This document shows, one piece after another, positions 1 to 64,000 of a stretch of DNA of 64,000 bases (the stretch's first letter is position 1; each line of letters begins with the position of its first letter). The stretch comes from Lachnospiraceae bacterium. GTDB taxonomy: Bacteria > Bacillota > Clostridia > Lachnospirales > Lachnospiraceae. The notes beneath the pieces are model-generated. The model worked only from the letters and a program-made list of their open reading frames with translations, had not been told where the DNA came from and did no database searches. The stretch covers positions 1,613 through 65,612 of the forward strand of contig JAZQCK010000038.1 of NCBI GenBank assembly GCA_045546255.1, in the 5' to 3' direction. The position numbers and the translations under genes are program-made.

Positions 1-1
1 T

Positions 2-790
2 GTGGACAAGAAAAAAGTCCGCGCGGTCTTATCGGAATACAAAAAACGTGGCATCACGCTCGTACGAGACGGCGGCGATCACTTCGGCGCCTCAAGCTAT
101 GCCAAAAGCATTGCAGGAGAATACGGCATTACTTATCTCACGCCCGACTTTGCATTATATAAAGAAGGAAACTACGGAAAAGTTGCAGGGATTTCCTATC
201 GCGACATCGCCGAGTACCGCGTGCTTGTTGCAAAGGCAAAAGAAAACGGTGCCGATTTTATCAAACTCATGCTGTCCGGAATATTGGACTTCGATTGCTT
301 CGGAGTTGTTTCCGAAACAGACTACACTCTTAAGCAGGAAAAGGAACTGGTCCATATCGCACATGAAGAAGGTTTTGCTGTTATGGCACATGCGAGCGGA
401 GGAGAAAAGGTCCGCCTTGCAGCCGAAGCCGGAGTCGACTCCATCGAACACGGTTATTATATGGACGAAGAGACGATGGACATACTGAAAGAAAAAGAGA
501 TTCTCTGGGTTCCGACTGCGGTCACTAGTCAGAATCTGATCGGCACCGGACGATTTGATGAAACGGAAGTAAAGAAGATTGCCGAAACTCATAAAGAAGC
601 GATTGCAAAAGCTAATGCCAAGGGAGTCCTGATCGGCTGCGGAAGCGATGCCGGAGCTTATGCCGTCCACCACGGAAGCGGCTGCCTCGAAGAGTACGCT
701 TTATTAAAAGAAGTGATCGGCGAAGATGTTGATCCGATGATACAGAAGGCGGAGCGTTTCGTGCGGCAGAAATTTTCAGCTTCCTGCTGA
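2..790 (+). CDS. amidohydrolase-superfamily metal-dependent hydrolase (5' end outside window)
   Basis: ORF is open from the window edge. HASGG...IEHG and GSDAG..HHG motifs are typical of amidohydrolase TIM barrels. Confidence 0.7.
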   Translation: MDKKKVRAVLSEYKKRGITLVRDGGDHFGASSYAKSIAGEYGITYLTPDFALYKEGNYGKVAGISYRDIAEYRVLVAKAKENGADFIKLMLSGILDFDCFGVVSETDYTLKQEKELVHIAHEEGFAVMAHASGGEKVRLAAEAGVDSIEHGYYMDEETMDILKEKEILWVPTAVTSQNLIGTGRFDETEVKKIAETHKEAIAKANAKGVLIGCGSDAGAYAVHHGSGCLEEYALLKEVIGEDVDPMIQKAERFVRQKFSASC

Positions 791-843
791 TCAACACGGA
801 AGAAAAGAACAAGCCATTCAAAGAATGACCGAAGGTTTATAAA

Positions 844-1560
844 ATGAAAAAACAAGCAGCTGACAAAAAAGAGTTTTACAAAAAACTGAATCAGAAAAAA
901 ACAGAGGATCTTATCCAATTGATTCAAGACGGCGTCTTAGAAGAAATGGATAACAACGAGATCAAAGAAGTGTTCCCGCAACTGATGGCGCTCAGGAGCC
1001 GACAGCTCATCGACCAGCTTGCCAAAAGATCTAATTATTTCCCGATGGAGATTCTTGATATTGAGCTTAAGAATCATGCGGACAAAGATTTCATGTCCTA
1101 TGTATTGGACAGATACGGAAAGAAGTTTCAATACAAAAACAATGAAAATGCAAACCGCCTCTTTGAAGTCGCCTGCGCAGCGGATTGCAAAGCTATGCTG
1201 CTCTTTCTTTTAGGGAAAGGTTTAGCAGAAGGTCAGTACCCAAGACTGATCAGCGGCTCCGATAAACTGCTCGAGGTTTTAAACGAAGTGAAGGTCAAGG
1301 CTCTCCATCCGGATACCGTTGTCACCTTCTTTGTCGAGGCAGCAATCTCTGATCAAAACGAAAAGCGCATCCAGGAGCTGATCGATTTAGGCTTTGATAT
1401 CGGAATGCTCAACTCCGAAGAGAAAAGCTGCTGCGAAGTCTTGGCGGACGGCATTCAAAACTATCCTTACGCAAAAGGGAAAAAGGGACAGACCGAGCGG
1501 ATCAAAGATGAACAAGGTCTTAAAACACTTCAACGCTTCTATGAAAGGGAGCTCAGCTGA
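844..1560 (+). CDS. hypothetical protein
   Basis: 238-aa ORF in an otherwise unoccupied interval. No motif recognised. Confidence 0.5.
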   Translation: MKKQAADKKEFYKKLNQKKTEDLIQLIQDGVLEEMDNNEIKEVFPQLMALRSRQLIDQLAKRSNYFPMEILDIELKNHADKDFMSYVLDRYGKKFQYKNNENANRLFEVACAADCKAMLLFLLGKGLAEGQYPRLISGSDKLLEVLNEVKVKALHPDTVVTFFVEAAISDQNEKRIQELIDLGFDIGMLNSEEKSCCEVLADGIQNYPYAKGKKGQTERIKDEQGLKTLQRFYERELS

Positions 1561-1675
1561 CAGATTAATTTGTTTTTATGATATAATAGTTTGGCTTTAT
1601 ACAAGAACTGCATCAGCACCAACGTGCAAAGCAGGAAGAAAAGCAAAGATAAATAAATAGTTAGAGGGAATATCA

Positions 1676-2836
1676 ATGGCAGAAAACAACAAACAGGCAG
1701 CCGACATCCGCGGAGAAGGCGAGCTGATCGTAAACCGTGAGAAAACAATCATCCGCACAAGTATCTTAGGAATTGCAGCGAACATATTTCTTGCTGCGTT
1801 CAAAGCATTCGTCGGACTTACGGCAAATTCCGTTGCGGTTATTTCTGATGCGGTGAACAACTTAAGCGATGCTCTTTCCAGCGTCATCACGATTATTGGA
1901 ACAAAGCTCGCCGGGAAAAAGCCGGATAAAAAACATCCGATGGGCTATGGCCGTATTGAATACTTAACGGCGTTGATCGTATCTGCGATCGTTCTTTATG
2001 CCGGCATCACGACCACGGTCGATTCCGTGAAAAAGATCATTCATCCGGAGGAAGTGAACTACTCTATCGTTTCGCTGATCATCTTAGGCGCAGCGATCCT
2101 GGTAAAACTCTTTCTGGGCGCCTATACAAAGAAAAAAGGAAAGTCCGTAAACTCCGGATCCCTTATCGCTTCCGGGCAGGACGCTTTCCAGGATGCGATC
2201 ATTTCGGCATCCGTTCTCATCTCTGCAGCACTTTACATGCTTTGGGGAATTAAAATCGAAGCCTATGTCGGCGCCGTCATCGGTCTGTTCATTATCAAAG
2301 CAGGAATAGAAATGATCATGGACGCGATCAATGAAATGCTTGGGAAACGCGCAGACGCAGACCTCACAAAGGCGATCAAAGGAACGATCGCAAAAGAGGA
2401 CTCTGTCCATGGTGTCTATGACCTTTTCATGACGAACTACGGTCCGGATAAAAACTATGCTTCCGCACATGTGGAAGTCGACGATAACATGACGGCAAAT
2501 GAAATCGATGCATTGACCAGAAAAATACAGTACAATGTTTATAAAGAGCATGGCGTGATCATGCAGGCAGTTGGCGTCTATTCCGTAAATACCGGAGACA
2601 CCGAGGCTGCAAGAATAAGAAAAGATATCAGGGACCGCGTGCTTGCGCACGAAGGAGTTCTTCAATTCCACGGCTTCTATCTGTTTGAAGCAGAAAAAAC
2701 GATCACTTTTGACGTGATCTTAGATTTTTCCGTCGAAGACCGGAAGGCACTTTACTGCCAGATCAAAGACGAGATTCAGGCAGCTTATCCGGACTATACG
2801 ATCCATGTTGCGTTAGATACCGATATCAGCGACTGA
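1676..2836 (+). CDS. cation diffusion facilitator (CDF) family cation efflux transporter
   Basis: Six hydrophobic segments, an LSDALSS...KKPDKKHPMGYGRIEYL signature and a C-terminal cytoplasmic domain. AGAGGG RBS before the ATG. Confidence 0.85.
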   Translation: MAENNKQAADIRGEGELIVNREKTIIRTSILGIAANIFLAAFKAFVGLTANSVAVISDAVNNLSDALSSVITIIGTKLAGKKPDKKHPMGYGRIEYLTALIVSAIVLYAGITTTVDSVKKIIHPEEVNYSIVSLIILGAAILVKLFLGAYTKKKGKSVNSGSLIASGQDAFQDAIISASVLISAALYMLWGIKIEAYVGAVIGLFIIKAGIEMIMDAINEMLGKRADADLTKAIKGTIAKEDSVHGVYDLFMTNYGPDKNYASAHVEVDDNMTANEIDALTRKIQYNVYKEHGVIMQAVGVYSVNTGDTEAARIRKDIRDRVLAHEGVLQFHGFYLFEAEKTITFDVILDFSVEDRKALYCQIKDEIQAAYPDYTIHVALDTDISD

Positions 2837-2855
2837 CCTATCGTCGCAGAGAATT

Positions 2856-4652
2856 ATGCCAACGATGATGCAGCGCAAATTTAATAGGATGTTTTTAGGC
2901 GGCACGATCGGCATCGCAGTTGTTTCCATTGCGGTCATGTCCGGCTCTTTCATTGCCGGAAGCGTGATTGGAAAAACCGCTGTATCCGCAGTCACTTTAG
3001 TCGCGCCGCTTTTATCGCTTGCTGTATTTTTTTCTTATGCAGTCTCTCAGGGCTTTCCTCTGCTTTACTCAAAAGCAATGGGGCGAATGGATAAGCAGAA
3101 GGCCGACCATATTTTTGGAACAACGCTCTTTGTTTCGATCATAATGGGTATTATCTTATTTCTCCTGTCGAATATTCTGAGCAATTTATATTTTCGCCTC
3201 TACGCCCCATCGGATGCGGTCTTGTCTCTTGCAGTCCCCTATTTGTTCTGGCTGCGCTTTGGCATTTTAATCATGCCTCTTGCCTGTGTTTTAAACAGCG
3301 CGATCTATGCAGACGGAGATGAATCGATCTATACGATTTCTATGGTGGCGCAGTTGATCGTCACCCTGGCATTTGGCATCATCCTGTCCAATACCTGGGG
3401 CATTGAAGGAATCAGTTTCAGTCTTTCCTTAGGGCTGCTCGTGGCACTCGCACTTTCATTTCTGCACTGGTTTAAAAAAAGCAACACCCTGCGGATGAAC
3501 CTTCGTTTCAACATGTCCTATTTCAGGAAATTGTTAAGATACAGTATCGGAGATGCTGCAAGCCACCTCTTCCAGGCTGTTTTCTCCTTTGTCATGAATG
3601 TCTTTATCATTGCAAATTTCGGTGAAGACTTTCTCGCTGTCAGTGCAGCGCTGTCGATCATCCATCAGGTACAAGCATTTTGTGCCGGTGTCGGCACCGG
3701 TGCCGCTCCGATCATCGGAACGTATCTTGGAGAAAAAAGCACCGCCGGCGTGAAAAGCATTTACCGGCTTGCCGAGCGGACAGCAATCGTGATGGGCATT
3801 CTCTTTACCGCCGTTGTGATTGTGCTGTCACTGTTCATCTCAAGACTTTTGGGAATCACAGATCCTCGAATTGCTCATATCGTAATCAACGGAACGCGTA
3901 TTGTGAGTCTGACCTCTGTTTTCGTCAGCCTCTTGTATTGGATGACCACCTATTACCTGATTTCAAAGCACGTCTGGCTCTGCGTCGTTGTAAACGCATT
4001 GAAAGAGGCTGTCGTGGCACTCCCAATGGCAATTCTCTTCACTTGGATCCGGAAAGATGCCCTCGGAATTTTTATCGGCATATGCCTTGTGCCGCTCCTT
4101 GTTTGGTTCGGTACATTCATTTATATTCATCTGAGGTATAAAGGACAGAATGCCAAACTGCTCCTAAAAGAACAGCCGCATAATTCTTATATATTTGCAT
4201 TGGAAATTGAGCCAAAAGACATTGTCACAAAACGTCACGAGCTGGCTGAAACATTAAAGAAAGAAGGATGTGACCGGAAAACGATTCTTCGCGCAGCATT
4301 TCTGTTTGAAGAGCTCTTTATGTTAATTCATGACAAAAACGCATCCCAGGTGCAGGGTGAGTGCTGTGTGAATGTTGGTGAAAAAATAGAGCTGATCGCA
4401 AGAGATAACGGCGTCTTTTTCGATATGACAGATCCGGATATGAAGGTGACATCTCTTCGCGCCTATCTCGTGTCATCCGCAGTCGACACGATGGCTTATC
4501 AAAGTCAGCATGTTGCTGCTTTGGCTTTTAACCGAAACCGCATTGTGATCCAGCGGACGGAACCGGATACGGCAAACCCGGAAGATCCGGACGAAGAATC
4601 TCACGAATCTGAATCATTAAAAGACGAATCATTCCCAGATGTCGAAATCTGA
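2856..4652 (+). CDS. MATE-like polytopic membrane protein with a C-terminal soluble GHKL/anti-sigma-kinase-like domain
   Basis: About 12 hydrophobic segments over 430 aa. A roughly 165-aa hydrophilic tail follows (EELFMLIHDKN...IELIARDNGVFFDMTDPD). Confidence 0.6.
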   Translation: MPTMMQRKFNRMFLGGTIGIAVVSIAVMSGSFIAGSVIGKTAVSAVTLVAPLLSLAVFFSYAVSQGFPLLYSKAMGRMDKQKADHIFGTTLFVSIIMGIILFLLSNILSNLYFRLYAPSDAVLSLAVPYLFWLRFGILIMPLACVLNSAIYADGDESIYTISMVAQLIVTLAFGIILSNTWGIEGISFSLSLGLLVALALSFLHWFKKSNTLRMNLRFNMSYFRKLLRYSIGDAASHLFQAVFSFVMNVFIIANFGEDFLAVSAALSIIHQVQAFCAGVGTGAAPIIGTYLGEKSTAGVKSIYRLAERTAIVMGILFTAVVIVLSLFISRLLGITDPRIAHIVINGTRIVSLTSVFVSLLYWMTTYYLISKHVWLCVVVNALKEAVVALPMAILFTWIRKDALGIFIGICLVPLLVWFGTFIYIHLRYKGQNAKLLLKEQPHNSYIFALEIEPKDIVTKRHELAETLKKEGCDRKTILRAAFLFEELFMLIHDKNASQVQGECCVNVGEKIELIARDNGVFFDMTDPDMKVTSLRAYLVSSAVDTMAYQSQHVAALAFNRNRIVIQRTEPDTANPEDPDEESHESESLKDESFPDVEI

Positions 4653-4928
4653 GTTCATCAGTTCGTTATATTTGGCATTCGCTCTCTGGCTTTCTTTTCT
4701 TTCACGCCAGGCCGCGATCTCTTCGCGAATCGCCAGCATTTCATCTACGACCAATTCTGCCTTTTTCGGTTTCACATTTTGAAGATAAGAGATCATCCGC
4801 TCCATCGCCTTCGGGCTCCCAAGATTCTTTACGACTTCATCTCCCAATTCTTTTGGAAAACCCAGCCTGACAACCGCCTCAACCAGACGGTCCCTCGATT
4901 TTCTCCATTCCCTTTGATAATCTTCCAT
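4629..4928 (-). CDS. hypothetical small protein
   Basis: 99-aa ORF convergent with the previous gene, with a 24-nt 3' overlap. No motif recognised. Confidence 0.5.
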   Translation of the reverse strand: MEDYQREWRKSRDRLVEAVVRLGFPKELGDEVVKNLGSPKAMERMISYLQNVKPKKAELVVDEMLAIREEIAAWRERKESQRANAKYNELMNSDFDIWE

Positions 4929-4973
4929 ACCTGCTCCTTAAGGGATCAGCCCTCTGGGTGAGGAATTTATGCG

Positions 4974-5735
4974 TTATCGCTTTCCACCCGGATATTTGAT
5001 TCCGACGACTTTAAAGATCTCTTTTTCATCAGCCTCCGGGCTGATTTTTTTCACTTGTTTTACGATCTTCTTCCAGGAATCTTCCGGTGCCTCCTGATAG
5101 CCTGCCGCTATGAAATCATAGCCCCACTTCGTCTCCGGCGTCTCGATCGCAGCGATGCTCCATCCATAGGACTGTCCTTTTTTATTGACCTTCTGACGAA
5201 ACTCACTCACGATCAAAAAGCTCTGCATCTGAAGGTCTGTCAGGATTCCGTCGAAGTTTTTCTCGCCGCCCTTTCCGAATCCGGCCTTTTGTTTTAGCTC
5301 TGCCGATAAGAGTTCAAGTCCTTTAAGTTCCTCATCGAGCTCTAAGGCAGACATGATCTTCTGCGAACGGTAGGACGCAAGCTCGTCCCCGACCAGCGCG
5401 TCAAAGTCATATCCATTTCTTCGATAGTTTGCAAAACGAGGAAACCATTTTTTCGAAACATATCCCGCTTTTTTATGAAAGAATTTGCCGTATGCGACGT
5501 TCTTGTTTTTACTTAAGATCTCGCGCCAGCTCCACGGATCTTTCTCCGGGTCTCCTGAAAACCAACCATCAACAGTTGTTCTCTCTTCCACCGAAAATCC
5601 CGGGATCTCATTGGAAAACAAAGGAAGAAAGCCGACCTTACCGATCAGCTTTAAAAGATCATCCGCTGTGTGAAGACACAGCGGATCATTCTTCCTGCAA
5701 CAATGCATATACCATTCGCCATTAATAACTTCCAT
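4974..5735 (-). CDS. AlkZ/YcaQ-related winged-helix protein (putative)
   Basis: 253-aa ORF. Overall resemblance (remembered) to proteins annotated as AlkZ-related. Last gene of a tightly packed three-gene unit. Confidence 0.45.
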   Translation of the reverse strand: MEVINGEWYMHCCRKNDPLCLHTADDLLKLIGKVGFLPLFSNEIPGFSVEERTTVDGWFSGDPEKDPWSWREILSKNKNVAYGKFFHKKAGYVSKKWFPRFANYRRNGYDFDALVGDELASYRSQKIMSALELDEELKGLELLSAELKQKAGFGKGGEKNFDGILTDLQMQSFLIVSEFRQKVNKKGQSYGWSIAAIETPETKWGYDFIAAGYQEAPEDSWKKIVKQVKKISPEADEKEIFKVVGIKYPGGKR

Positions 5736-5736
5736 A

Positions 5737-5907
5737 TCAGATCTGGTGTCTCACCACTTTGTACTCATCTCCGTCCCGCCAAAACGGGCAGCGCCCTTTC
5801 GGGTCCTGCATCAAGCGGGCGTAATCGTCCTCATCCATATCCATCGAGCAGTAGTAATCGTCAAACTCCTCGTCGTAATCATAATAAACACAAGTCTCGC
5901 AATCCAT
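5737..5907 (-). CDS. small acidic Cys-containing protein (DUF6472-like), 56 aa
   Basis: Below the ORF-track cutoff. Translated by hand as MDCETCVYYDYDEEFDDYYCSMDMDEDDYARLMQDPKGRCPFWRDGDEYKVVRHQI. AGGAG lies 8 nt upstream. The stop is 1 nt from the next start. Confidence 0.45.
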   Translation of the reverse strand: MDCETCVYYDYDEEFDDYYCSMDMDEDDYARLMQDPKGRCPFWRDGDEYKVVRHQI

Positions 5908-5925
5908 GATCCTGCTCCTAAAGCG

Positions 5926-6126
5926 TCATTCAATCACATCAAACTCAATGATGTCATCTTCTGGATCAGAAATTTTCCTACAGTGTTTATGCCACTCTGG
6001 CGCCTCCGGCAGTTCCTCTCCACGGATCATCGCCAGGATCACACGCCTGTGGATAAACAGAAATGCTGCCAGCATCGCCGCAATCACAGATGTAACGATA
6101 ATAATGATTAATTTTTTGGTACTCAT
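5926..6126 (-). CDS. small membrane-anchored protein
   Basis: 66 aa with one N-terminal TM segment. First gene of the same unit. Confidence 0.4.
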   Translation of the reverse strand: MSTKKLIIIIVTSVIAAMLAAFLFIHRRVILAMIRGEELPEAPEWHKHCRKISDPEDDIIEFDVIE

Positions 6127-6187
6127 TGTTTCATCCTCTTTTATATGAAATTATCCGGTGGATAAATTCTAAGATGTCTGATAGAAA

Positions 6188-6874
6188 TTATAATGTATTT
6201 TTTCGATTTCTTCCAGCCGCTTTTGCGATCGCGATATAGATCAGCCCAATTACCAAAAGGAAGATCAAAATCGCGACGATCCACCAGCCGCAGCCCATGA
6301 ACGGCAAGGTGTTTGTAAATCCGAAGGCGCCTGCGGGGCTGCCCCAGTTCAGGAAGAAATATGGGTAATTCACGCCGGGCGCAAACTGCCATCCGCACAC
6401 AAAGCCGATGCCGGCATAGATTGCATAAAGGATCGGCGGAATGACAACGAAAAATGCATGTCGCTTTTTAAAGTCCGCATACACACCTGTGACAAAGAAG
6501 TCTGCGATTGAGGCAAGCGGAACCACGACATGCGTTAAGATATTTTGAAGGTTCCATGCCTCCGTTCCTAAAGTCGGCGCCAGCACGAAACAAAAGACGA
6601 CGCCCGTCAGCGTAATAGAAACTGTACCCACCAGCTTAATCACATACCAGGCGGTGGAAAACTTTCCTTTGGTCAGCATGATAACTGCGCCGACTGCGCA
6701 AAGAATGGCAATCAGGAGATTGGACTGGATCGTAAAATACATAAAGACCGTCGATCCGCCCATGAAGTGCTCTTTTCCCGCAATCGCGCTGGTGATCGTT
6801 CCGACGATCGCCGATACGAAGACGATCAGCTTCAAAATCATTGATACAACTTTCCTTGCTTTTGATAATTCCAT
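6188..6874 (-). CDS. Pr6Pr (FAR-17a/AIG1-like) family membrane protein
   Basis: Multi-TM protein with the YFTIQSN signature. Confidence 0.55.
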   Translation of the reverse strand: MELSKARKVVSMILKLIVFVSAIVGTITSAIAGKEHFMGGSTVFMYFTIQSNLLIAILCAVGAVIMLTKGKFSTAWYVIKLVGTVSITLTGVVFCFVLAPTLGTEAWNLQNILTHVVVPLASIADFFVTGVYADFKKRHAFFVVIPPILYAIYAGIGFVCGWQFAPGVNYPYFFLNWGSPAGAFGFTNTLPFMGCGWWIVAILIFLLVIGLIYIAIAKAAGRNRKNTL

Positions 6875-6883
6875 AACACTCCT

Positions 6884-7312
6884 TCAAAACATTTTCCCAT
6901 TATATGGTGCGGTCGGCATCTCATCGAAATCATACTCCCGAAGTTCATCCAGGCTGAAGATATTCGTATGCGATCCCTCATGAATCATAAGGTTTGAAGA
7001 CTCTCCAAGCTGGAGCACGACCACCGGTTTTGCGGTCGCATAAGCATAGCCGCATTCCCACGCCGTACCCGAATCACTGTAGTTTCCCCAATAGACCATG
7101 ACCACGCAGTCGCACCAGTCGATGGCATTACGGTCATTCAAGAATGTTTCCCTGCTCCATTTGAGCGATCCGACATTTCCTTCCCGGACTTCATGCTCTC
7201 TTGGCGAGAACACATCAAAGCCGCGTCCCTTTAAAATATTTTCCACTTCCGTTAACACATCCGTTTCTTTGTCGTTAAAGAAAGGAGATGCAATATAAAT
7301 CTTTTTCATCAT
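6884..7312 (-). CDS. nucleoside 2-deoxyribosyltransferase
   Basis: N-terminal KIYIASPFFN motif, 142 aa, with the conserved acidic/aromatic core. Confidence 0.75.
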   Translation of the reverse strand: MMKKIYIASPFFNDKETDVLTEVENILKGRGFDVFSPREHEVREGNVGSLKWSRETFLNDRNAIDWCDCVVMVYWGNYSDSGTAWECGYAYATAKPVVVLQLGESSNLMIHEGSHTNIFSLDELREYDFDEMPTAPYNGKMF

Positions 7313-7327
7313 ACACTATCAACTCCG

Positions 7328-8104
7328 CTAAATTCTTGCAAATAAGACAGGTGTTCGATCCCCGAAAACCGGATCCAGACTCACTGCCGGCCGCTTTACT
7401 TTCCCGTCATTTTCCTTATCATAAGTTCCGGAGCTATTGAGCATCAGCTTAGTATCCTGCGAGGCGATTCCGACATGGTTGATCTCCGGATTCGTCGGAT
7501 ATTTTCGCTCGCCTTCCGAAAAGTATTCTTTGGAATTATAAAACACAATATCGCCCGGCATAAGGCACGCAGGATCTGTAAAGCAGGCGCCTGTATTCAG
7601 GTAGTGCTGTGCAAGCTGGGTAGACCTTCGCCCTACTCCGCTTTTTTGAATTTCCATCGCCAGTGTGTTTAAGTCGATTCCCATTTCCTCGGCTTTTTTG
7701 AGGTCCAGCCCTTTGGGGCCTGCAAGATAAGGCCGTCCGATCCGCTCTGCGATATTTACGAACTGCTTTGGAAGGTTTGAATAATCAAAGAGTTCCTGAT
7801 CTCCCCAGACTTCCCGCCATCTTCCGCATCCTTCAACAGTGCCTCTTCCATATGGACTGTTTTCATAAGAGATTCCGGATAGCACCAGGATCACAAAGGT
7901 CGAACAGTCAATGTTTCCGCGCATATCATGTGCTTCATCAAAAAGCTCGTAGCCGGAAAGAAAGGTCCGGCTGCCGAAAGAATAGATCAATTCATCAGCA
8001 TGTGCGAGGTAGGACTCTGCACAATCCAGAATCCCCCTCGCACGCTGCTGGTCATATTCGATTAACGGTTTTTCTGGCACACTGCCATCAATGCGATGAT
8101 CCAT
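7328..8104 (-). CDS. NlpC/P60-like (C40) cysteine hydrolase-fold protein (putative)
   Basis: DCSTFV Cys motif, GDIVFY and HVGI His motif occur in the right order. Confidence 0.45.
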   Translation of the reverse strand: MDHRIDGSVPEKPLIEYDQQRARGILDCAESYLAHADELIYSFGSRTFLSGYELFDEAHDMRGNIDCSTFVILVLSGISYENSPYGRGTVEGCGRWREVWGDQELFDYSNLPKQFVNIAERIGRPYLAGPKGLDLKKAEEMGIDLNTLAMEIQKSGVGRRSTQLAQHYLNTGACFTDPACLMPGDIVFYNSKEYFSEGERKYPTNPEINHVGIASQDTKLMLNSSGTYDKENDGKVKRPAVSLDPVFGDRTPVLFARI

Positions 8105-8132
8105 GAAAAAATTATATCATAAATCCCCTCGA

Positions 8133-8798
8133 TTATTTATGTCTCTTAGCATAGTCCTCACGGATCGGCTCGCAGCATTCCTCCATCACCATGTCGACCT
8201 CAGCGCGGCTCTTGGATCTTCTGAAACCGGAAACCATACGGGAAAGTGCACTGTAGTTGAGTTCAGTTCCTTCGCTATCGTTAACATAATTGACTGCGCG
8301 GTTTGCATTCAGTCCGAACCTTCCGGCGACTGCGATCGCATCAATATTTGCACCCAGGAAGAGAAATTCCCAGCCGTATTTTTGCTGCTCCTCTTCCACC
8401 ATCTGTTTGACCTTTTTATAATCGTATCGCTGGCTTGCGTTTTCCATTCCGTCCGTTGTGATGATGAACAAGGTCTTCTCCGGACGGTCTTCTTCGCGTG
8501 CATACTTATGGACATTTGCAATATGGTGGATCGCGCCGCCGATCGCATCCAGCAAAGCAGTGCAGCCACGGACATAATACTGCCTGTCATTCATCGGCTC
8601 GATCTTTTCAAGAGGAACTCTGTCATAAAGCACTTCGGTCTGATCATCGAACAGAACCGCCGAAACCAGTGCCTCTCCTTCTTCCTTTTTCTGCTTTTCG
8701 ATCAGGGAGTTGAATCCTCCGATCGTGTCCGCTTCAAGTCCGCTCATGGAACCGCTTCTGTCTAAGATAAAAACGACTTCTGTTAAACCTTTTTTCAT
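8133..8798 (-). CDS. vWA domain-containing protein
   Basis: MIDAS motif DRSGSMSG. Start chosen at the internal ATG (MKKGLTEV) preceded by GGAGG. The longer track ORF begins with TTG and has no RBS. Confidence 0.8.
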   Translation of the reverse strand: MKKGLTEVVFILDRSGSMSGLEADTIGGFNSLIEKQKKEEGEALVSAVLFDDQTEVLYDRVPLEKIEPMNDRQYYVRGCTALLDAIGGAIHHIANVHKYAREEDRPEKTLFIITTDGMENASQRYDYKKVKQMVEEEQQKYGWEFLFLGANIDAIAVAGRFGLNANRAVNYVNDSEGTELNYSALSRMVSGFRRSKSRAEVDMVMEECCEPIREDYAKRHK

Positions 8799-8926
8799 AA
8801 TGAACCTCCATTTCTGTTCTTTTGTTTTGTTTGTCAGTTGCCTGATTTCTTGCACGTTCTTTTTGTTTACGGGCTTATTATACGGCGCCCAATTTTTAAA
8901 ACTGTCTCCCGGCAAGCGACAAAAAA

Positions 8927-8947
8927 ATGGCCCCTTAAGAGGGCCAT
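8927..8947 (-). terminator. rho-independent terminator of the 9048-9422 gene
   Basis: ATGGCCC/GGGCCAT hairpin followed by T7 on the minus strand. Confidence 0.6.
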
Positions 8948-9047
8948 TAAAAAAAGGACATCATGCTTTTAGCAGTTGTCCTTTTCACTCATTGCATATG
9001 TAATTGTTTTTCGAGTATCAGTTGTCAGTTGCGCCTTTTCGGATGTT

Positions 9048-9422
9048 CTACAGCAGCTCTTCCAACGCCTCCACTGCATTTCGGACGCAGTCATCGCAGG
9101 AGCATAACACTTTGCCTGTTTCCACACCTTTGATTTCTTTGCAGATGGCGGAGCCGCATTTCTCCACAAAGGACCGATACAATGCAGCGGCAGTTTTCCC
9201 AAGAGGTGCTCCATCAAATTTCAGCAGCCCTAAAACGGCCTGGGCGCCGCAGAGCGCTCCGCAATTTCCTTCCATGCATCCCATGCCGCCGCCAAATCCG
9301 GCGCCGATCTTTTTGAGCGTCTCCGCAGGAAGATTCACCTCTTCCGCAAAAGCACAGAGCACTGCCTGTGCACAATTGTGTCTGTTTTTCTTTAATTCAA
9401 TCGCATACTCTTTCTTGCTCAT
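9048..9422 (-). CDS. C_GCAxxG_C_C family redox-active protein
   Basis: NCAQAVLCAF and CGALCGA motifs. Confidence 0.8.
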   Translation of the reverse strand: MSKKEYAIELKKNRHNCAQAVLCAFAEEVNLPAETLKKIGAGFGGGMGCMEGNCGALCGAQAVLGLLKFDGAPLGKTAAALYRSFVEKCGSAICKEIKGVETGKVLCSCDDCVRNAVEALEELL

Positions 9423-9461
9423 GCTTGTTCTCCATTTCTCGTGTTTACACTATCGTATGAT

Positions 9462-10655
9462 TCACGAAATAATACACGGCAGTCCGTGCTCTTCCAGCTG
9501 AATATCCAGCTCGATCATGTCATAGATTTCATTCTCAATAAAGTAAGAGAAAATGATGTCCGTTTTGTCGCAGGGAGACAGTGCATAGCCTGCTCTTGCG
9601 AGAAGATCTCGCGATTCATCCAGGTTCAGTTTTGCACCGACACAAAGGCAGAGCGCCGTCAGTTTCTGCGGATGATACGAAGCATCATTCTTGATCTTAG
9701 AAAAAACTTTTCGGTCAACGATTGCTCGTTTATAGACCTCGGAATTTTTCAGTCCTTTCTCTTCGATCAGATACATCAGATATTCAGAAAACGTATCGGA
9801 AAGATGTTTGATCCGCTCTTCAATCTTTCGTTCGTGGTCTTCAATATCCAGGAACGAAGGAGGCTGCGCTGCATTAGAAGTCGGTTCTGCTGCTTCCCGA
9901 TAGGAAGCGGCGCTTTCAGTATAGTAAGCTGCGCTATCGGCTGCCACCGTAAAATGCGGGCGGTCTTCTTCCGACAGTTCCTCCTCGAAAAGTTCTTCTT
10001 CTGAAAGTTCCGCCTCGTCGAAGTCATAGTACGCAGCCTCTTTCTTTTTGCGGCGCCTCGTCAGCAATTCACGAAACGACGGCCTGCCATACCCTCTGCC
10101 ATACTCTTCTTGTCTCTTCTCTTCGACATAATTCTGGTCGATATAGGCTTCCAGATCCGGATAAAGTTTTTCGCCTAGCGAAGTGGCTTTCTCATCAAAG
10201 ACGACGAGATAGATTTCCATTTCATTTCCAAGAAGAAACGAATTGATCTCATCAACTGCGATCCGCATGCCCTCTTCTTTTGGATAGCCGAATCCACCAG
10301 TAGAGATCAAAGGGAACGCAATCGAGCGAATCCGGTTTTCTTTCGCGATCCGTAAACTGTTTCGATAGCAGGCGCGGAGCTTTTCTTCCTCGCCCTCGCT
10401 GCCATCCACATAATATGGGCTGACCGCATGAATGATATACTTTGCAGGAAGCGCGAAGCCGGGAGTCAGGAACGCTTCGCCTTCCGGAACAGAACCGATC
10501 TTTTCCGTCCTGTACCGAAGGAGCTCCTCATATCCGGCCGCCTGATAGACAGCGCTGTCACAGCCGGTCCCGACGGTCGGCTGATCATTCGCCGTATTTA
10601 CAATGGCTTCCGTATTCATTTTTGTTATGTCGTTTCTAACGATCTTGAGCGACAT
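9462..10655 (-). CDS. macro domain protein (ADP-ribose binding/hydrolase) with a C-terminal XRE-like HTH region
   Basis: IVRNDITKMNTEAIVNTAN...GTGCDSAVY macro signature. Start set at MSLKIV with GGAGGG 8 nt upstream. Confidence 0.8.
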   Translation of the reverse strand: MSLKIVRNDITKMNTEAIVNTANDQPTVGTGCDSAVYQAAGYEELLRYRTEKIGSVPEGEAFLTPGFALPAKYIIHAVSPYYVDGSEGEEEKLRACYRNSLRIAKENRIRSIAFPLISTGGFGYPKEEGMRIAVDEINSFLLGNEMEIYLVVFDEKATSLGEKLYPDLEAYIDQNYVEEKRQEEYGRGYGRPSFRELLTRRRKKKEAAYYDFDEAELSEEELFEEELSEEDRPHFTVAADSAAYYTESAASYREAAEPTSNAAQPPSFLDIEDHERKIEERIKHLSDTFSEYLMYLIEEKGLKNSEVYKRAIVDRKVFSKIKNDASYHPQKLTALCLCVGAKLNLDESRDLLARAGYALSPCDKTDIIFSYFIENEIYDMIELDIQLEEHGLPCIIS

Positions 10656-10656
10656 C

Positions 10657-10962
10657 TTATATCCCTCCGGTATATCCAAAGCCACTGGAAAGTTCTGTCA
10701 GATCGCCGGGCATAATATCAATATCCTCGCCTTTTGCGATTCGTTTGCCAACCTCAGGATCCAGCTCATATTCTGTGCCGCAGCAGCTCATTCTCACATA
10801 GTAGTGTTTATCCCACTTAAAACACGGAATAAAGAAGAGTGACAAAACCGTGTAAGTCATATAGACGACATAACTTCCGAGGCGGCCGCACTTTGCGCAG
10901 GTCACCATCCTGTGATATTCAAATTCTTTGGAACCTTGAGAGATTCCGATCATAAAAAACAT
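10657..10962 (-). CDS. zinc-ribbon membrane protein
   Basis: CAKCG ... CCG Cys pairs flank a TM segment. Translationally coupled to the macro gene. Confidence 0.5.
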   Translation of the reverse strand: MFFMIGISQGSKEFEYHRMVTCAKCGRLGSYVVYMTYTVLSLFFIPCFKWDKHYYVRMSCCGTEYELDPEVGKRIAKGEDIDIMPGDLTELSSGFGYTGGI

Positions 10963-11090
10963 GCCGTCTCCTTAAACAGTAACTAAAACTTGCTTCCACC
11001 TTTGCATGCTCAAGTTCCTGACGTGCTTCATACAGCGCACGGTCGCGGGCAATCCGCGCTTCATCTTCCTTAAGCTGTGCACTATACCGT

Positions 11091-11357
11091 TTACGGTTTT
11101 TTATAAGAATATGGATTTTTATTTTCCTGTTCTTGCTTTGGCATCGTGTTGACCGACGTATTTGCCCAGCCTAAAACGACTGTGATCAAAAGTGCATGCA
11201 GGATCCAGAAAACGATCGGGATCACGATCAGCCACAGCGGCCATCCAAGCGCAAAGTGCAAAATGATCAGCACGCACACGGCGACCAGCCAGTATGCACG
11301 AAACAGCATATTGATGATAACGCTTAAAACAAAGCCATGTCCGATTGCCCGTTTCAT
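11091..11357 (-). CDS. small integral membrane protein
   Basis: 88 aa with three hydrophobic segments. Confidence 0.5.
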   Translation of the reverse strand: MKRAIGHGFVLSVIINMLFRAYWLVAVCVLIILHFALGWPLWLIVIPIVFWILHALLITVVLGWANTSVNTMPKQEQENKNPYSYKKP

Positions 11358-11369
11358 TGTTCCACTCCT

Positions 11370-11999
11370 TTATTTTGTGTGTTCGTAAAAATAATCTTCT
11401 GCTTCTTCATAATCCCAGAAGTCGTCAATGTGGTCGTAGTAAAAATCATCCGGATGCGCATATTCGTTTGCACCGTAAAAATCCTTTTTCCCGGAAGACG
11501 ACGGTTTGGATGACGACGGCTTGGTTGTCTGAGGTTCCTTTGCTGCCGTGGTTTGTTTCTCCGTTGATGGCTGCGAATAACCATGTGGTTTTACGCTGTA
11601 AGATCCGGAGCCCGCACCACTCTTCTTCTCAAGCTTCTCCTTAAACTCTTCGACCACCGCGTTCTGCTCGGCGGTTAACGATTCAAACTTCATCAAAGGG
11701 AGCCGCGTACGACCATAAAGAACATTTCCCACCTCATATTTCTTAACGCAATCGCAGAAAACAAGGAATGCATCCGTGTCCTTATAATGCTGGTCTTCAA
11801 TCGATAAAAACAGTTGCTCCGCTTCTTCCACATCCATCTGGATTGCTAAATCGACTGCTTTATTATAGGTTCCGCGAAAGCCCGTCTTTTGATAGATCAC
11901 GTTCGCTGCTACACCAATCACAGCGACTGCAAAAATAACTGCTATCACCAGAACCGCCAGCTTCGAACTGCTATTCATTTTTTTATTTTCTTCGTTCAT
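11370..11999 (-). CDS. membrane-anchored hypothetical protein
   Basis: N-terminal TM anchor and a low-complexity S/T/P-rich linker. Confidence 0.5.
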   Translation of the reverse strand: MNEENKKMNSSSKLAVLVIAVIFAVAVIGVAANVIYQKTGFRGTYNKAVDLAIQMDVEEAEQLFLSIEDQHYKDTDAFLVFCDCVKKYEVGNVLYGRTRLPLMKFESLTAEQNAVVEEFKEKLEKKSGAGSGSYSVKPHGYSQPSTEKQTTAAKEPQTTKPSSSKPSSSGKKDFYGANEYAHPDDFYYDHIDDFWDYEEAEDYFYEHTK

Positions 12000-12643
12000 A
12001 CGGACGTTTCTTCTCCGAAAATATCTTTGATTTTCTTCGCAACTGCAAGTCCGATTTTTTTATGTCCTTCCGGGTCAAGATGAACGCCATCTGCCGTAGA
12101 CGGTTCCGTTACCTTCGAAGCGTCCATAAAGTCCAGCTGATGCTCCCTTGCGATCTCCGCATAAAGTGCAGAGATTTTTTTCGATTCCACGCAGGAGTCA
12201 TGTCCTCCGCTTTCCATAATATCCTGGCGCAAAAGCACCGGTGAGACCAGGAGAATCTTCGCACCGTTTGGAAAAACAGGAGAAGAAAGGTTGAAGCGCT
12301 CATTTGCCGTCTTGGCTTTTGTAACAAGCCGTTCCATTCCGGCCGCACTTCCTTCCGCATCCGTTGTTTTCAAGTCATTTGTCCCCAGCATTAAAACCAT
12401 AAGGTCCAGCGGCTTATGGGATTGGAGTTCATAATCGAGCCCATCGAGTCCGTTCCTGCATCCTTTGAGCGGATCATCAAACATGCTTGTCCTTCCGTTC
12501 ATGCCCGCAGGAATGCAGCAGTATCCACAGCCAAGTTCGTGTGCACAGATGCTTGTCCACCGAAACTCATACGGATAACGCTCTCTGGTTTCCGGATCAA
12601 ATCCCCACGTATTGGAATCTCCATAAAACAAAATGTTTTTCAT
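11996..12643 (-). CDS. SGNH/GDSL hydrolase family esterase
   Basis: FYGDSNTWG block I, GTND block and a DGVH catalytic block. Confidence 0.8.
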   Translation of the reverse strand: MKNILFYGDSNTWGFDPETRERYPYEFRWTSICAHELGCGYCCIPAGMNGRTSMFDDPLKGCRNGLDGLDYELQSHKPLDLMVLMLGTNDLKTTDAEGSAAGMERLVTKAKTANERFNLSSPVFPNGAKILLVSPVLLRQDIMESGGHDSCVESKKISALYAEIAREHQLDFMDASKVTEPSTADGVHLDPEGHKKIGLAVAKKIKDIFGEETSV

Positions 12644-12692
12644 GCAGTCATTTTATCATATCCGGGACGCATCGGGGCTAAATCTATCAAAA

Positions 12693-12730
12693 AATGACCG
12701 CGTCTCTTTTTAAGAAGAAACGCGGTCATT
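12693..12730 (-). terminator. rho-independent terminator of the 12759-13031 gene
   Basis: AATGACCGCGT/ACGCGGTCATT stem followed by T6 on the minus strand. Confidence 0.65.
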
Positions 12731-12758
12731 ACTAATTTCTCTTATTAAGATTTAACGA

Positions 12759-13031
12759 TTAGTCTTTTTTGAAAAGGCCACCGATTTTATCGCCGAGTCC
12801 GCCAACCTTGTCACCGATGTTTTCGATGATATCAATTTTGCCGTCATCATCTTTATCCAAGTCAATTTTCCCTTTTATTCCGTCAACGATGCCTTTCAGC
12901 TGCTCATCCGGAAGATTAACTCCGATGATGCCTTCAACAGCCTTAACCGGGTCCTCTTTAAATTTTGCGGCGAGTTCAGGATCACCTTTTACCTTTGCCA
13001 ATACCTCATCAACTTTCGCTTTGATATCCAT
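12759..13031 (-). CDS. hypothetical small acidic protein
   Basis: Start set at MDIKAKV with AAGGAG 8 nt upstream. Repetitive DK/GG-rich tail. Confidence 0.5.
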   Translation of the reverse strand: MDIKAKVDEVLAKVKGDPELAAKFKEDPVKAVEGIIGVNLPDEQLKGIVDGIKGKIDLDKDDDGKIDIIENIGDKVGGLGDKIGGLFKKD

Positions 13032-13128
13032 AATACGACTCCTTTCCCTCATTTACTCCTAAGATAGGATCAACGATCATATCTTAATTGTTATTTTAAA
13101 ACTCTGCGCTGGTTTTTCAACTTTTTTG

Positions 13129-13158
13129 TTGTATATTCTTTTCTTTTGGTAGTATACA
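13129..13158 (+). promoter_or_regulatory. candidate promoter of peptide-mRNA module A (TTGTAT-N18-TATACA)
   Basis: The same sequence and spacing are conserved upstream of modules B and D. The spacer is suboptimal, so this is tentative. Confidence 0.35.
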
Positions 13159-13213
13159 ACTATTTTATCTGTATACGTTTGTTAAATATTTAGAAAAATC
13201 TAAAATAATAACT

Positions 13214-13481
13214 GGTGCTGCCTTAGCACGGTAGGTGGTTAGCCCTCCCCTCGGAGGGACTGTGACCCTCCGCTTATATAGAGTGATCTTGTGAAAGGAG
13301 GGCTAAGCCAATGAACGTAATTGACATAATTGCTGTGATCAGTTTTACACTGACATGCTTTCTTGCCGGTTACAGCATCGGCAAAAGATAGTAGTAAGAC
13401 ACAGAAATGACCGCCCCCTGCTCGGATGGCGGTCATTTCATTTTTGACCATAATCAGGGCTAACCGTCTATCGGCAGCACC
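13214..13481 (+). ncRNA. structured small-peptide transcript (type I toxin-like mRNA), module A
   Basis: 5' arm GGTGCTGCC..GGTTAGCCC is complementary to 3' arm GGGCTAACC..GGCAGCACC, which is followed by T5. Contains a perfect hairpin at 13252-13272, an anti-SD TTAGCCCTCC matching SD GGAGGGCTAA, and a GC hairpin at 13404-13439. Confidence 0.5.
13311..13391 (+). CDS. 26-aa hydrophobic peptide MNVIDIIAVISFTLTCFLAGYSIGKR (toxin-like)
   Basis: GGAGGG lies 8 nt upstream. Compared with the paralogue at 51275 there are 5 synonymous and 2 conservative codon changes. Confidence 0.55.
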   Translation: MNVIDIIAVISFTLTCFLAGYSIGKR

Positions 13482-13489
13482 TTTTTCGT
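13395..13489 (-). ncRNA. predicted antisense sRNA of module A
   Basis: Inferred from the consensus promoter at 13496-13524 and from the shared hairpin followed by a T-rich tract on the minus strand. Ends are approximate. Confidence 0.4.
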
Positions 13490-13495
13490 ATCTAA

Positions 13496-13524
13496 ATAAT
13501 ACTTTTATATCAGTGATAAGTCAA
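13496..13524 (-). promoter_or_regulatory. sigma-A-type promoter TTGACT-N17-TATTAT directed into module A
   Basis: Identical hexamers and spacing occur at the same relative position in modules B and C. Confidence 0.6.
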
Positions 13525-13525
13525 G

Positions 13526-14029
13526 TTAGGCTGTTCCCAGTTCTGTATATATCATCCCGTGTTTTCCTCGGTCGGAGCGCATGAGGGAAACGTTCTCCAC
13601 AAACATGCTGGCGACCGGAGGTCTGACAACTTCCACCGCCGTTTGATCCAGAAACTCTGCACGGCGGATCAGTGTAATATGTGGAGAAAACTTCTTTCGG
13701 TCGTAAGGGATGTTGTGCTCTGCCAGTGCCCTTCGGAGGCTCTTTACATAATGGTCCAGTTCCGGGGCCGGCTGAACCCCCACCCAGAACAAATCATGAA
13801 AATGGCCGACGCCGGAGAGATTCAAGTCGAAGGGTTCCAGTGTGATCGTTTCCATAACATCCAAAACAGCATTCGGATCTTTATACTCTCCAATAAAAGC
13901 AAGCGTCAGATGCAGGTTTTCCATGCGGGTGAAGCGCCCGTTCACGCCTCGATTCCTAAGGTCGCTTTGGAATCTCCTTAGCTCCCGTTTGATTTCATGA
14001 TCAAATTGGATCGCGATAAAAAGTCTCAT
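13526..14029 (-). CDS. thpR: RNA 2',3'-cyclic phosphodiesterase (2H phosphoesterase)
   Basis: Two HxT/S motifs (HLTLAF, HITLIR), 167 aa. Confidence 0.8.
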   Translation of the reverse strand: MRLFIAIQFDHEIKRELRRFQSDLRNRGVNGRFTRMENLHLTLAFIGEYKDPNAVLDVMETITLEPFDLNLSGVGHFHDLFWVGVQPAPELDHYVKSLRRALAEHNIPYDRKKFSPHITLIRRAEFLDQTAVEVVRPPVASMFVENVSLMRSDRGKHGMIYTELGTA

Positions 14030-14034
14030 TTTTA

Positions 14035-14880
14035 TTAATCGACGACTTCAACCAGCTCAATCGTAAAATTGAGTTCCTTTCCTGACATTTCATGGTTGGC
14101 ATCAAAAGTGATCGTCTTCTCATCTTTTGCAACAACTTTAACAGGGAATGGCTGACCATACATATTCTGCAGATAAACCTGCTGACCAGCTTCAAGTTCT
14201 TCCGAGCCCGGTATGCTTGCAATTTCCACCGAAAAGATTGCATCCGGATCCGGCTCGCCATATGCTTCGGACGGCATCAGGTGAACTTCAACGGTTTCAC
14301 CGACTTCCATATTTGCAACCGCTTCATCAAAGCCGCGGATCATCATGCCTGCGCCGCAGATAAATTCAAGCGGTTCACCGCGGTCATAGGAAGAATCAAA
14401 CTGTGTGCCATCATTAAAGGTTCCTCTATAGTGTGTGCGGCAGGTCTTTCCAACATTCTTTCCGGAAAACGGAGGCTCGCTATGGCATCCGCCGCAGCTT
14501 CCGCATCCATGCTCGCCGCAATCATGATCGGAACAATCGTGATCTTCGCCGTGATGATCGCAGTTTGCTCCTGTGTTGACCAGTTCGCCACGCAGATATG
14601 CTTCCACTGCTTCATCCGCATTTCCGGATGCGCCTGCACAAAGCTCGATCCCGCGCTCTTCCAGGGCAGCTTGTGCGCCGCCTCCGATTCCGCCACAGAT
14701 CAGAACATCGATTGCTTTTTCGTCAAGCATCGCTGCCAGTGCTCCGTGACCGCTGCCGTTGGAGCCGATCACTTCTGAAGACTTGATGACGCCGTCTTCG
14801 ACTTCATAAACTTTGAATTCTTCGGAATGTCCAAAATGCTGGAAAACTTCTCCGTTGTCATGTGTGACTGCTATTCTCAT
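14035..14880 (-). CDS. NifX/NifB-like cofactor-binding domain fused to an FKBP-type (SlyD-like) peptidyl-prolyl isomerase
   Basis: The N-terminal roughly 100 aa are NifX-like (FGHSEEFKVYEV...VLICGGIGGGA). A His/Cys/Asp-rich linker follows. The C-terminal FKBP domain has an insert-in-flap. Confidence 0.7.
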   Translation of the reverse strand: MRIAVTHDNGEVFQHFGHSEEFKVYEVEDGVIKSSEVIGSNGSGHGALAAMLDEKAIDVLICGGIGGGAQAALEERGIELCAGASGNADEAVEAYLRGELVNTGANCDHHGEDHDCSDHDCGEHGCGSCGGCHSEPPFSGKNVGKTCRTHYRGTFNDGTQFDSSYDRGEPLEFICGAGMMIRGFDEAVANMEVGETVEVHLMPSEAYGEPDPDAIFSVEIASIPGSEELEAGQQVYLQNMYGQPFPVKVVAKDEKTITFDANHEMSGKELNFTIELVEVVD

Positions 14881-14938
14881 ATTGGTACTCCTTATGTTTT
14901 ATTCTGCAATATCTTAACCCACATAAGTGGTGATGTCA

Positions 14939-15883
14939 TTATCTATTTGTAACAGACCGCTCTCCTGTTAACTTCGCTTCTTCTCCCGAACTGACATATC
15001 CCAGCTGCTCTCCCATAATTTCCTTCATGATCTCAAAGGCAGGAAGCCCGGTGCAGTGACAGGTCAGGAATTTGCTTTTATATGTTTTCAGTTCTTTCGC
15101 AATGCTCCTGATCTCTTCGATCTGTTCTTCTTTATAATCCGTCTTTTTCATCAGGTGAAAGCCGCTGATCACAAGGTCCGGATCATCGCCGTAGAGTTTT
15201 CGGTATTCATCCAGGATGCTTAAGATCCCGTTATGTGCACAGCCTGACATCAGAACATGCATTCCTTCGTCATGGATGACGAGATACTGTTCATGCTCAA
15301 AGTTGTCACGAATGAATTCAGAAGGATGTTCTGCTCTTTCAGGCTGTGTTTTGTTATCCCCGGTTTTCTCCAAAAGACTCCGGTTCGTAAAGGGCAGCTC
15401 ATGGCTGCGCTCGGGAATCGTAAAGAGCGCGAGTTCTTCGTCAATTTGATAATTGCCATGTAGTTTCTTTATTTGTGGAAGCTCTGCGATCCGTTTATCA
15501 ACTCCGATATAACGGTAACGCTGTTCTGCATGCTTTCCTTCATCTGCATAATAATCGCCGAAGGCAGATTCCTGGAGATAGATGGTGAAGCTTGTTTCTG
15601 TTTGCGAGTGATCGATGACATCTGCTGCCGCCCCCGCCTGTCTTTTCTCAGCAAATGGAAGAATGCCGCCGGAATGATCATAGTGGCCGTGGCTTAGGAT
15701 GACCGTGTCAATTGTTCCAAAATCGATCCCCAGCTCCTTTGCATTCTCAAGCGTCTCTTCCGATGGACCCAGATCCATCAGGAGTTTATGATGATCTGTC
15801 TCTATATAGAAGGAGAGCCCATGCGCTGCTTTGCAGCCTTTCATCCCTTCAGTATTTTCAATCAGGTTTATGATTCGCATCAC
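14939..15883 (-). CDS. MBL-fold metallo-hydrolase
   Basis: HGHYDHSGG motif. Confidence 0.8.
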   Translation of the reverse strand: MMRIINLIENTEGMKGCKAAHGLSFYIETDHHKLLMDLGPSEETLENAKELGIDFGTIDTVILSHGHYDHSGGILPFAEKRQAGAAADVIDHSQTETSFTIYLQESAFGDYYADEGKHAEQRYRYIGVDKRIAELPQIKKLHGNYQIDEELALFTIPERSHELPFTNRSLLEKTGDNKTQPERAEHPSEFIRDNFEHEQYLVIHDEGMHVLMSGCAHNGILSILDEYRKLYGDDPDLVISGFHLMKKTDYKEEQIEEIRSIAKELKTYKSKFLTCHCTGLPAFEIMKEIMGEQLGYVSSGEEAKLTGERSVTNR

Positions 15884-15893
15884 TCTTTACTCC

Positions 15894-16724
15894 TCATGCT
15901 GCCAGGTCATCCAATGATTCGCTGTTGATCGGGAAAGTGAAGTAGGTGTTTGGATACGGCTCGTTTTCCAGAGTGAAATGCCACCACTCTTCCACCAGCG
16001 GTTTAAAGCCGTGCGCTAGCATCGCATCACGAAGGATCATGCGGTTTGCATACTGCTCGTCCGTGATCCCGGTGTAGTCCGGATGACTGAGTTCGCCGAA
16101 GTAGTCAAAAGTGCCTCCCATGTCCACTTCCTTTTCCGTGGTCATGTCAAACAACGTCAAATCGACCGTGCTTCCACGACTGTGGCCAGAGTGCTCGGCA
16201 ATGTACCCCTGCGGGAAGAGCACATCCTTTTCCAGTTCCGGATAGAAGTACTGCTTCATGCGCGTGTCCTTTTCATCTTTCGCCCAGTTGACAAAATTCG
16301 TGACCGCCATCTGCGGACGGTAGGCATCATAGATTTTAAGGCGATATCCCTTCTGAACCAATTCGTCGCTGACCTCTTTTAGAGCCGCAGCTGCTTCCTT
16401 TGTAAGGAACGCCAAAGGCTCTTCGTATCCATCGATCCGATCGCCGACAAAATTATAGGTCGAATAATAGCGGATCTCTAAGATCGCATCCGGCACCGCT
16501 TCACTGAGCAGAACAAAATCCGATGAATCATTCGATAAAATGATGCCGTCTTCTTCCACTTCCGTAACCGGCTCTCCGGAAGGAGTCAGCTCGCTTTCCT
16601 GTTCTGCCGCTGTGACAGATTCCGATTCTGCCGCCGGATTCGTCTCCTGTTTCCCGCAGCCAAAAAGCGTGGCTAAAAGCAGGACTGATATGATTGAAAT
16701 CGCGATGAGTTTTTTGATGATCAT
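15894..16724 (-). CDS. M15 family D-alanyl-D-alanine dipeptidase (VanX-like), lipoprotein
   Basis: Lipobox LFGC. SGHSRGSTVD and EWWHF zinc-site motifs. Confidence 0.75.
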   Translation of the reverse strand: MIIKKLIAISIISVLLLATLFGCGKQETNPAAESESVTAAEQESELTPSGEPVTEVEEDGIILSNDSSDFVLLSEAVPDAILEIRYYSTYNFVGDRIDGYEEPLAFLTKEAAAALKEVSDELVQKGYRLKIYDAYRPQMAVTNFVNWAKDEKDTRMKQYFYPELEKDVLFPQGYIAEHSGHSRGSTVDLTLFDMTTEKEVDMGGTFDYFGELSHPDYTGITDEQYANRMILRDAMLAHGFKPLVEEWWHFTLENEPYPNTYFTFPINSESLDDLAA

Positions 16725-16834
16725 ATTTCGATTACCCCTTATTGGTTTTATTTATTTTACCACGTCTGCCGAGCAAATCGATATTCCGTCTGAAAAATGA
16801 TCAGCATTTTTCATGATTCACTGAATGACCTCAT

Positions 16835-16850
16835 CAAATATTGATATTTG
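16835..16850. promoter_or_regulatory. perfect palindrome CAAATAT-TG-ATATTTG upstream of araA (candidate operator)
   Basis: Read directly from the sequence, 65 nt upstream of the araA ATG. Confidence 0.35.
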
Positions 16851-16869
16851 CGCATGATTTCTCCCGGTG

Positions 16870-16884
16870 CCACAATGATTGTGG
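16870..16884. promoter_or_regulatory. perfect palindrome CCACAAT-G-ATTGTGG upstream of araA (candidate operator)
   Basis: Read directly from the sequence, 31 nt upstream of the araA ATG. Confidence 0.35.
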
Positions 16885-16914
16885 GGTAGTTTGTATTTTT
16901 ATAAGGAGAAAAAC

Positions 16915-18387
16915 ATGGGTGTGAAAAACAGAGAATTCTGGTTTGTTGTCGGAAGCCAGTTCCTTTATGGTGAAGAAGTATTGGAAACGGTGGAGAAGCG
17001 GGCGAAGGAGATGGCCGCGGAGCTGAGCAAGGCGCTCCCCTACCCTCTGATCTATAAAGTGACCGCAAAGACAAACCGGGAGATCACGGATATTATTAAA
17101 GAGGCTAATTATCGGGACGAATGCTGCGGCGTCATCACATGGTGCCACACCTTCTCCCCGTCGAAGATGTGGATCAACGGGCTTTCCACGCTGCAAAAGC
17201 CGTATTGCCACCTGGCCACACAATATAATCTCACGATTCCAAACGAAGAAATCGATATGGACTTTATGAACCTGAACCAGGCCGCACACGGCGACCGGGA
17301 GCACGGGTTCTTAGGCGCGCGCCTGCGCATTCCGCGCAAAGTGATCGCAGGCTTCTGGAAAGACACGGAGGTGCAAAAGAAACTCGGCGATTGGATGAAA
17401 GTCGCGGTCGGCGTTGCGATTTCAAAAGAAATGAAAGTCATGCGCTTCGGTGACAATATGCGCGAAGTGGCAGTTACCGAAGGCGACAAGGTCGAAGCGC
17501 AGATCAAGCTCGGCTGGCAGGTAAATACCTGGGCCGTCGGCGATTTAGTTAAGGAAATGGATCAGGTCAGCGAAGAAGAAATCGACGGCCTCGTCAAGTT
17601 ATATCAGGATCTTTATGACATGAACACGGACGACGTTGCATCTGTCCGCTATCAGGCGCGGGAAGAAATCGCAATCCGCAAACTGCTGGTAGCAGAAGGC
17701 TGCCGCGCCTTTACGAACACCTTCCAGGATTTATATGGCATGGAGCAGCTTCCAGGACTTGCTTCGCAGCACCTCATGTCGCTCGGTTATGGCTTTGGCG
17801 CAGAAGGCGATTGGAAAGTCAGCGCGATGTGCGCGATCATGAAGGCCATGGGTGAAAGCGGCAATGGCGCGTCCGGCTTCATGGAAGACTACACCTACCA
17901 TTTGGAAAAAGGCGGTGAATGCAGTCTCGGCGCACACATGCTTGAGGTCTGCCCTTCGCTTGCTGCAGAGAAGCCGCGTATCGAAACGCACTTCCTTGGC
18001 ATCGGCATGAACGAGAAAGATCCGGCAAGACTGGTGTTCGAAGGAAAAGAAGGTCCGGCCATTGTGGTATCGCTCGTTGATATGGGCGGACGGCTGCGTC
18101 TCATCGTGCAGGACATCGAAGCGATCAAGCCGATCCTTCCGATGCCGAATCTTCCGGTTGCACGTGTCATGTGGAAACCGCTCCCGGACCTTTTGACCGG
18201 CGTTGAATGCTGGATCCTTGCAGGCGGCGCACACCACACCGTTCTTTCCTATGATGTCAGCGCCGAGATGATGCGAGACTTCGCACGCATTATGGATATC
18301 GAATTCGTCCACATCACAAAAGATACGACTCCTGAGAAGCTGGAGGATGAACTTTTGGTGAAAGACCTGCTGTGGAAGCTGAAATAA
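16915..18387 (+). CDS. araA: L-arabinose isomerase
   Basis: MGVKNREFWFVVGSQFLYG N-terminus and full-length similarity to AraA. AAGGAG RBS. The track ORF starts 36 nt earlier at a TTG. Confidence 0.9.
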   Translation: MGVKNREFWFVVGSQFLYGEEVLETVEKRAKEMAAELSKALPYPLIYKVTAKTNREITDIIKEANYRDECCGVITWCHTFSPSKMWINGLSTLQKPYCHLATQYNLTIPNEEIDMDFMNLNQAAHGDREHGFLGARLRIPRKVIAGFWKDTEVQKKLGDWMKVAVGVAISKEMKVMRFGDNMREVAVTEGDKVEAQIKLGWQVNTWAVGDLVKEMDQVSEEEIDGLVKLYQDLYDMNTDDVASVRYQAREEIAIRKLLVAEGCRAFTNTFQDLYGMEQLPGLASQHLMSLGYGFGAEGDWKVSAMCAIMKAMGESGNGASGFMEDYTYHLEKGGECSLGAHMLEVCPSLAAEKPRIETHFLGIGMNEKDPARLVFEGKEGPAIVVSLVDMGGRLRLIVQDIEAIKPILPMPNLPVARVMWKPLPDLLTGVECWILAGGAHHTVLSYDVSAEMMRDFARIMDIEFVHITKDTTPEKLEDELLVKDLLWKLK

Positions 18388-18402
18388 AGAACTGGATTAA
18401 AA

Positions 18403-20004
18403 ATGAATCAATTAATCGAATCTCAATTAAATACAGCCGTCATCGGAATCGAGCTGGGCTCCACCCGGATCAAAGCGGTGCTGATCGATGATCAGTTTCG
18501 TCCGCTTGCAAACGGTATCTTTGAATGGGAGAACCAGCTGGAAGATGGCATATGGACGTATGCTTTGAAGGATGTGGAAGCCGGCCTGCAGGCTTGTTTT
18601 GCAGACTTGAAAGCAGACGTAAAGAAAAAGTATGGCTTCACACTGCATCGTGTCTCCGCGATCGGGGTGTCTGCAATGATGCATGGCTATCTCCCCTTTG
18701 ATACATCGGGTCGTCAGCTCGCCGGATTCCGCACCTGGAGAAATACGATCACAGGCGAAGCAGCCAGACAACTTTCGCAGCTCTTTGGCTTTAACATTCC
18801 CCAGCGCTGGAGCATTGCCCATCTCTATCAGGCGATTTTAAATAACGAAGAACACGTCAAGGATCTTGCCTTCTTAACAACGCTTGCCGGATATATTCAT
18901 TGGAAGCTGAGCGGCGAGAAAGTGATCGGCATCGGTGATGCCAGCGGCATGTTCCCGATCGACAGCAGCACAAAAGATTATGATGCAAAAATGCTGGAAC
19001 AGTTCCGGGTTCTGAGCGGGATCGATCTTCGGACAGTTTTTCCGAAAGTGCTGGTAGCAGGAGAAAACGCCGGAACTCTGACAAAAGAAGGCGCCTTGTT
19101 CCTTGATCCTTCAGGCGAACTCGAGGCAGGAATCCCGCTTGCGCCTTGCGAGGGCGATGCCGGGACAGGCATGACCGCGACAAACTCTGTCAAGGTTCAT
19201 ACCGGTAATGTTTCCGCTGGCACTTCGGACTTTGCAATGATCGTCGTGGACCAACCGCTCGGCGTGCACGAAGAGATCGACATGGTTACGACCCCGTCCG
19301 GAGATCCCGTTGCAATGGTCCACTGCAACAACTGCACCTCGGACCTGAATGCATGGATCGGCTTGTTCGGGGAAGTGCTGGAGCTGATGGCGGCGCATCC
19401 GAACACGAAAATCAGCAAAGCTGAACTCTTCACAAAACTTTTCCAGAAAGCACTCGAAGGCGACACAGACTGCGGCGGCCTTATGAATATCAACTATATT
19501 TCCGGCGAAGGCGTGACAAAACTGGACGAAGGCATCCCACTCTTCTTGCGCCGTCCGGATGCAAACTTTAACCTGGCCAACTTTATGCGCACGCAGCTTA
19601 TCTCCGCGCTTGCAACGCTCAAGATCGGCCTGGACATTTTAACGCAGACAGAACATGTGCCGATACAAAAACTTTATGGTCACGGCGGATTTTTTAAAAC
19701 GCCGGGTGTCGGAACGAGACTTCTTTCCGCAGCAGCCGGCGCGCCGGTCGCTGTCATGAAGACGGCCGGCGAAGGCGGTCCCTACGGCATGGCGCTGCTG
19801 GCTGCCTATATGATGCAAAAAGAAGAGGGTGAAAGTCTGGCAGACTTCTTAGAAACAAAAGTCTTTGCCGGAATCGAGCCGGAAGAAGTCATGGCAACGG
19901 AAGAAGAGATCAAAGGTTTCCAGGCATTTTTAGAGGAATATAAAAAGGCGCTTGTTGTGGAAGAAGAAGCAATCGTCCAAAATAGAGAGGGGCAAAAATG
20001 TTAG
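18403..20004 (+). CDS. araB: FGGY-family carbohydrate kinase (ribulokinase role inferred from operon context)
   Basis: FGGY N- and C-terminal domains. Sits between araA and araD. Confidence 0.7.
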
Positions 20005-20690
20005 AAGAATTAAAAAGACAAGTACTGAAAGCGAACCTGCTCTTACCGAAACACGGGCTGGTCTCCTTCACCTGGGGCAACGCGTCCGGCATCGACCGCG
20101 AAAACGGGCTCGTTGTAATCAAACCATCCGGCGTTCCATATTCCGAGATGACAGTAGATGACCTCGTGGTCGTGAGCATGACGGGCGTAGTCGTCGAAGG
20201 GCACTATAAACCTTCCAGCGATCTGCCGACGCACCTCGAGCTTTACAAAGCATTCCCGGAATGCGGCGGCATTGTCCACACGCACTCCCGCTGGGCGACG
20301 ATTTTTGCACAAGCGGAATTGCCGCTGGATCCACTCGGCACAACGCATGCAGATTACTTCTATGGACAGATTCCCTGCACACGCCCGCTGACCGTATTTG
20401 AAATACAGGAGAATTATGAAAAAGAAACGGGACTAGTGATCGCAGAGACTTTTAAAGGTCGTGACCCCCAAGCAGTTCCTGCTGTCCTAGTAAATGGACA
20501 CGGTCCGTTCACTTGGGGCAAAGACGCCGTGAACGCCGCATTCCATGCAGCCGTCCTCGAAGAGATCGCCTTCATGAACTGGCACACGCTGATGCTGCAG
20601 CCGGAAGAATCGCCGCTCCCGAAGGCGCTCCTCGATAAACACTATTTAAGAAAACACGGCAAAGACGCTTACTACGGACAGGATTCTTAA
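19998..20690 (+). CDS. araD: L-ribulose-5-phosphate 4-epimerase
   Basis: Class II aldolase/adducin fold (GNASGIDRE..., HTHS motif). Overlaps araB by 7 nt. Confidence 0.9.
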
Positions 20691-20701
20691 GGAGGCAAAA
20701 A

Positions 20702-21880
20702 ATGGGACAATTTGATTTCATTCATAACCAGGCATTTGACGACCGCGCGATTGCGTTTGCTCCGCAGACGCCGCAGGCAGAACCGGGCCACCCCGTCTGG
20801 GAAGTCATCCCGATGGACACCGGTGCGAAAGTGCTGGAAAACGGCGACGTGAAATTCGGAATCCATGCACCGGATGCAAAGCATGTTTCACTCGTGCTCG
20901 GGTTGCGTCCGGAAGCGCCGATCGAAATGGAAAAAGACACCGACGGCGTTTGGAAAACCGTGCTTCCCTATGATCCAACTTTTGTTGGACCAAAGGCATT
21001 CTGGTTCTCCGTCGATGGCGGCGATGTCACCAGCCCTTACTGTCCTGTTTATTACAGCCATGCGATGCCAGTCAACTATGTCGAGATTCCGGACCCAAAA
21101 GCATCGTTTGTTTTAATGCGGGATGTGCCGCACGGAAGCGTTGTGACTGAGTATTACTGGTCCAGCGTTCTGGAAGATTTTGAGCGCTGCCTGATCTATC
21201 TGCCGCCAAACTACCACGAAGGCGGCGAATATCCGGTGCTCTACCTCCAGCAAGGTTACGGCGAGAACGAAACTTCCTGGATCTACAACGGCAAGGTGAA
21301 CCACATCATGGACAACCTGATCGCAGACGGCGAAGCCGAGCCGTTCATCGTCGTTATGAACAACGGCATGTTCCACGGCAAATATAATGTATTCGCTGAT
21401 TTCCAGGAGCCCTTTGCAAAATCGCTGATCGAATGCTGCATGCCGATGATTGAAAAGAAATACCGCGTGAAAGCGGATAAGTGGAACCGCGGCATCGCCG
21501 GCTTTTCAATGGGCTCGATGCAGGCGTGCGTCTACGGTCTTCAGCATTTGGACGTCTTCTCGCACATCGGCCTCTTAAGCGGCTTCATGCGCAGGGTTGG
21601 CCGTCCGGACACGGACCTCAGCAAAGACTTTGAATTGAACGACCACTTGAAAGTGATGATGGATAAAGAACTCTTTGAAAAAGAGATCCGCCTTTTCTTC
21701 CGTGGTGTCGGCTCGCTCGATATGAAGTTCGACGCGTTCACGGTCGACGACGAGATCTGCGCGGAGCAAGGCTTTGACCAATATAACAACATCGTCCGCT
21801 TTGTGGCCGACGGCTACCACCACGACTGGGCCGTCATGCGCGTCCTCTTCCATGAGTTTGCAAAGCGGGTGTTCCGCTGA
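20702..21880 (+). CDS. alpha/beta-hydrolase esterase (feruloyl/acetyl-xylan esterase-like) with an N-terminal Ig-like domain
   Basis: GFSMGS nucleophile elbow. Putative-esterase family layout. Last gene of the ara operon. Confidence 0.7.
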   Translation: MGQFDFIHNQAFDDRAIAFAPQTPQAEPGHPVWEVIPMDTGAKVLENGDVKFGIHAPDAKHVSLVLGLRPEAPIEMEKDTDGVWKTVLPYDPTFVGPKAFWFSVDGGDVTSPYCPVYYSHAMPVNYVEIPDPKASFVLMRDVPHGSVVTEYYWSSVLEDFERCLIYLPPNYHEGGEYPVLYLQQGYGENETSWIYNGKVNHIMDNLIADGEAEPFIVVMNNGMFHGKYNVFADFQEPFAKSLIECCMPMIEKKYRVKADKWNRGIAGFSMGSMQACVYGLQHLDVFSHIGLLSGFMRRVGRPDTDLSKDFELNDHLKVMMDKELFEKEIRLFFRGVGSLDMKFDAFTVDDEICAEQGFDQYNNIVRFVADGYHHDWAVMRVLFHEFAKRVFR

Positions 21881-21947
21881 CTGCTGTCAGCCTTATCTTG
21901 TCAACTGAGCAGGAAGCATGCTTTCTGCCATAAAAATATTCCCCATA

Positions 21948-21975
21948 AAAAGGGCGCCGCTTCTGCGACGCCCTT
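21948..21975. terminator. bidirectional GC-rich terminator between the ara operon and hsp20
   Basis: AAGGGCGCCGC/GCGACGCCCTT stem with T-runs on both strands. Confidence 0.5.
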
Positions 21976-22106
21976 AGCTTTTATAAGATTCTGTTTACCG
22001 GTTCAAAAGCTTTCAACCAGATTCTTCAAAGCCCCAATTATAATTACCTGCTTTCAATCATGATGCGGTTAAGATGATCTGCCTCATCATGATCCGCTTT
22101 AATTGA

Positions 22107-22556
22107 TCAGCCCTCGATCATGATCCGTTTCTTCTCCGGAACCTGAGCCTGCTCTTTCTTTGGAAGTGTCAGCTTCAAAACGCCGTCTTCCATCTTGGCT
22201 TTGATATCTTCTTCAGTCAGATTCTCGCCGACGTAGAAGCTTCTCTGCATTGTTCCGGCATAACGCTCCTGACGGATGACTTTGCCTTTCTTATCCTTCG
22301 TGTCTTTGTCGAGGCCTTTGGCAGCTTCAACGATCAGATAACCATCCTCCAAAGTCAGGTTGATCTCATCTTTCTTGAATCCAGGAAGGTCAATGTCTAC
22401 TTCGTATGCATCTTCGTGCTCATGCACGTCGGTCTTCATCAGGTGAGCCGCACGGTTGCCATACAGCTTTTTGTCAATGTCCTCGAAGTCCCTCATTCTC
22501 GGGAAATCCATCCAATCATCCAGTAAACTTTCTCCAAATAATCTCGGTAATAACAT
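22107..22556 (-). CDS. Hsp20/alpha-crystallin family small heat-shock protein
   Basis: Alpha-crystallin domain (TDVHEHEDAYEVDIDLPGFKKDEI...GVLKLTLPK). Confidence 0.9.
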   Translation of the reverse strand: MLLPRLFGESLLDDWMDFPRMRDFEDIDKKLYGNRAAHLMKTDVHEHEDAYEVDIDLPGFKKDEINLTLEDGYLIVEAAKGLDKDTKDKKGKVIRQERYAGTMQRSFYVGENLTEEDIKAKMEDGVLKLTLPKKEQAQVPEKKRIMIEG

Positions 22557-22670
22557 AAGTCATGCCTCCTTCTCATAAAAAATATGTTTTACTATAAGTT
22601 CTATGAGCATTGGGACGGAGGGTTCGGATCCTTTTTTCTGGAATCTTCTCTGTTCCTTTGTTCTAACTAC

Positions 22671-22699
22671 GTTATAGCACCGATTGCTAGCACTGTCAA
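22671..22699 (-). promoter_or_regulatory. hsp20 promoter TTGACA-N17-TATAAC
   Basis: Consensus -35, 17-nt spacer and near-consensus -10, about 115 nt upstream of the ATG. Confidence 0.6.
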
Positions 22700-22713
22700 G
22701 AGGTGAGTGCTAA
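22687..22713 (-). promoter_or_regulatory. CIRCE-like HrcA operator TTAGCACTC-N9-CAGTGCTAG
   Basis: Matches the CIRCE consensus TTAGCACTC-N9-GAGTGCTAA at 16 of 18 positions. Overlaps the -35. Confidence 0.65.
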
Positions 22714-22848
22714 TTTCGTCAAGGTCTCGCCGGTGATCCGATAAACGGTCCACTCCTCCATCGGCTTGGCGCCGAGCGAAAGGTAAAAAACAGGATCAGC
22801 CCGCAGTCATTTTCTGTGGCTGTTCGAAAGCTTAGTGATTCCATAGCT

Positions 22849-23967
22849 TTATGCGAAGGTCTCTGCTACTTTCTGGAGCTGGTCGCGGATGTCAATGTGC
22901 TGTGGGCAAACTTCCTCGCACTGTCCGCACTGGATGCATTCCTGCGCTCTCTTCTTGCCCTGTACGTCAACCTCAAATCCGAGAGCTCTCTTCGCAGCTT
23001 CCATATTTCCATAAATCGTGTACTCGTTCATCGCTGTGAAAGATCCGGAAATACCGATCTCCATCGGGCAGACCTCTGCACAGTAATTGCAGCTCGTGCA
23101 CGGGATCATCGGAATCTTGTTCATCTCAGCTCTTGCTGCCTCGATCGTCTGCCGCTCATCTTCCGTGAGCCCGTCGAAGTCTTTCATAAAGGAAATATTA
23201 TCCTTCATCTGATCAAGGTCGCTCATGCCGGAGAGAACAACGAGAACGCCTTCTAAGTTTGCGGCATAGCGGATGCCCCAGGAAGCAACCGACAGGTCCG
23301 GCTCTTTCTCCAGCAAAACTTTTTTAACGACTTCCGGCGGATTTGCAAGAAGTCCGCCTTTAAGCGGCTCCATGATGACGACCGGTTTTCCGTGTTTGCG
23401 CGCCACTTCATAAACGCCTTTGGACTGGATCGCCGGGTTCTCCCAGTCTGCATAGTTGATCTGCAGCTGAACGAACTCTGCATCCGGATGCGCCGTCAGG
23501 ATCTTGTCCAGCTCTTCCGGTGTGGAATGGAAGGAGAAGCCGTAATGTTTGATCTTTCCTTCCGCCTTCTTTTCTTTTACGAAGTTCCACATATCAAAAT
23601 CTTCGAACGCCTGCGTTCTCTGGTTACCCAGATTGTGGAGCAGGTAGTTATCAAAATAGCCTGCGCCGGTACGCTCTAAGGATGTCTCAAACTGAGCAAT
23701 CGCTTCTTCTCTGGTTTTGCAGCCTGCCCATGCCGCGTTCTTGGTTGCGAGCTGATAGCTTTCTCTTGGATAGCGGTCAACAAGTGCCTTTTTGATCGCA
23801 TCCTCCGAGCCGGTATAAACAAATGCTGTGTCAAAGTAGGTGAAGCCTGCCTCCATATACAGATCCACCATTTCTTTTACCTGTTCAACATCGATCTCCT
23901 CGCCATTCTTCGGAAGGCGCATCAGACCGAATCCCAGTTTCTTAATTTCTTTCTCAAAAAAACTCAT
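22849..23967 (-). CDS. aldo/keto reductase with a C-terminal 4Fe-4S ferredoxin-type domain
   Basis: AKR TIM-barrel N-terminal part plus CTSCNYCAEVCP and CIQCGQCEEVCP cluster motifs. Confidence 0.85.
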   Translation of the reverse strand: MSFFEKEIKKLGFGLMRLPKNGEEIDVEQVKEMVDLYMEAGFTYFDTAFVYTGSEDAIKKALVDRYPRESYQLATKNAAWAGCKTREEAIAQFETSLERTGAGYFDNYLLHNLGNQRTQAFEDFDMWNFVKEKKAEGKIKHYGFSFHSTPEELDKILTAHPDAEFVQLQINYADWENPAIQSKGVYEVARKHGKPVVIMEPLKGGLLANPPEVVKKVLLEKEPDLSVASWGIRYAANLEGVLVVLSGMSDLDQMKDNISFMKDFDGLTEDERQTIEAARAEMNKIPMIPCTSCNYCAEVCPMEIGISGSFTAMNEYTIYGNMEAAKRALGFEVDVQGKKRAQECIQCGQCEEVCPQHIDIRDQLQKVAETFA

Positions 23968-24197
23968 TTAAAACCTCCTACCTGTGCCCGCGAAGCAGAC
24001 TTCAAACTTGCCCGCCCGAAGGCAATATCCAAAACTATGTATTCATGTTTTCTATGGTTGAATCATACCATGACAAGATTGTTTCTGTATATCACTATTT
24101 GTTAATATGATGATTTAAAAGTGAAACGACGCGTACAAGGACCTCGCTCTGGGCGGCGCTTTTACGGTACCGACCATACCCCCACGAGCCGTGCTGA

Positions 24198-24974
24198 TTA
24201 GTTGTCCAGCACGTGGCCGTCACAGCTGATGGTAACAACCTGATACTGTAACACTTTTCCGCTGGCTTTCAGTGCATTCTCTGCAGCTCTTTGAAGTCCG
24301 CCGCAGCAGGGCACTTCCATGCGGACGAGCGTCACACTCTTAATATCGTTTTCAGAAAGGATTGCAGTCAGCTTTTCCGTATAGTCAATATCATCGAGTT
24401 TCGGACAGCCGACCAGCGTGATCTTTCCTTTCATGAAATCCTCATGCATGCCGGCATAGGCATACGCGGTGCAGTCCGCCGCGATCAGGAGTCTTGCGCC
24501 GTCAAAGAACGGAGCTTTTATAGGCAAAAGTTTGATCTGGCATGGCCACTGATTCAACTGAGAAGCCGGTTTATAAGAATGTGCCGCCTCCGGTTCAGCT
24601 GCTCTTTCAAACTGCTTCATCGCAGAACCCGGGCATCCTCCTGAATACGGCACGGTCTGCGCAGCTGCTGCTCTTTCAAACTGTCTCATCGCAGAACCCG
24701 GGCATCCTCCGGCTGGAGCAGCAGCGGCTTGCTGCTTTGCCTGCTTTGCTGCTTCCACTGCAGCCTCATCATATGCCGGTGCTTCCCGCTCTTCAAACGT
24801 GATGGCGCCGGTCGGGCAGTTCGGGAGGCAGTCGCCAAACCCATCGCAGAAGTTTTCACGCACCAGTTTTGCTTTGCCGTCCACCATATCAATCGCGCCC
24901 TCGTGGCACGCACTTGCACAAAGACCACAGCCGTTGCACTTTTCTTCGTCTATATGAATTATTTTTCTGATCAT
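24198..24974 (-). CDS. 4Fe-4S dicluster domain protein with a Cys-rich C-terminal domain
   Basis: CNGCGLCASACHEG and CDGFGDCLPNCP motifs. C-terminal CPKL...VPCCGG. Confidence 0.7.
   Translation of the reverse strand: MIRKIIHIDEEKCNGCGLCASACHEGAIDMVDGKAKLVRENFCDGFGDCLPNCPTGAITFEEREAPAYDEAAVEAAKQAKQQAAAAPAGGCPGSAMRQFERAAAAQTVPYSGGCPGSAMKQFERAAEPEAAHSYKPASQLNQWPCQIKLLPIKAPFFDGARLLIAADCTAYAYAGMHEDFMKGKITLVGCPKLDDIDYTEKLTAILSENDIKSVTLVRMEVPCCGGLQRAAENALKASGKVLQYQVVTISCDGHVLDN
24598..24710. repeat. 69-bp in-frame tandem duplication inside the 4Fe-4S gene
   Basis: The 44-nt core gctgctctttcaaactg[c/t][t/c]tcatcgcagaacccgggcatcctcc occurs at 24598 and 24667. It encodes GGCPGSAM(R/K)QFERAA twice. 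Confidence 0.8.
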
Positions 24975-25044
24975 GATGATTTCCTCCTTAATGTCTCTCT
25001 TCTTGTTTTTCTGTCCAGATTATAATATAGTGATGCCTGACAAT

Positions 25045-25062
25045 ATGTGGTAATAACCACAT
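25045..25062. promoter_or_regulatory. palindrome ATGTGGT-AATA-ACCACAT in the divergent 4Fe-4S/Crp intergenic region (candidate Crp/Fnr-family operator)
   Basis: Perfect 7+4+7 inverted repeat, 42 nt upstream of the regulator ATG. Confidence 0.4.
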
Positions 25063-25103
25063 TTTAGGTTTTTTATCAACTTTTCACCAAAAGGAATCAT
25101 ATC

Positions 25104-25769
25104 ATGAAAGAGAACCATTATGAAAACATTGCTCTTCTGAAAGGTTTCACAGGAGAAGAACAAAAGGAAGCCTTCAGCGAAATGAGAGCACGCGAAAGAT
25201 CTTATAAAAAGGAGGAATATATTTTGCGTGCAGGTCAGACGACTTCCCGTATGGGTGTAGTCCTGAAAGGCAGTGTCACGATCGAAGTTGATGATGCTCT
25301 TGGAAACCGTACGATCTTAAGCCATATTGCTCCTTTTGGTCTGTTTGCGGAAACCTACGCCTGGCTCGGCGAAGAGGTCATGCTGGTGGATGTTCGTGCC
25401 AATGAAGACTGCCGCATCCTGTTTCTGGACACGGCAGTCATCAAAAAGGAGTTGGCTCCCAACAAAAAATGGCAATATAAACTGATCAAAAATTATCTGA
25501 CGATTTCCGCACGAAAGAACCTCGCACTTTCCGTCAGAAGCTTTCATACCGCGCCGTACATGATTCGTGGCCGCGTCCTCTCCTACCTGAACAGCATCTC
25601 CCTGCAAAAGAAGCAAACAGAATTCGACATTCCCTTTGACCGTCAGCAGCTTGCTGACTATCTGAATGTCGAGCGCACAGCGCTCTCCAAAGAGTTAGGT
25701 AAAATGAAGCGCGAGCACATCATTGATTTCCGGCGGAACCATTTCAATCTTCTTCAGCCTGACTCCTAA
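25104..25769 (+). CDS. Crp/Fnr family transcriptional regulator
   Basis: cNMP-binding-like beta-roll followed by a C-terminal HTH (RQQLADYLNVERTALSKEL). Confidence 0.85.
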   Translation: MKENHYENIALLKGFTGEEQKEAFSEMRARERSYKKEEYILRAGQTTSRMGVVLKGSVTIEVDDALGNRTILSHIAPFGLFAETYAWLGEEVMLVDVRANEDCRILFLDTAVIKKELAPNKKWQYKLIKNYLTISARKNLALSVRSFHTAPYMIRGRVLSYLNSISLQKKQTEFDIPFDRQQLADYLNVERTALSKELGKMKREHIIDFRRNHFNLLQPDS

Positions 25770-27313
25770 ACCGGATTCTTCTCAAACAGCGCTTTCTCCA
25801 CGACCGTAATGATCGGGGCAGGCGGATCTGCAATGCACTCCGCTCCGCTATCTTTAAACCACATCGCCTTCGGCGTATCGCTTGTAAGCGGCTCCCAAAT
25901 TGGCATCGGCGTATCATCCGCGTCATTGCCGTTCGGATCTCCGGTTTTTACAAAGTTCGCAAGGTAGTTGCACATATGCCGGGCGAGATCAAAGTGGAAG
26001 CCCTTAAACGGCCGCCAGCATTTTGCGAGCGTCTCGAACCAGAACCACAGATCAGACGAATGGAAGGTCTTCGGATCGTCCCAGCCCGGAATCGACGGAT
26101 CAAACACAGCGTAATAAACCGGCGAGTCAATGCCGAGCTCCTCGTTTCGCTTTTTCACAGCACGCGCACCAAGCTCGATGCCGGAAAGTTCCGATACTTT
26201 CTTTGCTTTTTCGAGTTCACCTTTTTCGCAGAGTTCTCCGAGCTTAAGCCCATCGTCAGCACAAAGATTAAGGAACTCTTCATAAGCAGAGCCGAACCAC
26301 GCCTTCGCATCTTCCTGGAACTGATCCACAGTTTCGGATTTCATGCCGGCCATGAATTCGGTAGAGGTGCGGGTAAAGATGATCGGCATATGCCAATACT
26401 TTCCTTTGAGGAGCTGTTCCTCGTGCGAGCCAACCGAGAACTGTCCGTCGATCACTGTTCCAAAAAATCTCGGATTTTCCACCAGCTTGTCACGAATATA
26501 AAATGCGTCGAGCGCCCTTGCTTCCTCCAGCGTTTTAACGCCTAAAATATCAAAAAATTCTTCTCCGGATTTTTCCGCGTTCTCCAGTGACTTCCCTGCA
26601 AACATGGACGGATAGATGCTGAACATGATGCCGGAGATCACGGCTGCTTTTTGGAAAAGACCTTCGTTCTGCGGCGAGATCAGCTGGGATAAGACACTGC
26701 CGCCGCCTGCGGACTGCCCGCCGATTGTGATGTTATCCGGATCGCCGCCGAATGCTGCGATGTTGCGTTTCACCCATTTGATGCCTGCCTGCTGATCGAG
26801 GTGACCGAAGTTTGTCGGCGCATCCGGTTGCTCTTTCGTAAGCTGCGGATGAGCAAGAAAGCCGAATATGTTGAGACGGTAGTTGACTGTCACGACAACG
26901 ATGCCGCGCCGCGCAAGGCGTTCGCCGTCAAATTCCATTTCGGCCGGGTTTCCTTCCTGCAGGCCTCCGCCAAAGAACCAGACAAAGACCGGCAGCTTTT
27001 CATCCGCCGTCTTCGCCGGCGTCCATACATTTAAGTACAGACAGTCCTCATTCATTTCGATCGTCGGATCAACATTCCACTCGCGGGAATAGATATTATT
27101 CAAGTCCAGCCCCGGAATGTGCTGCATGGAGATCGGCTTAAATATATAACACTCTTTCTCCCCCTCCCATGGGATCAAGGGCTGCGGCGCACGCCAGCGG
27201 TTTTCGCCGACCGGCGGCGCTGCAAAGGGGATACCTTTATAACTGATGATGCGCGGATCCGCAGCCGGAGCGCCGACCACGATGCCGCCTTCCACTGTCG
27301 CTTTCTTGATCAT
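25766..27313 (-). CDS. type-B carboxylesterase (para-nitrobenzyl esterase-like)
   Basis: GGQSAGG nucleophile motif and N-terminal YKGIPFAAPP. Start set at MIKKATV with AAGGAGG upstream. The track ORF is 41 aa longer. Confidence 0.85.
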   Translation of the reverse strand: MIKKATVEGGIVVGAPAADPRIISYKGIPFAAPPVGENRWRAPQPLIPWEGEKECYIFKPISMQHIPGLDLNNIYSREWNVDPTIEMNEDCLYLNVWTPAKTADEKLPVFVWFFGGGLQEGNPAEMEFDGERLARRGIVVVTVNYRLNIFGFLAHPQLTKEQPDAPTNFGHLDQQAGIKWVKRNIAAFGGDPDNITIGGQSAGGGSVLSQLISPQNEGLFQKAAVISGIMFSIYPSMFAGKSLENAEKSGEEFFDILGVKTLEEARALDAFYIRDKLVENPRFFGTVIDGQFSVGSHEEQLLKGKYWHMPIIFTRTSTEFMAGMKSETVDQFQEDAKAWFGSAYEEFLNLCADDGLKLGELCEKGELEKAKKVSELSGIELGARAVKKRNEELGIDSPVYYAVFDPSIPGWDDPKTFHSSDLWFWFETLAKCWRPFKGFHFDLARHMCNYLANFVKTGDPNGNDADDTPMPIWEPLTSDTPKAMWFKDSGAECIADPPAPIITVVEKALFEKNPV

Positions 27314-27639
27314 AAGAACCTCCTTAGATGATAGACTCTCTTGCTCTGATTCTGTTCGCGGATCTAATCTGCGGACGTATATAGATAATGCGAAATTACT
27401 ATTGTTTATATAATTATGATACGGCCGCCCATCCAATTAATGAAATGCTTAAAAGCGATGAGGTCATTCATTACGATTAAGATTTACTAAACTTTATTAA
27501 AATTGTAGAATAGGAGTAGCTGACATGTTTTAATGCCTTGGTCAAAGCAAAGGCAGGAACAAAAGGCAACGCAACTTCCGTGCCGAGACAAGGACAGTCG
27601 TTTAGAGCAATATAGAAATTAGAATAAACATAGAAACCA

Positions 27640-28431
27640 ATGCAGGAACAATTTTCGAGGACAGAATTATTATATGGCGAAGAAGCGATGAAAAAATTTG
27701 CCGTTTCCCGCGTTGCCGTCTTTGGCGTCGGAGGCGTCGGTGGCTATGTCGTGGAGGCCCTTGCAAGAAGCGGAATCGGTGCGCTGGACCTAATTGATAA
27801 CGACACAGTTGCGCTTTCGAACCTGAACCGCCAGATCATCGCAACGCATAAGACCATTGGGAGATATAAAGTTGATGTTGCGGCGGAACGCATCGCGGAT
27901 ATTGCGCCAGACTGCGTTGTTCGCACCTACAAAACGTTCTATCTCCCGGAAACGCAGGACCAGTTCGACTTCCGTGAATATGACTATGTCGTGGATGCAA
28001 TTGACACTGTGACAGGAAAACTTGCGATCATTGAAAATGCTAAGAAAGCTGGTGTTCCGGTCATCTCATCGATGGGTGCCGGAAATAAGATGAAGCCTTC
28101 GATGTTTGAAGTCGCTGACCTATATGAGACCTCGGTCTGCCCTCTCGCCAAAGTCATGCGGCGCGAATGCAAAAAACGCGGAATTGATTCGCTGAAAGTC
28201 GTGTACTCAAAAGAAGAAGCACTGAAGCCGATCGCTGATACAGAGAAAGGCAGTCATGCTTATGAGGACAGCATACAAGGCTCAGGCAGTGACGGCGCAC
28301 AGTCAGAAGCAGCACCTTCTGAAACCGGCCGACGCTCTACTCCGGGATCGACTGCATTTGCTCCATCCGTTGCAGGACTGATCATCGCCGGCGAGATCAT
28401 CAACGACCTCGCGGCGGAAGTAGAAAAATGA
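27640..28431 (+). CDS. tcdA: tRNA threonylcarbamoyladenosine dehydratase (ThiF/E1-like)
   Basis: GVGGVGG Rossmann motif followed by NLNRQ. Confidence 0.8.
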   Translation: MQEQFSRTELLYGEEAMKKFAVSRVAVFGVGGVGGYVVEALARSGIGALDLIDNDTVALSNLNRQIIATHKTIGRYKVDVAAERIADIAPDCVVRTYKTFYLPETQDQFDFREYDYVVDAIDTVTGKLAIIENAKKAGVPVISSMGAGNKMKPSMFEVADLYETSVCPLAKVMRRECKKRGIDSLKVVYSKEEALKPIADTEKGSHAYEDSIQGSGSDGAQSEAAPSETGRRSTPGSTAFAPSVAGLIIAGEIINDLAAEVEK

Positions 28432-28462
28432 AACGAAGCAAACAACCTAACTCCAGGATAAA

Positions 28463-29293
28463 ATGAACGAAGCAAACAACCTAACTCCAGAATTAGAAGA
28501 AAAACTTACGAGACTTAAAGATTACATTCGAAGCCTCGGCTCACTTGCGGTCGGTTTTTCCGGCGGTGTTGATTCCACGCTGCTTTTGACCGTGGCAAAA
28601 GATGTTCTTGGCGAGCACGCTTTGGCAGTGACCGCGAAGGTCGCTTCCGTTCCGGCGCGTGAGATCAAAGAAGCCACGGAGTTTTGCAAAGCACACGGAA
28701 TACGTCACATCATTTGTGAGTATGATCCAATGGTGATCGATGAGTTCCGGCATAACGATCCGGAGCGCTGCTACTTCTGCAAGCTTGGCATCTTTTCTGA
28801 AATCAAACGCATCGCAAAAGAAGCCGGCATCGAATATGTTGCCGAAGGATCCAACATGGATGACCTTGGTGACTACCGCCCGGGAATCCGTGCCGTGGAT
28901 GAGCTGAAAGTCGTAAGCCCATTGCGGGAAGCGTGGCTTTATAAATCGGAGATCCGCGCGATCTCAAAAGCGCTGGATCTTCCAACCTGGGACAAGCCGT
29001 CCTATGCCTGCCTTGCATCGCGTTTTGTCTATGGCGAAGAGATCACAGAAGAAAAGCTGCGCATGGTGGAAGAGGCAGAAGAGTTTCTGATCGGCCGTGG
29101 CTTTCTTGAAGAGCGCGTCCGCATTCACGGAGATATGGCGCGAATTGAAGTCCCGCCGAAAGATATTACAAAACTCGCCGCTGATGGCCTTCGCGAGGAA
29201 ATCGATCAACGCTTTAAAGAAATCGGCTTCCGTTTTGTGACACTGGACATGCAGGGCTACCGCACCGGAAGCATGAACGAAACCATCCGTTAG
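28463..29293 (+). CDS. PP-loop ATP-utilising enzyme, LarE-like sulfur transferase
   Basis: SGGVDS PP-loop, RCYFCK and ACLASR motifs. Confidence 0.75.
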   Translation: MNEANNLTPELEEKLTRLKDYIRSLGSLAVGFSGGVDSTLLLTVAKDVLGEHALAVTAKVASVPAREIKEATEFCKAHGIRHIICEYDPMVIDEFRHNDPERCYFCKLGIFSEIKRIAKEAGIEYVAEGSNMDDLGDYRPGIRAVDELKVVSPLREAWLYKSEIRAISKALDLPTWDKPSYACLASRFVYGEEITEEKLRMVEEAEEFLIGRGFLEERVRIHGDMARIEVPPKDITKLAADGLREEIDQRFKEIGFRFVTLDMQGYRTGSMNETIR

Positions 29294-29373
29294 GAAATTC
29301 GGAATAACACTTGAATCACAGCTAGAATCGAATCCGAATAAAAGATAAAACCACATCATTAAAGGAGTCCACT

Positions 29374-29934
29374 ATGATTGAAAATGAAGTATTGAAAAAT
29401 ATGAAGACCCGGTTCAGCTGCAGAAAGTTCAAACCGGACCCGGTCGAAAGAGAAAAACTCGAAGCGATTCTTGATGCGGCGAAGTATGCTGCCAACGGCC
29501 ACCACATGGAGGCATGGCACTTCACCATCGTTGAATCCCAAGAAGCAAAAAAGGAGCTCATGGATGCCGTCGCACCGGAGCCGGAAGATTTCAAAAAGCT
29601 GGCGCCGAAAGGCGTGACCTGGCCATTCCCATCCGACTTCTTCGGCGCGCCCGTCGTGATCATGGTCTCCTATGACCCGAAGGCACCGTGGCCGGATGCC
29701 GGCGCATTCTTAGCTGCCGGAAACATCATGAACGCCGCCCATTCTTTAGGCCTTGAAGCCTGCGCGCTGACGGTCCTTTCCAAAGACGTCTTCCGCACAG
29801 AAGAGACCTCCGCTAACAGAGCAAAATTTATCCCGGAAGGCTATGAGCTCTATCTTTCCATGGTGCTCGGCTATCCGGAAGTGATCCCGACCAACAAACC
29901 GCCACGCAAAGAAGGCGTCGAAACCTGGCTGTAA
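29374..29934 (+). CDS. nitroreductase family protein
   Basis: RFSCRKF N-terminal motif, 186 aa. Confidence 0.8.
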   Translation: MIENEVLKNMKTRFSCRKFKPDPVEREKLEAILDAAKYAANGHHMEAWHFTIVESQEAKKELMDAVAPEPEDFKKLAPKGVTWPFPSDFFGAPVVIMVSYDPKAPWPDAGAFLAAGNIMNAAHSLGLEACALTVLSKDVFRTEETSANRAKFIPEGYELYLSMVLGYPEVIPTNKPPRKEGVETWL

Positions 29935-29950
29935 AACAGCCGCCCGATCC

Positions 29951-30247
29951 TTACTTCCCGACCTTCTCACCGTTCAGCAGGACTACATTCATAACTTCAA
30001 CCTCAACCTTCTCCCACACCTTATTCACGATGTAGGGCTCGCTTGCCAGATACTCATTCAGCAACTCGCGGTTTTCAAAATCAAAGATCAGGACCGAGCC
30101 TTTCATCTTTCCTTCTTCGTCCAAAAGGCCGCCGGCGCAAAGCACCTTGCCTTTCACTTTGCCCATGTTTTCCAAATGCTGTCCGCGGACTTCCATCCGC
30201 TTTTCCAGCATGCCTGCTCCATCATAACCTGTAACAATAAACTGCAT
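29951..30247 (-). CDS. YciI family protein
   Basis: 98 aa with a YciI-like pattern (H..NM...G....AGG..DE.G...GS). Confidence 0.7.
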   Translation of the reverse strand: MQFIVTGYDGAGMLEKRMEVRGQHLENMGKVKGKVLCAGGLLDEEGKMKGSVLIFDFENRELLNEYLASEPYIVNKVWEKVEVEVMNVVLLNGEKVGK

Positions 30248-30271
30248 AATAACCTCCTATTCTGCTTCGTC

Positions 30272-31195
30272 TTAAATCTTGTGCTCCGCAAAAAACTCTT
30301 CTGCGATTTTAAGGAAGACTGATAGCGCCTGGTTCGTGCTGTCCTTTTTATAACCCATTACCAAACCGCTTTCCGTATTTTTGATCGGAACGGCAACAAT
30401 CATCGGGTTATCAAAGTCCTTGTAAAATCGGTCCGCGATAAACACTTCCCGGTCCGTCATCAGATTAAAAGTCAGCGAAGAGGCACTTTGCGTGAAGTAT
30501 GTGATGTTCGGAGAAAAGCCATGCTCCTCACACAGAAGATTGACTGCCTCGCTATAGCTCGGAGTCTTAAGCGGCGAAATCGAAATAAATTCAGACTGCC
30601 TGAGCTCTTCAATTCCAATGCTTTTTCTTCTTGCCAGCGGATGCGACTTCAGCATATAGGCATAATGCGGGCTTTCGCCAATCACCACAGAAGTGTAGTC
30701 CTCACCCAGCATATCAATATCATAAAGCACCGTGAATGCAACGTCTGTGGTTCCGTCAATCAGCGCAGTTCGAATCTCCTCCGCCGGCATCGTCTCAACT
30801 GCGGCTTTGATATCCGGACGCTTCTTGATAAAATGCCCGACGATCGGGAGCAGCACACTGTCCGGCTTATGCGTATCCAGACATGCGATTCGCAGATTTT
30901 TATTGAGTCCTGTCTGGATGACAGACGCTTCAAAAAGTGTTGTTTCGATATCATTACCAACACGCCTGATATGCTCATAGACATATTTCCCCGCAGGCGT
31001 CGGTTTGATGCGGTTGCCATTTCTTATAAACAGCTGCAGCCCCATCATGTTTTCCATCGCAAGGATCGCCTTGCTGACAGTGGACTGCGTGATATGCAGC
31101 TGCTCTGCCGCTTTTGTAAAACTGTTCAGCTCCACGACATAAGTGAAACATTGGAGCTGTCCGATGCTGATGTTGCGAATATCAATGTTATGCAT
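30272..31195 (-). CDS. LysR family transcriptional regulator
   Basis: N-terminal HTH (LQCFTYVVELNSFTKAAEQLHITQSTVSKAI). Start set at MHNID. Confidence 0.85.
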   Translation of the reverse strand: MHNIDIRNISIGQLQCFTYVVELNSFTKAAEQLHITQSTVSKAILAMENMMGLQLFIRNGNRIKPTPAGKYVYEHIRRVGNDIETTLFEASVIQTGLNKNLRIACLDTHKPDSVLLPIVGHFIKKRPDIKAAVETMPAEEIRTALIDGTTDVAFTVLYDIDMLGEDYTSVVIGESPHYAYMLKSHPLARRKSIGIEELRQSEFISISPLKTPSYSEAVNLLCEEHGFSPNITYFTQSASSLTFNLMTDREVFIADRFYKDFDNPMIVAVPIKNTESGLVMGYKKDSTNQALSVFLKIAEEFFAEHKI

Positions 31196-31300
31196 AACGA
31201 TTTCCTTTCCTGTCGAACCCGTTGCTACTAAATATATACCAAAAAAGTCCCCTCTCAGCAATATCAGCCGAGAGGGGGCTTTGGAGAGTTTATGCCCTAT

Positions 31301-32314
31301 TTATTCGTATTGGATTCCGAATTTTTCGGTATTAAACTTGCGGATCTCATCGCGGATCACTTCCAGGGATAACGGGAAGAAACTTGTCGGATCTCCGTAT
31401 GTGATACTCGGGATAAAATGTCCTGCCGGTGTATAGGTTTCCAGAACACGCCGTGTCTCTTTGCGGATCTGCTCTTCTGTTGCATCTTCCGTATCAACCA
31501 GAGCGGTCTCGATGCCGCCCATCAGAGCCATGCGTCCGTCCAGTTCTTTCTGGATTGCAAGGATATCATTATCCGGAAGCACGCCCTGCCACAAGTCGAT
31601 TCCGATCTCTGCCATATCAGAAACGATCGGCTGAAGGAAACTGTCCGCATGATGGATAACCAGAATATCATGTTCATGCGCATAATCATAAAGCTTCTTG
31701 TACTGTGGCTTCAGAAACTCTCTCCAGACTTCCGGGCTCATGAACATGCTCTGCTTTGCGCCCCAATCATCATGGGAGAGAATAGCATCCGGATGGAATT
31801 TTTCTGTCAGGATGCGCAGGTATTCCAGTCGATGATTGCCAATCGCCTCACAAAGATCCATCATGTCATCCGGCTCTAAAAGGAAGTTCATCAGCGTGTC
31901 TTCAAAGCCCATCATGGAGTGAAGCTGCTCGAAAACTCCGGTCGTCATGAATGCCATCGTCATCTTCTGTGTGCGGTCGATCGCATCCACTCTTTTTTGG
32001 AATTCATCCCAAACGGCCTGATCATTTTCGATCGGTGAAAGATCCGGGATCTCCACCTGGTCACGCCAGCAAGTGATGTCGGTAATTGCAAGTTTCGTGT
32101 GGTCCGGAATTGCTGCGATCTGATCCTCCGGCCAGACTTTCGTTACGCCCCATTTGGTAACAAACGGCTCCATTCCCTTATATGGTGCGCCGTGCACATA
32201 GACGTTCACAGGATCACCTGGCAGCCATTCCACTGCTTCATATTCATTTACAATACGGTCCGGATGTCCGTCTTTTTTAATAGTCTCCAGAAAATTTTCG
32301 CGCGGTGTCAGCAT
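31301..32314 (-). CDS. uroporphyrinogen decarboxylase (URO-D) family protein, MtaA/CmuA-like methyltransferase type
   Basis: URO-D fold length and motifs. In anaerobes this stand-alone form usually acts as a corrinoid methyltransferase. Confidence 0.75.
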   Translation of the reverse strand: MLTPRENFLETIKKDGHPDRIVNEYEAVEWLPGDPVNVYVHGAPYKGMEPFVTKWGVTKVWPEDQIAAIPDHTKLAITDITCWRDQVEIPDLSPIENDQAVWDEFQKRVDAIDRTQKMTMAFMTTGVFEQLHSMMGFEDTLMNFLLEPDDMMDLCEAIGNHRLEYLRILTEKFHPDAILSHDDWGAKQSMFMSPEVWREFLKPQYKKLYDYAHEHDILVIHHADSFLQPIVSDMAEIGIDLWQGVLPDNDILAIQKELDGRMALMGGIETALVDTEDATEEQIRKETRRVLETYTPAGHFIPSITYGDPTSFFPLSLEVIRDEIRKFNTEKFGIQYE

Positions 32315-32332
32315 GTGAATACCTCTACTTTC

Positions 32333-33637
32333 TTATTTCATCAGTTCCTGTGTGAATTTCTCTGCCTGCTCTTCTGTCATGAAGTCACGGTTGTACTCGT
32401 GCTCTTTGATGAAGCAGACGATGATAACAACTACGATCGATGCTGCTGCAGCAATGATGTAGGATAATCTTAAGTTTCCGGTTGCGTTGAGGACCGTACC
32501 ATTTACGAAGAATCCTAAAGAGGAAACCAGTGCCTGGATCGGGAACAGCACACTGTTCACTTTTGCAAATCCGTGGCGTCCGAAGACTGCTGCCGGAAGA
32601 GATGTTGTAAAGTTTGCAGAACCGCCGAGTGCAACAGCGAACATAACTAAGAAGATAATAACCAGCGGACGTTTTTCCGTAACTTCCAGTAACAGAGCAA
32701 CAGCATACCAGATACCGAACATGATCATGGTTTTCTTTGTACCGAGTTTCTGATCCAGTGCGCCGATCAGCCAGGAACCTGCGATACCGGCGAATGCAAG
32801 GATCGTCATGATGCCGACTGCCTCAGCCTGAGTAAATCCAATTTCCTGATTACGAACAACCAGCTGTGTAATAATTACAGTAGATACGAACTGGAATCCG
32901 CCAGAAGCGATGGCAACCAGCCAGAAGGTTTTTCTCTTAAGGAGTTTCTTGACAGTCCATCCACCATCTTCATCGATTGCTTCGTTGAAATATTCTTTTT
33001 CGAACTCTTCGTCAGTAACGTTGTCCGGATTGATGCCTCTTTCCTGCGGAGTGTTTCTGATACAGAGAATACCAACGATTGCAAGAAGAACGACCAGGAT
33101 GGCAGGAATGATCACTGCATTAGTAACGCCCATTTTGCTTACAAGCCATGTGATCAGCGGTACGAAGAAACCGGTCGCCATGTTATGTCCCATTGTCGTG
33201 TATCCCATAACGATACCTTTTTTCTTCGGGAACCACTGTGCGACCAGGGCGCCGCCTGCGATGTAGCCTGCGCTCATGCAGCCGATCGTGCAGATGCAAA
33301 GGAAGATTGCATATACTGCAAGACTGCCTGCACGACCCATTCCAAAATAGCCGATACCGCCTAAGATCAGGCAGATGAAAGATGTGACTCTAGGTCCGAT
33401 CTTTCGGTTGACCGCACCCATGACAAAGAAAAAGATGACGCCGACCATTGCTGCAACGGTTCCCATCTGGAGAACACTGCCGGCAGGAACGCCAAGTTTT
33501 TCTGCGACTGCCGGAGCAACAATATTGGAACTGTCGTTAACCATGCCGGCATAAAACCAGAACATGAGCAGACAGTAAATGATCGTGCCCCATCCTTTAC
33601 CAAAGCCAAACAATTCTTTTACTTTTGATTTTTTCAT
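32333..33637 (-). CDS. MFS transporter (OFA-like)
   Basis: 12 TM segments with the MFS loop 2-3 motif. Confidence 0.85.
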   Translation of the reverse strand: MKKSKVKELFGFGKGWGTIIYCLLMFWFYAGMVNDSSNIVAPAVAEKLGVPAGSVLQMGTVAAMVGVIFFFVMGAVNRKIGPRVTSFICLILGGIGYFGMGRAGSLAVYAIFLCICTIGCMSAGYIAGGALVAQWFPKKKGIVMGYTTMGHNMATGFFVPLITWLVSKMGVTNAVIIPAILVVLLAIVGILCIRNTPQERGINPDNVTDEEFEKEYFNEAIDEDGGWTVKKLLKRKTFWLVAIASGGFQFVSTVIITQLVVRNQEIGFTQAEAVGIMTILAFAGIAGSWLIGALDQKLGTKKTMIMFGIWYAVALLLEVTEKRPLVIIFLVMFAVALGGSANFTTSLPAAVFGRHGFAKVNSVLFPIQALVSSLGFFVNGTVLNATGNLRLSYIIAAAASIVVVIIVCFIKEHEYNRDFMTEEQAEKFTQELMK

Positions 33638-33755
33638 TTCTCTTACCCCACTAAATCATGTCTAACGATTGTTGATAAAACAAAATTATCAAACTTAGCA
33701 GGGTGTGTAAAATGAATGGTTGGCGTTCTTGGATTCCAAAATGGAATCCAAGATT

Positions 33756-34526
33756 TTATTCACCAGACATGCTGTAATAAGTAAGATTCATGCCTTCCAT
33801 CGTGGTAGAGTTCGCCTCTGCGTCATAGAGGAATCTGAAATCCAGCGAATAGCACATCATCGTCTCGCCTTGCGGAACCATACGGTCATAGCTTATTTCG
33901 ATGATCGTACCGGCCACGGAGTCAGAAGATACGCGAAGATCCGCATACGGATTTCCAAGTTTTTCAATCACGTCCTCCATCGGCGTGCCGTATGTCAAAC
34001 CTTCATAGCTGTAGGGAATCGTAAACTCCGCTATTCCACCGGAAAATCCATAAACCGGAAACTCTGCAATCGGTGCCGGCTGGTCAGACGGGTTTCTCAT
34101 CAAAGAAAGTATCGCTTGTTTTCCGTCTCTGTGTAAGGTGACGCCAAAACTCGCTTGTGGGTCAACAGTGTCACCTGGCTTTTCCACGTCAAAGCCAAGC
34201 GTTTCGAGATCTTTGACCTTGGTCTCTCCGACCTTGATCGAAATTCCGTCAATTTCCACTTCGTTGCTGAAATCCTTTTCCGGCCTATCTTCTCCGAAAT
34301 CCCAATAGCAAGTCTGATAACTTTCATCGGAATCATCGATGTATCGCTCCGCACCCGAGGTATCAACATTTGCTTCGATATATGCAATGGCACTCTCGAG
34401 GTCTTCGTGAAGTTTGGCCGGATCTGCCGGCACAGAAGATTCGACCTCGATCGGCGAGATATCGCCGCATGCGCACATGCAAAGTGCAAGTGCCAGTATC
34501 ATAAAAATCGCTGCAAGTTTTTTCAT
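33756..34526 (-). CDS. lipoprotein, hypothetical
   Basis: Start set at MKKLAAIFMILALALCMCACG (lipobox) with an AAGGAG RBS. Confidence 0.55.
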   Translation of the reverse strand: MKKLAAIFMILALALCMCACGDISPIEVESSVPADPAKLHEDLESAIAYIEANVDTSGAERYIDDSDESYQTCYWDFGEDRPEKDFSNEVEIDGISIKVGETKVKDLETLGFDVEKPGDTVDPQASFGVTLHRDGKQAILSLMRNPSDQPAPIAEFPVYGFSGGIAEFTIPYSYEGLTYGTPMEDVIEKLGNPYADLRVSSDSVAGTIIEISYDRMVPQGETMMCYSLDFRFLYDAEANSTTMEGMNLTYYSMSGE

Positions 34527-34685
34527 ATTCGTCTCCTTTGATGTCAAAGTATTAGTTTCATATTTTGTATTATTATACCATGCGCTTGTGCAAATTATGA
34601 AGTGGCTGCAGAAAAGAGGCGGAGCGCACGCCCTGCCTCTTTAACCCCTCTCCTTTTTGCCCAGTTATGGAAAGTGATTCGTAAC

Positions 34686-36704
34686 TTATTCTTTAATAAA
34701 AGCGATGGACTCGTCACTTGCGCCAACCTTAAGCGCAGCAATGTAGCCGGTTCTTGTACACTGATCAACTTTACCAGGTTTGATTGCATCACCGATGACA
34801 TAAACTTTTGCATCGCCGGCAGCTTCCTTCAGATCAGAGTAATCTACACTCTTCATACCGAGTGCATAAACAACGGTATCTGCTTCGAGTTCCTGAACGC
34901 CGTTTTCATTTTCGATCTTGACACTGTGATCCGTGATCTCAAGGCACTTCGTCTTCGGAAGCATCACCATGTTATTCTTTTCCATCTCCCAGATCAAAGC
35001 CTCTCTGTACATACCGAAGGACTCGTTTGCAATGCGGTCAAGCATTTCAACAACCGTGACTTCATGGCCTGTCTTTTGCAGGAACAGACCTGTCTCGCAG
35101 CCAACCAGACCGCCGCCGATCATGACAACTTTCTTGCCGACTTCACAGGTGCCGTCATAGATTTCCATTGCCTGATGAGCATTCTCGATTCCCTGAATCG
35201 GCGGGCATGCGGGCTTAGAGCCGGTTGCGATGATGATCTCATCTGCCTGGAATTCACGGATGAAGTCCGGTGTTGCTTCTGTATTTAAGCAAATTTCGGC
35301 ATCCGTTTCTTTCAGCTCTCTGATCAGCGTATCCTTGAAATTACGAAGATCCGGTTTATCAATATCAACATCGGTGAAGTATAAAAGTCCGCCGAGTTTA
35401 TCTGTCTTTTCAACCAGTGTTACTTTATGTCCTCTTCTAGATGCCGTAAGTGCTGCCTGAATGCCGGCGATTCCGCCGCCGATCACGAGCACTTTTTGGG
35501 ATCCTTTTTCAGCAGGCGGAAGCTGCTCCGGATCAAACGGAAGATGTGCCATCGGGTTGATCGTACAGTAACCAACATAAACGGAAAGCTCTTCACTGTT
35601 GAACGGAAGATCTGTGTAACCTTCTTCCGGTGAACCCGGGAAGCATTTGTAGCATCTTAAGCATCTGTGGATCTGGTCCTCTTTTCCGTCCATACATTTC
35701 TGAACGAAATTCGGATCTGCGAGCATCTGTCTGCCCAGGATAACGAAGTCGATCTTTCCATCAGCGATTGCCTTGTCTGCCTGCTCCGGAGAGTTGATAC
35801 CGCCAACAGCACCAACCGGCAGGGAGGTATAAGTCTTAACAATTGCAGCCGGTTCAATATTCAGGCCATGCTCATGGAACATGCTGGATTCCGTACCGGA
35901 TTTAACAGACTCTTCATAGATACCGCAAGTGATATGAACAGACGTCAGATACGGCTCAACCATCTTGATGAATTCACCGGTCTCCTGCGGAGTGATTCCG
36001 CCTGGCTGATGATCGGTTCCATCAATACGAAGCTCGATCAGGAAATCAGGGCCGACTGCCTCTCTGACTGCTTGAATGATCTGCTTCGGGAAACGTGCGC
36101 GGTTTTCAAGGGAGCCACCATACTCATCCGTTCTCTGGTTGATCAACGGTGAGAGGAACTGTGTAAAGAGGAATCCATGTCCGCCATGAAGAAGCACGCC
36201 GTCGAAGCCGGCTTTCTGCATGTAAGTTGCAGCAACTGCAAACTCATTTGCAACGCGGTCCATATCCTCTTTTGTCATTGGTCTTGAAGTGAAGCCTGCA
36301 TAGTTGGTCGTTGCACACGGACCGATAACTTCCTGCTCCGGAGAGAACGGAACTTTCTCTCTTCCCGGATGAGCAAGCTCTGCAAGTGCGATGCAATCAT
36401 GCGCCTTGATCCTGTCCGCATAAGTCTTGATCGCATTAAAGGTTTCCATATCCTCTTCCGGTTTCGCAAAATCAAATTTGCGGAAGCCCGGGATACGGTC
36501 AGCATCTGTAAAGTTGACGTCAGTTTCGCCCAGGATAACGCAGGCATTTCCGCCTTTTGCCGGGCCTTCCAGCTTACGGTAGGAAACTTCCGCAGCTTCC
36601 GGATTTAAGGCGATCAGACTGAATGCCATTGGAGAACTGACGACGCGGTTTTTGTAAACTTTATTCCCTACTTTCATAGGGCTCAGTAAGTGTTCAAATT
36701 TCAT
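34686..36704 (-). CDS. OYE-like FMN domain + 4Fe-4S + FAD/NAD(P) domain oxidoreductase (2,4-dienoyl-CoA reductase / enoate reductase type)
   Basis: N-terminal NADH:flavin oxidoreductase barrel, a CLRCYKC cluster region, and GGGIAG and GGGLVG dinucleotide motifs. 672 aa. Confidence 0.85.
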   Translation of the reverse strand: MKFEHLLSPMKVGNKVYKNRVVSSPMAFSLIALNPEAAEVSYRKLEGPAKGGNACVILGETDVNFTDADRIPGFRKFDFAKPEEDMETFNAIKTYADRIKAHDCIALAELAHPGREKVPFSPEQEVIGPCATTNYAGFTSRPMTKEDMDRVANEFAVAATYMQKAGFDGVLLHGGHGFLFTQFLSPLINQRTDEYGGSLENRARFPKQIIQAVREAVGPDFLIELRIDGTDHQPGGITPQETGEFIKMVEPYLTSVHITCGIYEESVKSGTESSMFHEHGLNIEPAAIVKTYTSLPVGAVGGINSPEQADKAIADGKIDFVILGRQMLADPNFVQKCMDGKEDQIHRCLRCYKCFPGSPEEGYTDLPFNSEELSVYVGYCTINPMAHLPFDPEQLPPAEKGSQKVLVIGGGIAGIQAALTASRRGHKVTLVEKTDKLGGLLYFTDVDIDKPDLRNFKDTLIRELKETDAEICLNTEATPDFIREFQADEIIIATGSKPACPPIQGIENAHQAMEIYDGTCEVGKKVVMIGGGLVGCETGLFLQKTGHEVTVVEMLDRIANESFGMYREALIWEMEKNNMVMLPKTKCLEITDHSVKIENENGVQELEADTVVYALGMKSVDYSDLKEAAGDAKVYVIGDAIKPGKVDQCTRTGYIAALKVGASDESIAFIKE

Positions 36705-36786
36705 TTTTCTTCTCCTTCCAACAAGAATCTTTATATAAAATAATAAACCTCATTCTTATTTTATTACTTATTAATTGTAGAGAGAA

Positions 36787-36812
36787 ATTGATAATATTTT
36801 CAAGATTGATAA
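36787..36812. promoter_or_regulatory. two direct ATTGATAA repeats 18 nt apart in the divergent reductase/LysR intergenic region (candidate LysR site)
   Basis: Read directly from the sequence in an AT-rich 150-nt divergent promoter region. Confidence 0.3.
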
Positions 36813-36855
36813 ATATTATTTATTAATATATGATAGGGAAGAAGGGAGATGTATT

Positions 36856-37764
36856 ATGACAAGCAGTCAGCTGAATCTTTTTTTAGTCGTTGCAAAGCAT
36901 TTGAATTTTTCCGCTGCAGCCAAGGAGCTGTACATGACACAGCCGGCCGTAAGCCACCAGATTGTTGCCCTCGAGAAGGAGCTGGGAACCAAGCTCTTTC
37001 AACGCAGCACGCGAAAGATCCAGTTAACGCACAGCGGCGAATTGTTTTTAGAGGATGCGAAGCGGATCCTGGATTTGGAAGATGCAGCGAAGGAACGGAT
37101 CCTTCTTTCCAAAAGCTCCGGCGACCTTTCGCTTTCCATCTGCTATCTTTTAGACCCCTGCCATTCCTTTCTTCCCAAACTCTGCGTCAAAATGCAGGAA
37201 CAATTCCCTCAGGTCAAAATTCAGCTTCAGCGCATGGACGCCAGGAATCTAGATACCTCGATGGATCAGAACCTTTATGATATGTATTTCTCTCTATCGC
37301 GGGATCTTGGAAACCATCCCGAATATGCAAAAAAGGATATCCTTGACGATACCCTTTGTTTGATCTGTCCGGAAAACCATCCCTGCTCCCGACTCACAAA
37401 AATCGATTATAATAAGCTCTCTTCTGAGCGCGTCTTTATGATGGATCCGGAAAACGCTTTGTTTATGCATCGTCAGATCCTTCAGCTTTGCCGCTCGATC
37501 AACTTTGTTCCACAGCGGATTTCTTACTGTTCCTCCTTAGAGGAAGTTCTGTTTCAGGTGGAATCGGGCCTTGGAGTAGCGATCCTTCCGATGCGTAGCT
37601 GCTCCCACACGGCGCATTCTATCAGTTACATTCCACTGTCCGGCAATTCTTCACAGATGAAGCTCGGTGTTGCCTGGCTTTTAAACTCAGACAACCCCGC
37701 CATCGAATGGATGCTCGAGATCCTGGAACAGTCCCAGCAGGAACACCCTGAGTGGTTTCGCTAA
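36856..37764 (+). CDS. LysR family transcriptional regulator
   Basis: HTH LNLFLVVAKHLNFSAAAKELYMTQPAVSHQI. Confidence 0.85.
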   Translation: MTSSQLNLFLVVAKHLNFSAAAKELYMTQPAVSHQIVALEKELGTKLFQRSTRKIQLTHSGELFLEDAKRILDLEDAAKERILLSKSSGDLSLSICYLLDPCHSFLPKLCVKMQEQFPQVKIQLQRMDARNLDTSMDQNLYDMYFSLSRDLGNHPEYAKKDILDDTLCLICPENHPCSRLTKIDYNKLSSERVFMMDPENALFMHRQILQLCRSINFVPQRISYCSSLEEVLFQVESGLGVAILPMRSCSHTAHSISYIPLSGNSSQMKLGVAWLLNSDNPAIEWMLEILEQSQQEHPEWFR

Positions 37765-37780
37765 GCGCCCTCTCGCCGCA

Positions 37781-38449
37781 TCAAATAATTCCAAGCGGAA
37801 TCAGGACGACCAACAGAACTGCGACCAGAACCCACTCAGTAATCAGGAATGCTTTTCTCTTCTTCGGCTTCATGTCCGGCACATAGTTTGCGGCCAGGAA
37901 GAACGGAATATAAGTTGTGATAAATACCGGCAGCACGCCCCACCATTTATAAACCCAGATGAAGGAGTGGTTGCTGGTTCCCGCAAGGAAAGATTCCACC
38001 AGCGCAAAGAGGAGTGCCATACCGATGGCGCCGGCCAGTTTGCAGCTGATTCCGCCTTTTCCATTTTTCGACAGATACCTCTTCGTTCTGTCCTTCGGCA
38101 GCATCTTGAAGGAGATGATCCCTGCAAGTGAAAACATCATGGAAAGTTCCCAGCAGACACCAATCAGCAAAATAAACGTGGTCGATGCGTTAGAAACAGA
38201 CCAGAGCGGATAACCAAAGATGTGTCCGATCACAGCGTTTGCGATTTCGTACAGCCAGTGCACTCCGTAAAGCGCAAGCCCGGCATAAACCGCCTCATAA
38301 TTTTTCTTATTGATTTCGGACCAGTAAACGTAAAATACAACAGCGAGTATAAAGATAAACGTCCAGTTAAAGTTTTCAGTGCTTCTTACAATAATGCTGT
38401 CCACAAGGCTCATCGCCTCCTGTGAACCGTCACCCCAAAATACAAACAT
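37781..38449 (-). CDS. integral membrane protein, hypothetical
   Basis: 222 aa with about 6 TM segments. Confidence 0.5.
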   Translation of the reverse strand: MFVFWGDGSQEAMSLVDSIIVRSTENFNWTFIFILAVVFYVYWSEINKKNYEAVYAGLALYGVHWLYEIANAVIGHIFGYPLWSVSNASTTFILLIGVCWELSMMFSLAGIISFKMLPKDRTKRYLSKNGKGGISCKLAGAIGMALLFALVESFLAGTSNHSFIWVYKWWGVLPVFITTYIPFFLAANYVPDMKPKKRKAFLITEWVLVAVLLVVLIPLGII

Positions 38450-38642
38450 GACTACACCTCTTCTCTTTCCTATCCTTCAGGAGACAAAAGCTTAGCCTCC
38501 CATTATCCCTAACTGTAACGATATGTGATTCGCGCCCTCCTTGTAAGTCCGTTTTACGTGGTTATTATAGCACGGGTGACTCGTTGGGAATATAGGCTGA
38601 AAAGAAGAAACTCTAAGAAATACCAGATTCATAATCCTACAC

Positions 38643-38670
38643 TTGATTAATTTATAAGTAGGAATATAAT
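38643..38670 (+). promoter_or_regulatory. promoter TTGATT-N16-TATAAT of the ZIP transporter gene
   Basis: Near-consensus hexamers about 95 nt upstream of the ATG. Confidence 0.5.
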
Positions 38671-38674
38671 AGTA

Positions 38675-38690
38675 GTTAGCACTTGCTAAC
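38675..38690. promoter_or_regulatory. perfect palindrome GTTAGCA-CT-TGCTAAC just downstream of the -10 (candidate metal-regulator operator)
   Basis: Read directly from the sequence. It sits at the position of a repressor roadblock. Confidence 0.4.
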
Positions 38691-38698
38691 TTATGATC

Positions 38699-38752
38699 AA
38701 AAACGATTAATTAGAGAAGAATACGAAAAACGATTTATTAGGGAAGGATATG
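38699..38752. repeat. 27-bp tandem duplication in the ZIP 5' UTR
   Basis: aaaaacgattaattagagaagaatacg followed by aaaaacgatttattagggaaggatatg. The second copy supplies the RBS. Confidence 0.7.
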
Positions 38753-38760
38753 AAAATAAA

Positions 38761-39540
38761 ATGAAAACGATCATACTGGGACTTCTGATTCCATTTATTG
38801 GAACAGCAGCAGGAGCAGCCTGCGTGTTCATTTTAAAGAAAGATTTGAAAGTCGGTGTGCAAAGGGCGCTCACCGGATTTGCTGCCGGCGTCATGGTCGC
38901 CGCATCTATCTGGAGCCTGATCGTTCCTGCGATTGAACAATCCGCTCCGATGGGACGTTTCGCTTTTGTCCCTGCATTTATAGGCTTTTGGCTGGGCATC
39001 GGTTTCCTTCTTTTGCTCGACCATGTGATCCCGCATCTGCATGCACGCGTTAATCAGGCGGAGGGGCCGAAAAGCCGGCTGCAGCGGACAACGATGATGG
39101 TGCTTGCCGTGACGCTGCACAACATTCCGGAAGGAATGGCCGTCGGAGTCGTCTATGCAGGATTAGTAAGCGGTTCTGCCAACATCACAGCCGGCGGCGC
39201 TTTAGCGCTCGCTCTCGGTATCGCCATCCAAAATTTCCCGGAAGGCGCAATCATTTCCATGCCGCTCTATGCCGAAGGAAAAAGCAAAGCAAAGTGCTTT
39301 GGGCTCGGAGTTCTTTCCGGCGCAGTGGAACCTGTCTTTGGCGCGCTGACAGTCGCAATCGCCGGCCTTGTCGTACCGGCGATGCCTTACCTTCTTTCCT
39401 TTGCAGCCGGAGCTATGCTCTATGTTGTAGTGGAAGAATTGATCCCTGAGATGTCCGCTGGAAAACATTCCAACATCGGCGTCATTTCATTCGCGGTCGG
39501 CTTCAGCATCATGATGGCGCTCGATGTCGCGCTGGGATGA
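38761..39540 (+). CDS. ZIP family zinc/metal transporter (ZupT-like)
   Basis: HNIPEGMAVG and QNFPEGA motifs. Start set at MKTIILG. The track ORF begins at an upstream TTG. Confidence 0.85.
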   Translation: MKTIILGLLIPFIGTAAGAACVFILKKDLKVGVQRALTGFAAGVMVAASIWSLIVPAIEQSAPMGRFAFVPAFIGFWLGIGFLLLLDHVIPHLHARVNQAEGPKSRLQRTTMMVLAVTLHNIPEGMAVGVVYAGLVSGSANITAGGALALALGIAIQNFPEGAIISMPLYAEGKSKAKCFGLGVLSGAVEPVFGALTVAIAGLVVPAMPYLLSFAAGAMLYVVVEELIPEMSAGKHSNIGVISFAVGFSIMMALDVALG

Positions 39541-39570
39541 TGATTATTGTATGATTCTTTGCTCCGAAAG

Positions 39571-40095
39571 TCACACTTCAATTTCAAACAGCTCAAAGTC
39601 CTGCCAGCCTACATCCTCATAAAACATCGATAAGGTTTCCACGTAGGAAAAGCCAAGTTCAGGATAGAGCCGCTCCGCCGGAAGGTTTCCTTTCAGTACA
39701 TCTAATCGGACAGTTTTCATTTTGCTTTCTTTGGCCATCTCCAGCACAAAGCGCACCATTTCTTTTGCTAGTCCTTTTCTAAAATGATCAGGGTGCACGC
39801 CCAGCATATGAATCACAAGGAGTTCTTCCGGAAGCGCTTTGATCTTCCAGTGTGCTTTTTCATATTCCTCATTAAACTTATGATTTACAACCATTGTTGC
39901 AGCAATTTCGCCCTGCAGCATTCCACAGAACAGACAGCCGGCTTCGATTTCGTTCTGAAGCTCTTTCGGGTCCGGATAAATATCTTTCTGCCATCCCGGA
40001 CGATACTCCGACTTCTGGATTGCATCAATCAGGGAATGATAAAAGAGTCTGACCCTCGGATAGTCCTCCGGCTTTGCTATAACAATATCCATCAT
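39571..40095 (-). CDS. GNAT family N-acetyltransferase
   Basis: HPDHFRKGLAKEM acetyl-CoA binding motif. Confidence 0.8.
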   Translation of the reverse strand: MMDIVIAKPEDYPRVRLFYHSLIDAIQKSEYRPGWQKDIYPDPKELQNEIEAGCLFCGMLQGEIAATMVVNHKFNEEYEKAHWKIKALPEELLVIHMLGVHPDHFRKGLAKEMVRFVLEMAKESKMKTVRLDVLKGNLPAERLYPELGFSYVETLSMFYEDVGWQDFELFEIEV

Positions 40096-40406
40096 TTGGC
40101 ATCTTCCTCCATCGTCTCCAACAGAAAGCTGACCGGGCGAAAGCCGTCGTTGCAGGAAAGCATGGCAGACTTTTCGTTTTTCATCCAGCCGTCATACAGC
40201 CCTTCCGCACCATGCGAGAGCGCCATTACAAACGGCGAAAGCGTATCCCACGCGCTGTCGCAGAAGCCATCCGGCTTTTCCCAACCGTTTGCGATGAAGA
40301 CCATTCCCTCTTTCATGTCGCAGGGATTTTCCTGCGGGCTTTCATACTTTTCTATCAGGTCCTGATAGCAGGCCTTTTTCATAACAGTAATGCGCACTTT
40401 TTTCAT
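40092..40406 (-). CDS. TIGR04076 family protein
   Basis: About 100 aa with the conserved Cys pattern (C..M.EG..F....P.GFC..AW). 4-nt overlap with the GNAT gene. Confidence 0.6.
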   Translation of the reverse strand: MKKVRITVMKKACYQDLIEKYESPQENPCDMKEGMVFIANGWEKPDGFCDSAWDTLSPFVMALSHGAEGLYDGWMKNEKSAMLSCNDGFRPVSFLLETMEEDAK

Positions 40407-40445
40407 ATCATTTTCCTTTTGAGCAAATCGCCGGAACGAATGGCA

Positions 40446-40964
40446 CTAACTCTGATCTAGTATCTCTGCAAACTCCTGCAAGAAAGCCTCTTCCTCCTCG
40501 TGGAAAGCTGCCTTATCCATCCCGCTGAGTTTTTCCGCACCTATCCAGCGCAGCTGCCTTTTCGCTTTTTCTGTTTTGATCGCCAGCTGAGTGTAGTTCG
40601 GACCAATCAGCAAGAGTCTCAGTACAGTGTCCATCGGGAGGACTCCGCTGCTAATAACTCCTAAGGTGTCAAACAAAATATCATTCGCGACGGGTCCCAT
40701 AACGACATCCACATTCAGCATATCCTCTAATTTTCGGTTCCGAAGAATATATCGAACCCAGTCCTCATCCTTTGAAAATGTTTGGATCGTCAATCCGTTT
40801 TCATCCAGCTCATATTGATTCAGGACGGCTTCTTCGCCTGCCCATCGCCGGGCAAAATCCGAATCCGGAGTCAGATAAAATCCCCATCCAAAATCCGCGT
40901 TTTTTCTTCCATAGTGGATGTCCGGGTTTGGTATTTCAATATTGCTGACATGATACAGCTTCAT
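40446..40964 (-). CDS. DUF3990 domain protein
   Basis: N-terminal LYHVS...GRKNADFGWGFYLT pattern, remembered for DUF3990. Confidence 0.6.
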   Translation of the reverse strand: MKLYHVSNIEIPNPDIHYGRKNADFGWGFYLTPDSDFARRWAGEEAVLNQYELDENGLTIQTFSKDEDWVRYILRNRKLEDMLNVDVVMGPVANDILFDTLGVISSGVLPMDTVLRLLLIGPNYTQLAIKTEKAKRQLRWIGAEKLSGMDKAAFHEEEEAFLQEFAEILDQS

Positions 40965-41356
40965 ATGTCTTCTCTTTCTTCATAAAAATATCTGCCGCAA
41001 TCATAACAAAAATGAATATTGTTGACAATTTTCCAAAAAACAAATTGCTTTTAACTACAATTAAGGCTCCCTTTTTATAATCCCCTCAAAAGTTGAAACA
41101 AATGAAAGGAGTTACAAAACTATGACAGGAAATACATTATGTCTTCAGAATATGAATGAATATAGAACTGGTGTCTTCACCGAAAGAAAAAGCAAAAGCA
41201 AGGCGAAGATTGCAAGCAAAAACAAGGACTCTCGCAAGCAAAGATATTTCTGCCTTCCAGGCCAAGACGAAACGACATTAACAGAACTGCTGCTGATCAC
41301 GCAGTACCGATTCTTTAGAGGTTAATATATCATTTTCATTTCTCTCCCTTTCCAAA

Positions 41357-41386
41357 ACAAAACTCTGCACTATTGCAGAGTTTTGT
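41357..41386. terminator. hairpin ACAAAACTCTGCA/TGCAGAGTTTTGT at the left border of module B
   Basis: 13-bp stem with T-rich flanks on both strands. An analogous GC-rich hairpin lies at the left border of module D. Confidence 0.5.
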
Positions 41387-41416
41387 TTGTATATTTCACT
41401 TTTTTGGTAGTATACA
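41387..41416 (+). promoter_or_regulatory. candidate promoter of module B (TTGTAT-N18-TATACA)
   Basis: Same hexamers and spacing as module A. Confidence 0.35.
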
Positions 41417-41472
41417 CAGTTCTTTTATGTATACGTTTGTCGAATATATTACCGGATGTTACCATGATTTTT

Positions 41473-41794
41473 GGTGCTACCTTAGAACGGTAGGCGGTTA
41501 GCCCTACGTTGTACGCTATTACACTAAGCCTCAACTTTGTTTCGGCAAGTGTAATATGTGTCCCTACGGAGGGACTGTGACCCTTCGATCAGATAGAGAA
41601 ATCTTGAGAAAGGAGGGCTGCGATATGACAGTGATTGATATTCTGACTATTATCACGTTTGTCGTTGATATTTTTGCTGCAGGATTCGCTGTCGGCAGAT
41701 ATATTGAAAAACACAGAAATGACCGCCACTCGATAAAGTAAGGCGGTCATTCTGATCACTTTCTAATTCGGGCTAACCGTCTATCGGTAGCACC
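41473..41794 (+). ncRNA. structured small-peptide transcript, module B
   Basis: The 5' arm GGTGCTACC..GGTTAGCCC pairs with the 3' arm GGGCTAACC..GGTAGCACC, which is followed by T6. The G-to-A change relative to module A is compensated by C-to-T. An extra hairpin is inserted at 41517-41555. Confidence 0.5.
41625..41741 (+). CDS. 38-aa peptide MTVIDILTIITFVVDIFAAGFAVGRYIEKHRNDRHSIK (toxin-like: TM helix plus charged tail)
   Basis: GGAGGG lies 7 nt upstream. The N-terminus is homologous to the module A/C peptides. The track ORF 41556-41741 is the same frame with a spurious 5' extension. Confidence 0.5.
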   Translation: MTVIDILTIITFVVDIFAAGFAVGRYIEKHRNDRHSIK

Positions 41795-41807
41795 TTTTTT
41801 ATTTTCT
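41705..41807 (-). ncRNA. predicted antisense sRNA of module B
   Basis: Promoter at 41814-41842. Hairpin at 41716-41752 followed by TGTGTTTTTC on the minus strand. It would overlap the last 37 nt or so of the peptide ORF. Confidence 0.4.
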
Positions 41808-41813
41808 AAAAGT

Positions 41814-41842
41814 ATAATAAAGTGACAGAGACAGAAAGTCAA
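41814..41842 (-). promoter_or_regulatory. sigma-A-type promoter TTGACT-N17-TATTAT directed into module B
   Basis: Identical to modules A and C. Confidence 0.6.
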
Positions 41843-41854
41843 GCTACCCACTCG

Positions 41855-42988
41855 TCAGTACCGATTATGCACTTTCTCGGCAAAGCACATCAGGTCTTTG
41901 ATCTGCACAACAGTGCCGTCGTCTAAGATGGCCTTGCCGTTCATCCTGCCAAACACCTGATGCTGGTCAGAAACCAGAACTTTAAAATCTAGCTTTGCAG
42001 CGCGGTCTAATACCGGTGTGAACTCCGTCTCGAAGCGACCGTCCGAAGAGGTGAACGTCCATGGATCCATATAGCCACTCTCCGGAATATGGAACGTGAT
42101 GTCATCGAGCTTATGCACCACGCCGTTATAAAAAAGTACATTCTCTGTCGCAGCCTTCGTGTTGCCAAAGCCGTATCCAATGTTGAAACCAAAAGCATTG
42201 CCGTTGATGTCCTGGTTGCCGGATCCCCAGTACCAGGTGTTATCATAGGTCCAAACGCCGCGTCCCCAATCCAGCGTCCCAAAGTCCGTCTGCGGATCAA
42301 ACTCATACCGCACACCGTCATACTCCATATAGCCGGACGCACGCATGCAGTTAATTTTCTGATTATAATAAAAGGCGTGCTTCTTGTCCCACGGCGTCGC
42401 GATCACCATGGAGTCCATCGTCGGCTGCTCCAAAACAATGTCGCAATCGAAGGCCTTGCCCTCATAAAAACGTTCAAAGTGGCAGGTGATGTGGCGCGTC
42501 CCCTCTTCAACAGCAAAGCACATCTGCAGCCGCTTGTCTTTATACTCGGTAACACCGGCCGAAGAATCGGATGGCAACTTCAGCTTTCCCATTGGAAAAG
42601 CATTCAGCACCGTCTCCGTATGCTCCCATGGCTTCCCGGCAGACTTTGTTTCATCAGCATTCTGCGATTGCCCGGCAGACTTTGCTTCATCAGCATTCTG
42701 CGATTGCCCAGCAGACTTTGCTTCCCCATCTGTCCCATTTGCACCATCAAAGCACAGGAGCGACACTGACTGCAGCCCGATATAGCCGTCGTCGGAAATC
42801 GTAAACGCCCCGGCGAACTTTTCATTCAGAACAAGATAGTAATCCCATTCCTTAATCCGCATCTTTGGCGCCTTGATTTGCGCCCGGTCATATTGCTGCA
42901 CCAAGGAGCGCGACCATCCGGGCTCCCGAAGCTCGCCCTCGCTATTCAGCAGCGGCTGCCTATTCACAACTTCATGATTCCTTGCCAT
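41855..42988 (-). CDS. DUF2804 domain protein with an inserted low-complexity repeat
   Basis: Start set at MARNHEVVNRQPLLN with AAAGGAG upstream. The 47-aa 5' extension in the track runs into the tandem array. Confidence 0.7.
   Translation of the reverse strand: MARNHEVVNRQPLLNSEGELREPGWSRSLVQQYDRAQIKAPKMRIKEWDYYLVLNEKFAGAFTISDDGYIGLQSVSLLCFDGANGTDGEAKSAGQSQNADEAKSAGQSQNADETKSAGKPWEHTETVLNAFPMGKLKLPSDSSAGVTEYKDKRLQMCFAVEEGTRHITCHFERFYEGKAFDCDIVLEQPTMDSMVIATPWDKKHAFYYNQKINCMRASGYMEYDGVRYEFDPQTDFGTLDWGRGVWTYDNTWYWGSGNQDINGNAFGFNIGYGFGNTKAATENVLFYNGVVHKLDDITFHIPESGYMDPWTFTSSDGRFETEFTPVLDRAAKLDFKVLVSDQHQVFGRMNGKAILDDGTVVQIKDLMCFAEKVHNRY
42638..42727. repeat. 36-bp x2.5 in-frame tandem repeat inside the DUF2804 gene
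   Basis: ggcagactttg[t/c]ttcatcagcattctgcgattgccc repeated. Encodes (KSAGQSQNADE[A/T])n. Confidence 0.8.
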
Positions 42989-43004
42989 CCGTCGCTCCTT
43001 TCTG

Positions 43005-43377
43005 CACGTTTTCATGCATTTCATACTCTCCGATGCACGTTTTTGGCGATTGTGCCTCCTCCGCTTTTTGTTTAAAGCTAGAGTCCTCAACCCCTTAGCA
43101 GTCACAACCGCGATTTTCGTGCATTTCACTTACCCAGATGCACGTTTTTGGCGGTTGTGACTCCTCCGCTTTTTGTTTAAAGCTAAAGCCCCCGAGACCC
43201 CAACAGGCACAACCGCGATTTTCGTGCATTTCACTTACCCAGATGCACGTTTTTGGCGGTTGTGACTCCTCCGCTTTTTGTTTAAAGCTGGAGCCCTCGG
43301 GACCCCAACAGGCACAACCGCGATTTTCGTGCATTTCATACTCCCAGATGCACGTTTTTGGCGGTTGTGACTCCTTC
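43005..43377. repeat. 105-bp tandem repeat, about 3.5 copies, each with a long imperfect hairpin
   Basis: ATGCACG recurs at 43033, 43138, 43243 and 43348. The unit contains CACAACCGC...CGTGCAT..ATGCACG...GCGGTTGTG. Confidence 0.85.
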
Positions 43378-43445
43378 ACGACGATACAGATATAACGCCC
43401 GAGGAGTTCCGCTCATCTCACGTTTCAAAGCAAATAAGAAACTTA

Positions 43446-44435
43446 CTATTTTCCAGCGCCCGCTTCTGCCACAACCGGCTGGTAAGCCGCCCACAGGTCC
43501 CTCTTCTCCCGCTTTTTGCGGTTGATGAGGATCAGGACCACGCAGCCGATCGCCAAAAGGATGGAGGCGCCAATGCTTCCTTCCACGCCAAAGTCAACAT
43601 TATAGAAGAACCCGTCCCGCGCGGAGGCTGCCTCCAGGCGGAAGACGGAGTATTGCGAAACGATGCCGCTATTCGGCAGCCCGAAAATAATGTTCTGGGT
43701 GAAGTTCCATGCAGCGTGGAAAAAGACCGCCATCCAAAAGGCATCATAGTAATAGATAAAAAGTGACAGAAAGATGCCGACGAGCAGGATCTGGAGAACC
43801 GAAAAAACAGTGATTCCCGGATTCATCAGATGCATAGCTGCAAAGACGATGGCATTTCCAACGATAGCAACGACGGAGTGCACGTAGCGGCGCCGTAATT
43901 TTTGATAAAGATACCAACGCATCCCCAGCTCTTCCGCGCCAGACTGGATCGACACCGCCAAAAGGAATGCGAAGAAAATCCCCGGCCGGAACTCATTAAA
44001 GGAAAGATGGATATCGCCCGAAAGACATGAGATCAAAATGCAGAGTCCGTTGAAGCCGAAGCCAAGCAGGAAGCCGATCACGGCGGTCAAAATAGTTTTG
44101 CCGCCTGTGCGTTTTCCAAGGCAGCGCATCATCGGGCGGTTCCGTCTGAAGATCAAGACGACCGCTATTAAAACGATCCAGATTCCAATGAAAACCAGAT
44201 AGTCGGACAGGAAGCTGCTGACCTTCGTCCCGAGCAGCGCGCCCGGATTCGAAAGGAGCGCACCGAATCCATTGTCAAGACGGTTCGTCACTTTCTCAAG
44301 CGGAACAAAATGTAAGATCAACATGCCAACAGCGGATCCAAGGGTGATCAACGCAAAAGAGATGATGGCTGCGAGCAGATAAAAGTCCGACCATCTGCCG
44401 CTTCGTCTAATACAGCGCCAATATAGTTTTTTCAT
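43446..44435 (-). CDS. CPBP family intramembrane glutamic endopeptidase (Abi/CAAX protease-like)
   Basis: EELGMR, FAAMH and HAAWN motifs in a polytopic protein. Confidence 0.8.
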   Translation of the reverse strand: MKKLYWRCIRRSGRWSDFYLLAAIISFALITLGSAVGMLILHFVPLEKVTNRLDNGFGALLSNPGALLGTKVSSFLSDYLVFIGIWIVLIAVVLIFRRNRPMMRCLGKRTGGKTILTAVIGFLLGFGFNGLCILISCLSGDIHLSFNEFRPGIFFAFLLAVSIQSGAEELGMRWYLYQKLRRRYVHSVVAIVGNAIVFAAMHLMNPGITVFSVLQILLVGIFLSLFIYYYDAFWMAVFFHAAWNFTQNIIFGLPNSGIVSQYSVFRLEAASARDGFFYNVDFGVEGSIGASILLAIGCVVLILINRKKREKRDLWAAYQPVVAEAGAGK

Positions 44436-44487
44436 TTAAACCTCACGCCCCTTCCAGCCCTACACTTAGACATACGCAGAAACGATT

Positions 44488-45282
44488 TCATCCCTTTAGC
44501 TCCTTTCGGATCTGCATCAGAGCTTTCCCCAAAATGCTCTGGCCGGTCCACTTCTCCGGCTGCCTTGCCTCCGGGTCGTCCGCCGCAAAGCCAATGCCAT
44601 AGATATTATCAAAGCGGCTCGCCTCTGCGAGGATCGCATTGCCCGTCGCAAGCAAGCGTTCCTTCAAATCCTCATTCTGTGAAAACTTGGCATAGTTTCC
44701 ATCATAAATAATCTTAGCTTTGCACTCATCCCACTTTGCTGAATCAAAGCCACGGATCTCACGGCCGAGTTTCTTGATAACAGCAGGGTCTGTCTCCTGC
44801 ATGATCTTCCCGTAATATTCGAAGTCGCCCATCGCGAGCGCCTTTTTCGCCATCATGTACTGCTCGCAGTTGGCGTACACAACACCATCCACATTCATTG
44901 GCGCTTGATACCACTGACTTAAGAACCCGTTCTCTTCCTCCGGCATCCAGAAGAAGACGAAATCCTGCTGACCAGCGGAAGCCCCGGCTGAGTCGGAAGA
45001 ACTAGCCGCACCAGCCTCTTCGCCAGCCCCCATCGATCCAAGAAACTCAAACAGCTCCTCAAAAATATCATGGTCCTCTTCCGAAATCTCATCGACATTG
45101 ATCTTGAAGAAATCCAATTCCTTCTCGCCAAGAAAATGGATCATCTGATTGACCAGCATGCGGTGCTCAAAGTCCGGATAGTTTTTCCGGATATACCGAA
45201 GGATAATAAATGCTTCTTCCTGGTGCTGGCCGGAAGACTGCAATTCGCTTGCCCGTTTAAATAACTCTAATGCTCGTCCCAT
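44488..45282 (-). CDS. NADAR (DUF1768/YbiA-like) domain protein with a roughly 100-aa N-terminal extension
   Basis: The C-terminal 160 aa carry the NADAR pattern (FLSQWY...YANCEQYMMAKKA...IYGIG...W.G.N.LG.ALM). Confidence 0.75.
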   Translation of the reverse strand: MGRALELFKRASELQSSGQHQEEAFIILRYIRKNYPDFEHRMLVNQMIHFLGEKELDFFKINVDEISEEDHDIFEELFEFLGSMGAGEEAGAASSSDSAGASAGQQDFVFFWMPEEENGFLSQWYQAPMNVDGVVYANCEQYMMAKKALAMGDFEYYGKIMQETDPAVIKKLGREIRGFDSAKWDECKAKIIYDGNYAKFSQNEDLKERLLATGNAILAEASRFDNIYGIGFAADDPEARQPEKWTGQSILGKALMQIRKELKG

Positions 45283-45370
45283 ACGAAACCTCTTCTTTTT
45301 ATTTGCGAAACGAAAGACCCTTCACGGAGCCCGTCGCTTTATGGCCTCGTCTCACAGTACATTTTCTATA

Positions 45371-46120
45371 TTATACATCCTCTCTCCAAAGCATGAAACG
45401 TTCTTTGTTTTTTTCGTCCTCGACAAACAACACACCATTACAATCCAGAAAATACAAAAACATCGTGGCGGCGATGCGTTTATTGCCATCATAAAAGCTG
45501 TGATTTTTTGTCACGAAATACAGCAGATTGGCAGCTTTCTCTTCTAATGAAGGATATACATCCTGCCCACCAATAGTCTGATAAATGTTCCCAATACTGC
45601 CTTTAAAAGAATCATCCTTTTCTCTTCCAAACAAATCTGACTCAGCGCCAAAACGCATACTTTCGATGACTTTTCTGCATTCCTCATATGTGAGTACGTG
45701 GGTTGCAGCATTCCCCTTTGGCCGCTTCATATTTTGATGGTCATATGCGTCCAAAAGATTTAATGCTTCACCATATCTTTCGATTACCGTCAGAACCTGT
45801 TTTGCGTCCAGAGAAGTTTCGGTTCTTTTCATGAGCTTCAACATCTGTCCCAAATCTGCAAGACGTTTTTGATTTACAGAATACCCTTCTAAAATGTATT
45901 GTTTCAGGACAGAATTTGCCCACTTACGAAATTCAACCCCACGTTTGGATTTTACTCGGTTGCCCACAGATATAATCATGTCGAGATTATAGTATTCCGT
46001 CATATGGGTCTGGGATTTCCCTTCAATTGCACCATGCTGAGTGGTAGTCGCAAATTTTGCGACCACCTCTTGATCATCCAATTTTTCCCGCAGCGCATTA
46101 TTAATATGCTTCCCACGGTT
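45371..46120 (-). pseudogene. RhuM-like / Fic-DOC family gene, 5'-truncated
   Basis: RhuM core (YNLDMIISVGNRVKSKRGVEFRKWA) plus a Fic motif HSFYDGNKR. The frame opens directly after an in-frame TAG (46121-46123). There is no ATG, and the usual N-terminal region of about 60 aa is absent. Confidence 0.55.
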
Positions 46121-46209
46121 CTATTCGATGCAATGATTGCTATAATCGAAAAATGCGAGTAAACTGTTTGTTATTCGTTTGGATGTATCGAAGGAATATA
46201 AAGGAAGTT

Positions 46210-47067
46210 ATGTCAAACCAGATTAAAGGAATCTTATGCATATTGTCGGCGGCCTTTTTCTTTTCGCTGATGGCAGTGTTTATTCGGCTTGCGGGGGACC
46301 TCCCCACAATGCAGAAGGCGCTGTTTCGGAACGCGGTGGCGCTGATCGTTTCAATCGTACTCCTGCTCCGCTCCAAAGAAAAGATCGTCATTAATAAAAC
46401 CAATTTGCGCGATCTCTTTGCAAGAGCCGCGTTTGGAACCGTCGGGCTCATTTGTAATTTTTATGCCATCGACCATATGAATATTTCCGACGCCAACATG
46501 CTCAACAAGCTGTCGCCGTTCTTCGCGATCCTGATGAGCATTTTCATCCTGAAAGAGAAAGCAAAGAAGCTGGACTGGATCGTCGTCGCGATTGCTTTCA
46601 TCGGAGCCATGTTCGTGGTAAAACCCGGCTTTTCGATGGCGGCGGTTCCCGGAATCATCGGTTTTATCGGAGGCTTTGGCGCAGGCGTCGCCTATACATT
46701 TGTTAGGAAAATGGGAAAGAACGGCGTCAAAGGTCCGCTCATCGTGTTCTTCTTTTCCGCTTTCTCAACACTCGTCTGTCTGCCGTTTGCAATTATTCAG
46801 TACCAGCCGATGAGCGGAACGCAGTTCCTGTTCCTTCTGCTTACAGGCATTGCAGCAACCGGCGGCCAGCTTTCGATCACGGCAGCATACACCTTTGCCC
46901 CTGCCAAAGATATTTCGGTCTACGATTACACGCAGGTCATCTTTGCTGCAATCTTTGGATTCTTTATCTTCGCTCAGCAGCCGGACCTCTTAAGCGTCAT
47001 AGGATACGTATTGATCATCGGCGTGGCTGTATTTAAGTTTTTGTATGAAAAGAAAAAAGCTGCGTGA
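46210..47067 (+). CDS. EamA/DMT family transporter
   Basis: 10 TM segments forming two EamA repeats. Start set at MSNQIKG. Confidence 0.85.
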   Translation: MSNQIKGILCILSAAFFFSLMAVFIRLAGDLPTMQKALFRNAVALIVSIVLLLRSKEKIVINKTNLRDLFARAAFGTVGLICNFYAIDHMNISDANMLNKLSPFFAILMSIFILKEKAKKLDWIVVAIAFIGAMFVVKPGFSMAAVPGIIGFIGGFGAGVAYTFVRKMGKNGVKGPLIVFFFSAFSTLVCLPFAIIQYQPMSGTQFLFLLLTGIAATGGQLSITAAYTFAPAKDISVYDYTQVIFAAIFGFFIFAQQPDLLSVIGYVLIIGVAVFKFLYEKKKAA

Positions 47068-47090
47068 GTAGCGGGGATATATAAGGAGAT

Positions 47091-47124
47091 AAAAAGTGCA
47101 CGTGGTGACATGGCGCACTTTTTT
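47091..47124. terminator. bidirectional hairpin AAAAAGTGC/GCACTTTTT
   Basis: Stem with A/T runs on both sides, 24 nt after the EamA stop. Confidence 0.5.
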
Positions 47125-47274
47125 AGTGGGTGATTTAATGGACAGTATCTATGTTAGAATGTGGACAAATAGAAAAAAGAAGTTGTTTTGTTCATTGTTT
47201 TAACTCCTTTTTACCTCATTTTTAAATCCTTTCAAGTGCTTGTTGTTTTATCATTTTAAAATCCTTTCGCAAAA

Positions 47275-47295
47275 ACAGCGCCGCAAGGGCGCTGT
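47275..47295 (-). terminator. rho-independent terminator of the zinc-ribbon gene
   Basis: CAGCGCC/GGCGCTG stem followed by T5 on the minus strand. Confidence 0.6.
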
Positions 47296-47324
47296 TTCTG
47301 TATAAAGAAATATCTCTCACTTTT

Positions 47325-47573
47325 TTATTTTTTCTTCACCCAACTATGCCCGCAGTTCTGGCAGACGCAGATGGTTTTCTGGACGTTGACGGTTTTCTTG
47401 CCGCCCCGGAGAGCGCGCCACAAAAGATACCAAAGTCCAAAGCAAATAAACCAAAGGATCCTCCACCACCAACCGATGAAGATCCACCACAACACTCCGT
47501 GCTGTGGCTTCTGGTACACTTCGTTGATGACATTCACATTCACATAATTGCTTCCGCATTTTGGACAGACCAT
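47325..47573 (-). CDS. zinc-ribbon membrane protein
   Basis: CPKCG ... CQNCG pairs flank Trp-rich TM segments. Confidence 0.5.
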   Translation of the reverse strand: MVCPKCGSNYVNVNVINEVYQKPQHGVLWWIFIGWWWRILWFICFGLWYLLWRALRGGKKTVNVQKTICVCQNCGHSWVKKK

Positions 47574-47652
47574 TTTTATCCCTCCTTAGCAGCCTGTTGC
47601 TCCTGCCAATATAACAATTTCATTATATCAATTCTCATATAGAATTTACATA

Positions 47653-47808
47653 TCATTTCCACCCGGTGCCTTCCTTCTCCCAATAGTCTTCCGGCAATTG
47701 CTTGAAGGCGCCGAAGACGATCAACTGCTCAAATAAAAATTTGTCCTCCGCCTTCGAACTCCGAACATCCTCCGCCATTTCTTCCGCCATTAATTCCTCA
47801 TCGCGCAT
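47653..47808 (-). CDS. small acidic protein, 51 aa (hypothetical)
   Basis: Below the track cutoff. Translated by hand as MRDEELMAEEMAEDVRSSKAEDKFLFEQLIVFGAFKQLPEDYWEKEGTGWK. GGAGG lies 8 nt upstream. Confidence 0.35.
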   Translation of the reverse strand: MRDEELMAEEMAEDVRSSKAEDKFLFEQLIVFGAFKQLPEDYWEKEGTGWK

Positions 47809-47932
47809 AATTGCATCCTCCTGCAAAGTATGATTGTTTCAGATGCTCTCATGGTACAAAAAAACCTGTCCGATATAGAGGACAGGTTTTTATCGTCTCT
47901 ATGCTTCTTCAGCGAACTTCAAGGCTTCCTCC

Positions 47933-48337
47933 CTAGTTGATCACTGCAATCACGCTGACTTCGACCAGCGCACCATACTTCATACCTGCCAGGCTCGCAA
48001 CCCCGATCAGGCTGTCCGCCGGATTGTCCAATCCTTCAAACAAAGCAGTTGCCGCGCCGCTTGCAAGAAAATCGTCCATGTGATCTGAAAGCACATAAGT
48101 CGTTGTCATCGCAACATTCTTAGGACCTGCGCCGACTGCTTTCAGTTCAGTCTCAATATTCTTCACGATCTGCTTTATCTGCTCCAGGATATCTCCTTCC
48201 CCAACAATCCTGCCGTCATCCCCGTTGGCGCTGACACCGGAAAGAAAGATCATCTCCTGCGGCGACGAAACTTTGATCACGTTGGTATAAGGTCCTGCCG
48301 GCTTTACATAGCCGTCCGGATTAATTTTCTGTTTCAT
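47933..48337 (-). CDS. RidA/YjgF family reactive-intermediate deaminase
   Basis: YjgF pattern (PAGPYT...GDI..Q..Q...N......A). Start set at MKQKINP with GAGAGGAG upstream. Confidence 0.85.
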   Translation of the reverse strand: MKQKINPDGYVKPAGPYTNVIKVSSPQEMIFLSGVSANGDDGRIVGEGDILEQIKQIVKNIETELKAVGAGPKNVAMTTTYVLSDHMDDFLASGAATALFEGLDNPADSLIGVASLAGMKYGALVEVSVIAVIN

Positions 48338-48354
48338 AGCTACTCCTCTCAATG

Positions 48355-48419
48355 GTGACAAGGGGACGGTTCTTTTGTCACCACCTGCTTTTAGGAGACA
48401 GAGAACCGTCCCCTGTCTC
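48355..48419. repeat. REP-like palindromic units, inverted pair
   Basis: GTGACAAGGGGACGGTTCTTTTGTCAC (48355-48381) and GAGACAGAGAACCGTCCCCTGTCTC (48395-48419). Confidence 0.8.
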
Positions 48420-48422
48420 TTT

Positions 48423-48662
48423 TTACTTTGCTGGGTGCGCCTTCAGCCAGTCAATAATGTCCAGGCTTTCGTACATCGGCTGTCCGTCGATAAATAGGCA
48501 CGGCACCTGATTCATCCCACCAACCCGGACCAGTGTCTCAAGGTTTTCCCTCTCTTTGTGAATGTCGCGATATTCAATGTCCTTGCGGCCGCTCTGCTCA
48601 ATATACTTCATCACGCGCCTGCAATAAGGACAGCTATCAAATTTAAACAGTTCCAGTTTCAT
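48423..48662 (-). CDS. glutaredoxin-like protein
   Basis: CPYC active site, 79 aa. Confidence 0.8.
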   Translation of the reverse strand: MKLELFKFDSCPYCRRVMKYIEQSGRKDIEYRDIHKERENLETLVRVGGMNQVPCLFIDGQPMYESLDIIDWLKAHPAK

Positions 48663-48674
48663 AATTCACACCCC

Positions 48675-49256
48675 CTATATTTCATCTTCCTCATTTGCTC
48701 TACACAAGTCAAAGGTATACACATCCGCAAGTGTGGGACGGTCGAATCCCCAGTCTTCCGTTTTGGTAAGCAGATATTCAAAACCATACTTCAGAACACA
48801 TCGAGATGAGGCCTCATTCTCCGGAATCACATGTCCTGTAACCAGTTCCACCTCGGTATGATTCCGGATATAATCCATCAAAGCGGCAAGACAGCTCGAT
48901 GCGAGTCCTTGCCCCCAGTATTTTGACAAAAACCGATGGCCGATAGAGATGACCTTACCGAAAGGCTTATAGTCATAGAATTCTGCCAGCCCTACAAATT
49001 CAGCCGGATCTGTTTTTTTATAGATCCCCAATATACATTGCCTGTCCCGATCAAGATCCATATGCCGGATCGTTTCCAGTGCTTCTTCCGCCGTTCCCTG
49101 AAGCTCTGCCAAAAAGGTCGGTTCAAAGCGATAGACCTTTGGGTCACTGCGCATCGCCTTCAGACTGCTCAGATCCGGAGCTGTCAGATTGCGAATCACC
49201 AGTCTTTCATTTTCAATACAGATCGGATTATGCCGCCTGCTTTTCTTCTGCTTCAT
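48675..49256 (-). CDS. GNAT family N-acetyltransferase (RimJ/RimL-like)
   Basis: YWGQGLASS acetyl-CoA motif. Confidence 0.8.
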   Translation of the reverse strand: MKQKKSRRHNPICIENERLVIRNLTAPDLSSLKAMRSDPKVYRFEPTFLAELQGTAEEALETIRHMDLDRDRQCILGIYKKTDPAEFVGLAEFYDYKPFGKVISIGHRFLSKYWGQGLASSCLAALMDYIRNHTEVELVTGHVIPENEASSRCVLKYGFEYLLTKTEDWGFDRPTLADVYTFDLCRANEEDEI

Positions 49257-49265
49257 AGAAATCCA

Positions 49266-49290
49266 GAGACAGAGAACCGTCCCCTGTCTC
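49266..49290. repeat. REP-like palindromic unit
   Basis: GAGACAGAGAACCGTCCCCTGTCTC, identical to the unit at 48395. Confidence 0.8.
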
Positions 49291-49330
49291 CTTGCCCTGT
49301 CTTCTTGAATCTTTTTAGTTCTCGAGGCAC

Positions 49331-50347
49331 TTAGTCTTTTCCAACTACGTGCTGATACATTCTTTTAATCTCACTGTCCATATGGGTAGGTTGGATCATG
49401 ACTCCAGGATGCTCATTTGCAAAGACCCTAAAGACCTGGTCCGCAAAGCCCTGTCCCATCCAATCAAGTCCCTCAAAATCTAAAACAATCGTTTTAAAAC
49501 GTTCTAATCCATTACACAATCTTTTTGCCTGAGATCTGGAAATCGGAGCAGAGTCAAAAATCATTTTCAACTTGATCTCTGTCTTGTCAAACTCGCCATC
49601 CCTATTCTCATATTGTGCAAAAACTTCCTGTGGAGTTTTTTTTGTGAAATTGCCGAGTTTCATCATGACTGCCGTTCCGGTTTTAAATGGTAGGTCAAGA
49701 GTGCCTAAAAAATCCTGATTGTATTTGTTGTGGGTAAACAACCTACCATCTGAAATGATGCAGAATTCATCCATCATCCTGGAACTAAAGAAAATCCCTT
49801 CACCTGAATGGTTCTTTGCATCAGTGGTAACTTTCCCTTTAAACAATTCGTCCACTGCATCGTCAATACTTGCAAGATGAAAATAATCTTTGATTTTCTT
49901 GAAGATTCCAACTCCATCATCAATCAGCCAAACCTTCGTCGTTATATAATTCTGTTCCACCACAACATCTACCTGTTCTGCGGCAGAATGATCCATAACA
50001 TTGTTGGTCATTTCACTAAATGTATAGTTCCAAATCTGCTCAACATTTTTCTCAAAATTCCGAACATGCTGATACAAGCATTTATCATATGCGATAGTAT
50101 CCCGATCAAGATCACCATCTGACCTCGTCAAATGATAAGAGTTAGTCTTGGATACCAGTTGATAGTGTCCTCTTTTTGTTTTCTTAATAATATTCTCATC
50201 CAGCAACTCATTGATATATTTATAAAAGGTTGCCTCATTAATATTAAAATTATCGAGAACCACAGAAGAAAGACGAGCCTCCCCCTGATCAATTTTCTCG
50301 AGAATGTATCTGATAATGCTTTGTTTCTTTTCTGCGGTAAATTTCAT
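49331..50347 (-). CDS. wHTH + GHKL (histidine-kinase-like) ATPase + STAS-like (DUF4325) domain protein
   Basis: N-box EMTNNVMDHS, G1 DDGVGI and G2 GEGIFF. The C-terminal region RLCNGLERFKTIVLDFEGL...FADQVF resembles DUF4325. The gene is visibly AT-rich. Confidence 0.6.
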   Translation of the reverse strand: MKFTAEKKQSIIRYILEKIDQGEARLSSVVLDNFNINEATFYKYINELLDENIIKKTKRGHYQLVSKTNSYHLTRSDGDLDRDTIAYDKCLYQHVRNFEKNVEQIWNYTFSEMTNNVMDHSAAEQVDVVVEQNYITTKVWLIDDGVGIFKKIKDYFHLASIDDAVDELFKGKVTTDAKNHSGEGIFFSSRMMDEFCIISDGRLFTHNKYNQDFLGTLDLPFKTGTAVMMKLGNFTKKTPQEVFAQYENRDGEFDKTEIKLKMIFDSAPISRSQAKRLCNGLERFKTIVLDFEGLDWMGQGFADQVFRVFANEHPGVMIQPTHMDSEIKRMYQHVVGKD

Positions 50348-50461
50348 ATTTTATCACACCACACGATCCACTTTACTTGTTTTAACATTATCACAACTTG
50401 TTTTAAGAATCAATATACTTGTCTTAAACTCCTTCTGTTTGTTTTATAACAAGTTTAGCAA

Positions 50462-50509
50462 GTGACAAAGGGACGGTTCTTTTGTCACCTTTTTGGAGAC
50501 AGAGAACCG
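50462..50509. repeat. REP-like units, inverted pair with the second unit truncated
   Basis: GTGACAAAGGGACGGTTCTTTTGTCAC (50462-50488) and GAGACAGAGAACCG (50496-50509). Confidence 0.8.
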
Positions 50510-50790
50510 CAAGGTGAGCCCGGCAGGGCGAGAAGGCAGCCCTCTTCCGTTTCATAAAGGCCGTCTTTTGCCAAGAGAACCGGATTGATCATAACAAGGT
50601 CCGCAAATCCCATGCTGACAATAATGATCTGCTTTTTAACGCCGATCATGTTCGCCGCCATGCCCACGCAGCGATCCCGATTCGCCTTCAGCGTATCCCT
50701 AAGATCCTGCGCAACAGATAAGTCCAGCTTCGTCGCCGGCTCCGACTTCTGCCCGAGAAATAAGATGTCTCTAACAATCGGCTTTACCAT
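50485..50790 (-). pseudogene. def: peptide deformylase, 3'-truncated (lacks the HExxH helix)
   Basis: MVKPIVRDILFLGQKSEPA...GMAANMIGV...EEGCL is followed by unrelated residues encoded by the REP unit, then a stop. No QHExDH motif. Confidence 0.6.
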
Positions 50791-50793
50791 CTC

Positions 50794-51135
50794 TCAGCTC
50801 CATCCTTTCCAGACGTCCGGCTGGTAGCCGACAGTCGCCTGCTTGCCATTGCGGACGATCGGCAGTTTGATGACCTTCTGGTTCTCGAAAATCTTCTCCG
50901 CCTTCTGCTCCTCCGCAATATACTGGATCAGCGCGAGCAGGTCCTTGTCCTTGCATTTTTCGTCGATCAATTTTTCGGCTCCACCAACGGCCTGGCGCAC
51001 CGATTGAAACTCGCCCTTGCTGAGCCCCTTCTCTTTCATATCGACAAAATGGAAGCTGATATTCCGTTCCTTGAAATACCGCTCCGCCTTCTTGCAGTCA
51101 AAATCTTTTTTTGTTCCAAAAATCTGTATGTTCAT
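50794..51135 (-). CDS. ArsC/Spx/MgsR family protein (YffB-like)
   Basis: MNIQIFGTKKDFDCKKAERYFKERNISF N-terminus. Start set at MNIQ. Confidence 0.75.
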   Translation of the reverse strand: MNIQIFGTKKDFDCKKAERYFKERNISFHFVDMKEKGLSKGEFQSVRQAVGGAEKLIDEKCKDKDLLALIQYIAEEQKAEKIFENQKVIKLPIVRNGKQATVGYQPDVWKGWS

Positions 51136-51215
51136 ATTCCGTATCCTTGTCTCTTTCTTACTACCGCAATTATAACATGCAAATATCATTTCGCATATTT
51201 CTATAAGCCTCGCAC

Positions 51216-51451
51216 CGGAGGGACTGTGACCCTTCGATCAGATAGAGAAATCTTGAGAAAGGAGGGCTTAGCCAATGAATGTAATTGACATAATAGCTGT
51301 GATCAGCTTTGCGCTGACCTGCTTCATTGCCGGTTACAGCATCGGCAAAAGATAATCCATAAATACACAGAAACGACCGCCATTCCTGAATAAGATTGCG
51401 GTCGTTCTGTGCCAAAATATCAATTCGGCCTAACCGTCTATCGGTAGCACC
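51216..51451 (+). ncRNA. structured small-peptide transcript, module C (5' arm missing)
   Basis: Hairpin at 51216-51236, SD GGAGGG at 51261, hairpin at 51370-51407 with a compensated T-A to C-G change, and 3' arm GGCCTAACC..GGTAGCACC. Confidence 0.45.
51275..51355 (+). CDS. 26-aa hydrophobic peptide MNVIDIIAVISFALTCFIAGYSIGKR (toxin-like)
   Basis: Paralogue of the 13311-13391 peptide. The differences are mostly synonymous. Confidence 0.55.
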   Translation: MNVIDIIAVISFALTCFIAGYSIGKR

Positions 51452-51462
51452 ATTTATCTTCT
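51360..51462 (-). ncRNA. predicted antisense sRNA of module C
   Basis: Promoter at 51469-51497 and a shared hairpin followed by TGTGTATTTAT on the minus strand. Ends are approximate. Confidence 0.4.
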
Positions 51463-51468
51463 AAATGA

Positions 51469-51497
51469 ATAATAAGATGAGAGCGGCAGAAAGTCAA
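51469..51497 (-). promoter_or_regulatory. sigma-A-type promoter TTGACT-N17-TATTAT directed into module C
   Basis: Identical to modules A and B. Confidence 0.6.
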
Positions 51498-51756
51498 GCC
51501 AGCCACTATCCACAAAGCCGAAACACGTTATAACCTAAGTTCACAATTTTTCCTTTTTTGCTTTAAGGTTCGTCAAAGTTTCAAAAGATATTATACGCAC
51601 ATAGAAAACAAGCGGGGCGCGGAGTCAATCCCCTCTCAACAAAAGCCTCACGCGCTCTGTGACCTACCAATATCGTGCGATACGCACTTACAATTTTATA
51701 GATTTTTCATTTCTCTCCCTTTTCAAAGCAAAGGCCCCGCAGATGCGGGGCTTTTG

Positions 51757-51898
51757 TTGTATACTTCGATATTTTGGTAGTTTACACCACTCTTTTATGT
51801 ATACGTTTATCGTGGATGTTTTTGCAGCAGGAATCGCTGTTGGCAGATATATCGAAAAACACAGAAATGACCGCCACTCGATGCAGTAGGGCGGTCAC
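51757..51898 (+). other. degenerate module D: promoter region fused to the 3' half of a module-B-type peptide ORF plus the hairpin
   Basis: TTGTAT..GTTTAC..GTATAC promoter block joins directly to ..VDVFAAGIAVGRYIEKHRNDRHSMQ* and the GAAATGACCGCC/GGCGGTCAC hairpin. It has no SD, no start codon, no 3' arm and no antisense promoter. Confidence 0.6.
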
Positions 51899-51922
51899 TA
51901 TCCGCAAAGCTGCAGAAGCACG

Positions 51923-52507
51923 TTATCCCCTAACCTCCACCTGGCACGATCTCATCGTTTCCAAAGCGGCTTCATTTTTTTCCGGAGTGACGCCGGCGCA
52001 GCAGGAAGCGTCAACTGAGATCTTTACTTCCGGCATCAGTGCTTTCAGGAGCAGGGCGTTGGAGACAACGCAGATATCAGTGCAGAGGCCAATGAGCTCC
52101 AGCTCAATTTGTTCCCCGACGGTTTCTTGCTTGTCCTCTGCAATCTCATTAAATCTTTCGGCGCGCACTTTCATATCCATCGCATACGCCCGCAAATCCT
52201 GCGCCAGATCCTCGCAGGCAAAGGTCGGCTTCTCATAGATCTCCGCCTCGCCAAGAAGCTCCATGATATCCTCGCGGATCTCCCAGCCATGAGTTCCGCG
52301 GATGCAATGTTCTACCGGCAGGAACTTCCCTTCCTGAGTGCTCAGATAATCCGTCTCATGCGTATCCATCGTCGCAATCACATCTTCCGGCGGATAAGAA
52401 CGGATCTTATCTTTTACCGCCTCAACGATTGCAAGCGCCTCTGGAGTTCCGAGAGAACCGTCAATAAAATCATTCTGCATATCAACAACGATTAATAGTT
52501 TTTTCAT
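51923..52507 (-). CDS. isochorismatase-family cysteine hydrolase (nicotinamidase/PncA-like)
   Basis: LLIVVDMQNDF motif and the catalytic CTDICV motif. Confidence 0.8.
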   Translation of the reverse strand: MKKLLIVVDMQNDFIDGSLGTPEALAIVEAVKDKIRSYPPEDVIATMDTHETDYLSTQEGKFLPVEHCIRGTHGWEIREDIMELLGEAEIYEKPTFACEDLAQDLRAYAMDMKVRAERFNEIAEDKQETVGEQIELELIGLCTDICVVSNALLLKALMPEVKISVDASCCAGVTPEKNEAALETMRSCQVEVRG

Positions 52508-52579
52508 GCGTCACTGCCTCCGATTTTTTCTTTATGGTGTTTCAGTTGTATTCTTGCGCGAATCTTTCTAATCAGACTT

Positions 52580-52675
52580 CTATTTCGCAAGACAATTTGC
52601 ATCAAGGTAACCGGAAATCCACACTGGGGACAAGGAAATCCGTCAATTTGTGCGCCACATCTCGGACATGTCATA
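52580..52675 (-). CDS. possible 31-aa zinc-ribbon peptide MTCPRCGAQIDGFPCPQCGISGYLDANCLAK
   Basis: Translated by hand. GGAGG lies 9 nt upstream. Two CxxC pairs. Confidence 0.3.
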
Positions 52676-52814
52676 GGTAAAGCCTCCTGCTCTATTTCGG
52701 AATAATCATCTGCATAGTGTTTTTTCTATGGTGTATTTTTATATTTTTCATTTCACACCATATTGTATCATATGGTTACTATCTATAATCTCCAATTCTG
52801 TAGAAGTGATTTCA

Positions 52815-52839
52815 GAGACAGAGAACCGTCCCCTGTCTC
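52815..52839. repeat. REP-like palindromic unit
   Basis: GAGACAGAGAACCGTCCCCTGTCTC, identical to the units at 48395 and 49266. Confidence 0.8.
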
Positions 52840-53067
52840 TTTATTGTTGACTTTAATAATATTGTCCATTCTATTCCTCCATTACTGTTCCAGTGTGAAC
52901 AGATATAACTCATCCCAGATGGCCGTCAGCTTTACGCCATCAATTGCTGCGCCTTTAAAGATCGCATCCGCATCCTGTTTGAAACTGGATTTTGCTTCTG
53001 TTATTATAAGTCAGTGAAAGTTATCCCGCAGCTGAGTTGTTGCTGCACTTTATGGAGACCTGGTACG

Positions 53068-53964
53068 ATGAATACAAGACAGATTGAGTATTTTCTTGCG
53101 GTGGCTGAAGAATTGAGTTTTACGCGAGCGGCGGAAAAGCTGTTCGTTTCGCAGACCGCGGTTACGCAGCAGATCCAGGCACTGGAAGATCTGATCGGCG
53201 TAAAGCTGCTTACGCGCACAAAGAAGCGGGTGGAGCTGACGCCGGCCGGAGAGGTTTTTCAGATTGAAGGGCGCCGGATTCTGGAAAATATTGAGGACGC
53301 GTTCGCCCATGCGCGGACGGTGTCCGAGGGCATGACGGGCAGCATCGAGGTCGGCTTCAGTGTGTATGCCGGAAACATTCTCGGCAGCAGCCTTCAGGAA
53401 TTCCACGACCTTTACCCGAGCATCAATATTCATTTCAAAGCATATAGTCCCTCAGTTTTGCTAGATCGTTTGCGGGCCGGCGAGCTGGATCTGATTTTTG
53501 TGCCGGTTTTTGATCCGTCTGTCTTCGAAGGCTGTTATGTGCAGGAGGTCGCGAAAGTTTCTTTGATGGCCGTCCTTCCGGTCAAACATCCGCTCGCAAG
53601 TAAACACCACCTGACGATTCACGATATGCAGCAGGAGAAGCTGATCCTCGCATGCACGCCGGAGAGCAAGATTGGCGAGGACCGCATGATCATCAACAGC
53701 TTTCTGGAAAACGGCTACCACCCGAACGTCATTGATAAGATTGAGGATATCGAGACCGTGCTTTTGATGATCAACGTCAACATCGGCGTTTCGATTTTAC
53801 CTTCGTATATTACGCTGCCGGCCAGCAATGACCGCCGCATCGTCGCGATTCCGTACGAGCCGGATATCCGGGTCAGCTACGCCGCGATCTGCATGAATGA
53901 AAATGAGAACTCCGCGCTGAAACGCATGCGCCAGTTTTTGGAAGAGCGGTTTCGCGGGGAATGA
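53068..53964 (+). CDS. LysR family transcriptional regulator
   Basis: HTH IEYFLAVAEELSFTRAAEKLFVSQTAVTQQI. Start set at MNTRQ. Confidence 0.85.
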   Translation: MNTRQIEYFLAVAEELSFTRAAEKLFVSQTAVTQQIQALEDLIGVKLLTRTKKRVELTPAGEVFQIEGRRILENIEDAFAHARTVSEGMTGSIEVGFSVYAGNILGSSLQEFHDLYPSINIHFKAYSPSVLLDRLRAGELDLIFVPVFDPSVFEGCYVQEVAKVSLMAVLPVKHPLASKHHLTIHDMQQEKLILACTPESKIGEDRMIINSFLENGYHPNVIDKIEDIETVLLMINVNIGVSILPSYITLPASNDRRIVAIPYEPDIRVSYAAICMNENENSALKRMRQFLEERFRGE

Positions 53965-53972
53965 ATAAAAAA

Positions 53973-54005
53973 ATCGGAGCTTTTTGCAAAGCTCCGATCT
54001 TTTTG
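53973..54005 (+). terminator. rho-independent terminator of the LysR gene
   Basis: ATCGGAGCTTT/AAAGCTCCGAT stem followed by CTTTTTG. Confidence 0.7.
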
Positions 54006-54764
54006 CAAATATAATCTTCTTAAGTTGTTTTTCTTTAGATATTTTCTAAAATTTATCTGTAAATGCTTGTCGGGTTCCATACGTTTGTTAAAACATCGAT
54101 CAGTTTTCTCATGGCCGTTTCCTCCTATTTCAGAATTGGTTTGGTTTATTATGCATTTCGTTTCTCTTAACTTGTGCTTATAATAAACCGTCAATTCCGA
54201 ACCGTCCAATAGAAAAAAGTGGGTTATAAATAAGAAAGAGTGATTACTGAGTGCTTATCTCAAATCTTCAAAACACTTCCCATAGTGTTCCACGTAAGTC
54301 CGGATCACGGCTAAAACTAATTCCAAATGTTCCGATATTTTTAATATCCATAATTCGCTCCTTCTTTCTCTAAAATGTTATACGCCTCCGGACACCTTAC
54401 CGACCTACCATCCAATGAGGTAACATCTGCAGCGCGCTCAATTTTCCGTATGAATCCAAATCGATCTTTGGGAGAAAGGCAGTTATTATTTCGTACATCT
54501 ATTTACTTTCACAGTCAAATCCTTTGTTATCATATGTCAGCTATAAGACTCCCCGTTCTTTTTTTCAGATGGTGTGTTCATTTTCTGACACACAGAGTCA
54601 TTTTATAACACGCGAGGAATTACATTATACAACAGGAGCATTGCGCGGATGCGTTTTTGTTTGAATTATTACTATGAAATTGAAAAACTTAAACATTTTT
54701 TTTCTTTTCACGCGGATAGATAATAAGTATAGAACAGTATGGGTACTGTAGCAAGGAGGTGACC

Positions 54765-55673
54765 ATGAACAGAGAAATACGAAGCAAAGAATTATTAAAA
54801 GGCGCGTTAGACCTTCACATTCACTGCGATCCGTCTTTTATGAAACGGACGGTTGACATCTGGGAAGCCGCTGAAGAATGCGCAAATGCAGGTATGCGCG
54901 CTATCGCAGTAAAAGATCATAATGTAAACCTCGGAGTCGGCGCTTATATTGTGAATAAACATATGCCCCGTCCGAAAGGATCTGATTTCGAAGTGTTCGG
55001 CTCGATCTGTCTGAACAATGATGTCGGTTTTAATCCACGCGCTGTGGATTCCGCACTGAAGCTGGGCTCTAAAATGGTTTTCCTTCCGACGACAGCAGCG
55101 GCGTCGCATCTTCAACAACTTGAAAAAGCCGGTACAAAGGGTGCGCATTTTATTCCTGCAAAGTATACGCCGAAACGCCAGGAGCCCTTAGTAGTAACAA
55201 ACGAAGACGGTCAGTTAAAAGAAGAGATCAAGGAAATCCTTCGTGTAATAAAGGAAAATGATGCTCTACTGGCTACTGGACATGTCAGCTACGAGGAATG
55301 TCTTGCAGTCGTCCGCTACGCAAAGGAAATCAACCTTACTCGTGTTTCACTCACTCATCTTCCTCAATTTACAACCTATGATTTTGATAAGCTTGACGAA
55401 ATCGTAAATACTTGCGGAATCGTGGAAGCAAACCTTTCCATCATGGCTCCTATGACGCCGGAATTTGTGAGGATGAATGCGAAACAGTTTGCAGACCATA
55501 TCCGCTACTTTGGTGTCGACCGATGTTCGCTGGTAAGTGACGCAGGAAGTATATCTTTCCCTCGCCCAGCCGAGTGCCTGCGTCAAGGGATTGAACTTTT
55601 AATCAACCACGGCTTTACAGATGACGAGATCATTACAATGACGCAGATCAACCCTGCAAAACTGATTCTTTAA
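54765..55673 (+). CDS. amidohydrolase/PHP-like TIM-barrel protein (DUF6282-like)
   Basis: LDLHIHCDPS metal motif near the N-terminus. ATG lies 5 nt after AAGGAGG. The track ORF starts at a GTG 6 nt earlier. Confidence 0.55.
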   Translation: MNREIRSKELLKGALDLHIHCDPSFMKRTVDIWEAAEECANAGMRAIAVKDHNVNLGVGAYIVNKHMPRPKGSDFEVFGSICLNNDVGFNPRAVDSALKLGSKMVFLPTTAAASHLQQLEKAGTKGAHFIPAKYTPKRQEPLVVTNEDGQLKEEIKEILRVIKENDALLATGHVSYEECLAVVRYAKEINLTRVSLTHLPQFTTYDFDKLDEIVNTCGIVEANLSIMAPMTPEFVRMNAKQFADHIRYFGVDRCSLVSDAGSISFPRPAECLRQGIELLINHGFTDDEIITMTQINPAKLIL

Positions 55674-55682
55674 CGGAGGTGC

Positions 55683-56660
55683 ATGATGGATAAGATCATT
55701 GATGTTCACACACACAATATTCTCCCCGAATATTATCAGGAAATGAAAGACAACAGCGGACTTGAAGAAGATGGTTTTCCAATCCCGACACCAGATGAAT
55801 GGTCGATTGAAAAACATCTAGAATTTATGGACCGGGCAGGCGTTCTATGGAGTCTTTCTTTTATCAGTTCTCCGCAGCCCTACTACGGAAACGATAATGC
55901 ATGCGTTGACCTAATGCATCAAATCAATACAACGCTTGCTGGCTATAAAAAAGCAAATCCAAAGCGGTTCGGTTTTGCAGCACACCTGCCCTTCCCGGTA
56001 ATGGATAAGGTGACAGATGAGGCGATTTATTGTCTGGATGAGCTCGGTGCTGACGCTGTGCGGATGGGAAGCAATCTGCGTGGAATCTATCTTGGTGATT
56101 CCCGTACAGAACCATTATGGAAGGAATTGGATAAGAGAAATGCGATCGTTGTAATTCACCCGCAGGTTCCATATCCATATAATCCCGATGTGTTTACCGG
56201 GGGACCAATTCCAATCTATGAGTTTCTGGCAGATACTACACGCGCTGTTTTAAACTATGTTGCAAACGGATTCTGCGATAAGTTTCCAAATGTTAGACTT
56301 ATCATTCCACATAATGGTTCTTTCCTTCCAAATATTTTTCCCAGATTTAGGGATATCATGGGAACACTTATGGGATTCGGACGTATGGAATATGTTGATG
56401 TTGAATCAGCTCTTAAAAATAATCTGTATTTTGATACCGGCGGTTCCCCTTGCCCGAATCTTGATTTTTTGATGACACTTACAACCCCGGATCACATCAT
56501 GTGCGGTTCTGATTTTCCTTTTAAGAGGATCGACAATGCCCTGTACAGCCTGAACTATCTGAGGGGATATATAGATGGAAATGAAAAATTGCAGCCATAT
56601 AAGGATGATATTTTTAGAAATAATGCAGTCCGATTATTCGGACTTGATTTTCTAAGTTAA
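55683..56660 (+). CDS. amidohydrolase-2 family protein (ACMSD/LigW-type decarboxylase or hydrolase)
   Basis: IDVHTHNILPEY N-terminal HxH motif, an HPQ..., HNGS.. pattern and GSDFPF near the C-terminus. Confidence 0.75.
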   Translation: MMDKIIDVHTHNILPEYYQEMKDNSGLEEDGFPIPTPDEWSIEKHLEFMDRAGVLWSLSFISSPQPYYGNDNACVDLMHQINTTLAGYKKANPKRFGFAAHLPFPVMDKVTDEAIYCLDELGADAVRMGSNLRGIYLGDSRTEPLWKELDKRNAIVVIHPQVPYPYNPDVFTGGPIPIYEFLADTTRAVLNYVANGFCDKFPNVRLIIPHNGSFLPNIFPRFRDIMGTLMGFGRMEYVDVESALKNNLYFDTGGSPCPNLDFLMTLTTPDHIMCGSDFPFKRIDNALYSLNYLRGYIDGNEKLQPYKDDIFRNNAVRLFGLDFLS

Positions 56661-56727
56661 CTGCAGAAAGGATACGAAAACTCTGTTTTTTAAGAGGCTC
56701 CTATGCCGGAGCCGGAAAGGAATAACT

Positions 56728-57486
56728 ATGAATGATGTAAAAGGAAAAGTTGTTATCGTGACAGGTGGGACTGCAGGAGTAGGCGAGGAATCCGTTCGCC
56801 AACTGGCCGCAGGCGGTGCAAAAGTCGTGTTTTCTGCGCGCAGACAGGAACTGGGTGATAAGCTTGAAGCAGAGCTTACAGAAAAGGGCTGCGATGTTCT
56901 TTTCGTACAGGGTGATGCCGGAATCTTCGAAGATAACGAACGACTTATGAAAAAGACAATCGAGAAGTACGGACGAATCGACAGCCTTGTCTGCAACGCA
57001 GGTCTTGCCTGGAAGAAGCCATTCCATGAACTCACAAATGAAGAATGGGATACTCTCCTTGCAGTAAATATAAGCAGTGCGTTTTATCTGATCAAACTTG
57101 CTCTTCCATACATGATGGAGCAGAAATCCGGCTCTGTTGTTTTCATCAGCACTGGAATGATTAACTGCCCGCTGCCGGAGATGGGACATTATATCAGCAC
57201 GAAGGCAATGATTGAGTCACTGGCCCGCTGTTTATCTTTGGATTATTGCCGCTATGGTATCCGTTTTAATATGCTTTGCCCTGGCCCGATCTGGACAGAA
57301 CGTTATGATCATATTCCGAAAGCAGCAATCAAAGAGATATTGCAGACAACACCAACCGGTTCTATGTGTGATGTCAGCGAAGTCGTTAAGTCTCTTCTCT
57401 TCTTAGTATCAGACGATTCAAAAATTGTTTATTGCGCTAGGATCACACCGGACCAGGCTGATGCATGCGGCGTTCGTTTTGACTAA
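56728..57486 (+). CDS. SDR family oxidoreductase
   Basis: TGGTAGVG dinucleotide motif, NAG, and YxxxK (YISTK). Confidence 0.85.
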   Translation: MNDVKGKVVIVTGGTAGVGEESVRQLAAGGAKVVFSARRQELGDKLEAELTEKGCDVLFVQGDAGIFEDNERLMKKTIEKYGRIDSLVCNAGLAWKKPFHELTNEEWDTLLAVNISSAFYLIKLALPYMMEQKSGSVVFISTGMINCPLPEMGHYISTKAMIESLARCLSLDYCRYGIRFNMLCPGPIWTERYDHIPKAAIKEILQTTPTGSMCDVSEVVKSLLFLVSDDSKIVYCARITPDQADACGVRFD

Positions 57487-57617
57487 TACCACTCTCTAAC
57501 TCTGTTTAAAAGCAGGCAAAAACCTTGCCTGCTTTTTTGTTTAGAACTTAACACAGCCAAAGACGGGACTGCGTTTTGCAGTCCCGTCCTATCATTATAT
57601 CTTTTCAAATACTGCTT

Positions 57618-59051
57618 TTATTTTCTTCCAACCAAAGCGTCATCAAGCGGTTTTCCAGCTGCTGCTCTAAGTTTATCATCTTTTGCTTTCACATCAGACG
57701 GTTTCATAAGAAGGATCAAAATGATTCCGATCACACCTGCGATAATGCTTGCAAGGAAGATGTAGAACGTATCCGCCTCGCCTTTCAGGAAGATCAGGTT
57801 TGCAATCAGAACCGGTCCTAATGCATTAAACAGGTTTACGATCGGGTTTGCAACGGTATAAACGCTTGCAAAGTCTTCTCTTCTCCAATACTGTGCAACG
57901 ATCGAAACTGTGAAGTTCGACTGTGCTCCCATGTAAAGGCCAAGCAGGCAGAGTGAGATTACAATCGTAACCGGTGTCTTAAAGATTCCGAATATGCCGG
58001 AAAGAAGAGCAAGGATCGATGCAATCAGAATTGCTTTCTTTGTTCCGAACTTCGTGTCAAGCAGTCCGAGGATATAACTTCCCACAACGCCGCAGCCGGC
58101 GATGATAAGCATCATTGCGCTGTAGTCGAGCGTTTCAAACTGCGTGATGATGGCATTGGTCTGTGTCATCATACCGACCGAGAACATAACGAGCAGTCCG
58201 AGTGCAACAACGGAGAACCAGAAGTCCTTGCATCCGAGTGTTTTCGCCGGTGTCCAAACGGTCGTTCTCTTGTTTTCGATCTCTGCTTCCATCATTTTCT
58301 GTGCAATTTCCGGTGTCAGGCTCTTATCATTATCGCGATATGCACCGACCTGTTCCGGATAATCTCTCAGGAAGACAATACCAAGAATCAGTCCAATCAC
58401 GCAAACAATGAGGAACGGGATAAAGGTCTTTGCTGCACAAGCCTGCGCAATCTGCGCTCCTGCAAGGGCCTCTGCCTTATCTGCCGCAACTCCGCTTGCG
58501 ATCAGCTGCTCGATCTTCGGCCCCATGTCTGCACCCATTGACGCACCGAATCTTGCAAAGAACGGTTCTGCAAATCCGAAACCTACCATTGCGTTTCCGA
58601 CCGGGAATGCAATGGTTGCAATACCCATAACGGTTCCTTTTCTTCTCGGGAACCACTGTCCGACGAGGATGCCGAGTGCATATGAGAAGTACAGTGTTGC
58701 GATGCAACTTTCAAGGCCTAAGCAGATCAGCCAGATTGTAGCACTTGATGGCGGGATCAGCATGATCAAGAGACCCAGAATGATGGATGCCGCTCCAAGG
58801 ATCACTCCAAGCCATTTGACATTTTTAATCTTTCCGGCGCTTCGTGCCAGGATGAACTGCACAACGATTCCAGCCAATGCGCCAAGCGTATAATAAAGCG
58901 ACATGGTGGAAGCATTCGGATAAAACCCAGTGTTTGAAAGAATGTTCATGGGATAGTTCGTGAACACTGTAAAGGTGAAAATTGCAATCGCCTGATACAG
59001 GATCAAAATCCATCCGCGGAAGCCAAAACCTCTGACTTTTTTCTGTTCCAT
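57618..59051 (-). CDS. MFS transporter (OFA-like)
   Basis: 12 or more TM segments. Related in pattern to the 32333-33637 product. Confidence 0.85.
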   Translation of the reverse strand: MEQKKVRGFGFRGWILILYQAIAIFTFTVFTNYPMNILSNTGFYPNASTMSLYYTLGALAGIVVQFILARSAGKIKNVKWLGVILGAASIILGLLIMLIPPSSATIWLICLGLESCIATLYFSYALGILVGQWFPRRKGTVMGIATIAFPVGNAMVGFGFAEPFFARFGASMGADMGPKIEQLIASGVAADKAEALAGAQIAQACAAKTFIPFLIVCVIGLILGIVFLRDYPEQVGAYRDNDKSLTPEIAQKMMEAEIENKRTTVWTPAKTLGCKDFWFSVVALGLLVMFSVGMMTQTNAIITQFETLDYSAMMLIIAGCGVVGSYILGLLDTKFGTKKAILIASILALLSGIFGIFKTPVTIVISLCLLGLYMGAQSNFTVSIVAQYWRREDFASVYTVANPIVNLFNALGPVLIANLIFLKGEADTFYIFLASIIAGVIGIILILLMKPSDVKAKDDKLRAAAGKPLDDALVGRK

Positions 59052-59096
59052 AAAAAAACTCTCCTTTCCTTTTTTGGGAATACTTCTCCCTTTTTA

Positions 59097-60200
59097 TTAT
59101 TCAGGAAACCCTTTCCAGTATGGTTCTCCTGTATAAATCTTTGCCGGCTCTTCTCCGGTGAGATGCCGCAGGGCACCTGCTGCAAGAGCCTCAAGCTCAA
59201 ATTCTCCCGCGATCACAACAAACGGTGCGAAGCGGCCTACTCTTTTTTCAAGTTCTTTTGCAAAGTAGTCATCTTTTGCAACACCACCGGTAAAGAGAAT
59301 GGCGTCTGTAGCATCCCCCATAGCTGCAAGCATCGAGCCAATCACCTTTGCCGTCTGGTAAATCGTTGCGTCATATACGAGGCGGGCAAATTCATCGCCC
59401 TCTGCGATCCTTTCCTTGATTACCAGTGCCTCTGCTGTTCCGAGAAGACTGATCCATCCTCCTCTGCGGTCCGTAAATGCTTTGATCTCATCTGTTGTAT
59501 ATGTACCGGAAGTGATCAGTTTTAAAATGCTTCTTACCGGAACATCGCCGCACCGGGTCCCGCAGATCGGGCCTGCACCACTCATATTGTCGCTGGTATC
59601 AACGATCATTCCCTTTTTGTGAGCTCCAATGGAAGAGCCGCTTCCGACATGACAGACGATCAGATTCAGATCTTCATATCGTTTTCCGATTGACTCCGCA
59701 TACCGGTGCGCAACCTCTTTCTGGTTGAGCGCATGACAGTGGCTTTCCCGATACACCCCTTTGATCCCGGTAAACCTTGCCGAATCACAGAGTTCATCGG
59801 TATCCGGAGAACTGACCGTCATCGCTTCTCCTCCATAGGTGTTTGCAAGCTCATATGCCATCTGCGCCCCAAGATTTGCAGGATGTTTGATTGGGCTGGT
59901 GTGAAAATCCTCCAGCATTTTTTCATTCACAAAATAGGTTCCGCCTTCACAGGCTGCCATAGAACCGCCTCTTCCGACATAGGCATCACAGTCCTCAACT
60001 GCAATATTTTCTTCACGGAGCGCGTTTAAAACAACGTTATAGCGGAATTCCTTCTGATCGTTCGGTTCTTTGAAAGGTGCAAGCTCTTCTGCGCTGTGCG
60101 GAATGTTTTTGATCAACACAGCCTTCTCATTTTCAAAATAGCCGACCTTGGTTGAAGTTCCTCCCGGATTTATGGCAATGATCTTATAAACCTTATCCAT
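59097..60200 (-). CDS. buk: butyrate kinase family acyl kinase
   Basis: IIAINPGGTSTK N-terminus, HALNQKEV and HVGSGSSIGAH motifs. Start set at MDKVYK. The track ORF is 26 aa longer. Confidence 0.85.
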   Translation of the reverse strand: MDKVYKIIAINPGGTSTKVGYFENEKAVLIKNIPHSAEELAPFKEPNDQKEFRYNVVLNALREENIAVEDCDAYVGRGGSMAACEGGTYFVNEKMLEDFHTSPIKHPANLGAQMAYELANTYGGEAMTVSSPDTDELCDSARFTGIKGVYRESHCHALNQKEVAHRYAESIGKRYEDLNLIVCHVGSGSSIGAHKKGMIVDTSDNMSGAGPICGTRCGDVPVRSILKLITSGTYTTDEIKAFTDRRGGWISLLGTAEALVIKERIAEGDEFARLVYDATIYQTAKVIGSMLAAMGDATDAILFTGGVAKDDYFAKELEKRVGRFAPFVVIAGEFELEALAAGALRHLTGEEPAKIYTGEPYWKGFPE

Positions 60201-60202
60201 AG

Positions 60203-61216
60203 CTACTCTCCCTGCGCCATAATGCAAGCAATGGCAATATTGCCGACAGTCTCGGAAACCGGCGAGGAACGGGAACAATCCATTACCGGCCTTCGAAAGC
60301 CCATCATGATCAGATAGCTGTCCATACCGCAGAAAGCCTGCAGCATCTTAACCGCAATATTTCCAACCTCAACTGTTGGGAACAGAACAATGTTTGCCCT
60401 TCCTGCAACGCGGCTTTCCCGTTTCACCTTCTTCTCGGCGACCTTCGGATTCACTGCCGCATCAAACTGAAACTCTCCATCGATTGCAAGATCCGGCCTT
60501 TTTTCATTTGCGATCCGGACTGCCTCGATTACTTTTTCAACTAACATGCCTTCCGTGCTTCCGCAGGTGGAATAACTTAAAAGACCGCATCTCGGTTCCC
60601 AACCGAGAAGTTTCTTCATTGCCTCGCAGGCACCGATTGACATGTTAGCAAGCTGCTCCGCGTTCGGATTTTCACAGACAACACAATCGCCAAATGCAAG
60701 TTTGTGTCCTTCACTGCCTTCATATCCCTCATATTCTGTAAGACAGAAACTTGAGATCGTATCAAACCCATCCTGCATGCCAATCGTCTCAAGAACGGCA
60801 CGATGAAAATCGCTTGACGGAAGTGTGTACCCTCCAACGACCGTATCAACGCGTCCTGTTTCCTGCATCATCAGTGCAATGTATAGATAATTGGCGCTTT
60901 TACGTTTCATGGTCTTTTGACTGTTCAGCGGCTGCAGCGCGCAATACTCCTCAATCAGAGCCATCAGCCATTCCTCATCAGAAACGTCAACGATTTCGAA
61001 CCCGTCAAGTGAGATTCCCGTTTCATCTGATGTTTTTTGAATTTCTTTCGGAATTCCGAGAAGCACGGGAATGCATAGATTTTTTTCCTTAGCGATCTGA
61101 ATCGCTTGAAGGATCTTATCCTCATTTGCCTCAGGGAATGCGATCCGTACCGGTTTTTCTGATGCCCTTTTGAATAATTCCTCAGTTAGATTCATAGCAA
61201 TTCCTTCCAGACTCAT
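60203..61216 (-). CDS. phosphate acyltransferase (PTA_PTB family; Pta-like)
   Basis: RIAFPEANEDKIL, DGEFQFDAAV and VAGRANIVLFP motifs. The start could be 61216 (MSLEG) or 61195 (MNLTE). Confidence 0.8.
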   Translation of the reverse strand: MSLEGIAMNLTEELFKRASEKPVRIAFPEANEDKILQAIQIAKEKNLCIPVLLGIPKEIQKTSDETGISLDGFEIVDVSDEEWLMALIEEYCALQPLNSQKTMKRKSANYLYIALMMQETGRVDTVVGGYTLPSSDFHRAVLETIGMQDGFDTISSFCLTEYEGYEGSEGHKLAFGDCVVCENPNAEQLANMSIGACEAMKKLLGWEPRCGLLSYSTCGSTEGMLVEKVIEAVRIANEKRPDLAIDGEFQFDAAVNPKVAEKKVKRESRVAGRANIVLFPTVEVGNIAVKMLQAFCGMDSYLIMMGFRRPVMDCSRSSPVSETVGNIAIACIMAQGE

Positions 61217-61309
61217 CGTCACTGTTCCTCTCCGGACCACGTCCGCTCCAAGAGAGGTGGCTGCCCGGCCAGTTGCAGTTCCCAACCAGGCAGCCTGTTT
61301 ATTATGTGC

Positions 61310-63043
61310 TTAACGGTAAATAATATCTCCGTCCCGGTAAGTAGGCGGGATCACAGGAATCTGCAGATAACTGTCGTACTTTCCACCGGAATAAATAATA
61401 TGGTTTCCAACATTGTCTGTTTCCCAGGAAAGCGGCTCAAACCAGTCTTCTCTAATGTAACGTCCGGCGATCTGCACGCGGATTGACTGGCCTTTATGCC
61501 AGAAACGGCTGTGTGGAACAATGTTAATATCTACCGGAACGATCTCCCCAGGTTTTACCTTCTGAATGTTTTCCATCTTCAGAATCGGGCAGTAATCCGT
61601 ACTTCTTTCCTCGTCCAGTTCTCTATAGGAAAGACGGAGCTTGCCCCATGCACCCGGATGCGGAAGGTCTTCCACCAGTACCGGGATCCACTCACCGGTT
61701 GTTGACAGTTTCTGGATATTGATGAACATATCCATATCGTCGTGGCTTTCCGGACTTACCCAGAGATGCAGTTTCATATAGCCTGTGATCTCGGTATCTT
61801 CATTGAATTTGAAATCGAAATTACAGATACCCTCGTTTCCGTCGTAGCTGTAACTTGTTTCAACGGAAACCGGTTCTTCCTGCATCGACTGATTTGCTGC
61901 ATCGATATACAGTTTTTTGTATTGGGTCCTGCGGAGCGGGAACCGTTCCTCGCCTCGGTACTTCACGTGGGAAACATCCCAGCCATCCATAACTTCTAAA
62001 CGGATTCTCGGCGTCATTTCCCAACCGTTATTGATATCCTTCAGATAACGATCGAAGAACATTTTCAGATCCTGAATGTTTTCCGGTGTATAAAGATCCG
62101 GCCACTCAAACTCTCTGTGGATACGCATCCATTTTTTACGGCTCTTGATCTCGCGGTATCCGCGCATCGCGCCACGCAGGTGGAAATGATTCCAGCATGC
62201 TGTTGCGTAACAAGGGATCTCAATGTTTTCGAAAATTGGAACCTTACTATTCCACCAGTCGTTCCTCAACGGATATTTTTCCGCCATCCCCATAACGTCT
62301 TCAACATAGTTCGGACCTACGATGTCGCGGAAGATACTGGAATTAAATCCAAGACTTGGAATACCTCCTTCATAGAACAGCTCTTCATATATATCTGCAC
62401 TGCCCTCCCAAGGAGCAATACAGGTAAGATGCGGCGGACAGGTAGCTGCGATTCTCCACTGCGTCATAGCAACGTTAGAGTTTCCGGAAAGACCAATCTT
62501 TCCATTACACCAATGCTGCGTTGCAAGCCACTCAACCAGATCGTATCCGTCTTCACCTTCATCCATTCCCATTGCTTTAATATCACCTTCAGAATGGCCT
62601 ACGCCTCTCGGATCAACGTTTACAACCGCATATCCGTTTCTGCACCAGAAACCCGGATCCGGTGATTCAAATTTCGCCATATCAGATATCGTTCCAGGCG
62701 GAATTCCCATGATCTGCCATTCTTTCAGTCCTTCACAAGGTCTCTTGCCAAAGAAGCTCCACGAAATAATCGCCGGGATATCTGTCTCATTTTTCGGACG
62801 GTAAATATCGACGTAGATCTTTACACCGTCCCGCATGGTGACCGGAACATCCTGCTCGCAGATAATGTATTGGTTAGCTTCATAGGTGCGCTGGTTAAAC
62901 CGTCCGATAATGCCGTGTCCGAGCATGCTCATTCCGTTTGTAGAGACCATCTCCTCCGGCGGAACCGGATGCTTGGCTTCGATATACATGACATCAATAT
63001 CTTTTCCATTGATGTGCATTGTTTTAACAATGTTTTTTTCCAT
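61310..63043 (-). CDS. CocE/NonD family (S15 X-Pro dipeptidyl-peptidase-like) hydrolase
   Basis: 577 aa. N-terminal alpha/beta-hydrolase domain (PRGVGHSEG) and a C-terminal jelly-roll domain typical of the family. Confidence 0.75.
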   Translation of the reverse strand: MEKNIVKTMHINGKDIDVMYIEAKHPVPPEEMVSTNGMSMLGHGIIGRFNQRTYEANQYIICEQDVPVTMRDGVKIYVDIYRPKNETDIPAIISWSFFGKRPCEGLKEWQIMGIPPGTISDMAKFESPDPGFWCRNGYAVVNVDPRGVGHSEGDIKAMGMDEGEDGYDLVEWLATQHWCNGKIGLSGNSNVAMTQWRIAATCPPHLTCIAPWEGSADIYEELFYEGGIPSLGFNSSIFRDIVGPNYVEDVMGMAEKYPLRNDWWNSKVPIFENIEIPCYATACWNHFHLRGAMRGYREIKSRKKWMRIHREFEWPDLYTPENIQDLKMFFDRYLKDINNGWEMTPRIRLEVMDGWDVSHVKYRGEERFPLRRTQYKKLYIDAANQSMQEEPVSVETSYSYDGNEGICNFDFKFNEDTEITGYMKLHLWVSPESHDDMDMFINIQKLSTTGEWIPVLVEDLPHPGAWGKLRLSYRELDEERSTDYCPILKMENIQKVKPGEIVPVDINIVPHSRFWHKGQSIRVQIAGRYIREDWFEPLSWETDNVGNHIIYSGGKYDSYLQIPVIPPTYRDGDIIYR

Positions 63044-63055
63044 GCTTCCTCCTTT

Positions 63056-63307
63056 TTAGTAGTCACAAAGATCTTCCATGAAGTCTGCTACATCGCCGAC
63101 TGTCTGGCATTTTCTAAGTTTTACAAAGGCAACCTGAACGTCATACTCATCTTCCAGGAAATTCGCCAGCTGGGAAATCTGTGCAGATTTGGCACCAAGA
63201 TCATCAAAAATATTTGTTGCCTCTGTGATTTCTCCATCTTCCTTTCCGAATACCGCACAAAGTCGTGCACAGATTTTCTGAACTGCTTCATCTCTGAATT
63301 TTGCCAT
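63056..63307 (-). CDS. acyl/peptidyl carrier protein-like (phosphopantetheine attachment candidate DLGAKS)
   Basis: 83-aa acidic four-helix-type sequence with a Ser in a DLGxxS context. Confidence 0.55.
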   Translation of the reverse strand: MAKFRDEAVQKICARLCAVFGKEDGEITEATNIFDDLGAKSAQISQLANFLEDEYDVQVAFVKLRKCQTVGDVADFMEDLCDY

Positions 63308-63322
63308 AATCGTCCTCCTCTT

Positions 63323-64000
63323 TTATTTCACCTCGCCGCCTTCGTTTTCATAAAGTGAAGGCAGGAATTCTGTAAGTGCGATCCACTCATTCGGAGCAAA
63401 AAGAAGCGGACCAAACGCAGCTTCTTTTGGAAGCTCTACAAATGGAGGCAGGCAGCATGCTGCTTTTCCATCGCAGTCATAACGCCATCCAAGCCATGTG
63501 AAAATATTGACTTTTGCGCCATCAGCTGTATTGCGTCCGATGATCGTTTCAACCGCGTAATTACGCATCGGGAACCGGTTCGGAAGTGCAAGCATATCCA
63601 GTGCCTGCTCCATATGCCATCCGGTGATTAGCGTTCCGATATCACTCGTCATGACTTTACCCATATCAAATCCGCATTTCTGAGGATCCTGGAAACGAAC
63701 GTTCACTTCCTTCAGCCCTCTGCCTTCGTCTTTCAGCATCGCATGTAATACGCCTCTGGTTTTATATGCGATCGGAACAATCGGATTCAGGATTTTTTCC
63801 CTATCGCAATCTGCAATTGCAACGGAATGATGGCTCTCCGGCATCCACATCAAATACCGATAAGACTCCAGTGGATAATATGCATACCACCAGTTGATCA
63901 TTTCCGTCGTGACGCCTTTCAGTTCGATCGTCTGCTGTGTATAAATTCCCTGTCCCGGGAGGACTGCGAATCCACATTCCAGATCACCAGCTGCAAGCAG
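63323..64000 (-). CDS. hypothetical protein, possibly DAPG/phloretin-hydrolase (PhlG) family; 5' end outside window
   Basis: The frame stays open to the window edge, beyond the track's ATG at 63901. The EMINWWYAYY...RY..W.P..H pattern resembles my memory of PhlG/Phy proteins. Unverified. Confidence 0.4.
   Translation of the reverse strand: MLAAGDLECGFAVLPGQGIYTQQTIELKGVTTEMINWWYAYYPLESYRYLMWMPESHHSVAIADCDREKILNPIVPIAYKTRGVLHAMLKDEGRGLKEVNVRFQDPQKCGFDMGKVMTSDIGTLITGWHMEQALDMLALPNRFPMRNYAVETIIGRNTADGAKVNIFTWLGWRYDCDGKAACCLPPFVELPKEAAFGPLLFAPNEWIALTEFLPSLYENEGGEVK

Follow-up and report, generated by a model that had tools for sequence, protein, structure and literature searches.

The window analyzed here, a 64,000-nt stretch of a Lachnospiraceae contig, contains an intergenic element (module A) between two minus-strand genes, at 12759-13052 and 13526-14029, the latter LigT-like. 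The parts of this element, and of its copies elsewhere in the window, are collected in Table 1. A first-pass annotation had read the region as a type I toxin-antitoxin-like module, and a check against the sequence located all the features it listed at the coordinates it gave. The pattern formed by the two arms is expected zero times by chance, as judged from shuffled sequences, and a 275-nt plus-strand RNA has a computed folding energy of -112 kcal/mol (z = -6.7) in a structure closed by the arms. Within the 5' arm, the segments CTGCC and GGTAG can make up an alternative local hairpin.

Table 1. Positions of the features of module A and of copies B, C, and D in the window.
Feature	Position	Strand	Remarks
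Distal promoter-like block, TTGTAT..TGgTAGTAT	13129-13158	+	Within the 70-nt leader block 13116-13184
Proximal promoter candidate, TTGTTA-N16-TAAAAT	13179-13206	+	7 nt between -10 box and 5' arm
5' arm	13214-13245	+	Outer strand GGTGCTGCC (13214-13222); inner strand GGTAGGTGGTTAGCCC (13230-13245)
5' arm bulge or local loop	13223-13229	+	
Anti-SD, TTAGCCCTCC	13239-13248	+	Complement of 13297-13306; overlaps the inner 5' arm
Hairpin H, CGGAGGG-ACTGTGA-CCCTCCG	13252-13272	+	Perfect; 3' strand is a second anti-SD
Small hairpin between H and SD	13274-13294	+	Length variable
SD, GGAGGG	13297-13302	+	8 nt upstream of ATG
ORF, 26-aa hydrophobic peptide MNVIDIIAVISFTLTCFLAGYSIGKR	13311-13391	+	
Hairpin T, GAAATGACCGCC/GGCGGTCATTTC	13404-13439	+	GC-rich; predicted antisense RNA terminator and partial mRNA terminator
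3' arm, GGGCTAACCGTCTATCGGCAGCACC	13457-13481	+	Pairs with the 5' arm; predicted target of the antisense RNA 5' part
T5 run after the 3' arm	13482-13486	+	
Antisense promoter, TTGACT-N17-TATTAT	13524-13496	-	10/12 matches
Predicted antisense (antitoxin) RNA, ~94 nt	13396-13489	-	Both ends putative
Copy B, complete	41473-41842	+	62-nt insertion after the 5' arm
Copy B, 5' arm	41473-41504		
Copy B, hairpin H	41567-41587		
Copy B, SD	41612-41617		
Copy B, 38-aa ORF	41625-41741		
Copy B, hairpin T	41714-41754		
Copy B, 3' arm	41770-41794		Plus T6
Copy B, antisense promoter	41814-41842	-	
Copy C	51216-51497	+	Without toxin promoter and 5' arm
Copy C, hairpin H	51216-51236		
Copy C, SD	51261-51266		
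Copy C, 26-aa ORF	51275-51355		
Copy C, hairpin T	51366-51411		
Copy C, 3' arm	51427-51451		
Copy C, antisense promoter	51469-51497	-	
Copy D, deletion remnant	51744-51900	+	Without SD, start codon, 3' arm, and antisense promoter

The same design had been said to recur three more times in the window. A repeat search and alignment bore this out for copy B, which is complete and whose RNA is also computed to fold into a closed panhandle (z = -8.1), whereas copies C and D are incomplete. The ORF of copy C differs from that of module A (copy A) by five synonymous and two conservative codon changes; in copy D, the leader block is joined to mid-ORF at a 10-nt direct repeat, ACGTTT(G/A)TCG, with hairpin T next.

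Two promoter-like sequences lie upstream of the 5' arm on the plus strand, and the first-pass annotation had chosen the distal one. That sequence is present, and the leader block around it, which contains GTATAC-N14-GTATAC, occurs only in the window copies A, B, and D and is absent from 166 other loci. A plus-strand promoter was found at 85 of 93 loci, with a family geometry in which an extended -10 box ends ~7 nt upstream of the 5' arm. Because this geometry places the -10 box of copy A within the proximal candidate, the latter is the more likely promoter; the distal sequence, lying in a lineage-specific upstream block, may be a second one.

Module A belongs to a sizeable family. With the 21-nt sequence of hairpin H as an anchor, at least 119 genome loci and 12 IMG/VR viral contigs were recovered. 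The genome loci listed come mainly from Lachnospiraceae and Negativicutes (Phascolarctobacterium, Anaerovibrio, Schwartzia, and Selenomonadaceae), with a few from other Clostridia, and a few further taxon labels, attached to MAGs, probably reflect mis-binning. Multiple copies per genome are often seen. Anaerovibrio lipolyticus, Schwartzia succinivorans DSM 10502, Eisenbergiella porci, and Coprococcus ammoniilyticus are among the carriers available in culture. The listed loci share a common order of promoter, 5' arm, hairpin H, a variable hairpin, the SD GGAGGG, the ORF, hairpin T, the 3' arm, and a minus-strand promoter, in which the 5' arm reads GGUGCUACC-loop-GGUAGGCGGUUAGCCC and the 3' arm GGGCUAACCGUCUAUCGGUAGCACC. 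Their ORFs encode 26-40 aa, mostly ending in TQK, and the stop codon falls within an A-run preceding hairpin T. A search anchored on the 3' arm added 37 viral contigs, in which the same arms, terminator, and promoters surround other hydrophobic peptides and hairpin H is absent. [quoted passage not shown]

A helix closing the plus-strand RNA was predicted from 81 representatives (RNAalifold) and consists of 9 + 16 bp, with a 5-11-nt asymmetric bulge and two conserved G.U pairs. The arms had earlier been described as exact complements of 9 + 9 bp; the pairing is true, and its extent is larger, with the two G.U pairs included. For covariation, 50 sequences were aligned after concatenating the 5' arm through hairpin H, the SD region, and the 3' arm. 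In this alignment, 96.2% of the cells in the closing helix are paired and 11 of its 25 pairs have changed on both sides (65 cells), while none of 500 shuffles reached any of these measures and slid controls were 25-49% paired. The covariation that the first-pass annotation had proposed to look for in a larger alignment is present in this helix. In the outer 9-bp helix alone, six of the nine pairs have changed on both sides, one of them being A-U in 27 sequences and G-C in 17, and this helix has no other complement in the locus and none in the SD region.

Arms that are inverted and stand around a small cassette in many genomic contexts could also be repeats acting at the level of DNA, such as the termini of a miniature mobile element, rather than strands of an RNA helix. 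The two G.U positions, which would be mismatches in DNA, are however conserved in 48-50 of the 50 sequences, and G.U-type mismatches outnumber those of the A.C type, which argues for pairing in the plus-strand RNA and not for repeat identity in DNA. The asymmetric bulge is likewise conserved, as are promoters lying outside the arms, and we give the DNA-level explanation almost no credence.

The anti-SD in the 5' arm had been noted as a complement of the SD region; its coordinates were confirmed, and the capacity to pair is maintained across the family. When GCCCUCU is set against GGAGGGC, each of the six positions of the SD core can find its partner in 96-100% of 68 variants, with C/U the only variation on the arm side. 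Since the SD is invariant in the H-anchored set, covariation of this helix cannot reach significance there. Independent evidence comes from two loci recovered through their peptides and not through hairpin H (L167 and L170), where the anti-SD/SD helix carries a compensatory C-G to U-A change, and the stem of hairpin H is fully co-varied (CAGAGA/UCUCUG) with the loop ACUGCGA kept; two arm-anchored loci have further variants of hairpin H, and stems among relatives include TGGAGGG/CCCTCCA. Overlap with the inner strand of the 5' arm gives the anti-SD, in the segment GGUUAGCCC(UCU), two alternative partners, the SD and the 3' arm. Two other contacts were considered and rejected: pairing of the H loop (ACUGUGA) with an ACACAG preceding hairpin T, since many members have CACAA at that place and L167 has neither, and a loop-loop contact between hairpins H and T, the complement for which is missing in copy A.

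Rfam searches at the gathering score returned 0 matches for the whole window and six related loci, and in E-value mode the region 13100-13560 returned nothing above noise (mir-192, a CRISPR repeat, and OrzO-P, each scoring well short of the threshold). As a positive control, RF01412 scored 210 bits on the Bacillus subtilis SPbeta locus (L166).

Approximately 100 distinct peptides were recovered from the family, with the consensus MLTIEGLIAVLSLCLTCFGLGYAIGSKDNNKTQK. Read in frame, their coding sequences give a pN/pS of 0.32-0.42, compared with 0.9-1.9 for the shifted frames, and variation is greatest at the third position of codons; the low in-frame and high out-of-frame values indicate purifying selection on the ORF, and the hydrophobic reading frame proposed from the sequence is thus a real coding sequence. 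Similar to BsrG, the peptides have a single hydrophobic helix followed by a short basic tail. The window peptides bear the family motif (C/A)F..GY.(I/F)G and, at 26 aa with a tail of KR only, fall below the family norm in length. A profile search of 5.8 billion proteins gave 552 clusters at 90% identity, all unnamed or "hypothetical" and without a Pfam domain. When the window peptides and seven family members were compared with Pfam, NCBIfam, and PHROGs, nothing scored above threshold, including Hol_Tox (PF16935; threshold 23.3 bits) and the Fst models of NCBIfam and Pfam. Profile-profile comparison of the window family with Hol_Tox (hhalign) yielded a probability of 3%, and a TxpA query found nothing in phages (tblastn). 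The earlier statement that neither peptide nor RNA fits a named family thus holds across Pfam, NCBIfam, PHROGs, and Rfam. At three loci (L142, L149, and L164) that have the arms, terminator, and antisense promoter of module A, the encoded peptides do pass the Pfam Hol_Tox threshold, as does the validated toxin BsrG.

On the opposite strand, sigma-70-type promoters were sought within 90 nt after the 3' arm at a score of at least 9 of 13. Such a promoter stands behind the 3' arm at 96 of 100 loci, as against 5 of 100 when the same DNA is read on the plus strand, and 74 of the 96 have a TG-extended -10 box. The minus-strand promoter that had been pointed out in module A is therefore a conserved feature of the family in that position. 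Between the -10 box and the arm lie either 11-17 nt or 38-46 nt, and loci with the longer spacing have an extra plus-strand terminator hairpin directly behind the 3' arm. A separate plus-strand terminator past the 3' arm occurs at ~30% of the loci, and most others have a T-run there. The predicted antisense RNA would fold into a 5' hairpin mimicking the 5' arm of the mRNA, followed by terminator T (z = -3.9). At the sequence level, the locus thus appears to harbor an antisense RNA gene that overlaps the toxin mRNA.

Counting outward from its GC core, hairpin T is preceded by an A-run and followed by a T-run in roughly half of the family, copy A among them, where ATTTTTG comes directly after it on the plus strand. 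With both runs, hairpin T can act as a terminator for the antisense RNA and for a share of the mRNA molecules, so that many mRNAs may end before the 3' arm. This double-sided terminator speaks for an organization like that of par/Fst, in which both RNAs would stop at the shared hairpin T, the mRNA would not include the 3' arm, and the antisense RNA would act in two ways, by overlapping the mRNA at the terminator and by base-pairing its GGUUAGCCC segment directly to the SD region (GGGCUAA). Pairing between the 5' part of the antisense RNA and the SD region is computed at -16 kcal/mol in copies A and C, although it is weak in copy B (-10.7 kcal/mol). This organization nevertheless leaves the covariation of the outer 9-bp helix with the 3' arm unaccounted for: since nothing else in the locus could pair with the outer helix, some mRNA must contain the 3' arm, and the terminators and T-runs located past that arm also argue against a transcript that always stops at hairpin T. 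We therefore consider a par/Fst-like arrangement rather unlikely.

Computed folds and opening energies, along with the pairability of the anti-SD, indicate that the SD is sequestered in the mRNA structure. In an ensemble calculation on 75 representatives, opening the SD costs 5.3 kcal/mol when the 3' arm is free and 9.3 kcal/mol when it is absent or blocked, and the cost rises upon loss or blocking of the 3' arm in 72 of the 75 members. For the full-length RNA of copy A, the opening cost is 8.8 kcal/mol, and in copies A and B the minimum-energy panhandle keeps the SD sequestered via the 3' strand of hairpin H. The duplex of the antisense RNA with the 3' arm is computed at -61 kcal/mol, compared with -44 kcal/mol for that of the 5' arm with the 3' arm, and the full overlap between antisense RNA and mRNA at about -200 kcal/mol.

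From these features, we infer a mechanism in which the mRNA would start at ~13213 on the plus strand and encode a single-helix membrane peptide, presumably toxic. During synthesis, the anti-SD of the 5' arm would occupy the SD, with the 3' strand of hairpin H as a backup, and the nascent RNA would remain silent. Transcripts reading through hairpin T would gain the 3' arm, which may then pair with the whole 5' arm into a panhandle; closure of the panhandle would draw the anti-SD away and partly relax the occlusion of the SD. The convergent antisense RNA, running from the minus-strand promoter to hairpin T, would be a perfect complement of the 3' arm and of hairpin T, and its 5' end would imitate the 5' arm of the mRNA while pairing better than the original. 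By binding, it may displace the 5' arm, which would fold back onto the SD and turn translation off, and the long mRNA-antisense duplex is a presumed substrate for RNase III. From the layout of the locus, such an RNA would be able to pair along the 3' half of the closing helix, and the increase in SD occlusion upon its binding is a predicted shift of ~4 kcal/mol in the computed energies.

In aapA1, too, a long helix closes the 5' end onto the 3' end. Such a helix is a hallmark of the hok/Sok and aapA1/IsoA1 systems, which also resemble module A in that successive anti-SD elements block translation during transcription, and the fold-back of hok mRNA has been described (PMC3834814). Their antisense RNAs bind to the 5' leader or the translation initiation region, and only trimming at the 3' end lifts the inhibition exerted by the fold-back. 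Module A could work in the same manner, with the panhandle as an inert store activated by 3' trimming, and the SD does stay paired in the minimum-energy panhandle of copies A and B. Removing or blocking the 3' arm is, however, computed to raise the SD opening cost in nearly all representatives, the opposite of activation, and the fold-back to relax the SD. Furthermore, antisense transcription would begin from a promoter past the 3' end of the ORF, and its product would be directed at the 3' arm instead of the translation initiation region. Operation in the manner of hok or aapA1 thus seems to us distinctly improbable. The type I reading of the first-pass annotation is supported, and its comparison with hok and Fst calls for adjustment; the closest known system is bsrG/SR4.

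The type I reading draws on the coding ORF, the covariation of the helix, the pairability of the anti-SD, the conservation of the antisense promoter, and the Hol_Tox relatives, and module A is probably a type I toxin-antitoxin locus built like bsrG/SR4 of the B. subtilis prophage SPbeta. In that type I system (toxin, Hol_Tox PF16935; mRNA, RF01412), nt 1-35 of bsrG pair with nt 232-262 to form helix P1, and the 3' half of P1 has its complement in SR4; binding of SR4 releases the 5' half of P1, and the helix over the bsrG SD was found experimentally to grow from 4 to 8 bp (PMC3834814). Module A would combine, as bsrG/SR4 does, a convergent toxin mRNA and antisense RNA with overlapping 3' ends, a long helix between the ends of the mRNA, and an antisense RNA directed against the 3' half of this helix, the consequent tightening of the SD being experimental in bsrG and computed here. 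At both loci, the SPbeta one included, the A-run that precedes the antisense terminator contains Lys codons and the stop codon of the ORF, and in ~30% of family members a terminator directly follows the 3' arm, as does SL4 in bsrG. In contrast, sequence similarity between the RNAs is undetectable, and RF01412 matches neither the window nor the six related loci; the window-family peptide falls outside Hol_Tox, and module A has an extra conserved hairpin, H, with its second anti-SD. In addition, the predicted antisense RNA has about 94 nt versus 180 nt for SR4, and the hosts are Clostridia and Negativicutes as opposed to Bacilli.

The relationship to the TxpA/BsrG family, to which txpA/RatA belongs, has two sides: Hol_Tox peptides occur in an RNA frame of the module A type at L142, L149, and L164, whereas the window peptides make up a separate, unnamed family. 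Fozo et al. (2010) treat "holin-like toxins" as the TxpA family. With par (fst/RNA II) of pAD1, module A would share convergent RNAs, a bidirectional terminator, a small hydrophobic toxin, and a structured 5' region that occludes the SD. In par, the transcription of direct repeats in opposite directions gives the two RNAs complementary 5' ends, whereas the inverted repeats of module A make the two 5' ends near-identical, which is why the antisense RNA would target the 3' arm.

A further alternative is that the ORF encodes a non-toxic small membrane protein under the control of an antisense regulator, with no addiction or defence module involved. The window copies do sit among ordinary chromosomal genes (GDSL lipase, LigT, DUF2804, and isochorismatase), as would suit such a gene. 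Its occurrence as multiple and decayed paralogues in one genome, patchily across families and on viral contigs, the extreme occlusion of translation, and an RNA frame shared with toxins of the BsrG/TxpA type all point away from this alternative, which we regard as very improbable.

Under the type I reading, the arms, the bidirectional terminator, and the antisense gene might constitute a portable RNA chassis into which unrelated hydrophobic ORFs have been swapped repeatedly, with copies that lack the toxin promoter serving as orphan antitoxins; we offer this tentatively, as a possibility that is more doubtful than probable. At least four peptide types, Hol_Tox among them, are found within this frame. 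Because the arms are near-identical between paralogues, copies that have no toxin promoter and retain the antisense gene could be orphan antitoxins; copy C and an extra antisense unit in L135 are examples. If this were true, orphan antitoxins could confer cross-immunity against incoming phages or elements with the same chassis. A shared RNA frame with exchangeable toxins is not a new idea, as Irnov et al. reported resemblance in sequence and structure among antitoxin RNAs of B. subtilis that belong to different toxin families.

The principle by which module A would work is itself not new. What the family adds is one uncurated peptide family (the 552 clusters above) and one uncurated RNA frame that are common in Lachnospiraceae, Negativicutes, and their phages. 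It thereby supplies a deep natural alignment for a mechanism, with the antisense RNA acting at the 3' end and the SD closed at a distance, that has been established by experiment in bsrG/SR4 (PMC3834814). This alignment could seed models for Rfam and for Pfam or NCBIfam, through which thousands of intergenic regions that are now blank could be annotated.

The RNA frame of this family, to which the predicted type I toxin-antitoxin locus of copy A belongs, is not tied to one peptide. In the IMG/VR contigs found with the 3' arm as anchor (L132-L165), at least three further peptide types occur with the family's arms and antisense promoter around them: MSxYEAL (Hol_Tox, the Pfam family of TxpA/BsrG-type toxins), MVTYSDLIQ, and MEQAAYIILIIIF..KKK. 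The placement of the stop codon within the terminator is likewise common to the loci with these other peptides. Hairpin H has a nearly invariant loop, ACUGUGA or ACUGCGA, also in members whose stem has been wholly replaced by co-variation (compared sites in the table); a partner pairing consistently with this loop was looked for, and none was found. A stretch of 12 nt (GGGTGCTACCAA) occurs both in the SPbeta bsrG terminator, CCAGGGTGCTACCAACACCCTGG, and at the beginning of the 5' arm in this family; the match may be coincidental or a remnant of shared descent.

A 70-nt leader block precedes three copies of the module in the window (A, B, and D) and is confined to the window's own genome, with a counterpart in 0 of the 166 other loci. 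Within it are the motif GT(A/T)TAC-N14-GTATAC and an inverted repeat, TTGTATA...TATACAA, and it may serve as an operator or as a second promoter; in copies B and D, a terminator-like hairpin is located at its 5' side. The direct repeat ACGTTTGTCG occurs once in the leader and once within the ORF, and comparison of these two sites with copy D identifies copy D as a remnant produced by deletion between the repeats. Other repeats in the window include a 105-nt unit present three times in tandem (85-88% identity), at the 5' end and upstream of a DUF2804 gene, and a pair of 44-nt direct repeats that are 95% identical and begin 69 nt apart.

Coordinates of features (window positions unless a locus is named)
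Feature	Copy or locus	Position
Leader block	A	13116-13184
Leader block	B	41374-41442
Leader block	D	51744-51812
Terminator-like hairpin	B	41355-41388
Terminator-like hairpin	D	51734-51751
ACGTTTGTCG, leader		41434-41443
ACGTTTGTCG, ORF		41655-41664
Remnant	D	51744-51900
Partial module	C	51216-51497
Hairpin H/loop		13259-13265
Hairpin H/loop	L167 (reached via peptide)	2925-2945
Hairpin H/loop	L170 (reached via peptide)	1435-1455
bsrG terminator	L166 (SPbeta)	603-625
105-nt units		43009-43375
DUF2804 gene, minus strand		41855-43129
44-nt repeat		24598-24641, 24667-24710
Adjoining genes	L167	3351-4536

Because the genes adjoining the family member at L167 match Zeta_toxin (faintly) and Virulence_RhuM (clearly) in Pfam, a mobile island context is suggested for this member. 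Copy C retains the antisense promoter, 3' arm, and terminator hairpin T, while the toxin promoter and 5' arm are gone; at L135, a complete module is directly followed by an additional unit of T, 3' arm, and promoter. Computed non-cognate antisense/mRNA duplexes between copies A, B, and C still reach -100 to -118 kcal/mol. Copy C and the extra unit of L135 look like orphan antitoxin genes.

Follow-up and report, generated by a model that had tools for sequence, protein, structure and literature searches.

A probable family of type I toxin–antitoxin-like cassettes in Lachnospiraceae, predicted from mRNA ends that pair and a convergent antisense promoter

Introduction

A stretch of 64,000 nucleotides of a Lachnospiraceae genome (contig JAZQCK010000038.1; hereafter the window) carries three copies, A, B and C, of a small module in which a short hydrophobic reading frame faces a convergent promoter. 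What kind of genetic element is this module, and is it conserved as DNA, as RNA or for its peptide? According to a 2019 review, the experimentally described clostridial type I systems are only those of C. difficile (PMC6563280). Using a combination of approaches (scans of genomes and metagenomes, covariation analysis, RNA folding and searches of protein and RNA family databases), we propose that module B probably belongs to a family of cassettes, so far undescribed, that resemble type I toxin–antitoxin systems.

Results

Layout of module B and of its companions

The features of the three modules are collected in Table 1. All the motifs that a first-pass annotation had reported in module B were found, with coordinates off by 1–2 nt at most, and by chance none would be expected; that annotation had passed over the family context, the segment that sequesters the Shine–Dalgarno (SD) sequence, a 7-nt duplication and the likeness to bsrG/SR4. 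The sequence GGTRCTACC has three matches within the 64-kb window (0.17 expected). The palindrome of Table 1 occurs in the window upstream of A and B only (two occurrences versus 0 expected) and is also found in the metagenome relative L183, which has a hairpin at the equivalent upstream site, with a different stem sequence. The region 41405..41434 is a candidate for a distal sense promoter combined with an operator; canonical homologs have -10 boxes of the TGGTAGTAT type, and their -10 box stands 7-10 nt upstream of the 5' arm. The candidate proximal promoter would set the RNA 5' end at about 41472, immediately before the 5' arm. The weak match of the module B sense promoter to the consensus counts against the explanation that we prefer.

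Table 1. Features of modules A, B and C, numbered from the first letter of the window.
Feature	Position	Strand	Remarks
Whole module B	about 41405–41842	+	
Upstream terminator-like hairpin, left bound of module B	41355..41388	+	terminator scan: 15 pairs, then T-rich tail
Extended -10-like TGGTAGTAT	41405-13	+	overlaps palindrome GTATACA-N11-TGTATAC (41410-34)
Candidate proximal sense promoter TTGTCG-N17-TACCAT	41437..41465	+	8/12 consensus matches, under scan threshold
Outer 5' arm GGTGCTACC	41473..41481	+	partner 41786-41794
Inner 5' arm GGTAGGCGGTTAGCCC	41489..41504	+	partner 41770-41785; about 98% of cells paired; near-invariant G·U
Insertion specific to module B, 53 nt	41509..41561	+	9-bp hairpin 41517-25/41548-56, seen in MFE structure
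Direct repeat CCCTACG (7 nt) around insertion	41502-08 and 41562-68	+	
P2 hairpin CGGAGGG-ACUGUGA-CCCUUCG	41567..41587	+	3 copies in window; 98.8% of cells paired
Shine–Dalgarno GGAGGG	41612..41617	+	7 nt upstream of ATG; paired in every predicted state
ORF, 38 aa, MTVIDILTIITFVVDIFAAGFAVGRYIEKHRNDRHSIK	41625..41741	+	one TM helix, then charged tail
Hairpin across ORF end, 41716-27/41742-52	41716..41752	.	stop codon in loop
3' arm GGGCTAACCGTCTATCGGTAGCACC	41770..41794	+	pairs with 5' arm, or self-folds (GCUAaCCG/CGGUAGC)
U-run adjoining 3' arm	41795..41800	+	predicted sense RNA 3' end
Convergent antisense promoter TTGACT-N17-TATTAT	41814..41842	-	
Predicted antisense RNA, about 105 nt	41700..41807	-	ends inferred from promoter and terminator
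Module A, full copy	13152..13524	+	palindrome 13152-76; 5' arm 13214-22 and 13230-45; ORF 13311-13391 (26 aa); 3' arm 13457-81; antisense promoter 13524-13496
Module C, 5'-truncated, without 5' arm or anti-SD	51211..51497	+	P2 from 51211; ORF 51275-51355 (26 aa); 3' arm 51427-51; antisense promoter 51497-51469

Family size, hosts and genomic setting

Scanning genomes returned at least 117 stretches, of which at least about 113 are true homologs, and scanning metagenomes at least 120 loci; the named hosts among the matches listed are nearly all Lachnospiraceae, with some Selenomonadaceae. Cultured carriers include Acetatifactor aquisgranensis DSM 110981, Eisenbergiella porci, Petralouisia muris, Schwartzia succinivorans DSM 10502 and Eubacterium plexicaudatum ASF492. 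In the genome set, the invariance of the P2 loop and the SD stems in part from the search pattern (ascertainment), for which the metagenome set, anchored on the arms only, is a partial correction. Among the matches listed, tandem module pairs occur at several loci, the module abuts the 3' end of a tyrosine integrase gene in 13 loci, and it is located after guaA in 15. The 5' arm is replaced in some copies (C, L048, L101 and L047), nearly identical peptides recur across genera, and peptide cassettes are interchangeable on one RNA chassis.

The three copies of the window sit among ordinary chromosomal genes with no recombinase nearby. We considered that the 38 kb from A to C might be an integrated element, with C as a duplicated partial target, and rejected it: there is no recombinase, and the genes adjoining A and C (thpR-like and arsC/spx-like) are ordinary chromosomal ones. 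Phage carriage was set aside, as only 5 of 2.9 million viral contigs match.

The Rfam scan of the window at the gathering threshold gave 0 matches; the same threshold applied to 15 loci gave no match within the module, and at E≤10 module B and the canonical member L042 had only sub-threshold matches to unrelated families. Literature searches by peptide string, taxon or topic found nothing on this module family. Lacking any Rfam, Pfam or NCBIfam match and any detectable homology to another family, it appears to be undescribed.

The ends of the sense RNA pair with each other

The first-pass annotation had seen a compensated change in the outer helix and had taken it as a sign of RNA or cruciform pairing. 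The outer arm GGTGCTACC (41473-41481) does have its complement GGTAGCACC at 41786-41794, and since module A carries GGTGCTGCC together with GGCAGCACC, the G-to-A and C-to-T changes of module B form a true compensated pair. The paired region extends beyond this 9-bp outer helix, through the pairing of GGTAGGCGGTTAGCCC (41489-41504) with GGGCTAACCGTCTATC (41770-85), to a total of 25 bp. Across 99 distinct homologs, 94.9% of the cells of the 25-bp helix are paired, as compared with 32-47% when the partner is slid by 1-3 columns. Double changes were observed at 26 pairs, versus 11.5±1.7 in shuffles (0 of 500 shuffles reach 26); they affect 7 of the 9 outer and 8 of the 16 inner pairs of the helix in the 99 homologs. 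The pair noticed at first (alignment columns 12/390) is AU in 59, GC in 20, GU in 13 and other in 7. At one position of the outer helix, 45/99 homologs have an A·C mismatch, which counts against our preferred explanation. RNAalifold, run on the aligned homologs, independently predicted the long-range helix, together with a CCUC/GAGG sequestering of the SD.

As to the choice between RNA and cruciform, two conserved G·U pairs are informative, one being GU in 99/99 homologs (columns 34/377) and the other in 90/99. A near-invariant G·U corresponds to A·C on the opposite strand, so the helix is strand-specific and the pairing is that of RNA; the cruciform half of the first proposal falls. The 25-bp 5'–3' helix is thus supported by covariation and strand-specific.

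The sense RNA of module B folds with a minimum free energy of -131 kcal/mol (z = -8.06 versus shuffles) into a structure closed by the 25-bp helix; the sense fold of module A has z = -6.6. Both arms are quasi-palindromic and could alternatively fold locally. The local partner proposed for GCTACC exists, but GGTAG begins 7 nt downstream instead of 8, and the local pairing in module B amounts to 5 bp, CUACC at 41477-81 pairing with GGUAG, the first 5 nt of the inner 5' arm. A switch between the local and the long-range helix is compatible with the alignment (local hairpin 95.7% paired) but only hinted at by covariation, which consists of one covarying pair in a single clade. Constrained folds of module A and L042 yielded the arm exchange and a 12-bp SD helix.

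The leader and the insertion in module B

The P2 stem covaries between subfamilies (e.g. CACAGG/CCUGUG, CCGGA/UCCGG and GCAAG/CUUGC). Variants of the SD and of the anti-SD, the segment just after the 5' arm, also covary across 223 modules, where AGCCCUC goes with GGAGGG, AGCCUUCUCC with GAGGAGGUU, and AGCCUCCUAU with UAGGAGG. The predicted SD partner in the family is the CCUC-type segment directly 3' of the 5' arm. In module B the insertion disrupted this anti-SD, and the SD is there predicted to pair with P2 through its 3' strand. No modelled state leaves the SD free, which counts against our preferred explanation.

The 53-nt insertion is unique in the window and does not occur in A, C, L183 or any other homolog of the alignment; the extra hairpin described earlier is present within it, with its bounds corrected to the 9-bp stem of Table 1. 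Module B is a diverged copy, which differs by the insertion with its 7-nt duplication, an altered anti-SD, a divergent peptide cassette and a 12-codon extension that sits where relatives carry the stop codon.

None of A, B, C and L183 has P3. The single-stranded stretch UUACAUAG was rejected as a MazF/EndoA (UACAU) site, only its AUAG being universal (A has UAUAUAG, B and C have CAGAUAG). We also considered, and provisionally set aside, a pseudoknot in which the P2 loop ACUGUGA would pair with the conserved CACAG that precedes the stop-codon hairpin: in the second subfamily the loop reads AGUUAUAG, yet the CACA-type tail is kept.

The reading frame is coding and conserved

The 38-aa transmembrane peptide with its charged tail was recovered as first annotated (ORF at 41625-41741). 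It had been regarded as long, a view that does not hold in the family: the usual length is 32-36 aa, and it is the 26-aa peptides of A and C that stand out, as short ones, not the peptide of module B as a long one. The 26-aa form looks like a maintained variant, since a metagenome relative keeps the 26-aa ORF with a conservative K-to-R change (IGRR, then stop). The reading of A and C as frameshifted pseudogenes was rejected, even though A retains ...DSSKTQK and the stop in another frame.

The ORF is coding and under purifying selection, with pN/pS values of 0.08 and 0.15 and a third codon position that varies in 29/31 codons. The peptides (26-38 aa) have a Kyte–Doolittle 19-residue maximum of about 1.85-2.24 (2.24 in module B), and are as such small hydrophobic coding peptides (<60 aa) of the kind that characterizes the type I class. 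In Pfam at E≤10, no peptide scanned matched Hol_Tox, Fst/Ldr, TxpA, Hok or another toxin family, and NCBIfam, PHROGs and PADLOC gave nothing significant for the peptides scanned. Family members stand in the protein database without a name or only as "hypothetical protein", and the exact module B peptide is one unnamed NCBI entry. Peptide conservation inside a subfamily exceeds that commonly seen among type I toxins, which counts against our preferred explanation.

The antisense promoter, terminator and RNA

The antisense promoter of module B (41842-41814) was also recovered by a separate promoter scan, and the same hexamers with the same 17-nt spacing occur in A (13524-13496) and C (51497-51469). 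The spacers, first described as unrelated, are so for A, whereas those of B and C are identical at 11/17 positions. Selection on the hexamers and their spacing, as claimed at first, is borne out in the genome set (17-nt spacer in 97/102, TG-extended -10 in 80/102), and the TG-extended -10 is present in 87/99 members of the arms-anchored metagenome set. Two layouts occur in the family; the commoner one, with a U-run after the arm and 10-22 nt from the antisense -10 box to the arm, is that of module B.

An antisense-strand terminator (a hairpin and a U-rich tail) is found in 110/124. In module B, the minus-strand hairpin 41716..41752 is followed by UUUCUGUGUUUUUC, which makes it the predicted antisense-RNA terminator. 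This stop-codon hairpin has 94.8% of its cells paired (e.g. GC 74 / AU 21), and the retention of ACACAGAAATGACCGCC in three reading contexts (A, B and canonical copies) points to conservation at the RNA level. Both the predicted promoter and the predicted terminator are conserved family-wide. The predicted antisense RNA (fold z = -5.16) comprises a 5' hairpin with GAUAGACGGUUAGCCC, which is a Watson–Crick copy of the 5' arm, then a linker and the terminator hairpin; only the two G·U positions distinguish the 5' arm from the complement of the 3' arm. It covers the final ~14 codons of the module B ORF, in keeping with the overlap noted at first. The promoter, terminator and overlap that define a cis-antisense gene are all present, as sequence signals only.

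Discussion

A proposed mechanism

From these findings we propose the following scheme, which we consider probable. The sense mRNA, of about 330 nt, would encode the 38-aa single-pass membrane peptide; its first ~32 nt would pair with the last ~25 nt before the U-run and close the molecule, the SD being kept in a short helix. From the convergent promoter just past the 3' end, an antisense RNA of about 105 nt would extend as far as the stop-codon hairpin; it would match the 3' arm, the linker and the last ~14 codons without a mismatch. Were both RNAs made, the antisense RNA, pairing in Watson–Crick fashion throughout, also at the two positions where the 5' arm forms G·U, would displace the 5' arm; the arm would then move onto GGAGGGCU and extend the SD-sequestering helix, to about 12 bp in canonical members and A (GGUUAGCCCUCC with GGAGGGCUgAgCC). 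The sense–antisense duplex would be a substrate of RNase III, as in bsrG/SR4, and the peptide would be membrane-toxic on escaping this control, probably following mRNA processing. Multiple copies, tandem pairs and integrase adjacency are type I-like genomics, and we count them in favor of this scheme.

Comparison with known systems

The module resembles bsrG/SR4 of the Bacillus subtilis prophage SPβ (BsrG belongs to Hol_Tox, PF16935), the toxin of which is hydrophobic and 38 aa long, like the peptide of module B. In the bsrG mRNA, nt 1-35 at the 5' end pair with nt 232-262 at the 3' end, the SD lies in a 4-bp helix (8 bp upon SR4 binding), the stop codon is in a stem-loop, and the terminator directly follows the long helix; SR4 binding lengthens the SD helix and triggers decay by RNase III (PMC3834814). 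Shared with the module are an mRNA of about 300 nt whose 5' ~35 nt pair just before the terminator, the branching stem-loops, the short SD helix, the stop codon in a stem-loop and a convergent antisense over the 3' part. This bsrG-type layout (5'–3' helix, short SD helix, 3'-overlapping antisense) is a resemblance in architecture only. It is characteristic of Gram-positive type I families that the antisense RNA overlaps the 3' end (PMC8594479). Homology to BsrG/Hol_Tox, suggested by similar N-termini (MTVID... versus MTVYE...), was rejected: at E≤10, 0/30 diverse family peptides match Hol_Tox, while BsrG itself does with E = 1.8e-8; the hhalign probability of the family profile versus BsrG is 0.6%. 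No nucleotide similarity to the module was seen in the SPβ locus. The module family further differs from bsrG/SR4 by its longer 5' UTR, which contains P2 and P3 and measures about 95-150 nt, by a sense terminator stem that the 3' arm provides in the window-type variant, by its predicted antisense RNA (about 105 nt, versus 183 nt for SR4), and by its hosts, Lachnospiraceae and Selenomonadaceae.

Long-distance 5'–3' pairing and SD sequestration are also shared with hok/Sok (plasmid R1) and aapA1/IsoA1 (Helicobacter pylori). In these systems the end pairing locks the full-length toxin mRNA in a translationally inert state, and alternative, metastable local hairpins also contribute, as reported by Franch, Gultyaev and Gerdes in 1997 (cited in PMC8594479) and in PMC6733600. 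Of the hok/Sok-type traits, the module has the covariation-supported 5'–3' pairing, but not the antisense to the 5' leader that goes there with activation by 3' trimming, the antisense gene being at the 3' end. Whereas the hok/Sok and aapA1 antisense RNAs target the 5'/initiation region and bind only the 3'-processed mRNA, that of the module overlaps the 3' arm and the ORF end; moreover, hok/Sok and aapA1 hosts are Gram-negative and the peptides are unrelated (no Hok match in Pfam).

With fst/RNAII (par of pAD1; Fst/Ldr), the module shares a peptide of ~33 aa with an N-terminal TM helix and a polar/charged C-terminal tail, and convergent transcription with overlapping 3' ends. In par, however, the functional pairing takes place at 5' direct repeats outside the overlap and one bidirectional terminator serves both RNAs, whereas in the module family the overlap itself pairs and each RNA has a terminator of its own. 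Clostridium bolteae and C. asparagiforme are regarded as Lachnospiraceae. A few predicted Fst-like and TxpA-like ORFs have been reported in both (PMC6563280; PMC2887945). The module peptides scanned against Pfam at E≤10 gave no Fst match.

The Clostridioides difficile modules CD2517.1/RCd8, CD2907.1/RCd9 and CD0956.2/RCd10 likewise have convergent, overlapping toxin and antitoxin genes, of which the long complementary region suggests a degradation mechanism (PMC6563280). Their published description (toxins of 50-53 aa with lysine-rich tails, association with CRISPR arrays and prophages) sets them apart; they are stated to have no sequence homology with the type I toxins of other bacteria, and Lachnospiraceae go unmentioned (PMC6563280).

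Alternative explanations

A more far-reaching version of the proposed scheme, which we put forward only tentatively, is that the family forms a new type I lineage combining three-way strand exchange, a dual-role 3' arm, an overprinted tail and a possible insertion site. The antitoxin RNA would reproduce the 5' arm of the mRNA in Watson–Crick form, and the 5' arm itself, which pairs with the 3' arm via conserved G·U pairs, would compete less well than this copy. The 3' arm would also act as the sense terminator stem, the displaced 5' arm would be re-targeted to the ribosome-binding site (SD helix of ~12 bp), and the overprinting of the C-terminal tail on the antitoxin terminator would let one chassis carry swappable cassettes of 26 to 38 aa. 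Integrase-bearing elements may moreover use the module as a preferred insertion or recombination site.

It seems unlikely, though it deserves weighing, that the same RNA architecture serves a non-toxic small membrane protein (e.g. a regulator or a subunit of a membrane complex), the synthesis of which would be kept low or conditional through mRNA closure and cis-antisense RNA. Strong peptide conservation and the fixed site after guaA, where many copies stand, would also suit a housekeeping small membrane protein, as would near-identical peptides across genera, the ordinary chromosomal neighbors of the window copies and the lack of a match to the toxin families searched. However, multiple, tandem, integrase-adjacent copies with swapped cassettes are typical of type I toxins, the architecture matches that of a proven toxin system (PMC3834814), and tail variants of 26, 32-36 and 38 aa argue against a precise protein–protein interface.

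We consider it very improbable that the 5' UTR (P2, UUACAUAG and P3) is a ligand- or protein-sensing leader of the small ORF with an incidental convergent promoter. Such a leader would account for the very high nucleotide conservation of the 5' UTR, with near-invariant unpaired stretches, and for the sequestration of the SD in all modelled states, which calls for a trigger. Yet no Rfam family matches, the P2 loop is wholly different between subfamilies (ACUGUGA versus AGUUAUAG), P3 is missing from A, B, C and L183, the single-stranded stretch is universal in AUAG only, and conservation of the antisense promoter and terminator does not depend on the leader.

Conservation at the DNA level (a repeat, a site at which integrative elements recombine or attach, or a cruciform inverted repeat) is hardly credible: the junctions with integrase 3' ends in 13 loci and with guaA in 15 among the matches listed, the replaced 5' arms in C, L048, L101 and L047 and the module B insertion with its 7-nt duplication would fit it, but the near-invariant G·U is an A·C mismatch on the other strand, covariation keeps pairing rather than sequence, ORF variation is codon-position-specific, viral contigs provide only 5 matches in 2.9 million, and the window copies have no recombinase nearby.

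Significance of the family

The family is multi-copy and abundant among Lachnospiraceae of the gut, cultured commensals of mouse and human among them. Covariation supports its RNA structure unusually well, and it thereby lends itself to studying how, in anaerobic Gram-positives, an mRNA closes end to end and is refolded by an antisense RNA. The modules are candidate markers or stabilisers of mobile elements and a possible source of compact RNA switches. For annotation, they represent at least roughly 230 loci with a defined ORF and predicted sense and antisense RNAs that current pipelines miss.

Module B and its arms

Module B is probably a rearranged copy within a new family of a known kind, namely type I toxin–antitoxin-like cassettes that share the architecture of bsrG/SR4; transcription, toxicity and antisense action are inferred. 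The complementary region of B extends over 25 bp, not 9 bp: an outer helix is followed by an inner one, in which GGTAGGCGGTTAGCCC pairs with GGGCTAACCGTCTATC. In the window, GGTRCTACC has three matches, against 0.17 expected. Module A, the other full copy, carries GGTGCTGCC and GGCAGCACC in place of the outer arms of B. Hence, the G/A and C/T changes in B form a compensated pair, as the first-pass annotation had noticed; both arms were read in both modules. Its observation is confirmed and its interpretation supported, with the following adjustments. The 38-aa ORF was found, and the hairpin inserted in B is present but spans 9 bp at corrected positions. The local partner of GCTACC also exists, but GGTAG starts 7 nt, and not 8 nt, after it and pairs over 5 bp. 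Finally, the hexamers and spacing of the antisense promoter are indeed identical in A, B and C (the copy without a 5' arm), but the spacers are not all unrelated, those of B and C sharing 11/17 positions.

Features of the modules and of neighbouring stretches (window positions unless a locus is named)
Feature	Position	Strand	Remark
Palindrome GTATACA-N11-TGTATAC, A	13152-13176		
End of 26-codon ORF, A	13375-13410		IGKR-stop
TTGACT-N17-TATTAT downstream of A	13524-13496		hexamers and spacing equal to B
SD-like GGGAGAG, then ATG	41330-41345	minus	L183:1930-1947
Palindrome GTATACA-N11-TGTATAC, B	41410-41434		L183:2008-2032
Outer 5' arm of B, GGTGCTACC	41473-41481		
Inner 5' arm of B	41489-41504		
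Inserted hairpin of B	41517-25/41548-56		
CAGAUAG of B	41592-41598		between P2 and P3
ORF of B, 38 aa	41625-41741		
Inner 3' arm of B	41770-85		
Complement of outer 5' arm, GGTAGCACC	41786-41794		module B
Predicted antisense RNA of B	about 41807 to about 41700	minus	
Antisense promoter TTGACT-N17-TATTAT, B	41842-41814	minus	unprompted match in promoter scan
424-aa ORF	41855-43129	minus	
36-nt tandem duplication	42635-42724		within 424-aa ORF
105-nt tandem repeats	43009-43375		intergenic
End of 26-codon ORF, C	51339-51375		IGKR-stop
TTGACT-N17-TATTAT downstream of C	51497-51469		hexamers and spacing equal to B
DUF3800-XI RNA (Rfam RF02975)	L006:5740-5787	opposite to module	68.8 bits

Distribution and canonical layout of the family

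A genome scan for exact words in one genome per species (GGGACTGTGACCC, a gap of 20-35 nt, then AAGGAGG) returned at least 117 stretches, about 113 of them clear homologs among the matches listed. The named hosts, again among the matches listed, are nearly all Lachnospiraceae (Acetatifactor, Eisenbergiella, Roseburia, Petralouisia, Blautia, [Clostridium] symbiosum and Eubacterium plexicaudatum ASF492); Selenomonadaceae, such as Schwartzia succinivorans, also carry the module. A metagenome scan anchored on the two arms only yielded at least 120 further loci, many with a human gut label, and exposed additional subfamilies. Only 5 of 2.9 million viral contigs carried the module.

The canonical member opens with a promoter (TTGAAA, 17 nt, TGGTAGTAT). 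Then come the 5' arm (GGGACUACC-AGGAU-GGUAGGCGGUUAGCC); CCUCYC; the leader hairpin P2 (CGGAGGG ACUGUGA CCCUCCG); single-stranded UUUACAUAGAAA; the leader hairpin P3; the Shine–Dalgarno sequence (SD) AAGGAGGG; an ORF of 32-36 codons; a hairpin across the stop codon, then an AU-rich linker; the 3' arm GGGCUAACCGUCUAUCGGUAGCUCC; and a convergent promoter, preceded in some members by a separate terminator. In canonical members, the near-invariant single-stranded UUACAUAG between P2 and P3 includes UACAU, a motif cited in PMC6562991 as the cleavage site of Bacillus MazF/EndoA. AUAG alone is universal in this stretch, and the window copies are without UACAU.

Covariation evidence for pairing of the arms as RNA

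Several lines of evidence come from an alignment of 99 distinct sense sequences, B and A among them. First, the hand-drawn structure had 94.9% of its cells paired, a value that fell to 32-47% when the 3' partner was slid by 1-3 columns. Second, double changes occurred at 26 pairs, as compared with 11.5±1.7 in column shuffles (0/500 reached 26). One outer-helix position displayed six pair types (GU 33, UA 21, GC 12, AU 9, UG 5, CG 2), and the pair that changed between A and B read AU 59, GC 20, GU 13 and other 7. Third, the inner helix (16 bp) was about 98% paired, and two G·U pairs were essentially fixed (99/99 and 90/99). Since such pairs would be A·C mismatches on the opposite strand, the constraint bears on the sense RNA and not on a DNA cruciform, which the first-pass annotation had allowed as an alternative. 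Fourth, RNAalifold, given the alignment only, returned the end-to-end helix, P2, P3 and the stop-codon hairpin as drawn, together with a CCUC/GAGG helix sequestering the SD. The long helix also closes the predicted single-sequence folds of both B (-131 kcal/mol, z = -8.06) and A (-108.5 kcal/mol, z = -6.6). Compensation is not universal, however: double changes affect 7 of the 9 outer pairs, but one outer position is an A·C mismatch in 45/99 sequences.

Both arms are also imperfect palindromes. For the local hairpin of the 5' arm (CUACC/GGUAG), compatibility was 95.7%, with A·C in 3 sequences and covariation limited to one pair from one clade; for that of the 3' arm (GCUAaCCG/CGGUAGC) it was 93%, one pair reading AU 68/GC 12. 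The switch between local and long-range pairing suggested earlier is thus a plausible candidate. The 3' hairpin runs directly into a U-run in A, B and C, as in most of the metagenome members, and would then act as the sense terminator.

The peptide

The family ORF is coding: pN/pS was 0.08 for 35 distinct 32-codon genes and 0.15 for 36 distinct 34-codon genes, codon variation was concentrated at third positions, and hydrophobicity reached the transmembrane (TM) level. The rough shared consensus is M-x3-5-L-I-x-V-x6-F-x-L-G-Y-x2-G, then a polar or basic tail. Searches of Pfam, NCBIfam, PHROGs and PADLOC with the family peptides gave no match, and the 115 matching clusters of a 5.8-billion-protein database are all unnamed or "hypothetical protein". 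The motif ACACAGAAAU(G/A)(A/G)CCGCC is conserved in three reading contexts, namely K-T-Q-K-stop (canonical), H-R-N-D-R (B) and 3' UTR (A); it is therefore conserved at the RNA level, as the predicted antisense terminator. The codons of the peptide tail are thus superimposed on this putative terminator, in keeping with the earlier view that the ORF of B runs into the shared hairpin and would be overlapped by the antisense RNA.

Predicted antisense RNA and SD sequestration

We searched 102 distinct genome-set sequences for the best minus-strand promoter downstream of the 3' arm. Its spacer was 17 nt in 97/102 and its -10 TG-extended in 80/102; its mean score was 10.4, against 7.7 when the sense orientation was scored and 8.1 for shuffled sequence. 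In the independent metagenome set, TTGACA (54/99), TTGACT (17/99) and a TG-extended -10 (87/99) were found. These values bear out the proposed selection on the hexamers and their spacing. A minus-strand tail of the UUUUGUGUCUU type follows the stop-codon hairpin in 110/124 cases, and the predicted antisense RNA of B folds into two hairpins (z = -5.16).

The 5' part of this RNA, GAUAGACGGUUAGCCC, differs from the mRNA 5' arm at the two G·U positions only, which should make it the stronger of the two competitors for the 3' arm. When the 3' arm was blocked in constrained folds to imitate antisense binding, the outer 5' arm of A and of the canonical member L042 folded locally, and GGUUAGCCCUCC paired with GGAGGGCUgAgCC, so that about 12 bp of helix covered the SD. 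We propose that the antisense RNA would displace the 5' arm from the 3' arm, leaving the SD of A and canonical copies in this helix. In B, the SD is predicted to pair with CCCUUC of P2 in all folded states.

In the arms-anchored set (223 modules), the segment after the 5' arm (anti-SD) and the SD change together: AGCCCUC with GGAGGG(C/G/A), AGCCUUCUCC with GAGGAGGUU, AGCCUCCUAU with UAGGAGGAUU, and AGCCUCCAYC with AAGGAGGUUU. The P2 stem likewise covaries across subfamilies (CACAGG/CCUGUG, CACAAG/CUUGUG, CCGGA/UCCGG, GCAAG/CUUGC, CAGAG/CUCUG), with differing loops.

Particularities of module B

The closest relative of B among the matches listed is the metagenome locus L183 (identity of 80% in the upstream region and 5' arm, 88% from P2 to the SD, 83% in the 3' UTR). 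It has the same palindrome and the same antisense promoter (TTGACT-N17-TATTAT) but not the 53-nt insertion, and its peptide has 26 aa, like those of A and C. From this comparison, B stands apart in its insertion, anti-SD, peptide cassette and tail extension. The insertion, flanked by the 7-nt duplication CCCTACG, splits the canonical anti-SD; that of B reads CCCUAC instead of CCCUC. By sequence identity, divergence is far greater in the peptide cassette of B than in its RNA chassis, the TM part of the CDS being just 56-58% identical to A, C and L183. TAT replaces the TAA stop of L183, and the frame stays open for another 12 codons, up to a stop that lies in the hairpin loop. Two Roseburia loci, L006 and L047, likewise encode 38 aa and have the stop codon in the loop (...GRIVERLINSKNNRR), so that long-tailed forms constitute a real sub-branch. 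In another frame, A retains the ...DSSKTQK-stop of canonical members. L183 keeps its 26-aa ORF (IGRR-stop); hence, the short form seems maintained rather than decaying.

The palindrome (2 in the window versus 0 expected; L183 alone among 243 loci) looks like a candidate operator particular to the A/B/L183 sub-branch; in A and B it overlaps an extended -10-like TGGTAGTAT that precedes the 5' arm by about 60 nt. The minus-strand SD-like stretch, conserved between B and L183, opens 5 codons in B (MKMIY-stop) and may be a remnant or the start of a divergent gene or leader.

Relation to known systems

End-to-end mRNA closure is common to hok, aapA1 and the new family, but the antisense RNAs of hok and aapA1 act at the 5' side, whereas the one predicted here overlaps the 3' part. 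The architecture deduced here from sequence signals and folds matches bsrG/SR4 almost point for point. The bsrG mRNA (296 nt) forms a long helix between nt 1-35 and nt 232-262, off which stem-loops branch; its SD lies in a 4-bp helix and its stop codon in a stem-loop, and a terminator follows the long helix. On binding of SR4, which overlaps the bsrG 3' part, the SD helix grows to 8 bp and decay by RNase III is promoted (PMC3834814). According to T1TAdb, antisense RNAs overlap 3' in all Gram-positive families (PMC8594479). Sequence homology to BsrG, which we located in SPβ and confirmed as a Hol_Tox member, was not found: hhalign gave a probability of 0.6% between the family profile and BsrG, 0/30 family peptides matched Hol_Tox, and no nucleotide similarity to the module was seen in the SPβ locus. 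Rfam models did not match the module, and literature searches found no published description of the family. For the Clostridia, a 2019 review names the systems of C. difficile and, beyond these, only Fst- or TxpA-like ORFs of C. bolteae and C. asparagiforme (PMC6563280).

Genomic context

The context is mixed: the window copies lie among ordinary genes, whereas elsewhere guaA or integrase genes are often the neighbours. Among the matches listed, guaA precedes the module by about 135 nt in 15 loci (e.g. L071), and an opposite-strand tyrosine integrase gene ends right at the antisense promoter in 13 (e.g. L017). Serine recombinases are close by in a few loci, and unrelated sequence replaces the 5' arm in C, L048, L101 and L047. 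These arrangements hint at a recombination or attachment hot spot. In L047, the outer 5' arm is replaced by sequence from just upstream of the 38-aa module of L006; about 55 nt upstream of that module lies the DUF3800-XI RNA. In the window, a 105-nt unit that includes a ~25-nt inverted repeat is repeated 3.5 times in tandem (90% matches, no Rfam match) upstream of the 424-aa ORF, which itself contains an in-frame 36-nt tandem duplication (2.5 copies, 96% matches).
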